This document shows, piece by piece, positions 1 through 64,000 of a DNA stretch of 64,000 nt; position 1 is the stretch's first letter, and each line of letters begins with the position of its first letter. This DNA comes from Balanoglossus misakiensis. Lineage: Eukaryota; Animalia; Hemichordata. The position numbers and the translations under genes are program-made. Below the pieces are notes generated by a model. The model searched no databases, was not told where the DNA came from, and worked only from the letters and a program-made list of their open reading frames with translations. The DNA lies in NCBI GenBank assembly GCA_040954595.2, contig CM082579.2, forward strand, positions 7,057,625 through 7,121,624, in the 5' to 3' direction.

Positions 1-1
1 A

Positions 2-136
2 ACCGAGTTCTATGCCGAGGCCATCGAGCAAGAGCGAGCGAACACGGCGATGTCAATCTACCGTCCTGTGATGACGCGTCTGTTCATCGTTATTCCTGCC
101 CTCCTATATACTTCAGCAGTGACGTCAAAACCGTGA
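2..136 (+). CDS. Partial last exon of an upstream folate-receptor-family paralog (GPI-signal-like C-terminus)
   Basis: Frame 2 reads TEFYAEAIEQERANTAMSIYRPVMTRLFIVIPALLYTSAVTSKP* (TGA 134-136). xEFYA plus a hydrophobic tail matches the VAAYYA...VLLTAINW last exon of the next gene and the VARFYA motif of vertebrate FOLRs. Only 44 residues are visible. Confidence 0.55.
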   Translation, partial: TEFYAEAIEQERANTAMSIYRPVMTRLFIVIPALLYTSAVTSKP

Positions 137-1074
137 CGTGATGCTGTTTCGGGACTATGGCAATGTGACTATTTTCTCTATGTATACATGGTTTTCAGTA
201 AATGGGGAATATACAAAACAGAAGGCCTGAAATTAGCCGGTGTATACATGTATATATTTTAACATGACCTTTGCTTTACCTTCAAATGCCATACTTCAGA
301 TATAGACAGGGAAAGGCCTTTCTGTTGCAACGCGAACTGAAGCATTGGGTTTAATGTAACTTTACAAATCTAGCGAAATAAAAGTGACACCCTACGAAAA
401 GTATTTGCGATAAATATTTAACAAGTTATGTCGAACTAACACAGCCACATTTACATCGTAACATTCCCTGCTTTGTTGATTAAAAATAATAGACCTATAC
501 TGTGGCATCTTTTAAAAATTCATACAAGCGGCTACTTTAGAATTGAGGGATGGTGTTAAAAATAAAGAAAAAACACAACTGTGTCTTTTTAATATAGTAT
601 AACTACCAGTGCTTTATTAACTTGGATATAAATTCTAATGCAAATGAACGTTTTCAAAATAACTTCGGAAAAGACAAGCGTGGAGAAATTGACCTTTTGC
701 AGAGACAATTATGAGAGTTTTGGGTTTTTGAACAAATATCTGCCTGTTGTGATATATGTGATATATATGTGATAGGGTAGAATTGATCCAAGTCTAAGGG
801 CTTCATTGTTTCATAATAAATACATTTTAGAAAATTTTGATCCGAGTCTATGTAGCGTGTGTGGAGTTTTAATGCAGCGAGTGTGAGCGCTTGAGTCTAG
901 GGAACGCATATTCCTATAGCTTGGTAGGGTACAGTTGACAGGAAAAGAATTTACTTTTTAGCTCTCTGTATTGTCACATTGAATCGAAATTTGTCTTGTC
1001 AACTTTGTGTGCAAGAGATCCACAATTCTGGTGGGGCGTGACCCGCCAGCTTAACATGTGATGTATGGACGGTA

Positions 1075-1580
1075 TTTACTGTCGTTCCCATCTGGATTCG
1101 AACGATAATGTTGATCTAAATGTTACCATACTTGCACATTTGGTTTGCCAAGTTGTTCCTTATCTTACTTCAGTTTCGGCGCCCAGTTGCTGATGTTGCG
1201 GTAAATTCAAAGAGGTTATATCGAGATTGATTACAATACTAACAGTGGGGTATTACGGGTGTCGTAAGAGGATCGTCTTACACTTCACATTGCTTGCTAA
1301 AGCAAGACTTTTATCTACGCGTGCTTTTACCACACACAGGGCTATTAAATAAAGTCAGGGTAGCGCCAATCAGTTGACTCGTTGTATTGTCTTATTTAAA
1401 CAAACTGGCGAAGCATCCTACCGGGTAAGAAACCATTAATCCTGTTTGTGTTTGCCGCAAAGCATATAAACTGTACAACAACTGTAGCAAAGTTGGAATC
1501 AACTTCACAAACCAATTACACAAGTGTGATAACATTTAGATCAACATGAACGTTCGAAGCCAGATGGGAACGATAGTAAA
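1075..1580. mobile_element. Fold-back/MITE-like element with ~140-bp imperfect terminal inverted repeats
   Basis: TTTACTGTCGTTCCCATCTGGATTCGAACGATAATGTTGATCTAAATGTTA from 1075 is the near reverse complement of TAACATTTAGATCAACATGAACGTTCGAAGCCAGATGGGAACGATAGTAAA ending at 1580. Weaker similarity continues inward to ~1218 and ~1436. Possible TA target duplication at 1077-1078 and 1577-1578. Confidence 0.75.
1343..1430 (+). promoter_or_regulatory. Putative core promoter and non-coding first exon of the FOLR-like gene
   Basis: TATA-like TATTAAATAAA at 1343 lies 29 nt before the A (1372) of an initiator TCAGTT. Donor CGG|GTAAGA at 1425 and acceptor TTCCCAG| at 1616, 11 nt before the ATG at 1628. 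Confidence 0.55.
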
Positions 1581-1627
1581 GCAGCTATACTCGTCTTACT
1601 GGCATTCGCTTCCCAGACATTACCACG

Positions 1628-3306
1628 ATGAAGAGCTCTCTTGGAATTTTCATGTTGGCCATAGTAACTGCGGCGAGCTATGCTGAAGAGTTGGAAAGTG
1701 TCGTCGCCGATTTAACCGCGGATGAAATGTTGAATGTATGTATGGATGGCATCTATCACAGAGACACACCAGGACCAGAACCACAGCTTCATGGTCAGGT
1801 GAGTTGCTGGATGTTTTCCAACTCTTCTACACAAGAAAACGCTACCTTCTTATAAAAGAAAAAGAATATTGCTAGAAACATGCTCTAATGTTTGTTAGTA
1901 TCATTTGCATTTCTTCTGTGTCAACCACTATATGTGACGAATACGATTCTTTTGTTTCTAACTTCATTTTCTCAGTGTGCGCAGTGGTCAGATCGAAGTT
2001 GCTGTTTTCCTAACGTCAGTGAAGCTATACACGAAGATGGTGTTTTGTACGATATAGGGTGGTATCATTGTGGCCAAAATGCATTGTCTTCAGAGTGCTA
2101 CAAGTACCTAGTTCAAGATTCTTGCTTCTACGAGTGTACACCCAATGTTGGACCCTGGCTGGTAGAGGTTGGTATTTCAATGGTTTGTTCACAAACGGGA
2201 GACAATGTACAGATTCTGCTGCAATATTGTATACTTATAATTATAGACCTAGCTGGCTTGCATTGGCCAACAGATTATACTCATTATTCCAATGACCTTA
2301 GTTGACCCCTTCTTGATTCAGATGAAATGATCTGAACTACTAGTATTTTCTTAAAATTTCAACACACACGGTGCTGCAGTCTACAAGCATGCAGTGTGTT
2401 CAGTGTTGGCCGTGAGACACATTCTGCATTCACCAGAATCTCAGTCTTAAACATTATGGTTCTGTCTTTTTTACCAGCACACGATTCCGATCAGAAATGA
2501 GCGCTTTGTGAACATTCCATTGTGTGCCAGCGAGTGCAATGCATGGTGGGACGCGTGTAAAGATGACTTCACCTGTTCAAATGACTGGACCACAGGCTGG
2601 GAGTGGTCTTCAGGTAGAAAACTGCATTAACATAACATTCAGTTAAAATTGGATGCGTGTATTCTTTGCCCATTGCTATGGGCCGTATTTGTATGTTGGG
2701 GCAATTAATTTATGCCGTTTTAGTAAAAAAATTCTTCTCTGAAACCGCTTGTAAGATTGCTTTGAAATTCAGATTTTTAGAAGGACAATATATGTGCAAT
2801 GCAACTGGACTGCATGTGCTCATACACGTTCTGAAATTAGCAAAAATAATTTCTTTGACATAATTGTTAATTTTTTAGGCACTGCCAAATGTCCAGAAGA
2901 CAAACCTTGCAAAACTTTCAGAGAATATTTCCACAATGCTAAATCCTTGTGTGAAAATTTGTGGGGAGGCTCGTTCCAAGTTGTGCCCGACAATACCCCG
3001 GACAAGCCGTGTATGAAAATGTTCTGGGAAGAGGATGAAGACAACCCAAATTATGAGGTACGTCTGAGTAGCATCCACATCGGTTGCAACAAACTTGGAA
3101 ATATTTAGAAAAAAAAAACAGAAAAAAATGAAATTATGTTTCAAGTCATGTGTGCTAAATTATGACAATGTCTTTCTTTCGGAGTGTAGGTTGCTGCTTA
3201 CTATGCAAGTAAAATGGCGGCTGATGCGTCGGGGAGTCAACGCAGCCGATCAAATCACAATTACGTGGTAAGTTGTCTGGTACTGCTGACAGCCATCAAC
3301 TGGTAA
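1628..3306 (+). CDS. Folate receptor / riboflavin-binding protein family protein, ~264 aa, signal peptide and probable GPI anchor
   Basis: Exons 1628-1798, 1976-2167, 2478-2613, 2879-3057, 3190-3306 (all GT-AG, phases consistent). Family motifs: LNVCMDGIYH..PGPEPQLHGQC..W...CC, WYHCG, QDSCFYECTPNVGPW, RNERFVNIPLCASECNAWWDACK, DWTTGWEW, LCENLWGGSF, NPNYEVAAYYA, then a hydrophobic C-terminus. Confidence 0.93.
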
Positions 3307-4028
3307 TGAATGGTCTTCCAGCCACCGTCAACCACAAAGTGTCTGCATCGGACAACCAGTAATGGAACGGCAGCCAACAACAGGGAGTGAGCAGGTATAA
3401 GCATGGTATGAACAGCCATCATAGTTGATAGGCGATATACATTTGCATCTTAGTTTCGCGTACAGTGTAGCAAAGTTTTAATTCCTTATTATCCATACAG
3501 AGCGTGTAGGACTTTAATGAGCAGCCAGGTTTTGGAGGGTTTACTTTCAATTTTTTGCTTAAGGTTCATACAAAATGTTCAAATTGTTCGTTGGGTGAAT
3601 AAAATGAGATATGGAAATCAAGTGAGTTGATGTATGAATTTACTTGCAATGTCAGCTTTTCTAACACTGCAGAAGAAAAAATAAATCCTGTCAAAACTGA
3701 TGAAATTGGTCAGGTGATATTAAAAACTAAAACTTTTTTTGTTTTTTTTTCATTCCTAATATTTCGGATTGCATTGAGTTTTGATGCAATTTCTATATTA
3801 AGATCATGCAGCGGAAACCTCGTGGCTGGGGGATACATGCACTTGGTACCATGCTGTTATGATTAGAACAAGAAATTGTATTTGGTACACAGAACACAAA
3901 TACTGTCAAAGCAAAAACGTTACAGCTAATGTCATTTTAAAGTAAGTAGAAAACATACATATATTCTAACGTGAGGAACTCTTCGTAATGTGACTAGCTA
4001 GTGACTGAAGAACTACCAAAACCCAACA

Positions 4029-5714
4029 TCAGTAACAAGTGTGTACACACGGATCGTTCGGGGTAAACAATTGTAAGTTGTTGACCAAAGGGAAGATAAC
4101 AATAGCTCCTATGAAGGATCCTAGCTGAGTCATACCGCCGTACCAAATTAGAGCTGTCCGCCCTTCCGGTCGGAAACGACTGCCAATAGATACCTTGACG
4201 TACGTAAACACAAAATAAAACAGCAACCATGCGCTGACCTGAAGGGAAAAAACAGTGCAGACATTAATTCAGACTCGGACAACAGTGGTATGATACGATA
4301 CGGTACGGTACGGTACGGTACGATGTGATACAATACGATACGATACGATATATACATCTACCTTGGTGTCAACAACACTGGTAAAGATACTTACTGACAA
4401 GATCGGCCCCCATACACTGCCACATAACGGTGGATATGGACTCATCAGAGCCAAGTAGAAGATATATGCCGAGACCAGAGTTGCTATTGTGGAAAGTATT
4501 CCGACTGATAGGTTCGACTTGGCAGGCCACCAGTGCACACACACACTGGCTGTGGGAATCATCATCAGTCCAAGTGTGACAGCCAGGTGGTAGGCATAGT
4601 TTCCGTACGGTAGCGTTGAATATGACTGTATTGACGGCATGACGCCATTGGTCAAACAGCAGGCCCACCCTTGCAGAGTCAGAAGATATATCCGCTCACC
4701 GCGTGTTAAGGACGCGGGGCTCATATCTTTAATTTCGACATCATCTTCATCAGCTGCATCTTTTGGGTTAGATTCTTTGATGTCGTCGTATTTGTCTTTC
4801 TGTTTGTCTCCTGTTATGTCGTCCGTAGCCGCACTGGTGTCTCGGTCGGTCTTTGACGTTGTGGTGGCGACGTCGTGCGGTATGTCATCGTTAATCACCG
4901 CCATGTTCGTGCAGGCGAGGCTAAGCTCAGTACTGAATTCACTTTGTTTCACGATATACGTTCCAGCCCCGGCTTCATCGTCATCTTGGTCGTCCACGTG
5001 GAGTTCTCTTATTCGCGGCTGGTGAACGAGGAGAGCGAACGCCACAAAACTCGTCATCAAGAGGATGACGAGCAGAAGGAAGAACACCTCCACTGAGTAT
5101 CTCGGTGGAGGATAGTAGTATTCGGTTTCGTAGTAGGTCGTGTTGATAGTGGTGTTGCCGATGATGGTTGTATTGACGTACGTGTGGTTGAGACACTCCG
5201 CGTTGCCGCCCACCCCCTGCAGAAGTCCCAGAAGGCTGGGGACGAAGGCGCTCAGGCCCTCTCCCACGAAATACGAGCTCATAAACGCCTTGGGGAACAG
5301 CGACATGAACGCCAGGAAGGAGACCGAAGACGTGCAGTCGACCAGAGCCAGCAGGCCGCTGAGCGTCAGGAAAGCCGTGCTGTGCTCCTCCCCGTTCACG
5401 TACGACGTCTCATCCCAGAAGGGTATGAGCAGAAAGCAGGCGACTATTCCGATCCCGATGATGAGATAGTTGGTCGGGATTTCGATCCGCTTCGTGGTGA
5501 ACCTGTTGACGACGGTGAACAGGATGGGTCCGATGTTGGCTATTTGGATGACCAGCACGAAGTAGGACGCCAAAGCCCATCCCTCCGGTAGGTAGTTGAC
5601 CATGATCGGCAACTGCACCCACACGCCATTCACGTCCAACCAGGACGACATGCCGAACAAACTCACCAGAGTGTGCACCAAAGACAGAAATGGACTCGAT
5701 TCGATAATCTCCAT
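4029..5714 (-). CDS. SLC52A3: SLC52-family riboflavin transporter (RFVT), ~509 aa
   Basis: Exons 5714-4395 and 4238-4029. Diagnostic LFGMSSWLDVNGVWVQLP..V..LPEGWALASY, QIANIGP, DCTSSVSF, YFVGEGLS, LTNGVMPSIQSYSTLPYG, TQLGSFIGA and C-terminal FTPNDPC. The family is secure; the paralog number is nominal. Confidence 0.93.
4290..4350. repeat. Compound pentanucleotide microsatellite (TACGA/TACGG)n in the SLC52 intron
   Basis: atgatacgatacggtacggtacggtacggtacgatgtgatacaatacgatacgatacgata. Confidence 0.85.
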
Positions 5715-7933
5715 GGCTGCAATTCACCCGCCGCTGTTTTATTTTTTGTCTATGGGATACTTCCACGGGTGCTTCTTGTATATCAGTTCGGTCAAGGAGC
5801 AGTAAGCTGTTCTGTCTTGCTGACCACTAATGAAGTACGTACTTTTGTAGGCAATGTAACTAAAACAAAACATATCAAATATTGTCGACGTCAAAAAAGT
5901 AAAGTATAAGATTGCAGAAATACGATATAATGCAAAATACCCATCAGACTCTTAAACCATCTTTTAGTATATTGAAGCATTTAGGCGAGAATACCAGACT
6001 CTCAACGTTACCTCCACATTTTCTGCACGTTATACAGGCAGATCAAAGGTCACCCACTCGCGTCTGACTTCTATGCGCGAGTAGTATTTTTGGCGAAGTC
6101 GTCGCGTCGCGGGGCGGCGATGCAACACCACCACTCGTGAAAATACACTGTATCCATGCAGTGTTGTCGTACACCCAGCGCCCGATTTTAGACCTCCACC
6201 GTTCAATTGCTAATGTACCTACCTGAGACATAGAGTTCGGCGTCGCTTTTTCAGGATGCATTCATTACACGGAATGCCCGTCTTTGAAGATGAGAGACCA
6301 GGTGCGTTGCATTATGTATGTCAGGTGTCATCAAGAACAAAGTCCACACTCCAACAGACAGAGGATATGACACAAGGCCGTTGTCATAAATACTACAGGG
6401 AGAGGGGCCGGAGCCATGATGAGGGAAACGAAAATGACTAGTCATTGGAAGTAGAGATGTTAATGATACGCACATGGGATCGCATCGCAATACTCATATA
6501 CGATTTGGAACATTTTCTTTAAAACTTCCCAATTTATAATTGGTACATAGTAAAACTTATGGCCTTCTTCACGGACTAAGGGGTGCCCCCCGACCATATT
6601 GTTTTAATGTGCCCTATGTCCTTGTATCACGATCATATATGATTTATAGCATACTTTTTCAACTCTGTCGTTTATGGTACGGAGTAACCTGATTAATTAG
6701 CATCAAGCAAACTATATCAATAATAGCTCCAGCCGAACCTTGTGTCAACGTACAGTCCGGTATATATATACGACCTTGAACGTTTCTTCTTTGTTAGCCC
6801 CCTCCGCACTACTAGTATATAATTGCATATCAATTTAGATGTACAGCATTTTTTGTCTTGAAGGTTTGGATCGTAGTCAAAAAGTCTATCGGATTATTAT
6901 GCACTCAATTCAAAGGTCAGTCAGACAGGCAGCGTAGAGTTCAGCAGGCTGATATACTAAAATATTTTACAATGTATCATCAGGCGTGGCCTTTGAAATT
7001 TTGCACGAGACAAGATAATGTTATACATGGTGATATTGGTGTTTGAACCAGCCGTGAGAATACAAACATTTACGTGTGATTCGCGTGGTTTCCACGTGGA
7101 CATTGGCCGAGTAGCATTTTTTTCGATATTTCGAAAATATCCCCTGTCGAAATAATTTGGGGCAAACCCGTGGAGTATATCTGCAGCTACACTACATGAT
7201 CCGCGACATTTTATGGATTAATTTGCTCATAAATATAAGATATAAAATTGGATCGATTAAAGGTCTGGTCTGATCTCAGTGGTCTAAAATTAATGATTTA
7301 CTTCTGTTTTGTGTCGTGAAGGAACCAAAACTGAAATCAACATCATAGCAGATGACGTCATACAAAGAACACGTGGATATAACTGCATGGGAAGAATTTA
7401 ACATTTCACTCGTAATAACATGCACTTCAACATCACCATGCAAGAGTACTAGCATCATGGTATAAACGGAAAATGTAAGATAGACAGATCCCTCCATGAC
7501 TAAGGGAAGGTTCCGTGTTGAGAATCAACCCCATTCAAATACACATATTATACAGTAATCAACCCCTATAACTGTACCGTTAGCTACTAAACTATTTCTC
7601 CGGGTTCTTTCTCTCGCTCTCGTATGTATTAGCTATTTCGTGTAACCAGAGTGAAATTCTTAAGAAGTTGATAACTCTAAGATCACGAAAAAGATAGAAA
7701 GCGATTGCATTAGCTTGATTGTACAAATATAAACTGATTATTAATGCAGCTTTCCCAGGAAGTAATACAATTAATTATAAGGGGTCACATGTCCCGGCAC
7801 GTGAAACTTAGGTGTGCAAAGACTTCTTCATATAATTGGACCTAACAACCCAAAATAGTAAGTAGAAGGCAACCCTTTTCGCCATTACGTCATTACTTTT
7901 TTCACCAGATTAATGAATCCCAATGTACTGCGT

Positions 7934-8782
7934 GGGAGTTACCTCGATCATGCGCGCACAGTACGGGGGTTTCCCGCCCGAGGTTTGTTTATAGCTTTCT
8001 AGAAGTGACCGTTGTGAATTGCCCACTGCTATCAAACAACGACTATTTTCAATTTGGTGAACCTTTCCGACAGTCTGTGAAAGTCTATTCACCATGATGT
8101 TCCATAGTATTACGTGCTACGTCGTCGTTCACTTCTTACTCTGTAGGATGAATGTGGTAAGTGTATACGCGCGCGTGGATGCCTTTGTGTTTAGTAACGG
8201 CTGGTGTGACGACCAACGAGGAAGTTAATTTCAAGAAGTAACTTTAGGTACTAGTAGTGCTATGGTCGCACCCCGGGTCGCACTGGCTGCAATTGCACGC
8301 AGGGAGCACGCAGACCTGTACACAGGGCTACAATTGCACTTACTATTACGATTATCATTGGAATATCGTCTTTGCACGTATATTGTCGTCAACGTGATAA
8401 TTCTACGCACGTAGTAGTCCACGTGATTGTGATCGAATAAACCCATAGACCTCGATTGCCCGGGCTCATTTGTATTGGGGCTTTTGTATTGACTGCATGC
8501 ATTAATCGGTCACTGTAAGTATATACTATATAAGACATTTGCCAACAAAGTTGGTCGACTTGTTCGTAGGTTATCTCACGTGCTTGTCACATTTTGAGAA
8601 AATTTGGCGAAATCACGGTTGCTGTTCAGAGCATTAACAAACTACTAGCTTGGCACCAACACAATGGGCTTAGGCGTCGACCTACTTTTATGAACTCTGA
8701 TCGGGGATTTCCAGTGTCCGCAGTGAAGCAATAATATGCATAAAGCGCTAAGGCAATAGGGACACAATCACGAAGTGAAACT
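7934..8782 (+). promoter_or_regulatory. Candidate NF-kB and IRF sites around exon 1 of TNFR-like gene A
   Basis: GGGGTTTCCC at 7966-7975 and GGGGATTTCC at 8703-8712 (kB-type), GGGAGTTACC at 7934-7943 (kB-like), AAGTGAAACT at 8773-8782 (IRF-element-like). Short motifs, no functional data. Confidence 0.4.
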
Positions 8783-11074
8783 AGTATGTTAAATTAGGAA
8801 ACGAGTTTTTTGTAAATTTGAATAACTTTGTTGATTTGAAACCCGGATAAGTGAACACATATGGGCATATGAAACTTATGGGTGACTGTGTATCTTAAAT
8901 CATGGCCCCGATGGTGTGATTTACTCAACTCTCAACATTGATATAAACACTATATATAGCTGAATGTAATACAAGCGTGGCGTTTACTCCATGCATTTTC
9001 TAACCTTGTCCGATTTTGGTCCCGAAACCGAAGTCTTTTTTGAAAGTGCGTATTGCCACTTTTGTTTTACCACAGGATTGTCTGGAGTGTGGTGGCCACA
9101 GCAACAAATACCTATCCATAGATCCCTATGGCAACCCCATATGCACGCAGTGTAGCAAATGTCCACCTGGAACGGGAGTGAGCAAGCCATGTGATGGCGG
9201 CCGTGACACTGTCTGTGAGATTTGTCCAGAAGGAACTTATTCGGGAACATGGAGTAGTTCCAGGGAATGCATGCCATGTAGGACGTGTCCTCCCCATCAG
9301 CGAGAAATCAGAAAGTGTTCGGCGAATAAAAATGCGAAATGTGCGAAAAAATGCGATTTGGGTAAGTAATTATATACAGTGTTACGAAGAGGTCATAGCT
9401 GAGAGACAAATCATGCACGCGTAAATATCTGAAAAGTAAAGTTCAGACGTCCGCATTATACTATGATTAATTCTCTCATCGACTAAGCTTACTTCCAGAA
9501 TTCCAACTACTTCCACCTTTTCATAATCCGCTGACAACATCTTATTTTTCTCACCATCTATTTTTCCAACTCAACTCGTGTACAGGTTACTTCCTTGACG
9601 AACTGACGTACCTCTGTGAACCATGCTCGTGGTGTTTCCCTGAGCGACCAGAGATAGCGCCCCCGCGTGTTGTGCAGTGCATGACCAGACCAGAAATTCC
9701 GATCGACTACCAGTGCATGCCCAGTCGCATTGAATTTCGGCCATATCACGTGACGTTGGCAGCCGCTGACGACAGAAAAGGTAGGCTATAATGCGTCAAC
9801 GTGGGTATTTCTGCAATACCTACGAAAATGATTCAAGTTTATAATGTTACAGACATATTCAGTAGAAGCCAATGTTACAAGTGAATATGACTGACATTTC
9901 ATCTGGCTATTGATAGATCGGAAGTTCAGTGAGTTATATTCTTCCGTTCTCACTTTATACGCGACAACTTTATAATGACCTGTGAATCTACATATTTATA
10001 CCAACAGATGGAAAACTCGATGATGGTAACAAAACACGACAAAAGTACGCCAAGGGAAATGGAAAGAGTAGCGACAACACAACGCCTCGAAAAGACGGTG
10101 TCGCGGGAGAAGACAGAAAAACCGACAGCAAAAATTGCGCCAGAGACGATGTCGATGGAAACTTAATTTTTGTCGACAGTCAAGAAAAGTTCACTTTTCA
10201 AGCCATTGAAGATACCCGAAACCAATCAGGGAACAGCACGAGTTTCAAACAGTTTAATTGGAATGATGGATTAACGGTGGCCTTAATTGCTGGTGGTGTT
10301 GCTGGTACTATTCTGGGGCTAGTTGTGTTTATTGTTATTTTACGTTTGTTGACGAAGAAAAGGGGTTTATTGGTATATCAAAAACTGTATAGTTCTGAAT
10401 CAGCGAGTCACATAAATGACCCGGATGAAGACAGAGACTCCGCTGTTTCTGCAGACAGTTGTCCTGGAAACGAACCTTCGAATGACGTCACACAAGACAT
10501 TGCAACTTTATCCGACAAAGATGAAGGAGTGGGTTTAAGTGAATGCACAGCGAGTGTTGAGACGGAGATACCGTGTGCCGTGAGAGGTCGAGACCAGGGT
10601 GATGGTTTCACCGCGGAGATCGAACACACATCTCGCAACGGCAGTAATGGCGAAGATCAGGCTATGGAAGTAGACGGTAACGCAGGCGGCAGTTTGCAAG
10701 ATTCCTTGACGACGTTAACAACTGACGATACAACGTTTCCCATTGACACATATGAATGCGACCAGACGAGTCATGGACTAGTGACAAATAGAAGAACTGA
10801 GGCTGACGGGGTGGTATTTCAAGAGGACATCGTCAGCGTTCCCCAGAATAGACCACTGGCTACACCAAGAAAGTTCAGCGATTCGTCAGACAGTGGCGTT
10901 GACGCAGATTTTGATGACGGCGGCCAAATCTCACGGGGATATCTCGTGACTAGGCTTGGTGACGTCACATATAAAGACGAACCTGTCCGATGCCAGCGTC
11001 AGTCGAACGAGACGCCACACCCTCTACGACCATTATCTTTGAATCCGGACATTGATTATGGAACTGTCGTGTGA
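8094..11074 (+). CDS. TNF receptor superfamily protein A (TROY/XEDAR/EDAR-like, no death domain), ~536 aa
   Basis: Exons 8094-8156 (signal-like MMFHSITCYVVVHFLLCRMNV, least certain), 9076-9361 (CTQCSKCPPGTGVSKPC...DTVCEICPEGTYS...CMPCRTC...C..NKNAKC), 9586-9780 (GYF...CEPCSWC) and 10008-11074 (stalk, TM VALIAGGVAGTILGLVVFIVIL, long acidic tail). Phases 0/1/1 consistent. Confidence 0.88.
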
Positions 11075-11953
11075 CATTAGCATTGTAATAACCCTACCGA
11101 TTCACTTTTTTACTTACATGCATAAACTTGACTCGTTTTTACAAAGTTATCTCATCTTTTACGAAAGTATATGCAAGTATTTTAGCAAGAATATGAAACT
11201 AAAGAAATTAATGTATTTTAACCAGGATCGACTTGAAACTATTTTTCTTTCACTTCTTATAGAAGTAATACGCCATTCATCGCACGAAATTTATTGACTT
11301 CCTTTGAATAGTACATTCGATGACCTCATGTACTGATTACAAATATTCTTTCGTGTGTGTACTTTGTTGTTGAAAGTACCATAGCTAATACATTGAATAA
11401 AGAGCGCCGAATACACCTCTAATTGTAGGAGATTTCACTTTTAGTGAAGAAAAACTCCTTTTTGGAATCGCTAAATGAAAGCGTATATTAAGACTTTGGA
11501 TATCAATTATGTCAAAAATAGATTGATAACACATCACCGTATCGTTCGGTCTCTAGGGTTAAGGTCAAACACGAGTGGGTCGATCGCTCTGCGGAAAGGA
11601 ACGGCGCATGCGTAATAATACAGTAATGGTATTATACATTAGTCAAGTTCAACTATCTGTCGTGTGTAGTCTGTAGGATATCACTAATTAGGAAGATAAC
11701 ATATTAAGAATTCATGATTACTGATAAATAGGAAAGTTTGCGACCGATGCGAGGTCACTTTGCTTCGCGCCGCTACGGACCCTGGCATTGATGCGTATAC
11801 ATGTACACTGTATTGGCACACCTGTGCGCGCACACGCACTGATACAGCTGCGAGCAACAGGAGAACACGCGTTCGTCACAGGCATGGGGTCAGAAGTCTA
11901 AACCATGGTTGCAGAACTAGCATGGCAGAGAAGTCGGAATCCTACACGAGAAT

Positions 11954-14900
11954 ATGGCTACCCCTTTCGGTGTTGTCTTGTCGCGTCTAATGCTTCCTCT
12001 TGTACTCATCTGTGCTCAGATTGTAAGTATGAACTTTGAAGAAATATTGAAGAATCAAGAACTGATCCCAGCTGATAATGTATTGTTGTTAGCTGCAATT
12101 CTTACGTGTCATATATGCCATGCACGTGTGTATGTTGTCTTCACGTCACACCTGTGTGTGAGAGGTACATGTACAGTGGAACTCGGGGTCATTGCAGTTT
12201 TATTTTGAAAATAAATTTCGTGGGTTTTTCACACCACGTACGTGTTATTACCCATGTTGTAGATATTTCATGGTTTATTCTACCGAAGTGCACTAAATAC
12301 AACAAAACTTTTAAAAGAAAAAAAAACTGTCTGACGTTAATTTTGAACTTGGAAGCTTTTACATCAAAGTGTGTCAGTTTGCTATTTGGGTGATTTATTT
12401 AATCATTTCCTGTGCTTTACTGAATATTCTTCACATACAAGTTTGTAAACCGTATGGGTTGATATGACAGTTGGCAGACCTCTCGACACACTACATTCAC
12501 ACTACATTCAGGCAAACAGTTGGCAATGCTGGCAGGTATAATATTTCTGAAGTATGTAACCTCCAAGCGAAATTTTAGCTTTATATCCAAACTTAAAGTA
12601 AGATTAAATCAGCTGAAACGTACACATTTTAAATTACCGAAACCTATTATAAGCAAGATGGACATTAATTTCGTGCTATTTACGACACGTACACATGCAT
12701 CGTACGATCGCGTGTTCTTATGATTGATGGCGCGTCTTGCCCGTTTAGGGACAGGTGTATACCAGGTTTAACAGCAAGGAATTCTTTTAATTTCTTCGGT
12801 CGATTCAAACTGGCAAAATGTTCAACGTTAGCAGCGACTGACAAAATCTTATTAATTTTTAAATGCCTGGTACAAAGAATTGACCCCCACAAATGCAATA
12901 ATCAGACCCTCGTGTTATCTGAGGACACAGATTGTAGACAGATAAGAAATATCGTACCACTGTGTGTGTACTCCGAGTCATGAGTCCAACACAACGTATG
13001 CCATCGGAAAATAATACCTGTTCATAGTGTACCACAGTGGTCGAAATAGTTCAATTTGACTCAGCACTATCTTAAAATCAAAATAAATTTGTTTGGGCAG
13101 GTAAGCTTATCTTTGCCCATATCCTCTTCTACCTGGTTTTGTCACGACCTATAAAATCTCTTTTGTTTTCGATGGCGCTTTTTTCCATTTAGTCCGTCAG
13201 GTGTTAACCAATTATACGAATTAACCTTTGCCAGTTGTTATAAACGCACTGTAAAACCTTCCTGGTTATCAAGTTTAATGAAGATACATACGCTGTACCT
13301 ACGTGCCGAACAACTATATTATTGTGCGACATGCTAGCTATGTCCGTTATTCATAGGCTTTTTGCTGTCTCTCCCGAAGTCTTGCCCGCCACTCACTCAA
13401 CACCAGGCTCTTTTCAAAACTTGACGAGGCTTATATTGACAATAGAACAGTCGACAAGCTATTCACGACCATGTTACCAAATGCTCATGACGAAAAAGAT
13501 ACATCTTTTTCGTCTCATGACATTTACACTATTCTATACAACATCTCAGAACCTTCTTCTATGATCACCCCATCATTGCGACAAGGATTTGTCGCCAATG
13601 GAGATCGAGACACACTCACTACATTTTGCGCAATGTTCGTGCCTCACAGTTAAAAACTGCTTCCACCTGTTACAGCGAGCGGACGTGGACTGTTACGGGC
13701 AGAGAAACAAGTACTTGGCCAGAGATCTCTATGGCAACCTAAAATGCGTACCATGTACGAAGTGTCCACCGGGATTGGGCGTTGATCATCGGTGTGGCGG
13801 TACCAGTGACACGGTGTGTGAAATTTGTCGAGAAGGAAGCTATTCGGGCACATGGAGTAGTTCCAGAAAATGCACGCCGTGCAAGATGTGTTCTCCCGAT
13901 CAACGAGAAATTAGAAAATGTTCGACGGTAAAAAACGCGAAATGTACAAAAGGGTGTGGTGCAGGTAAGTTCTCGGATTCATGCAACCACTTGCCAATGT
14001 CGTCTTGGTTAATTGACTTGAATGCACAAGACTTTCACAATTGATTACGAAGATCCTTAAGGACCTAGTTTGTACCTTCCAATCGTTTCTAATAAAGCAA
14101 AAATAACCCAACAAATCTCGAAACCACGATACTTATCAATCAAACTAATGGTGTAACTGTGTATATATTTTTTTACAAATAAAATACTCGGAGACATTAA
14201 CAATTTGCACTTGCTTAATTCACCTGCGAAATTCGTCGATTGGTTTGTCAACAGGGTATTTCTTCAACAGTGAGACCAATCTCTGTGATCCTTGCTCCAA
14301 ATGTTTTTCTACCAACCAACCCCAGTTAGAAGCAAGACCACGGGAATGCGGCGACATTGGACTTGAACTTCCCCCGACATGCGCAGGGGGCGCAAGCGAG
14401 GATCAACCGCAGTCACATGACAATATTCACGAAGCTGGAATAGCAAACGAAGGCATGCATTCCTTAAAATTGCTCTTAAAATAGGCGAGGTGGCAATATT
14501 TTGACCTTGCCTTACTCTTTGCTGAGTTATGGTATTCTAGTATCGAACAAACGCATCATATAATATAATACCCGATATTTACTTTCTGACTTTAGGTAAT
14601 GAAGACAGGACTGCTACCGACAGCAAAATTAAAATGCATACAGCGTTAAACCAAAAGGAGATCGAATTGACATCAACACTTTCACTTTCTGTTGAACCAT
14701 CGCCATCACCCCGACACGTGAATGGAAACGATATGCCGCCCGGGGGAACCGATACACTTCTAGTCAGTTTACCAACGAGGACGGAGAACAGCTCTGTTAC
14801 GGCAAATGTAAATGCGGCGCCAAAGAGATACGCCCAGTTTCCGCAGATTGCCTTAATCATTGGGGCAACTGCACTGGTGCTCGGTGCCATTACAGCAATT

Positions 14901-15251
14901 CCCTGCGCGATAAACTTAATTCACAGACGTCGCAGGCGCAAGCGCCACCAACCGGACGTGTCCTACCACAGAACCCCCGTTGCCAACGGATACAGAGAGC
15001 AAGTTGTCCTCGTCAACAGTGGCCGGAACGCCGAGTTCACGTACGTACCTCAGCGCTACTCTCCGACCTGTTCGCAGGTGTCGACTGGTAACCATGGTAA
15101 CGAACTCTCCGAGCCACACGCGAACCGCAGTCACATTGACTTTAGCGAAGACAAGGCGAGTCATGTTTGGCGCGAAGGGGTCGTTGGCGGCGACCACGAT
15201 AATCTGAAATACCAAGCGCTCTACGGAAGAGAAGATAACGCTTTTAGGTGA
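11954..15251 (+). CDS. TNF receptor superfamily protein B, tandem paralog of A (no death domain), ~403 aa
   Basis: Exons 11954-12022 (signal peptide MATPFGVVLSRLMLPLVLICAQI), 13676-13964 (CVPCTKCPPGLGV..RC...DTVCEICREGSYSGTWSSSRKCTPCKMC), 14255-14452 (GYF...CDPCSKC; needs a GC donor) and 14596-15251 (TM IALIIGATALVLGAITAIPCAI, then RRRRRKR). Same exon/phase layout as gene A. Confidence 0.86.
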
Positions 15252-15728
15252 ACGGTCGGAGAAGATGAGAACTCGATTCAAGTATCGGCCCCTGGATATT
15301 TGCCCACCAGGCACGTAACCCACTCCCTGTGCAAACATTAGCCTTATATGTGGACTGGAAGTATTGGGTGGGAATATTGGGCAATTGTGATATTCTTCAA
15401 TATTGTATAAAATTTAAAAATATAGACATACTTTTCAAAATAAGACATTTCATGATTAATGTCATTTTTTTATAAGCATGTCGAAGAGATATTACATTTA
15501 TTTCTGACTTCGCCACGCCTTTTACAGTTTTTAGGTCACATTTCGGTATGTATGTTTACCATGGAACCTTGGAATCAGTTGCGTATCTATGTATGTATGT
15601 ATGTATGCATGCGTACATGCATGCATGCAACAAAAGTAAACATTTCTACCAAGACGTGTAGGTCAGAGACCTCATATTCACTGTGAAGGGCAACTATTTG
15701 AGGTGTTTGCCGTTCCATCTGCTTCATA

Positions 15729-29464
<13,736 letters not shown>

Positions 29465-29899
29465 GGTTCACAGTGTCACCAAAGGTAAAAAACACTGAAA
29501 AGTAAGAAAAACAAATTTCTCTGTGATTGTGAAATCATGAATTGAAGTGTATATGGAATGGGCATAATGAACAGCTGTTGGGGGCGTGGTCACTGGTGGC
29601 GGTCGATCCTTACAATATTGCCCAATAAATACAATGACAACGCGATTAAAAACGTTGGACGGCTTCGCAAAAACTGTTTGCCTTAGATGAATTTATCACT
29701 GTCCTCATCAGTTTCGTGGCAGAAGTATATCAGCACACAACCACAAGCTCCAAAACTCGTGCCCCTCCCCCTCGTCATGTATGAACTTCGCGTGTCGTCT
29801 GCTAAATTCTGTCTGCTCACACTTATCACTGCATTTGTTGTGCATGAGTTGATTCAAACATTAACCAGTGACATACCTTTCGAAAAGTGCCATGAAACG

Positions 29900-30400
29900 G
29901 ACAAATGTAGATAAACAGAGACACTCTTCCGCGATCCCTGAAGTTGTTTCCCGCGATCACCTTATATGACCCACCAACATTTAAAAACTTCTTTGATTGG
30001 ACAATTCCTCTTCAATGGTCCAATGAAAACTTGAGTTACATTTACTGCATATAAGGTCATCGAGATTGCGCAGAGTTTCGACGTGCCGATATGTGAGCTG
30101 TGTCGACTCTTCCGTCTCATGACAAAAATACGAGACATTTTACCGTCTTTATAGAGGTTAAGAGAAATCTTATAACCCTCCCCGAACATTTGAACATATG
30201 AAAGGTTGTGATCATACAGGCGTATTTTAATGCGGTTCATTTCTGCAACCTTGATCCCTTTCGATCTACTGCAGTGTTCACGATTCTTTTGATTGGACGA
30301 GAGGTTGTCACTTTCTGTATGAAGTTCAGTGCGCGTGCGCACGTTTTGCGTGCCAAAGTCAAATGCCATCGAGAGGATGGTGATGTGGCTTTATACAGTG
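29900..30400. promoter_or_regulatory. Putative bidirectional promoter of RAD50 and the C8orf48-like gene
   Basis: Start codons are ~1 kb apart and divergent. E2F-type TTTCCCGCG at 29947-29955 and CTTCCGCG at 29926; inverted CCAAT boxes (GATTGG) at 29995 and 30291 in a repeated TTTGATTGGAC context; NRF1-like TGCGCGTGCGCA at 30330-30341. A RAD50 5'UTR intron is likely (minus-strand donor at 29613, acceptor near 29496). Confidence 0.55.
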
Positions 30401-30485
30401 TGATCTTGTCGTTGGTTGACGGTGGACACCAGAAAATTTAGACTTTCAACGTAGATCTCTGTGTGTTTGTACTCAGTAATCCATA

Positions 30486-32624
30486 ATGGCAGAAAGTGAT
30501 TTGGAAGAATTGACTGACGTCAGAACCCTCATCGATATCCGTTCAGTATCTCCTTATAGTCAGGTAAGCTAAGAATGAGCCTTGAGGTCCTCCATATGTC
30601 CACAGACAAAGAGAAAGATATGTGATATGTCCTGGACCCAAATGTAAATGTAAAGTTGGGTCAGACTAGTTTATACGGATATGGTATACATGTACTGGAA
30701 TTCAGCACAGCTTTATAACTGATTTTCCATTTCTAGAGCGAAGAAGAAGAAACAAGGATACCAAGCCCGTACAAATCATATACTTACTCTGAAACAAGCA
30801 AAGGTAAGATTCTTACCTCACATCAAGAGGTTAATGGTACCGTCATATACCCACAATAAAATCTGACTAATCTGGAACCCTTTCCAGTCCCCCCTTCACA
30901 TAAAACCACATGTTTAAAGAACCTCTATAAACCAGACACCTCCGCAAACCGAACTATATTCTCAGTCCCTCAAAGACACTATTCCTGTGGTATTGTAATG
31001 TTCAAATTCATCCATGTCTTCAGATTCTGTGGTCGACTCCAGTGATTTCCCAGCAAGCCCTCTTCGTCCAGATTCACGCAGCGCCAGATTCGAAAAAATC
31101 TACTACGTGAGCGAGACAGACGACGAGAGGGAATACGCCCAGGAGAGTTTTGAAGCAGCCTCTGTGAGTGAACGCAGCAGTCTGGCAAGTCAGACGGAAA
31201 GTGAATTGGGATATTCGGATGAGAGCTGGGAAGAAGCAGCCTCTAGTACAGTGAGTGTCAAGCTTCAGTTATTATTACATACCTCAGTGTGAGTGTATTA
31301 ATTCGAATAGGCAACATCAAGGAATGTAGCGAGCCGGTAAATATTGTATTGACCAGTTGCCATGGCTATTTAGACAATAACATACTCCACCTCTGTGTTA
31401 TTTTAATACATGTAAAGTTACAGTAGCTGTTACTACAAGGGTTTAGCGTAGACAGCAATGTGTAGTATTTCACAGTTGTTTACATTTCTTGATATCTTTG
31501 ACCATCTAGGAATCAGATGATGAGAAAGCTGAGATTGCCAGAGCTTTACAAGAAAAGAAATTACAACACCTGAGAAATCTTTCAAGCCAGCAGCGCATAC
31601 CACACAGAGCAGAACCAGTGTTTCTGAAGAAAACCAAGACAAAACTGCCACCGGCAGCAAAACAGTTTTGCAAGAAAAAGTTGCAAGTGTTAAGGTCACC
31701 ACAAATAAAAATAGAACAAGGTGAGATATCTAGTTATAAGAACAAACTCGCTCAAGATCCTTGATCAAATTGTAATATTTTAATCTTAGTAAACCTTTCC
31801 CACTTTGTTTTAAAGCCAACAGAGGTCAAGAGGTTAAGAAGACACAAGAAGATGACGGTGGCACAGATAAACAAATCGATAGACGACTCATAGAAAGACT
31901 CAGACTTACAAATATTTTGGAAAAGATGCAAAAGGTATGCAATGACAGATTACACACCCTTTCACTGATCACAAACATCCAAAGATGAGACCACTCAGTT
32001 CTCACAATTTTGACACATCTACATTTCTCAGTTATTAATGACAAAATGTCTGTTTGTCTCTTGTCCGCACTTCTAGGCTGCTCGTGTTGAACTACACAAT
32101 CCTCACAAATGCCGGATTTGCTGGTAAGAAAAGAGATTATCTTTCAGCGCACATTACCTTGAATATGTTTTTACTACCTGGGGAAATACCATCAAGCGTC
32201 TGTGGTTTATTGAGATGAGAAACATCAAGTTTCATGGCTAACAATGATTCCTTCCTTCTCATAGCTGTGCCAGGGAAAGCAATACAGAACAGAGTTTTGT
32301 CAAGATGAAAACTGCAATAGCACAAAACAAAAACATGGATTTGAAAGTTGAACGCTATCTGAACACACATGTAAGTACAACTTCAGTTTCTAGTCTTTTT
32401 CCCTACATAGTAAATTTGTGTGTATGATATTTGCATATTGTGTAGCGCCCTCTTGTGGCCACTAGTAATTCTCGACTTTCTTTCCTCTTTGAGACTGTCT
32501 TTTAATATTCGTTATTTTGTTTCAGGACTCGATAACATTGATTGGTGATCTAGCCAAGACTCTGCCAAAGCCAACAGAAGATCCACAAGAGATATGGCGA
32601 AAAATGATGCTGGGAATATCATAG
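30486..32624 (+). CDS. C8orf48: C8orf48-like (DUF4606) protein, ~317 aa, 8 exons
   Basis: Exons 30486-30563, 30737-30803, 31024-31250, 31510-31720, 31816-31934, 32077-32123, 32265-32370 and 32526-32624 splice in frame with GT-AG. Acidic Ser-rich N-terminus, then FCKKKLQVL, LIERLRLTNILEKMQKAA..ELHNPHKCRIC and DSITLIGDLAKTLPKPTEDPQEIWRKM, which resembles the remembered C8orf48 C-terminus (IGE....PRLSDDP..IW). Confidence 0.78.
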
Positions 32625-33810
32625 CCAAAGTTGATGATTTGGTAGCCATTTTGAATGTCAAATTGTTGTAATATTCAACCAAAATAAATAAAGCTTGCGT
32701 TTTGCATTGGATGAACTCAACAGCATAAATTTTGCTCATTGCCTGTTGTTCCTTTGCCAAAAATAATCTGAGGAACAGCCTTGGGCTGTTACTGAGGGGC
32801 ATGTGGTTTCACAGAAGTATGTATTTATATTTATTCATTTGTGTTGTAACTCCTCTTTTTTTTTAGAATAAAGAAACAACTCATTCATTCACTCACTCAC
32901 TTATTTATTCATACAATAAAACAATATTTTTTTTATAAAAATCATCTTTATTTCACTGTGAGCACTCACATAGTATCCCATGTATATAACAACACCCACT
33001 GTTTATAACATATTGCATGAAAGGCTGCCAAAAATCAAGGAGAGATCACAAAACTAGCGAAAAAACTCGACTGATGAAAGTTTCGGTAACACACATGGGT
33101 TTATAATATATACACAGAACGCTACAAGGGTAGAGAGTTTACAAACAATTTTAAAAATTAAAAGTTCAATGCACCTATCCAAGTTATTTTGTACTTTTGA
33201 TGCAAAAATTGATTCACTGAAAAAACACCAGCGTCTTACCACTTGCCAAAAGAAAATGTGAATGTTCATAAACACACATTATAAGGGTAAGCTTTCCAAT
33301 GGGTGCGCATGGCCCCTGTGTCAGTGTGTCTCACAAATTCCATACAGTTTGTAATTGAAGCAGAATTATGATACAGCTATACCAGGCTAGGTAATGTCAC
33401 AATATCAAGGAAATGACCTCTGTTGCAGGCATGCTACGCTGACAGAATATTCAAAAGTGACTTTCACATGAAAGCAATTTAACTGAATAATAAACGTCTG
33501 GCTGTCACACCCAACATTTGAATATGTATTATCAGAGATATATCTAGAAAATGAAATTTCACCGTGCAGTGAAGTGCAACCCTTCAGGATGTAATCAGGA
33601 ACAAAGTGTACTTGTTGGTGAAGCTCAAAGATGGTCACTAGACAGCATTTCTCCTAGCAATAGGATACATCTTTTGAAAAACACGCATGTCTCCCTCTAA
33701 AGCTCTTGTTTACAATACTACAGAATCTAAAAAAATCTTCCAAGAAGTGTGCCTTATACTGACCAACTATCTTCCCCTGACCAAACAATCTTTAAAATAA
33801 AGTTGCTTTT

Positions 33811-33885
33811 ACCCTTTCACCTCGTTTCCCTGTATACCATAGAAAACAATGGATTTGGACCACACCATGGTTGTGAAGGGGTGAA
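33811..33885. mobile_element. Internally deleted copy of the piggyBac-type micro-MITE
   Basis: ACCCTTTCACC...TACCATAGAAAACAATGGATTTGGACCACACCATGGTTGTGAAGGGGT matches the family consensus. Confidence 0.65.
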
Positions 33886-34590
33886 GTCGGAACATGCAGG
33901 TAAACCCCACAGACTGGCAGAACAAATACTTGAGCAAAACCTTTAAATCTCACCAAATAATCCTAAGTTGCCTTGAGCAAAATATGACAAAAAGTTTCAG
34001 ACTTCGATGTTCGAAGTGCTTTTGACCTTAAAATACTCCTGATCTCAAGTACACCCACCATCAACATCAACCATTACTGTATGCCCTTTGACGTTAACTT
34101 CACTGCCTCATTCATCCACAAGTTACCTTTCCAACCCATGTTGAAATCCACTAGTCCGATTCTAACATTGGCAGCGAAACGGGAACATACCAAACGATAA
34201 AAGTGAAGGGCTTAAAATCAGCACTTGGCATATAATACACTAACAGTGATATGAACACGTCAAAAAAACACAATATCTTGCATAGTACACAACAACACAA
34301 AGAAATGAATTTCGAGCATGGGTCTGAAACAAATGACAATTAATTATAAACTAGGAACACCAGGCACTACACCTGAATACTGAATGCTGTCAAGATTTAA
34401 TGGGCATGCCATTCTGAAGATTGTACCCTTTATTTCAAATCTTGAGATTTTCTATACCTTCTCTGGGTATTTTCCCTGAATGTTGTTGGTTTTTTACGTT
34501 AATGACCTGTACAATGATCTCCTACATGTCTCACAGGGAGTAAAAAACTTGACATAACGTAATTTGAAGGGTCATGTTGATGACCGTGGG

Positions 34591-34685
34591 TACGGTACAG
34601 TACAGTACAGTACAGTACAGTACAGTACAGTACAGTACAGTACAGTACAGTACAGTACAGTACAGTACAGTACAGTACAGTACAG
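34591..34685. repeat. (TACAG)18 microsatellite
   Basis: Perfect TACAG units at 34596-34685 preceded by one TACGG. Confidence 0.95.
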
Positions 34686-37671
34686 TCCTATTGGGCTTGT
34701 CTTGTCAGAGACATTCCTGGTCACATCAGTTTAAAACTATTTTTCAGGCAACAGATTGCAAAAACAGGCAGGAAAACCAGAACATCTTCCACAGTTCCAT
34801 ATCACCTATCCAATGTTAGAGATTTAGCTCTTTTACGCTTACATACAAGGATGTTAAACTTGCCCAAGGGGAAGTGGTATTCCTTGTCACATTACTACAT
34901 GCCCACACACACGGTGCACGTACATGTAATGTTGAAAACGTGCCGACCAGGGGCACTTCAGATTTCACCATTCACATTTTCATGCATAAATCTCTAACAC
35001 ATTCACTGACAATGGTCACGTCAGCCGTCTCACAATGCTCAAGCTTTCAGTGGAGATCACCGTCATTTCGATCATGAACACATGATTCCATGGTAACCGA
35101 GACATCGTCACGGAAATACGATGCTGCACAGCATACGTGCCTATTTGATTCACATGAAAAGAATAAGCTGGCACTGAAGCATTGTTCAATTCATCATCAC
35201 CACAGCCTGGGTACGAGGTTGAGTTTAAATACACAGACGAAGGCTCAATTTACTTGACTGCAGGATCTTTCTCAGCATGCACCAACTATTTTTCTTATTT
35301 CCTTTTTTTTTGACAAAAAGAGCACAAGGCCATATGCATTTCTAGTGTAATGATGAACTTCCTGCGTGTTGCTATGATCCTGTTATCTCGGCTGCGGACT
35401 TTCCATGGGCCCATGCTGCACAACGACTGCCAGTAACCTGGTGTCCTTCTTTGCCCAGGTGTAATTGTCAGTAATAGTTCTACCATACATATATGCCACA
35501 GCTGATTGGCAAATCAGAATACAACTTGTAAGGTCAACATCAGGTCTCCTTAGGTTGGTGATTAAAACAGTATTAAGACACTAGCGAACTCCTTGGGTGG
35601 GTGGGAAATTCACAACTATGCACTATTAAACTGCTCTGAGCATTTTGTGAAATACTTTCTCATTTTGGCATTTAATATTGTATCAGATACTGTTGAAAGA
35701 TTTGAGATACTGATAACTTTTATATGAACATTGTAATCTTTGTTTTTCAATATTATAATTAACCCATACAAGAGACATTATTTATATGCAACAATGACTA
35801 TAATATATATATATAACATGGTAAAATTTGTTCTCTGTTTAAAAGTATGCGCTTATATGACTGTTTCCTACAAAAAAAAAAGAAAATCAATGCTGAACCG
35901 AATTACTGCACATGTACTGAAGACATGTTGATGCTTGTAAGATTCTTCAACTAAACCACGACTAGAAAATTGACCAGACCATCCAAAACAGGTCTGGTTG
36001 GTGTGACTCTCTGTCCACTGGTGTGACATTCCAAAACTGCAAGTTTCAGCAAGTAGTGTTGAAATAAATATGGGGTGAAGCTTAAATTTTTGGTTAACAA
36101 CAGCACAGTAAAATCTGTCTAAACCGCACACATACATACGTACACCGAAATCTGCAGATAATTGATTATGTTTTGCTTCCAGATTATTGTGTTTAGTTTA
36201 GACAGGTTTCATTGTACTCGATTTTTTCACGCCATTGCTGGAACAATTATTCCAATACCAACATTGAATACAGCTGTTGCGTCCCCATAGCCAAAAGTTC
36301 TCATGTGCTGGGGTTGTTGTGTGAACTTAGTGACAACACTGACATGCCAAACTGCATGTACCGTACATACTACAAAGTAAGCATACTCTGCCAATAATCT
36401 TTTAACCATAAAAACATCTCTAGTCAAACAGTTCACACATGCAGGTAATTTAATACTGTGCCAATTAAACTGGAAGCCAGGCTGTGCTAATATCCGAAAG
36501 TGAATACACAACCTGAATTTAGGGAATGATGTAAAACAACCAAGCTGACCAGAAATAGGTTTCAATTCGCGTTATATTGAGTTGTAGGTCAGTCGAACCC
36601 AGCATAAAGATACACATCTGTCGCGTTTTTCTCCAAACTCGCTCTTTTTCACTTGCATTTGGTAGACAGAAAATCACACCTCATAAGCTGCTGAAAACAC
36701 AAACTTAAAACAATACCTATGGTCCTCTGCTGACAAACAAGGCAGAAGAAAACAGGCCACACTAATAATAATAATCATAATTATAATAATAAGTCCCTCT
36801 GTGTTGCCATGGCAATGAGAAACAAGTCGATCTAAGCTGATTTGCATAACGCCATTTTGTTAATTCAGTTGTTTCTATCTTATTATGTTACAATTATCAT
36901 AAAAGAACAAAGTCTGTGTGAATCTACAAAAAGCCGAACCAGTGGCAATTATTTTTTATTGATCCCTCCCCCTGTAATAATGTTATTGGCCACGAAACCC
37001 TTCCTGGAATACACTCATTTTTTGCAACATTTGGGAAATGAAATAGGCCAGAAGCATCGTCTCTGCACATTTAAATATTCAAATAAATCACTGGATTCTC
37101 TAAAGTGCTACCCAGTAGACCAGAACCAACCCCAACACGCAATAATTCAAAAAAAATCGTCGCCTACAAAATGTTGGACTATGCCTAACAAATTATCAAT
37201 GTACATCAGTTTTACAACCACCAATATACAATTCATGTGGGTGAAGTGACAGTCCCCTGTTACGCACACAGCTCACTCCCTGAACAGTTTAAAGTAATTT
37301 TACCATAAATGCAGAAATTCACCACAAATGTACTGAGGAAAAAATGTAAATGTCAAATAAGAAGTTTCAATAAAGGTTATTATTATTATTATTGTTTCAT
37401 GTGTTTGGGGTTGGTCATGGCACACACAGATCCACTTGGTCTACTACTAACATTTTTTTTTCTTCTCTCTTCTCAATCTAAATATATTAGTGTTTTTTTA
37501 AAATGAAAATTAGTGATAGATTTTGAAGTCCTCACATCCTAAGTACACACAGTCTGTACATCTTTGTCATTGAAAATGTTATTTCCTCCACAGTATAGTT
37601 TTGTTGTTGTTGGGTTTTTTTTTTGTCCCTCAGAACACGATGTAAATTTTCTCCGTTCCTCCTCGTTTTCT

Positions 37672-40600
37672 TCACAGTATCACGCAACAGTTGCTCTCCT
37701 CTGTTTTCCCTCGTTTTGTTTGGCCTGCAATGCAAGACAAAAAACAGAGACACATTTAAGTGACTTGAAGAATGGCAATGAACTTTGGAGCACTGACACC
37801 ATCTGCCAATAGTTTTCACACATGAGGCAGTTCAAACACCGGGTAACCTTGGTAGGACCCAAATCGTCTGCAGAAAAGCACAAACACAGCTGGCTTGCAC
37901 AGTTTCATTGCTATGTACATCAAACATGCATACCACAAATTTTAAGTAAACACTATATGTTTACCATTTAAAATGCCTATACAGTATTTGGATTAAATAT
38001 GAATATTTAGAGCACACCTGCCCTTTCTTCAGTCAGCTTCAAACATGCAGTCAACCTGATGACAGAAATACACCACTTTCACCCCAGTTCCCTCTTTAGA
38101 GGTCCAACGTTACCATAGAAATCAATGGGGGTTGGATGGAACCATAGTGGTGAAAGGGTTAAACTCACCTTGTGAATTGGGCTCAGGAAGGTTCTCCCTG
38201 GGTACCAAATGCATAACCGTTGTCTTTCCTGTTGGTAGTTGTAAAGCTGTCCATACAACAGGAGAGAAAATGACAATCAATGTTAGCAGCATATCAAAAA
38301 CCATCCAGACTGACTTCGCCCTTTTCATCCCCATTTCCATTTGCAAAGGTCCAAATTTACCATAGGAAACAATGGATTTAGACCAAACCATGGTAGTGAA
38401 ATGGGTTAGAGTATTCTCTTCATAAGCTCAGTGGGCTTGAAACCGTTTGACTTGTGCATACCGTGTTTTCCATGTGTTGCATTTCTATCTAAAGTGCGCA
38501 AATTCAAGCAGAGGCCACGATTTTACTCATCATCACTTGAAAATATGACAAGAAATCAGGACAGACTACATTGTTCTCACCTCCTAATGTAACATTACTA
38601 TGTAGAAATCGTCCTTGGTAAATAAGGCGAAGGATATGAGGCGAGTTCACTGCATCCTCTTCCCATTCTGTCGATAAAAAATAATGATCAGCACTATAGA
38701 ACGAACAACAACCGCACCTACATGTAACTATGAAACAAGGGTACAACTACAAGCATAATGTAGCAGTTACATGTACTTAAAGGGACAAAGTCTCTCTCTT
38801 GCTGCCCCTTTTCCATTAATTATATTTGATACAAGACAACGTTTGTTATTCTACATATGGATATATAGTGAATGAACGTTCAACCACACACAACTTCCAT
38901 CCCTCTTGTAGACAGGAGAGTGAAAAAACTCGCCAAAATGAATAATCGTTCTTTACCATTTATTCATTTTGGGCGAGTTTTTACTCTCATATCCTACAAA
39001 CAGGATATAAGTTGTGTGTGGTCAAACGTTGATTCACTATATATCCACATTTACATTAACATAACCAGTGTCTTGTATCAAACATAATTAATGGAAAAGG
39101 GGCAGCTGGAGAGAGACTTTGTCCCTTTAAGCTGGCAACTTTCATGGTGTACATAACCTGGCCCCTAACACAAGATTTTAACAATAATTTGCCTTGTCTA
39201 TTTCACATTTGTTAATCATCTCAAGTTTTTAAATGCATATTTCAAGCATTAGAAAAACACTCCTGGGCTCATTTTGGTGAGTGTGCCACACTTTTATGAA
39301 TGTATGAAGGCCAGGGGTTGAATTTTCCATCATCATGTCCAGCCTTCGGCTCACAATTCCTACACCTACGTGCTATTTCTGACTAATGGTCAGGACGCCA
39401 AAGAGAAATAATCTCTCATCCCTTCCACTCACCAAAAGAAATGCATTGTCATTTCTCAATTTCTATAATTGATTCCCCCCTTGATATTTGAGATAAAATG
39501 CAACTTCCTGCATTCTATACCGGCACGATGATACTTTGCATTCGAAATTGTCAATTGATAGGTGTGACACTATCCATGATGACATTTATTTGCAATCAAG
39601 AAGATTAAAAAGTAACCACTCAAGTGCAATGGCCTGTCTCTGTCAATATCAAAAAGACATGAGTAGATAAGGAAGAAATATTACATAGAATTCATGATGC
39701 CACCAGAATATTGGAATATTCATCAACTTTTTCATTAATTTTCTAAATCTTCCACATGAATTAAATCATGTCAAACGTGCATGATCATATATCTTGTTAC
39801 TACCATACTTAATTACAGCTTCAGTAGACAGCCCTGTAATTTGGCAAACTGCTTTCTACGATGAAAATCACATCTTTTTCTTGAACTGCGAGACACAAGA
39901 ATAACTTTGTCCTTGGGCACGCCATTCTGACATGTGACCCAGTGCTCTAGTGGTGTCCTTGCACAAGCAATTACATGCTATTGTTGAATCATCTGGAGTC
40001 ATATTAAAGACACCTTCCAATGACTTGTCTACCTACACTACAGATTTCCAAAAATAAACATTCACACAAGACTAATTTCAGTTGTTTTACATCACCATAA
40101 GAATTTCATTATTGGGTAATTATCAAAACTGCAGTAATGTCATAAATATACCATACTCAGTACAATCATAAAACTCATACTGTCCATCATCAAATCTTTT
40201 TTAAAAAAGGGTCACTTTTAATAATCTCCCTTCAAAACAGAAAATATTTGATTTCTTTCAATAGACAAATCAAGAAGGATTATTGGCAATAATACGAGTG
40301 AGACCAAAGAGGCAAGACTTTTAATAGGGACTGCTAATATAGCTTTGAACACACTAATAGGATCATGTATGCCAGCTTTTAGTATTTAAATGTTTGTTCT
40401 GATATTGACTTCTGCCTTGGGGCATCAAGTCACTACAGCGAGGTGTATTTGGAAAAGACACTACTCAAAGATGCAAAACATCCCAGTAGATGTGAATACT
40501 CACCTGGTGGCCAGTTTTCATATACATGTGATGCTATATCGCCTGCAGAGTCATTGGTTGAAAATAGGAAATCTTTTGTTTTGCCAGACACCAGAATCAG

Positions 40601-43600
40601 GCGGAGGTTTATCTAAAATAAAAAAAGGAAATTGATACCATAAATTCCACATTCTGCATATTTCATATGAGTGTAACTTATCATGGCTTCATGTAACGGT
40701 AAATGCAAACAGTTTAACTCTATTGTACGCTTGCATTCACAGCTACAAGTTCTCCTTGAAAATTCCCACACTACAAATTTCTATAGCTCCTTCACAATAG
40801 TCATTAGTCAACTGATAAGTCATTTTACCTGTCATAAACCAGACAGTGGCAGCCACACCCAAGATGACCTCCTTCTTATACATTTACATTGTACATAGGA
40901 AATTTCCACCCTTTAACATTACTGAAATGACATTCATATACACACACAGCCAGCCAGCCAGTCAGCAGCCACCGACTGGTCCCAAGCACATGTACACATA
41001 TACCAAATGGGAGCCACATGTATATGTAACAAAATGTACCTGTGCGAAAGAAAGTGAACGACCATGATTGGTCAACTTGTTTATATACACACCATGTACA
41101 AAAACTACACAAGACAAAATCTGCTGGAAACCAGACCTGTACAATGCCATAAGATGATACCAGATTGAGTTCATTGTATGATTACTATGCCATAAACTTC
41201 CATTCTTAACAAAACAGTTACAGTGCGGAATGTATTCCTCAGTTCTCCGAAATGGAACAAGCAGGAAATCCATTTTCTCTTGACCTTCATCTGTTCTATA
41301 GGACAGGTAGTCTCAACAAAGACACCATTGTTTGCAAATTTCGTTACAGTCATAAAAGCTGGTGGACTGAGTTTTCATAACCTCTTAGCCGTATCAAAGA
41401 TGAATGCCAGGCAAAACAGTTTGAATATCCTACCATTATCTACATGTATTATGGCCAGACTGAGAGGGAATGTATCGTGGTGTATCACCATCAACATTCA
41501 AGTTTCATTTCAACTTTGTAGAAAATGCTAGTTAAATGATTATATTGTGCATGTACACTGACCAGAAAAGTCAACACATAATACAGACAAATCGTGACAA
41601 AGCGTCTCTCGCAACCGACCTGCACAGTGCCAAAAGAGTACTTCTATGATGAACTGACTGACTCGAGAATACGTGATCAAGCACAATGGAAAATGTCACT
41701 ACTGGTGTGTGACTTCAATGGCTTCAATCTGTATCCACATGAAAGAAAGATAGCATCTTAATGATGATCTTATCAGAGCCTCTCAACTCCACTCTCAGGC
41801 ATTTTGTATTGCTCTCACGCAACTTTTAGTCTCTGGATTTTGAAATCCATTACGCAAAGGTTGAGTCATACAACAACCCATTCAATAACATAATATGAAA
41901 TGCACATACAGGGAATAACTTCAATAAGACTGTACTTCATGAAGTATAGATTGCTCCATAAATACATGAACATTGTAGGAGATAATACTGTTAACTTACA
42001 TATATATTTACATCTTTCATAACAGCTAGATTGGCAACCAATTTTAGCAATACAATGTATGAGGCTATTTGCTTCAGCAAGCCAGATTTTCCATGGTGGC
42101 CCTAGATTTTTCTTTCATTCGACTGTTTTCACTGCTTTATATCCACAGAGGGCCCAACACAAAGTTCCTCAGGTAGATCAAAGGATGATCAATGAATGTG
42201 TATTGGACTATTTTACACTGTTTACAAAAAAAGACGTCACTATTTTGTCCAGACTGAATGCAGCCCTAGCACACATGACGTAGTGAAAAGGCACAAAAAA
42301 TCATCAAAAACATCTGCAGTTTATGGGCTGACCTGTACTAGCAGCACGGACATTCAATAAATTACATGGGTGATTACCGACTATTTATTAGTTCTTGCTA
42401 ACACTTGTGGTTCATAACACAGCAAAACACTGCACGTGACATAAAACATTCAATTCTGCACAGATTTACGTCAATATCATTGTACAGTAAAGCTGTCTTT
42501 GTTCCGAATGCTATATGTATATGGGGGTCTGGATGCATTATCTATTATAGACTACACACATTAACCAGGCAAAGAAGTCAAAATAGAAGACATTTTATTA
42601 CATGTACCATGAAATTGCATGTACATTTCGTATGTAACATGAGCAGTAATTATTTTTCAGTTATGTGTCACATTTTCTATACATTCTCTTGAGACATTCT
42701 CCTAATGTGGTGAAATTAGTTCTTGTGTATACTTCGGATACAATCAGTACTGCATACCAATATAAGTGACAATCTTGATGGCCATGTCATTGTTTAGCAC
42801 AGATCAAAAGATAATTTTCAGTCTACTTTTTTATTGCTACGAATTTATTGTGACAAATCTACTTAACAACACAGATAGGTCACATTCTGTCACAAAATCA
42901 ACAAGATTTTAATAGTTCTGTTTTGATTATATGACCATTGTTGTCTTGAATATGTGGCCTTGAAAGAATGATTAGCTTCAAGCTTTGATGCACAATCAGA
43001 ACACAGTTCTCACAATACAGGCATCTTCTCTACATTCGAGTTATCATGTTTAACAAAGCTTGAAAACTGCGTGTTTTAATGATTACCTTGATAAAATATA
43101 CATTAAGTGGTAATATTCCCTAGCTTGAACTGTTGTGTGTGTGACAGGATTCTCCTGGGATTCCCCTTCATTACATTTAGACTGACTTGACCTGATGAGG
43201 GCTCAATTTCTGCTCCCATCCCAAGATGCAATGCTCACTGCTGCAACGTTCAACTTCTCAACAGACACGGTATGGAACAACAGAAATGTACCATCAAAGC
43301 ACATTGGAGAGAAAACCAAAGTCTGTGAAACTATTTCTTAAGTGTTGGCGGAAATGTTATCAAAGTGTGTCATACTGAGAAGCAAGCTGGCCCTGACATT
43401 CCTGCCAGAGAGAGATTACGAGGGAAACCCGACACCGACGACCATGACTGCACACACACTGTATTGGCTTCGCTGCCTTGAGAAAGTTCAAAGAATCAGG
43501 ACTGCGGTCGTGATGCAGTGGCCTTTACCTTTACACCACCAGGCATCATGGTGTACATTTCTCGAGCCGTGTGGGTGGTAAAATACATTTGCTGGTCAAT

Positions 43601-46600
43601 TGTCTCAGCCGCTCAGCTGGAAGGGGATATTAAAGTCCATTCCTATAGCTGATGACAGAAGGGACAACCGCTACACCGTTCTACATTCATTATGACAGGG
43701 TAAATGTGTGTGTATGGCAGTACACCAGGTGTAGTCTTATACTAAGCATGTCTGAGACATCACCATAAAGGAATTTTATAACATTTGACAACAGATGCAT
43801 TTGTAACAGGTGAAGTGTGCCCTCAAACGGACAATACTTCTGGCCTAGGCTCTCTGGACTTTGTGTCACCTCAATGCGCACTACACTTAAAATTCAAAAT
43901 GAGTAGCAAAATGTGTCATAGGATCTTGACGCAATGGAGGTACACGTACGTGTGACCTGCAAGCAAACATTACACATTACTTTGGGGGGTTGAAAAAACT
44001 GTTACTAAGGTTATGTATAGGCCAGAATTAACCATTTCATTTGTTTCTGTCTGATCTCTCACAATCCAGACAAGACTGAGTCATTCACAGCTATCCTTGA
44101 CATGCATGACTCAACTTATGTGCAATATCACACAAATGTGGAACAATCTAATACCTTTCTCAAACTGACCTACATGTATATAGTTATCACAATAATATGA
44201 ATACCAAACATCAGTTTTCACAAATTAACTAGGGTAAATAATTATATAGCAATCTTCAATCATCTGGTGACAAATGCATTATGTACAATAAATGTTACAT
44301 CACACTACCAGGTACATGAACACTACATGTAATTACAGCAATGTGGACATGACCACACCTACATTTACAGTAACCAGGTACAATGTACATGTACATGTAT
44401 TGCAACAGTGCTTACGTGGAACATTGATTATCCTTGGTATTTTTCAACAATCTTTTTCTATTGTAAAATTATGTGAGAACGTGATTTCCTCCGGCGATGC
44501 CAAGAGTCCTATGGCCAAACAAGGAAATGTCGGCTTGTCAGGAAACATCAACACACTGTTCAAGTGTGACCACCACTGCCAATTGAGTCACAATACACAG
44601 ACAGGAAATGTATTTTCAACATGGTTAGCCCTTGTTCACATATTAAAATTGTATTAACAGCAAGTAAAATTACATGGACAGTGCTTTTGTTAAAGTTGGG
44701 GAACATTGGTAAATGACATAGGAACAACCCCCCCCCCCCATAACATTTACCTGGGTACAGCCCTTAACAAAAACACTGATGGAGATCTTGTAACATTTCC
44801 CCCACACGATGTACATCTATTTCCTGACAATGTAGTTTAGTGACAACTGAGTCATCACAGACCACCAGGATGACCACTAACCTGGAACACCTACATGTAA
44901 ATATACATTTGTGAGTAATAAGCGCACAATTAATGGGGCTCCCATAGCCTATTACATCACACAGTACTGGAGCAAGGCAACAAAAATATTTTACAAATGT
45001 ACAACATACAATTTGCAAACATCTGGGGCATACTGCGGAAACTGTTGAGTGGTGACCTGACATGCAAGTTACTCCCTGCTGGCAGATATTTGTTATCTGG
45101 TAAACCACACCAGTCGGCAATCCACACACTGACTCTCACAGCGTTCTGGCTATTCTCAGTGACCAAAGCACACGTCACAAGAAAGAATCTCTGGTCACAA
45201 TAAATTATTTGCTAACATTTATAACTCAACCGAACCCCCAGAGGTTAACTTCCTCTCACTATGCAATAACCATGCCATGGTAGGGCAGTGGAGCAAGTCA
45301 CAAGCCTTCACCATTACCTTCAATGTCATGTACATGCATTTTTTTTAAACATAATGACAAAGGACAGCCATGAGAAGACACGTTCTTCACATATGTATGT
45401 CAACATGGATGCAAAATCGCTCCAAAGAACAATAGACTGCTATTCCATCAAGGTCACGTATGCACTTACACTACCCTTGCAAATATAATTTTTGATTAAA
45501 AAGGCATTGCTAGAATGTCCAGACCAATTACACAGTATCAGCCTATAGCCTTTAATTATTTAATTTAGGAAACATGACAGAAACTCTCATCATAATGACC
45601 ACTTGCATTGTGATGTAAATTAGCCAACAGAGTATCAGAGGCTGGGGGGGGGGGACACTGTATGTTCCAAAATATCCCACATCTTGTCAGCAGGCTCTGT
45701 ATCATCAACCCCAGCAACTATACGATCTGAAACGATATCTACAGATAAATTTCTTCATGAGTTCACCTACTGAAAAAGGAATGCACCGCCAAAGAATCAA
45801 TTCCTAAACTCAGGAAGACAAATATTTATGCTGACATCATGACAGCATGCAGAGCTCAACAAAATATAAACAAAATACCAGTCACTGCTGCACCGAGTCT
45901 AGTCTACAGTCATCATCAAGTCACTGGCAGACTTGTCCTCGGTGAGTGCGCCAGACTAAACAACGTTTACAGAAAGTACACACAGTCAACCATCAATCTT
46001 ACGGCACTCCATCCATCAACAATCTCGAAGAATGAAATAATCCACATGAACACCAGGGTAATAGGTAAACATGTTTGACTTCGAAATAATGAATTAGGGA
46101 TAATTTTGTCTATCATGACTATGCAGCCATGAATAAATAGCATTCATTGTATTACTCCACATACAGACATGTTCAATGTACATGTACCAGTACATGAACA
46201 CTTCTCTGGTCAAACCAGGAGGAGTTGACCTGCAGTGTTCTTGCAGGGTTGTCCGACTGCTAAACTTCAGCACATGTACATTGTAATTTCATTATTCATC
46301 ACTCTAGAAGTTACATGTAGAGAGAACATGTGCATCAGTGTTGTAGTCTTATGGTGTCTACGCATGTATGATCTTAGCATGGAGGTACCTCCATGGTACA
46401 TGTATGATGTACATATCTCACAGCTACATGTATGTTACAGGTCACCCACGTAGGCTCTGCATGGCAGAGTGATATATTCTGTTACTGGCCTCGTCACCAT
46501 CGAAAACACACCCAGTATGTATGTGTATCCTGGTACTAAAGGTATTAAACATGAACTTTGGACTAACATCATTAGTGTTATGGCGTACCACCGCTGTTTT

Positions 46601-47514
46601 GTAACATATTCTTGTTGAAATGCCAGCGAAGAGAAATTGGGAAAAAAAGGCTGGAATCAATTCGGTCTTTCTGAGTTTGTCACCTTATTTCAGTCACTAC
46701 CAAGTACATGTACAATGTAGTGGTATATGTATGTGTCTTTGAAAGTTCTCAGGCTTATAACAACAGCCATTTACATGAACAATCTCTATCGTCTGTATGC
46801 ATTTTAATTTGATTTATCAATCATTTTCAGAAATGTACATGATGTATTTACAAATACATGTATATGTACATCAACTTTCAAATACGAAAAGTATTACCCT
46901 TCCTCCACTAAAATGCGACAGGAAATGCTTTTCTGTACACCTCTTTGTGACGAGGAACGGAAACACCTTTGTACATACCAGTGAACGCAACTGTCTCTCA
47001 TAAACTCAAAGAGGTTCCTGATCACTGCCAAACCAACAAGGGTGTTTGATCAAACTAAAACACAAACTTTCCGTCAACCTGGTTGCTCCATATCAGCGTA
47101 TATTCGCTTAAATTATGCGAGTAGACACTTGGTTACTCTGACTCTGCTTGTAACCAACTGGTGGTTTCAATATTCAACTATGCCAACAGAAGGTAAACAA
47201 AAACGCAACACCTGGAAATAAACTTAAAAATGCTTACTAGCGAGCAAACATATGTGGTACCAAATTGAAAAAGCAATCGGCTTGTGTAACAGTGTCATAA
47301 AAACAGCATGGCGTGTAGTGATATGGAAATTGGCCAAAATCAAACAGGCTGAAAGACGTAAATTTGTCTCAGACGCACCCCGAAAATTGAGTCAAAACCG
47401 ATGACACATCAGCACCACACAAATTAACCTCAAAGTCAAAGACCATTTTCCCGACACGGTATCGATTTCGGGTTTCCTCCTTACCTTATCGCTCGGTATT
47501 GATCCCCCGGTCAT
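37672..47514 (-). CDS. UBL3: Ubiquitin-like protein 3 (membrane-anchored ubiquitin fold), 118 aa
   Basis: Exons 47514-47485 (MTGGSIPSDK), 40612-40504 (INLRLILVSGKTKDFLFSTNDSAGDIASHVYENWPP), 38667-38581 (EWEEDAVNSPHILRLIYQGRFLHSNVTLG), 38246-38169 (ALQLPTGKTTVMHLVPRENLPEPNSQ) and 37724-37672 (GQTKRGKTEESNCCVIL*). CAAX terminus CCVIL as in vertebrate UBL3. Confidence 0.97.
38073..38162. mobile_element. piggyBac-type micro-MITE copy next to the UBL3 exon 4 donor
   Basis: CTTTCACCCCAGTTCCCTCTTTAGAGGTCCAAC...GGTGAAAGGGTTAA is the reverse complement of the 16151 copy. Confidence 0.8.
38315..38408. mobile_element. piggyBac-type micro-MITE copy in UBL3 intron 3
   Basis: CCCTTTTCATCCCCATTTCC...GGTCCAAATTTACCATAGGAAACAATGGATTTAGACCAAACCATGGTAGTGAAATGGGTTA. 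Confidence 0.7.
38781..39126. mobile_element. 346-bp palindromic MITE with TTAA duplication (Kolobok/T2-type termini)
   Basis: TTAA-AGGGACAAAGTCTCTCTC...GAGAGAGACTTTGTCCCT-TTAA. The arms are complementary over almost the whole length, e.g. GCTGCCCCTTTTCCATTAATTAT / ATAATTAATGGAAAAGGGGCAGC, TGGATATATAGTGAAT / ATTCACTATATATCCA and AAAAACTCGCCAAAATGAATAA / TTATTCATTTTGGGCGAGTTTTT. Confidence 0.9.
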
Positions 47515-47849
47515 TGTCAATTTGTTTGTCATTGGGTTCTAGTGTCCTTGTTACAGTTCAAATCCAGAATTCCGGACAAGTTAGTAGTGTCTTTAAATGA
47601 CCTTCGGTTGAAGTAAACAGCTGAATATTGCTTTACTCAGCTGATGTGTTTCCTTTTGTGTACCGCCTTTCCCAAAACCGAATTATCTCCAATAAACTCC
47701 ACTGTTTGGAACAAATTCTTAACTGTTCCGCCACGGAATGAGTGGGATGTGTGAAATCCGTCGAAAAATATCCCTAATTCAACTCCAGAAACCTGTTAAA
47801 ACACTTCATTTTCGGTCGATCTCATCATGGTTACACTTGCAGCGTATTC

Positions 47850-47900
47850 AAAAAATATGGCGGATGCCCTGCGCTTAGTATTGTGGGTAGTCACGTGACT
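47850..47900. promoter_or_regulatory. UBL3 proximal promoter motifs (YY1-like site; CLEAR/E-box palindrome)
   Basis: AATATGGCGG near 47854-47863 and a perfect GTCACGTGAC at 47890-47899, about 340-385 nt upstream of the UBL3 ATG. Confidence 0.5.
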
Positions 47901-48360
47901 TTGTCACCGGCTAAACTCTGCTAATTTACATTCTGGTTCAAGGATGTGACACGGATACCAAAGGCTGGTAAAAGTCTTATTGTCCCGACAAAACAATTGA
48001 CCCATCGCATATACAAAGATAGATTCTCTTTGGTATGGAAAAATAAAAAGAAATTACCCCCAGGTAATGTGATGAACCAACATCTGCACACAAAAAACAA
48101 GGTTACGCCTATTACTGTACATGTATTATTGTTTTACTCATTGAAAATCGGTGAGTGATGTACCTGGAATCAAACGCAAGATGTTTCGGTGGCGTTTAGG
48201 GCCCCGAAAAATATTTATCAGTTAACCCCTAGAGTTAATGTTGTCATTTATGTAACAGATAGCTGAAAAGTTTAGGCTTCACAACATTTCTTTGCAATGA
48301 CGGTCGATAAAATATCATCGTTGGCCGTTTCTCAAAAAGCGCACTGTATATGTATGAGTG

Positions 48361-48648
<288 letters not shown>

Positions 48649-49388
48649 TCTGTCTCTGTCGAGCTTTCAGTGCATGCCAAATACATAAAGTATACAGGTA
48701 CAACAAACTAAGTTTGGAAATGAGATCAAAAAACGTTATCTTTCGGTGCAATTCGACCCAGCATCTGTTGGCGCAGGACATTTTCTGACTGACATGTTAT
48801 TTATGCTTTCTGAATTTTTTGTCATGAATTTTTATGAGCTCGCTCTCGAAAATAAAGGTTAATAATAATAATAATGGGACAGTATCCTAGCTGTAATATG
48901 ATAACATTTTCTGTATTATTCAGCTTATCTAGTACACTTTCCTTCAGAAGATCCATGGGCTCCAAGCTTCTCTTTCAGCGCCCTTTTGTTTAGGCCAGTG
49001 TATAAGTCAAGAAAATGAAGATAATAGTCTACTACAATGACGCCTTCTCGAAATTCTCAGATACTCCTAAAGCTATGGAATACCCACGCATCACCTCTAT
49101 TTGGTCTCTACTACATGTGTACGGAATATATGCCAAGAAACTATAAAAAATCTGCATTCACTTGAAAATTCATGTACTACTAGCGAAAGTGCGCCCCCAA
49201 TCCCGCCCTGGCTTCAGAAGTAATATGCTAATTAGCTAAGCAGCGTGGTGAGAGAAGATGGAGCTGTTCGTTTAGGAACTTTCGTGTGATGCGTTTTGTT
49301 TGCATCGTATCCCTAAATTTCTTGAATTAACAGCGACACAGGTGTTCCTTAAAGAAGCGGCACATTGAACAGGTTAGTACTACTGAAA

Positions 49389-52300
49389 ATGGCGGATCAA
49401 GATTCAGACGCTGATGGATCAGTTTTGAAGGAAGGAGATTCCTTTTCCTTGTATGTAACTGCGATAGATCTGTCGTTGGGGGCATGTCGCTTCTGGGCGC
49501 AATGTCACGTTCCGTCGGAAAGCCTGTCCCAGCTCGAATCGTTGATGAACAACTGCCAGAAGTTTATAGAGGCTGCCCCAGAAATCGACGACGCATCGCG
49601 GTTAGACGTAGGGGATCTTTGCTTCGCGAAGTTTTCGGAAGATGGCGTTTGGTACCGGGCGAGGGTTTGGTGTATGAAGTCGCCACGTGAATGCACCGTG
49701 TTTTTTGTCGATTACGGAAATGTCGACACGGTGCCCGTTGGAGATGTGAGGCTCATAGAAAACGTGAAACTATCAGGACCGACGATGACCAGTTCAGCCC
49801 AGGACATCTTGTTTGGCATTCCTGCCCAAGCGACCGAGTGCATTCTGGCCCACGTGATGCCAGTGGACCAGTGGAAATGGAGCGAAGAAGCGGAGACATA
49901 TCTGAAAGAAACACTCGCTTTCGAAGAATTCACGGGTGTCGTTGACAAATCAACCAAAGAGAAGGCTTTGATAGAAGTGAAACTGTCTTCAGGAGAATTG
50001 TTGGCGGATAACTTAATAAAAGCCGGGTTCGCAAGATCATGTGACAATAGTTACACCCTGTTTAACGCATACACAAACGTGTCACTGCCAATAGATTATG
50101 AAGATGATGTGTGCATTGCCTGTTGCGTAAACCCCGAACAGTTCTGGGTGCATTTGAAGTCTGCGCAAGTTGATGAAGTCACTGACAAAGTTACTGAATT
50201 TTACAGTAGTATACCAGAGTCTGAATTACAGCTTTTGTATGTAACGAAGGGTTGTGCATGTGTGGCCAAATACGCTGAAGATGATGGTTACTACAGGGCG
50301 AAAGTTACTGAAGTGCTGGGGGACAAGTACAGGGTCCAGTTTATTGACTTTGGAAATTCGGATGTGGTGCCACTGGAAAACGTTAGAGCCGCCCACTTCA
50401 GTCTATTCCAGCACCCCGTGTTTGCCGTTGAGTGCGCTTTGGAAGGTGTTCGCAGCATCGACAAAGCGGCGGCGCAGCGCTTCATTCAGCTGACGGTTGA
50501 CCAGTCAGTGCGGGCCGTAGTCGCGGGCCAAAATCAGAACAAGCTGTTCATATCGATGTACAACTTCGCGAAGGGCGTTCCGATAAGCATCGCAGGCGTT
50601 CTGCTGAAAGAAGGTCTGATCGAATTGTGCGAGGCGGAGAAGCCGCTGTGCGGGCGGGTGCATTTGGAGGAACAGAGAGTGAAATTGTGGTCCTTCCACT
50701 CGGTGTACGTCACGCACGTCGAGAGTCCGTCCAGCTTCGTGTGTCAGCTGGCGTCTAACACGTCTCTCATCGACGGCATCATGAACGAACTGGCGAAAGC
50801 GTGCGCTGTCGAGTCGAACGAAGTCAAAGTACAGGCGTCTGACCGAGTACCTGGTTTCTTTTGCAGTGCCCAGTTCACCGAGGACGACCTGTGGTACCGA
50901 GCGCAGATTATCAAGCCCGTGGATGACGACAACGTCGAGGTGAAGTACATCGACTTTGGGAACTCTGAAACCGTACCGGTAACACGCCTGCAGTACTTGC
51001 CTGCGCACTGCTGCCAACCAATACAGGGAGTGCACTGCAGTCTGGCCTACGCCAAACCGGCCCAGAAAGAGTGGTCCAAGCAACAGACTGAATATCTCCA
51101 AGAACTGGCCATTGACAAATCGTTGATTGCTTACATACTCAGCATTGACAAGTACGGGCAGTACGTTGTTGAATTAGCAAGTGCGGCCGATTGCCAAAGC
51201 AGTATTAACACAATGGTACGCAATAGAGAACAGGAACAACAGCTGAGCATTACTGCCACAAGCGAGAGGCAAAGTGCCACCAACACAGTCACACCGCCGG
51301 AAGACAAGCTGTCGAAACCACCTAAGCAGATGGATGTGGGCAGGTCAGGTGACTTGAAAGCAAATATCACCCATACAGCTAAAGAGAGCCCTCTAGTGTT
51401 GATCCCGCCAAACGTGGAGCTGGGGAGCAAACTGGCAGTACTTGTCTCATCGGTCGAGTCTGTGTCTAACTTCCACTGTCAACTTGGAAGTCAGAAAGTT
51501 GACCAGCTCCAAGGTAGAATTCAGAAGTTCTACGCAAGCCACGCGGGTAAATTGAGTCAGCCGTCTCTGAAGCCTAACGTGTCCTGCTGTGCCCAGTTCA
51601 CCGAGGATGACGAGTGGTACAGAGCAGAAATTCTGTCTATTGATGAAGTAGAAGGGAAGGCCAAAGTGATGTACGTGGATTACGGAAACACCGAGAACCT
51701 ATCGATCTTCAGACTGAAACAGCTGCTGCGGGAGTTCTATGATGAAGCGGTTCACTGCATCGTCTGCTGCCTGCCGGAAAACATGTGCCGCAGTCTCGCC
51801 GGCTGCCCTCAGCCGAGTGTGGCGGAGAAGTTCGAGGAGTTGGTCGCCGGGAAGGAGATCCGCGCCGTGGTGGTCGGAGAGACCGTGGACGGCAAGAAGG
51901 TGGTGGAGCTGATCGACCAGAACACGGGGGCCGACTACTGCGAGAAGTTGATGGAGATGTTCGGCGTCGGGAAGCAGCAGTCCCCGATACAGGCGGAGAT
52001 GGCGAGGAAGGCGCGTCAAGACCGCGGCCGGCAGCCCCACGCTTCCAAGACGACGAAGCCGCCGGAGATTATTAAAAAAGATCCGGTGTACGCAGAAGCG
52101 AAACTGACGGAGGGTTCCACTGAAGAGGTGTTGGTAACGCACTACGTTGACCCCGAGAACTTCTGGTGCCAGCTGCTTGGCTCGGAAGAAAAACTGAACT
52201 CCCTGATGGCGGACATCAACGCCCACTGTGAAGCGGACAAGCTGGCCGGCAGAAAACCCGCGTTTGGACTGGGAGCGCCGTGCCTGGCACAGTACTCGGA

Positions 52301-55300
52301 AAACGTGGAGTGGTACAGGGCTGTGGTCACCGGCGTCAAACACAGCGGGGATTTGGAGGTCATGTACGTGGATTACGGAAACGCCGAGATGCTGTCTCCG
52401 TCGAAAGTGAAAGAGATGCCGGAGAAATTCACAGAGCTGCCCGTGCAGGCCGTGCACTGTTCACTCACCAACGTCATTCCTAGCAGCGACACATGGACCA
52501 AGGAGCAAGTCGCCGCATTGAGAAATATGATAGAAAACCAGGCGTTCATGGCGTGTATTCACCGACTGGACCCAGCGCAAGAGGTGTACAGCGTAGAGCT
52601 TGTGGACAGCGCGAGCAACAGCATCAACGACAAGTTTGGAATGATGACAAAGACTCTGGCCAGACCAACAGCGGTCGGCGGAACATCGAGCAGTAAGATG
52701 CAGAAAGAGAGGGTGAACTCGGTGGACGTGCAGCCGCAGCTGAACAGGTTCAATGGTAATGCCAGATCTGCAGAACAGCACGCAGGTCGATTTCCAAACG
52801 CAATGCTGAATGTTAACCAGAACAATCGGTCCTCGGACATCCAACCTCTAATTGAAACAAACCAGCAGCAGAGCTACAAGCGCACCCAACTCTTGATGGA
52901 CGAATACTACGACGTGTTTGTGTCGTTCGTGACCAGCCCAGGTCAGTTTGTCTGCCAGCTGGCCAGAGAAAGCAACCAGCTGGACGAGCTCATGAACGAC
53001 ATCGCGGCTGTTTATTCGAAGGACGTTCCGGCCGATCTGAACCCGAAGTCCTTCGTGACCGGCCTGGTGTGTTGTGCGCAGTTCACGGAGGACGACGGCT
53101 GGTACCGCGCCCAAATCACCGGGTTGTCCGGACAGCAGGTGACGGTCAAGTACATCGACTATGGAAACTCGGAGCTCCTGCCCAGACACAGGGTGAAAAC
53201 ACTGAAGCCGGAATTCATGAAGCTTCCAGCTCAGGCCGTAGAGTGCAGCCTGTTCGGTGTGAGGCCGGTCGGCGGAGAGTGGACGGCGGACAGCGCTGCG
53301 TGTTTCCAGGAACTGACCGGAGACAAGAAACTGGTGGGGAATGTCGCAGCTATCGACAAGAACGGCACGGTGACCATGGAACTGCAGGACACGAACGGCC
53401 CAGACGATGCATTCATCAAAGATGAACTGGTCGCCTTGAACCACGCCATTATTGCTGATGATGCCCAAGAGAAACTGGAAGATGTCCCAAGACAACGCCA
53501 AACCAGAGGTGGGTACTGTTTATCTAATGAACATAAAATATTTGCCACCATAAAGTGCATCACCAGGAAAGACTTTTATCACACTGGGATTTATTTTCCC
53601 TGAAAACAAAAATTTTGAATATTACTTAATTTTTATTTTCACTATTTCTTGTCATCTGATGTGCAAAGAATATGAAATAATAATTTTCACTAGGATTTTA
53701 TTTTAGCAGAAAAATTAGTCCAACGAAAAAAGTGAAAATAAAATCCTGGTGAAAATTAAGTATTCTACAGTATGATGTGTTATGTACACAGTTGCCTGGC
53801 TGGTATGAATATATACAAAGTCAAAATTAATACAGGTGAACAAATGTATCACTATTTTGTTTCAAAATCCTGCCAAGAAAAGTTCAAACTTAATTCTAAT
53901 AATCAAACTATCAACTCTCCCCTCCTACTCTTAATAAATTTGGGGATTAACAAACACATAAAATATTATTCAGAATTACTTACTTTTACAAAAATGGACA
54001 TGTTTATTTATTCTCTTCATTTTGTGTATGTACAGATAGTGTCAGTTCAATGGTAGAACCGGCCATGACAAGCACTCCGTTCGATGCCAGGAAGGGAACT
54101 CCTTCAGTCGCCACGGAAACAGACGCAGATGTGACATTAGAGAAAACGCTTCACAAAGTGGAAGAAGCAACACCGCTGGACACCTCTCTGATATCAGTGC
54201 GCGCCGACCAGAAAAGGGGCACCTTTGTAGAGAACTCGTATGAGGTCAACGAAGACTTGAAGGTGACCGTTTCACACGTGAACAGTCCCATTGAGTTGTG
54301 GTGTCAGCCAGCCGAGCTCTCGGACGAGTTCTACGGCCTGTTAGACGAAATGAAATCCCACTACGACAAGCTGAAAGACTCGGAAGGAACGCTGGACCAC
54401 TACCTGCTGGGAAGTCAGTGCGTCGCCAAGTTCTCCCTGGACGAGAGCTGGTATCGGGCCGCCGTGATCGGGCGGACGCCCAGCCACCTGAAGGTGCTCT
54501 TTGTGGACTACGGCAACGCAGAAACGGTGCCGGTGGAAAAAGTGAAAGAAATTGAAGGGAAGTTCATGAAAATACCAGTGCAGGCTTTCCAGTGTGGCTT
54601 GAGCGGGTTTACAGAAGGTGGAAATCAGGAGCAGTTACAGAAGCTGGTCGGTGACGGACGAATTCTGAGTTGTAGGATCGTGAACTGCCACGCCACTGGT
54701 ATCTACGAGGTGAATTTGATGGATGGCGGCAAAGATGTTGGTGAACAGCTGAGAGTGCTGATGAAAGCCACTGTGAACGAAGACAACAAGACCAAAACTA
54801 CAGGTAAGTGACAATACATTTGAATGGCCGTCAGTTTTTGAGACTCTCCACTTCAAAACTGCCCAGATTTTTTCTGCTAACAACAAGAGATATGATGGTG
54901 TAATTCAACAACATTGCAAGACAGTGAAAATGTACATTGTTTGTGTTTTACTGGCATAAACCTTTCTAAGTTGCGTGTTTTCTTATTCACAGACACCACT
55001 CCACCACCAGGAGAGCAGCAGCGTTCAGCCAGCATTCCAGATGAGATAGAAGTTGGTCAATTTGAAGACCTTCTAGTCAGCCACGTGGATAGCGCATCTA
55101 GACTGTGGTGCAATCTGGCCAAGAACTGCAACCAAGTGTACCAGTTGCTGGCCGAGATGGGTAGTTTCTACGAGGCTGGTGGCTCCAAGTTGTCTGAGCC
55201 TGTAACTGTCGGACGCGCGTGCGCTGCCAAGTATGTCGACGGAAGTTGGTATCGTGCTGTTGTCCGTGGAATCGAGGATGACTCTGTGTTTGTGTTCTTC

Positions 55301-58300
55301 ATTGATTTCGGAAATGAAGATAAAGTCGACGTGGGTAGCTTGAGAGTGTTGGACGAGAAGTTTCAGCATCTACCGCCACAGGCAGTGGAGTGTGTCTTGC
55401 AGGGCGTCTCGGACAGCAAGGGGAGTGCGTACACGGCAGTCCAGGATCTGACGGCGGATAAACAACTGGTCGGCAGAGTTCTTGAGAAGACGACTCCGAA
55501 GTTGATCATCGAGCTGTTTGACACCACCGGAGAAACAGATGTGAACATCAACGAGGAAATCCAGAAAATCGCAGCAGAAGAATTTGAGAGAGCTGAAGCA
55601 GCCACCCAGACCTCGCCCGTGACCGTTCCTGAGCAAGTTGTTGCCGAGAGTTCAACGCACTATCTTGAGCAGCGGCTGGAAAGTGGCAGTACAAGAGAAG
55701 GGTACGTCTCTCACGTCGACAGCATTCGCAAATTCTTCGTGCAGTTTGCCGGTGACGAGGAGAAGTTGACCGCCATGGAGACGGAGATCCAGCGACTCCA
55801 AGACGGGATGGCCGCAGTGGAGAACGCAATTGTAGGCCAGCCGTGCTGTGCCAGGGATTCTGTTCACGAGACCTGGTGCCGCGCTCGCATTGAGAGCGTG
55901 AGTGACAAGCTGGCCACAGTGCGGTTTGTGGATTACGGCAACTCGGAGACCGTTCCCGTTTCTGATCTGAAAGTGCCGAATGCGCAGATGCTCAGAGAAC
56001 CGCCGTTTGCAGTGGAGTGTTCGCTGGAAAATATCGGTAATGCCGAAACTGCGGCTGGCATTTCTGATTATTTCATGGAGTGCACGATGGACAAGAATCT
56101 GCAGATCACTTTCGTGTCCACGGAGAGATGTTGCAAAGTGAAAGTGACATGCGACGACCAAGACGCCGGTAGCATGATCAGTGAGAAATTTGAGACCGCA
56201 GCCGAACCAGAGGAGACCAGCACTTCCTCCGCAGGTCCAGTGAAAGACTTGGTCGAATGTGTGGAAACACTCCAAATCAGAGAAACTGCCAGTGTGACGG
56301 ACAAGTACAAGAAGCATACTTTCCAAGTGGGAGAGACGTACACTGTGTACCTGTCCAGCGTAGAATCGCCGTGGAAGTTCTGGTGTCAGGTAGCAGAGTC
56401 CACCTCGCGGCTGACAGAGCTCGACGAGAAGATCCAAGATTACTGCGCCGCCGGTCGCAGCGGGGATGCAGCCGTCCAGGCCGTTACCGTAGGGATGCCC
56501 TGTCTGGCGTTCTTCGCAGAAGACAAGCGATGGTACCGGGGTCGAGTTACCGACATTGGCGTGTCGTCGTACACGGTGCTCTTCGTGGATTACGGCAACT
56601 CGGCAGAGTGCGAGATAGGAAGTCTGCGCACCATTCCACAGGAGCTCATTCAGTTGGAAGAGCAGTCCATCCAATGCTGCCTGTCGGGGATTAAAAGCCA
56701 GTGTGAAGAGAGGTGGTCCCACGAGAGCGAAGTCAGGTTTGAAGAAATGACACTGGAGATCGAGCTCAAGGCCAAGGTCGTGAGCTTTGACGGATCGAGG
56801 TGCTGCGTCGAGCTGTTCAGTGGGGAGAGTTGCATCGCCGATGTGCTGGTGAAGGAGGGGTTGGTTGAACAGAACGAAAAGTGTGATGGTGTTGAGAGTG
56901 AGAAAGAAGATGATGGAAAAGAGTTGCACGGAGACCCGGCACCCGTAGAAATGAGTCGCAAAGAAGATAAAGAGGCAAGGGAAAATGTGATAGAACCAGC
57001 GGATCACCAGGGAGAGGCAACAGATGGATTGGATGAAATCTCCAGCACGGTTGAAGAAGATAAGGAAGAGACGAGATCAGGTGAAGAAGAAAAGTCCGGA
57101 GCAAAGACAGACGCAGGAAGTGCTCGGCCACCAGAATTGGAACCAGTTCCAGAGGAGTGCGCGCAGATCAACCTGTACACCATTGCCGAGATGGAGGTGA
57201 GCGCCAAGGAGGAGGCCTTCGTCAGTGTGGTGTCCTCAGTGTCCAAGGTCTACTGTCACGTCAAGAGGCTGCAGCCAAAGTTGGATTCCCTGGCAGCGTC
57301 GCTACAGCAGGACTACTCGCAGATGCAGGAGGACGACCTGCAGCTGGAGTGCACGGAAATCGGCACCGCCTGCGCCGTAGAGAACCACAAGGACGGACGT
57401 TGGTACCGCGCCATCATCTGCGGCCAGATCGACGCCTCCCGAGTCGAGGTCTTCTATGTGGACTACGGCCACGTGCAAGTGGCCCCCGTCACCAGTACTA
57501 AGCAGCTGAAGAAGGAATACTTTGAAGTACCGGCACTGGCCGTGAAGTGCTACATCAGGGAGGTCATTGAAGCCGGCCTCTTGTCAACCAGTAAGGCGAT
57601 GTCTTCCATCAGGGAGCTGGTCACCGACAAGACCATGACCATACACGTCATTGAGCGCGTCTTCACTGGAGTCTACCTGGTGGAGCTGTACGATGGAGAC
57701 AGTTCTGTCGGACAGACCATGCTGGATATTCTGAAGCCCAAGACGAAGGCAATGCCGCTGACAGACTTGGAAAGTCATATGGTCGAGTACGTGCAGTCGC
57801 CTGCTGCCAAAAGTCAGGCCGGGAGGTCGCCGTTTCATGAAACGTTTTGCGGCGATGATGGGGAGCTGGGTGATGCAAATGATGATGAAGAGCCTGCAGA
57901 TGACGCGAAAACAGATGGAAGAGGCGAAGGTGATGCGGCTCCGAAGTTTCCTGATCTTGATGAGACTTGCGAGACGAGCGATCCACCGAGAGAAGAGATC
58001 GAATTACAACAAGTCAGTCTGGCAGTTGGGTTCAGCACGCAGGTGTACTATTTAAGCCAGACCTCTCCGGATCTGTTCATCTGTCAGTTCGCGGACACAG
58101 CCGAGAGACTGGACAGCCTGCACGCGGAGATATCCGAGCACTGCTCCGGCGACGCCGAGTGCATCAGCTCGCCAGTGGTCGGCCAGCCCTGCTTGGTGCA
58201 GTATTCCAAGGACTGCCAGTGGTACAGGGCAGTCGTCACGGCCACCCACGGTCCCCAGAACGACGTGTACTTTGTGGACTACGGGAACTGCGAAAGTGTG

Positions 58301-61300
58301 TCGGCCAGCTACATTCGGGCCGTTCCGCCGTCCCTGGCCGAACTTCCTATGCAAGCTATCAAGTGTCGCCTTGCCAACGTTGGAGCTGTTGGTCAAGAAT
58401 GGAGTGAGGAAGCCATTGCTTTGTTTGAAGGTACGTATAGCAAGTATAAGCCATACAAATATACCATTGCTGGGCATGTGACTGACAGCTGCCCTCTGTT
58501 ATCAACAGTAAGACACAAGTCATGTCATTTCACAGGGATGTGGTCATTTTCACTTTGTCATGTTTACGTGAGCAGAACACCACAAAGAACACCTAAATTG
58601 ACTTTCAAATGCCAACAAATTTGTGCACTGTATAGGACAGCTATGAGCTTTGTAGTTTCTTACTTATTACTGTAGTTTTGTAAAAATTTGTTTTTCCCGT
58701 ATGTCTATCTGTCCAGATTGTTGCCATGACAAACTGTTGACGGCCGAGATCGTGGATGTGGATGAGGATGGAGTGGTTGATGTGAAACTGCTGAATGAAG
58801 ATGGCGCAGATGTCTGTCTTACCCTTGTTGCTGCCAACCATGCTACATGGAAATCGAAAAATAAAGGTGGGTGATGTGTGTACAATATCCAGGATTGAAG
58901 AAATGAAAATCTTCATTAAATCGACCTTTTAAATTTCCACACTATTCTTAGAATAATTCTGGGAAAAAATCTCAGTCTCCTAATAAAGTAAATGGTCAGA
59001 TTTTGTTTCGTTCAGTGTCAGTTATGATGAAATCCTTGTCACTGCAGATGTTGCTGAGGAGAGTCACAAAAATGAGACGACGTCTTCGTCGGTGGATGAA
59101 GATGGATGCAAAGAGATCACCGATGGTGATGATGAAGAAAGTCCGTCATTGGAAAGTCACGGAGCAGACGGCGACATGGAGACTTTGGAATTCAGCGCAA
59201 CAGAGCATCAAGATAGCGTGTCTGACACTGCAATCAGCGACGTTTGGAAAAGCAGCGACGATCACTTGTTGGACACCACTGAGGAAACCCAAACCCAAGT
59301 CGCTAGTGTGCGTGTCTGGCACGACTCGGACGGAGGGGGTGTGATTGGAAAGTGCGTGGAAGTCGTTGACATCTCCAGGGAGGACGACGATGTTGAAGCG
59401 GGCGATGCCGGGAAAGAGAGCGGTTCCTCTGTCAGGATCCAGGAGATGGCGGTGCCCGAGATTACGATCACTCAGTACCACGACATCGACAGCAGCATCT
59501 GCAGTTTGAGTGTATCGCAGAGTGACGACTTGCCGCGGGTGGACTTCGGCCAGGGAGACGATCATTGCGAAGAGACGGAGAAGGGTGAAGTCGAAGTCGA
59601 CAGCGATCAGAAGGCAGAGATCGACAAGGAGCCTGACAATTCAGAAGGCTGCTGCACAGCGGCCTCTATGGACAGTGATGCAAGCGTGCCAGGTGAAGTT
59701 TCACAGCCAAGTTCCGAAGATGGAGACGAAGGTAGAGTGTATTCAGTCACAGACGAAATCCTGATGGACCTGATTTCAAAACTACACCTCCGGGGCGAAC
59801 CCGATGCTGGACCTGGAGAGACTTCTTCAGCAGATGAACCTGAAGGCAGCGACGGCGGCGATGATCACGCAAATGCGTCTCGCGGAGAAAAGCAAGAAAA
59901 GAGAGAGCAGTATGCTGCAACAGAACTGTCGGGGTGGACAGAAGGGACAACCAGTGATGTCAGTGGACTGTCGTCGGTCGAGCTGGCCCGCGACGCCATG
60001 ACCTCCGGCGAGCAGACCGAGATCGAAGTCAGCGCGCGGGAGGAGTTGGAGGCGACGTGGGACGAAGGAGAGATACCGGAGGAGGTGGATTTCGCCCAGC
60101 AACTCGACATGCCCAGAGCTGTTGGTCCGGTCAAAGACGCCGAGTACCTGGTGTTGGAGGAGGAGGATGAGGTGTACGCCGAGAAGAACGTCGTGCTGTT
60201 CAGCGGCGACGTCCAAAACGAAGCAGGTAATGTGAGCGAAGAAACTAGCGAGTGTCTGCACACGCCAATGAGTTACTGCAGTGATGAAATGGAGGTCTGG
60301 TTCGATGTCTCGGAGGGTAGCACGGGTGAGCAGGTCGCGCTCGGCACCGCGGACGAGCGGGCGGAGTCCACGGAGCTCAGCGATGCGCTGGGCGTCGACA
60401 CAAGTGATGGGTCGGCCGGTTCCGGTGTTAGCGTGGAGAGTGACGGAAGGGTGGAGATCGGTGCGGCCGGCAGCACGGATGAGTTTGAGCGTCCTCAAAT
60501 CGAGGCGCACTTGTCAGCGGAGAGCGATAGTACGGACGAGAACATGAGCCGGTCAACAGCACCACCTGGTTGTCTGACCAGTGACTCCGCGGGTGGAGAT
60601 GTTGACCAGCCTCGAGACGAAGCACAAGACGGCGGTAGTCGAGCAACGCAGGATGCAGATGAAGGGAGAGATTTAACCGACGAGGAAATGTCACTCATCA
60701 GGGATTTCGTGAAAGAAATCACTTTGGAGGCAGCGTATCACTTGATAGGCGTCACGGAATCAGAAACGAGTATCGACGCAGCCATAGTAGTACCCAGTGA
60801 TAGTGATAGGTCAGGCAGCAGATACAACAACGCCTGTGGTGACCAACATGACATAACCAGTGAGATATACTACGAGGACGATAGTAGTGAGGAAGGTAAC
60901 CCTGACCTGTGTGTCATAGGCACACAAATTCAACCTATCAGTGCAGATGACGTGGCGGAGACCTCTAGTGGTCACGCAGGTGGAGCCGATAACTCCCATG
61001 ATACTTTGCACGCGGACGAGAGTGAGGGAAGTAGCATGACAGGCAGCCAATCAGAGAAGTTAGAATTGAGAGAAATAGGTCAGGTAGAGGTCGCCGAGTC
61101 CAGTCAGGGCACTAGGGCAGAATTCGATGCTTCAACATTAGGTGAGATACGCGAGACTATCCATATTCCAGGTAAGATCCTGTGATATGCATGCAAATGT
61201 GATTTTTATTTCTAACATTTTTTGGTTTTACTTTTCGTATTTTGGTTCCTGTTCTTTTTGTTTAAAATTCCCATATCTAAAGCTAAATGTTTTGTTTTAA

Positions 61301-62010
61301 TAATTGCCTCTGTTCTTACAGTTTGCATTCAGGAAGAGGAAGAAGGTCTTTCAGAGACAGTGAGAAAATATCAACTGCCAAGGTAATGTGCCATCCATGA
61401 TCTTGGATTTCTTAACATGCTCAGCTTATGGGCCCATCCCATCAAAACATTTTTAATAAGTTGTTGCCAATTTATTGAAGTCAGTTATGTTTGTGTCTAT
61501 TGTAGGAAGAGCACAGTGTCATCAGATGATTGGGTTGATATCAACACTGACGATATGGATGAAACATTCACTGGTAAGTGGACATGTGTCAAGACATTGG
61601 AAATGAACAACTGTGAGGTTTAGCAACTCAAGAATGAACACCAGATGGCGCTGTTCTGCCAATTACATTGTACGCTTATATTGCTAGAATATGGAAAGCG
61701 AACTCTCCCACTGCAAAGAAACCCCCATTTCCCAATTGTAGAGGTCCAAGTTTACCCCCAGATAAACAACAGAATTGGACAAAACTGTGCTAGTGAGAGG
61801 GTTGGAAATAAAATGTACATTTGGTCACGGTGCTACCGGTACTGTCATATCTTTTCAGGAAATTTGGATTTAGTAGCAGGCCAAATCACCACACGCCACG
61901 TATCTTCAACAAATCTCACGCATGTGCATGACTTAGTAATTTATCAACATTTTTGTCTTGCAGCAGATGATGTGGGAACCAATCATGACAGTGATGAACA
62001 AACCAAATAG
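49389..62010 (+). CDS. Giant multi-Tudor protein (TDRD6/TDRD15/Drosophila Tudor-like): 12 extended Tudor domains plus acidic tail, ~3590 aa
   Basis: Exons 49389-53508, 54036-54803, 54993-58430, 58717-58866, 59048-61171, 61322-61382, 61506-61573 and 61964-62010 total 10776 nt in frame. Twelve repeats of P..F.CQ...C.A.F.ED..WYRA.I....V.YVDYGN.E.......P.QA..C.L (6 in exon 1, 1 in exon 2, 5 in exons 3-4). Strong start context AAAATGGCG. The exon 5 acceptor is the least certain boundary. Confidence 0.9.
53560..53772. mobile_element. Degenerate MITE-like repeat in Tudor intron 1
   Basis: Inverted pair TTTTCACTAGGATTTTATTTT (~53684) and AAAATAAAATCCTGGTGAAAA (~53735), repeated TTTATTTTC units, and a Tc1/mariner-like end TACAGTA at 53772. 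The left terminus is not recognisable. Confidence 0.4.
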
Positions 62011-64000
62011 TGAAGAAGATGTCAAGGGAAAAAATACAAAATGTTAGTAGTTGTAACATCAAACCGTGTTACAGTAGAGATTTTTCATGATGTTTAGTGC
62101 AAAAGCATTCCTGTGTTGCGAATTTTCTGAAGGTTAAATTAGACGATTGAAACATTTAGTTAAACATTGCAAAAAAAAAAGAGAAAAATTGCCAAAAACA
62201 AAAACAAATTTTAATTCCAAAATCTCAGTTACAGAAATGCATACTATAATGTTATTCTAAGATTGTTCAAGTTTTCTTATTAATGCTTTTTCCACAAGTT
62301 CCTGAGATGCATACCAGCCTAGTAGTGAAAACTTCCATTCAGTTGAATTTTGTTTTTGCCAAAGAAGGGAAAGCTTCTACTTTTGACCGTAGAAACAAAG
62401 TCTTACCTTTTGATATCTTTGTGGTATTCATCATGACAGCAGTACTTGGTCACAGAAAAAAAATTAGCGATAGTTGTTTTGATTATTTTTATAGTTAGGT
62501 AAGTCGTGTAATCCTGCACAGCTTTTCAGGAATTTCACCAACACCACATTGACAAGTTCACACTGGTTGTTGTTAACATACTGTTGTAGATCACATACTC
62601 TTTCTAAGTTTCCAAGCTTGCCTTGTATGGTGCTGTTGCTCAAATGCTTCGGTCATTGGTCCATTCATAACCAGTCAATGAATCCCCCCCCCTCCGGATA
62701 AGTGACATCCTTGAGAACTAGAACTCCATCCTCATGTTGCTTCACTAAGGCTGCTGTCTGAGTAGTTTCAATATTATTCCACCACCAGAACTAGCGTTTA
62801 ATTAAACCACAGCCTGGAGCAGTATGCCCAGACCGACCTGATTCTCTTTTGGGAGGGGGGGGGGGGTTGTCCGAAGTCGGATTCATTGTTAGATGTTATT
62901 TCCAAACGCAAGGTTGACGTTCAGACATTAAAAGTTCATGTTGCATATTTTGAAAAGAGATCTGTGTCATCAGATTACTGTTCTGGTCATGACCCATCCT
63001 CTGCAGGGGTGTGTAGTTATGCTTGGAAGTGGAAGCAAAGTGATGATGTTGGGGAGGATTGGAGGCAAATGTTTCTTCTTGGGGGACAGTAATACTGAGA
63101 ATAAGATGTTGCTAAGCAACCAGTTTTCAATAGACCTTCCATTTCCCATGCGTATAGATCCTTGGCAAAAGGTGTTGAAGAAACTACAAGCTTCAAGCTA
63201 CATTTACTATTTTTGTACTAATTCCAGGAAGTATAAAGTAAGCATCCAATGCTTGCTTGTCAACCGTAACTCTGTCACATCAACTCCAAGAAAGGGCATG
63301 ATACCGGTGATATCAGTGGATTTAATCTCATCACATATAACTCCCAGCATAACTGTATGCAAATCATCGTTGTTGCTTGTGTCAAAGTACACCGTGACAC
63401 AATCCCTCTGTAATCATGGTAATAGAGAGACCTGTGACCATGAGTACACATACCTGGGCACCCTGTACCTGTTCATATCGACCCTTTATTGATTTACCCC
63501 AATGAATGCAATCAGACAAGAAGCACGTCCACAACTAGAAAAGGACGTTCACCCTTAGGATAAACGCCCCGCCCAACTTATTATGCTTTGATATTTGCAT
63601 ATGAATACCAAAGGCTGGTACTAGCTGTCCCCGATTATGACTCACTCATTATTTATTTATTTATGTAGATAGCTAAAAACCAAGGTCTTTACTGCCCATT
63701 AGCGCTGATCCGTCACTGATAATCACAAAATAGTTCAGCAGCCAGGCTTTTTACAAACTTTCACGTACCATTGGATAGTGTTGTTATTGTCCATCTTCTA
63801 AACAATTATCATCATCATCATCAAACAAAATCTTCAATCAGAGAGAAACCACTTCACGTAACACTACTAGTGAGACTTTGCAAAATAACTTAAAAGGTGG
63901 CAAGTTCACCACTATTTATTTGAATGCAAAGGTGTTGTGATGCTAAGACATAGAGAATGAGTATTCAACCACACCAAGAACCAAGGATTCAAATTGTATA

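Follow-up and report, generated by a model that had tools for sequence, protein, structure and literature searches.

Why would a protein with twelve Tudor domains carry a long acidic tail at its end? The question is raised by a gene on the forward strand of the window, a stretch of 64,000 nt of Balanoglossus misakiensis contig CM082579.2, for which an earlier note had proposed that calcineurin, VAP, PKA and Atg8 docking motifs are combined in one disordered arm. We favour, with a probability of about 0.5, the explanation that the tail is a docking arm whose main role would be ER tethering of the Tudor array, with its methyl-arginine cargo, via a predicted contact between a W/V-variant FFAT motif and VAP. 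How germ granules are kept next to organelles and afterwards cleared is poorly understood in molecular terms, and the Tudor anchors known for this pathway (Papi/TDRKH and Spoon/AKAP1) associate with mitochondrial machinery. If true, the main multi-Tudor scaffold would possess, in an FFAT of seven residues, a direct and mutable ER tether.

Eight exons joined at GT-AG junctions, every one of them in phase, give a single ORF of 3590 aa. Exon 1 (49389..53508) carries the ATG start and Tudor domains 1-6, and its N-terminus is identical to that of the orthologue from another acorn worm, Ptychodera flava (P. flava), P0002, at 75 of 100 positions; exon 2 (54036..54803) encodes Tudor 7, exon 3 (54993..58430) Tudor 8-11 and most of Tudor 12, and exon 4 (58717..58866) the end of the extended Tudor 12. 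The bulk of the tail, which aligns to that of P0002, lies in exon 5 (59048..61171). It is followed by exon 6 (61322..61382), which shares a split R codon with exon 7 (61506..61573), and by exon 8 with the stop codon (61967..62011), for which an in-frame alternative acceptor exists at 61964. Pfam identified 12 Tudor domains (PF00567), split 6+1+5 over exons 1, 2 and 3, with none in exon 5; on the 3590-aa protein it reported many extended Tudor domains and no MYND, LOTUS, KH or helicase families. The aromatic cage (four aromatics and an Asn), at what we take to be the cage positions, is intact in ten of the 12 domains and missing from domains 9 and 11. Homologues named Tudor, TDRD6 and TDRD15 are among the matches of the protein. 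A FastTree of 250 Tudor domains from 24 proteins placed domain 1 with the first domains of invertebrate homologues (support 0.91) and domains 7 and 11 with TDRD6/15, domain 7 joining domain 4 of TDRD6/TDRD15 (support 0.96); most domains are poorly resolved, and one-to-one orthology is not settled by this tree. The encoded protein is of the Tudor/TDRD6 type, with 12 Tudor domains and a fused acidic, disordered tail of 765 aa.

That the tail is spliced onto the array, as the earlier note had assumed, is borne out by the separately annotated P. flava RefSeq protein, which is fused in the same way and collinear, with all five motifs in register. Identity to this protein spans the exon 4/5, 6/7 and 7/8 junctions. 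It is very improbable that the main protein stops after Tudor 12, with exon 5 onward transcribed separately or used as an infrequent extension: such an arrangement would suit the poor alignment of the exon 5/6 junction to P. flava (4/21) and the variation of the tail between crinoid isoforms, and a tail-less isoform is possible because read-through into intron 4 reaches a stop after two codons; against it stand the in-phase GT-AG junctions, the fused P. flava protein and the acidic tail that follows the last Tudor domain in most invertebrate homologues.

From 59048 on, the tail is rich in E (13.7%), S (12.5%) and D (12.4%) and is predicted to be disordered, in agreement with the earlier description of about 750 aa of acidic, low-complexity sequence. 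A single-sequence AlphaFold model of exon 5 alone left 672 of 707 residues below pLDDT 50. The peptides singled out in the earlier note were all found where it had placed them: PEITIT at 59455-59472, VTDEILMDLISKL at 59746-59784, SDEMEVWFDVSE at 60280-60315, EEMSLIRDFVKEITLEAAYHLI at 60682-60747, and RKSTVSSDDWVDI ending at 61542, with its R codon split across exons 6 and 7. Between the two species compared, the gene of the window and P. flava, sharp islands of 80-100% identity stand out from a background of 30-40%, and the five motif islands are more conserved than the rest of the tail (41/66 against 260/699 identical positions; p=0.021 for random placement), keeping 27 of 28 hydrophobic positions where 82 of 132 are kept elsewhere in the tail. 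The earlier list was incomplete, since further conserved islands exist. One of them, SDVWKSSDDHLLDTT (59236..59280), is 80% identical to P0002, and the best-conserved block of the tail, a Ser/Thr- and acid-rich segment at 59932..60033 (aa 3121-3154 of the model) with 88% identity over 34 aa, was overlooked. This block fits none of the four motif classes, and a profile of it, run on 205 tails, matched none of the 203 others; it is possibly a cluster for relay phosphorylation.

The five docking-like motifs are not equally strong. Taken one by one, the C-terminal LIR is the only motif that stands out in conservation, ranking in the top 0.7% of tail windows, with the FFAT at 32% and the second helix at 64%. 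In 20,000 shuffles of the tail, a strict P.I.IT arose in 0.26% and a loose PxIxIT in 7%, an acid-acid-aromatic-x-x-[LIV] LIR in 25% and W-x-x-[LIV] in 65%; by pattern, therefore, PxIxIT is the one motif clearly above chance and the others depend on conservation. These frequencies bear on the idea that the tail is mainly an acidic spacer tuning condensate solubility, its motifs being chance matches plus the residual identity of two related acorn worms. We consider this improbable. LIR-like and loose PxIxIT patterns are indeed common in shuffles, many known motif classes are available to choose from, the overall identity of the tail (39%) is close to that of the inter-Tudor linkers (35%), and arthropod and vertebrate homologues have long acidic tails devoid of these motifs. 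A mere spacer would not, however, account for 80-100% islands in so divergent a background, for a strict PxIxIT at the same place in P. flava, or for an excess of FFATs and helices over shuffles in independent phyla.

How far does the tail itself extend among animals? A tail profile run against 1.84 billion representatives matched P0002 alone. Among the matches listed for the Tudor protein (240 of 339), there was neither Saccoglossus nor any further hemichordate. A word-index search with the tail returned nothing and is evidently insensitive here, since it missed even P0002; the best ESM Atlas score for tail residues 225-430 was 0.76, a non-hit.

Returning to the docking arm that we favour, its central element is the W/V-variant FFAT core VWFDVSE (60295..60315). 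The published FFAT score, in which lower is better and the cut-off is 2-2.5, does not recognise it: the motif that the earlier note read as an FFAT scores 4.5 both in the window and in P. flava, a value poorer than the median (4.0) of the best scores obtained from shuffled tails. Its surroundings are acidic and conserved in P. flava and its core is non-helical, AlphaFold placing a short low-confidence helix just upstream, off the core itself. The same form occurs in two relatives of a protein of the sponge Halisarca, in which W-[FY]-D-V-x-[DE] replaces the canonical motif: EWFDVDD (P0033) and EWYDVDE (P0063) occupy the same alignment column as Halisarca EFYDTQE. The full set of collected homologues contains four instances of the pattern W[FY]D-small/aliphatic-x-[DE], each with V and each outside Tudor domains. 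A complex model with a stand-in animal-type VAP MSP domain reached 0.64, against 0.02 for the best of three controls, none of which was an acidic decoy peptide; at least 94% of contacts were common to the runs and partner pLDDT was at least 52. In a microbial calibration, 51 of 78 solved complexes attained the mark used, as did 2 of 108 mismatched pairs; on the eukaryotic side it was attained by 39 of 65 solved pairs with no similar earlier structure and by 2 of 126 that are unrelated. These calibrations do not extend to peptides and disordered chains. The score may also reproduce VAP-FFAT complexes that have already been solved. In the model the contacts of W417 correspond to K52/T54/M96 of VAPA and those of V420 to V51/T53/V61/N64, which are the two FFAT-binding pockets reported in PMC7610837. 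Judged from the motif, binding of the site at 60295-60315 to VAP seems slightly more probable than its absence. If it does bind, the W/V variant would broaden FFAT prediction, because current scores reject it.

The same W-x-x-V can also be read as a LIR core. Could the islands bind other partners altogether, WFDV being a second ATG8 LIR, the helices serving self-association, nuclear export or another helix partner, and the tail acting in turnover or assembly, not as an ER tether or an AKAP? P. flava retains the two W motifs, the FFAT fails its score, the window contains no perfect AKAP match, and the best-conserved block lies outside all four classes. We nevertheless regard this as unlikely, though worth keeping in mind, because the W/V form sits in the canonical FFAT column of the Halisarca group, canonical FFATs are common in the family, and the model sets WFDV in FFAT register on VAP.

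The family as a whole lends weight to an ER tether. We counted FFATs scoring 2.5 or better in the non-Tudor regions of homologues, judging any excess against full shuffles and 25-residue block shuffles. Strong FFATs were found in 13 of 17 mollusc homologues (1.5-1.6 expected), 4 of 6 from echinoderms (0.3-0.4 expected), the single homologue from Halisarca, and 5 of 21 unnamed records (0.4 expected), counts that are not independent because they include three Mytilus, three scallops and three starfish. None was found in the paralogue controls (TDRD1/MYND 0/15; TDRD15 0/10), arthropod Tudor (0/13), amphioxus (0/3) or named cnidarians (0/3), and vertebrates had a single one (1/28 TDRD6; 1/38 for TDRD6/15 together), the best score of human TDRD6 being 3. 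TDRD15, TDRD1 and AKAP11 were not found in the searchable, possibly truncated, text of 12 of the 14 supplementary files of PMC7705450. The presence of strong FFATs in mollusc, echinoderm and sponge homologues and their near-absence from arthropods, amphioxus and vertebrates is new. ER docking looks ancient and family-wide, with a motif whose location varies between groups and would shift between the tail and late linkers. The earlier proposal of ER docking thus gains from the census, from the variant at a canonical column and from the VAP model, and loses at the published cut-off, which the FFAT of the window fails. With a predicted VAP motif kept and textbook FFATs in many invertebrate relatives, the Tudor scaffold family may be ER-tethered, a property that would have escaped notice given its apparent absence from flies and vertebrates. 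Against such a role, an FFAT-VAP link of Caspar proved dispensable for germ-cell number in the fly.

What of the remaining motifs? The calcineurin-docking candidate VPEITITQY (59452..59478; IPQIQITQY in P. flava) has its P-x-I-x-I-T core in predicted disorder, with a non-acidic residue at -1, and is kept in the two species. A hydrophobic -1 residue is favourable, and position 2, for which a preference for basic or hydroxyl residues is reported (PMC6728138), is acidic here. Judged from its motif, this peptide has a slightly better than even chance of docking calcineurin. Outside acorn worms, a sea-urchin PxIxIS was the one match. The two amphipathic helices of the earlier note fared differently: the second, EEMSLIRDFVKEITLEAAYHLI, with AKAP-type spacing kept and 32% identity, coincides exactly with a long AlphaFold helix (H544-565), whereas the first, VYSVTDEILMDLISKLHLRGEPD (59737..59805), which also has AKAP-type spacing and 85% identity over a 13-aa core, is not predicted to be helical. 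Each matches the AKAP consensus of a 14-18 aa amphipathic helix with paired hydrophobic positions, in the form that we assume for scoring and which fits many amphipathic helices, with one conservative mismatch, and P. flava has perfect matches. AKAP-type helices are in excess in hemichordate and echinoderm tails (16 observed, 3.7 expected from full shuffles, in 8 of 8 tails) and at chance level in mollusc, arthropod and fish tails; neither of the two helices yielded more than chance matches in sequence searches of the PDB. Helix 1 is not followed by a second helix, and for this reason we discarded its reading as a D/D domain. Binding of one helix or both to a PKA R-type D/D domain is a tentative prediction, falling a little short of even odds. 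In exon 7, (R)KSTVSSDDWVDI has an RK-x-T kinase-type site and, after it, WVDI (61531-61542), the core of a LIR candidate; this acidic-W-x-x-I core lies in predicted disorder and is identical in P0002 at 13 of 13 positions, and the one LIR-like match beyond acorn worms is a crinoid EEWEVI. Binding of DDWVDI to ATG8/LC3 is, on these grounds, an evenly balanced prediction. The four-motif set is lineage-specific, because PxIxIT and the C-terminal LIR are confined to acorn worms, bar the single echinoderm matches; the helices would be a hemichordate-echinoderm addition and these two motifs acorn-worm additions.

How might such an arm work? From what is known of the family, the Tudor domains would recognise PIWI or germ-plasm proteins by their symmetric dimethyl-arginine and assemble granules, while the W/V-variant FFAT would contact VAP and hold the array at the ER. 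Anchored PKA and calcineurin could then set the phosphorylation of the Ser/Thr blocks, so that the granule would toggle between ER attachment and autophagic removal. The full phospho-switch is rather improbable, and the Ca2+/cAMP control and self-autophagy of the earlier note are conjectural. A broader and doubtful scenario is that the ancestral Tudor/TDRD6 was a direct VAP client, with an FFAT kept in sponges, molluscs and echinoderms and lost in arthropods, amphioxus and vertebrates, that acorn worms added an AKAP11-like PKA/calcineurin/ATG8 arm, and that W-[FY]-D-V-x-[DE], having arisen in two distant lineages, would be a dual VAP/ATG8 switch between ER tether and autophagy.

How does this protein compare with known systems? 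AKAP1 combines one Tudor domain with a KH domain and a mitochondrial anchor. The protein of the window has 12 Tudor domains, no membrane anchor that we could see, and a predicted ER link. AKAP1, with its Drosophila counterpart Spoon, is a Tudor-domain AKAP: it has been included in the set of germline Tudor genes (PMC5381599) and occurs together with the piRNA nuclease Zuc (bioRxiv 445825). Hybrids of Tudor and AKAP are therefore not in themselves new. Like Drosophila Tudor, TDRD6 and TDRD15, our protein has an extended Tudor array from the N-terminus and neither MYND nor LOTUS; it differs in its 12 domains followed by a 765-aa motif tail, and the vertebrate and arthropod members scored, with strong FFATs in 1/38 and 0/13, show no helix excess, unlike the protein described here. 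Among vertebrate proteins TDRD6 is the nearest homologue of Tudor, and it binds partners that carry sDMA (PMC6084408). AKAP11/AKAP220 anchors PKA, its FFAT confers ER targeting when assayed in yeast (PMC3261905), and its LIR delivers PKA to autophagosomes (bioRxiv 2024.08.06.606738). Both AKAP11 and our tail bring PKA-anchoring, FFAT and LIR motifs together, those of AKAP11 being tested and those of the tail predicted, but AKAP11 has no Tudor array, and searches detected no sequence homology between the two. The motif combination, which the earlier note called typical of AKAP scaffolds, is known from AKAP11. CALCOCO1 and fission-yeast Epr1 are soluble VAP and ATG8 receptors that carry FFAT-type and LIR-type motifs in one protein; in the protein of the window, candidate motifs of these two types are attached to a predicted methyl-arginine reader.

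On the plus strand of the window, the four long reading frames of 49389-61185 combine with four short exons, through GT-AG introns, into one ORF of 3590 aa with its stop at 62011, in which Pfam identifies 12 Tudor domains and, in exon 5, no domain. The tail, encoded from 59048, spans 765 aa, 39% of them D, E or S. Single-sequence AlphaFold predicts exon 5 to be disordered (mean pLDDT 37) apart from one helix, which coincides with the second amphipathic segment. Read-through of intron 4 meets a stop after two codons (58867-58874), and retention of this intron would yield a clean tail-less 12-Tudor protein. The start codon of the Tudor gene is preceded, at a distance of about 740 bases, by a (CAT)95 microsatellite (48363-48648). 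Further upstream, the exons of a folate-receptor-family gene (PF03024; 1889-3108, plus strand) adjoin an SLC52 riboflavin transporter contained largely in one exon (PF06237; 4269-5723, minus strand), followed by two tandem TNFR-cysteine-rich receptor-like genes (9004-11074 and 13565-15251, plus strand) with like first exons and unlike downstream frames.

Is the tail really part of the Tudor gene? The best homologue, Ptychodera flava XP_070552424.1 (3528 aa; 56% identity in exon 3), is collinear over all 12 Tudor domains and carries a tail of the same kind within a single protein. Identity to it spans exon junctions 3/4 (14/21), 4/5 (10/21), 6/7 (16/21) and 7/8 (12/21) and is poor at 5/6 (4/21). 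The earlier note had joined the tail to the Tudor exons, and the orthologue bears this out, the support for splicing coming from orthology. Neither word-index and tail-profile searches nor the homologue matches listed turned up another species carrying this tail.

Identity to the P. flava protein is 67% in the Tudors, 35% in the linkers and 39% in the tail. Translation of the gene model places all five peptides of the earlier note where it had put them: a PxIxIT, two amphipathic helices, an FFAT candidate and a C-terminal LIR. Pooled, they are identical at 41/66 positions versus 260/699 in the remaining tail (p=0.021, 20,000 random placements), and a hydrophobic residue is retained at 27/28 hydrophobic positions versus 82/132. 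As a set, the motif islands are better conserved than the spacers; singly, the LIR (100%) and helix 1 (85%) stand out, with PEITIT at 67%, the FFAT candidate at 50% and helix 2 at 32%. The acidic motif-bearing tail is a real feature, under selection. Its most conserved block, which the earlier note did not name, is aa 3121-3154 (59932-60033, plus strand; 88% over 34 aa), where Ser/Thr at every third residue amid acidic residues suggests a putative relay-phosphorylation cluster. A profile of this block matched none of 205 homologue tails, its own and that of P. flava aside. Bivalve and amphioxus tails contain Ser/Thr-rich stretches resembling it, without detectable homology.

The PxIxIT core is kept between VPEITITQY (window) and IPQIQITQY (P. 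flava), and both have a hydrophobic -1 residue and an aromatic position 8; a PxIxI[TS] match occurs in only four other proteins among 78 scanned. According to PMC6728138, a hydrophobic -1 residue raises calcineurin affinity and an aromatic at position 8 is favoured in silico, while an acidic position 2, as in VPEITITQY, is not of the preferred type. The terminal SSDDWVDI is identical in P. flava and resembles crinoid TEEWEVI; a LIR-type pattern like DDWVDI appears in a quarter of shuffled tails. Directly upstream, RK-S-T resembles the PKA site RRxS/T described in PMC13466552, where the AKAP motif is defined too: a helix of 14-18 residues whose hydrophobic positions come in pairs.

Separate helices in tails, observed (expected), number 4 (1.8) in hemichordates and 12 (1.9) in echinoderms, where they occur in 6/6, an excess which argues that amphipathic helices are selected in ambulacrarian tails; these would presumably bind PKA. 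Counts elsewhere are 8 (9.5) in molluscs, 5 (5.4) in arthropods, 4 (7.8) in sharks and fish, 0 (0.7) in amphioxus and 9 (3.8) in the remaining records of no named group. Helices were matched to a 12-position consensus that we take to represent AKAPs: the P. flava protein matches it perfectly and each window segment fits with one conservative change. The four-motif docking hybrid proposed for this tail stands as to the presence and pooled conservation of its peptides, but the set is lineage-specific and its docking a proposal.

Judged from sequence, recurrent FFAT motifs across invertebrate Tudor/TDRD6 homologues are a stronger result than that hybrid. Scored by Table S2 of PMC3261905 (supplement), whose columns are partly ambiguous, VWFDVSE (window) and VWYDVTD (P. 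flava) each reach 4.5 and fail, so the window tail has no conventional FFAT on the published scale. The census, which penalised position 2 according to Table EV4 of PMC7705450 and used a threshold of 2.5 or better, covered the sequence outside Tudor domains in the window model and in 118 of 243 homologues; set aside were further isoforms, four additional amphioxus records (all of which missed the threshold when scored separately), a handful of other invertebrates and the majority of vertebrate and TDRD1 matches. The crinoid entered as its long isoform, chosen since the short one has no motif. Motifs were found in 13/17 molluscs and 4/6 echinoderms (shuffle expectation, full or in 25-residue blocks, 1.5-1.6 and 0.3-0.4), in the single Halisarca protein (1/1) and in 5/21 remaining records of no named group. 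Three starfish, for example, share EFFDAVD, while mussels and scallops carry EFYDAE[DE]. There were none in hemichordates (0/2), amphioxus (0/3), named cnidarians (0/3; Stylophora 3.0), arthropod Tudor (0/13), TDRD15 (0/10) or TDRD1/MYND (0/15), and one in vertebrate TDRD6 (1/28), the human protein scoring 3 at best. Because related species share motifs, independent cases are perhaps seven to nine. Location varies by group, the tail in some and a late linker in others.

The Antedon isoforms X1 and X2 part at residue 2707, with the FFAT at 2758 in X1 only, and splicing may toggle ER docking. Amphioxus tails (P0004, P0008) conserve SSFYTP[VM]GE, phospho-FFAT-like by eye, and have no conventional FFAT. 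Mammalian TDRD6 tails (P0152, P0209, P0224, P0228, P0237, P0238) conserve EF[LV]ELES (score 3.5-4), perhaps an FFAT remnant. Teleost TDRD6 (P0076, P0079, P0092, P0094, P0120) conserves a C-terminal SDDD[IV]IFV, acidic then hydrophobic, which we presume to be like a SUMO- or FIP200-interacting motif.

The W/V pattern of the window occurs four times among all homologues examined: in the window, in P. flava and in P0033 and P0063, two proteins with 48-51% identity to that of Halisarca. Since their EWFDVDD and EWYDVDE share the alignment column of Halisarca EFYDTQE, just upstream of a common anchor, the W/V form is a substitute that occurs naturally at an FFAT position of another lineage. Its W-x-x-V matches a LIR core as well, and VWFDVSE may be a dual or alternative VAP/ATG8 motif. 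A 34-residue window peptide was modelled with the animal-type VAP MSP domain of a metagenome locus (E=1e-59 to VAPA structures), giving a score of 0.64 against 0.02 for the best control, contact agreement of at least 94% and a pLDDT for the partner no lower than 52. The score mark is reached by 51/78 solved versus 2/108 mismatched microbial pairs and by 39/65 solved versus 2/126 unrelated eukaryotic pairs. The modelled W sits in the position-2 pocket and V in the position-5 pocket, as these are given in PMC7610837. Because like complexes have been solved and peptides lie beyond the calibration, the model shows likeness to solved complexes rather than binding.

How might such a protein work? 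At the positions that we take to form the cages, these are apparently intact in 10/12 Tudor domains. The most likely ligands of the array are PIWI or germ-plasm proteins that bear sDMA, the kind bound by zebrafish Tdrd6a (PMC6084408). Through the tail, the granule would most likely contact VAP on the ER over a long distance; in the acorn-worm lineage the tail would also add sites for PKA, calcineurin and ATG8. We infer these steps past gene structure and conservation. Germline restriction is assumed; in a sponge such Tudor genes are not germ-specific (PMC5381599).

A mainly open-access literature yielded no report of an FFAT, LIR or AKAP helix on Tudor/TDRD6. PKA anchoring, an FFAT and a LIR are already united in one protein, AKAP11; AKAP1/Spoon is a Tudor-domain AKAP, and the FFAT of Caspar is dispensable for germ-cell number. 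What would be new relative to these systems is the recurrence of FFAT motifs in invertebrate Tudor/TDRD6 homologues, with a candidate W/V variant in the window.
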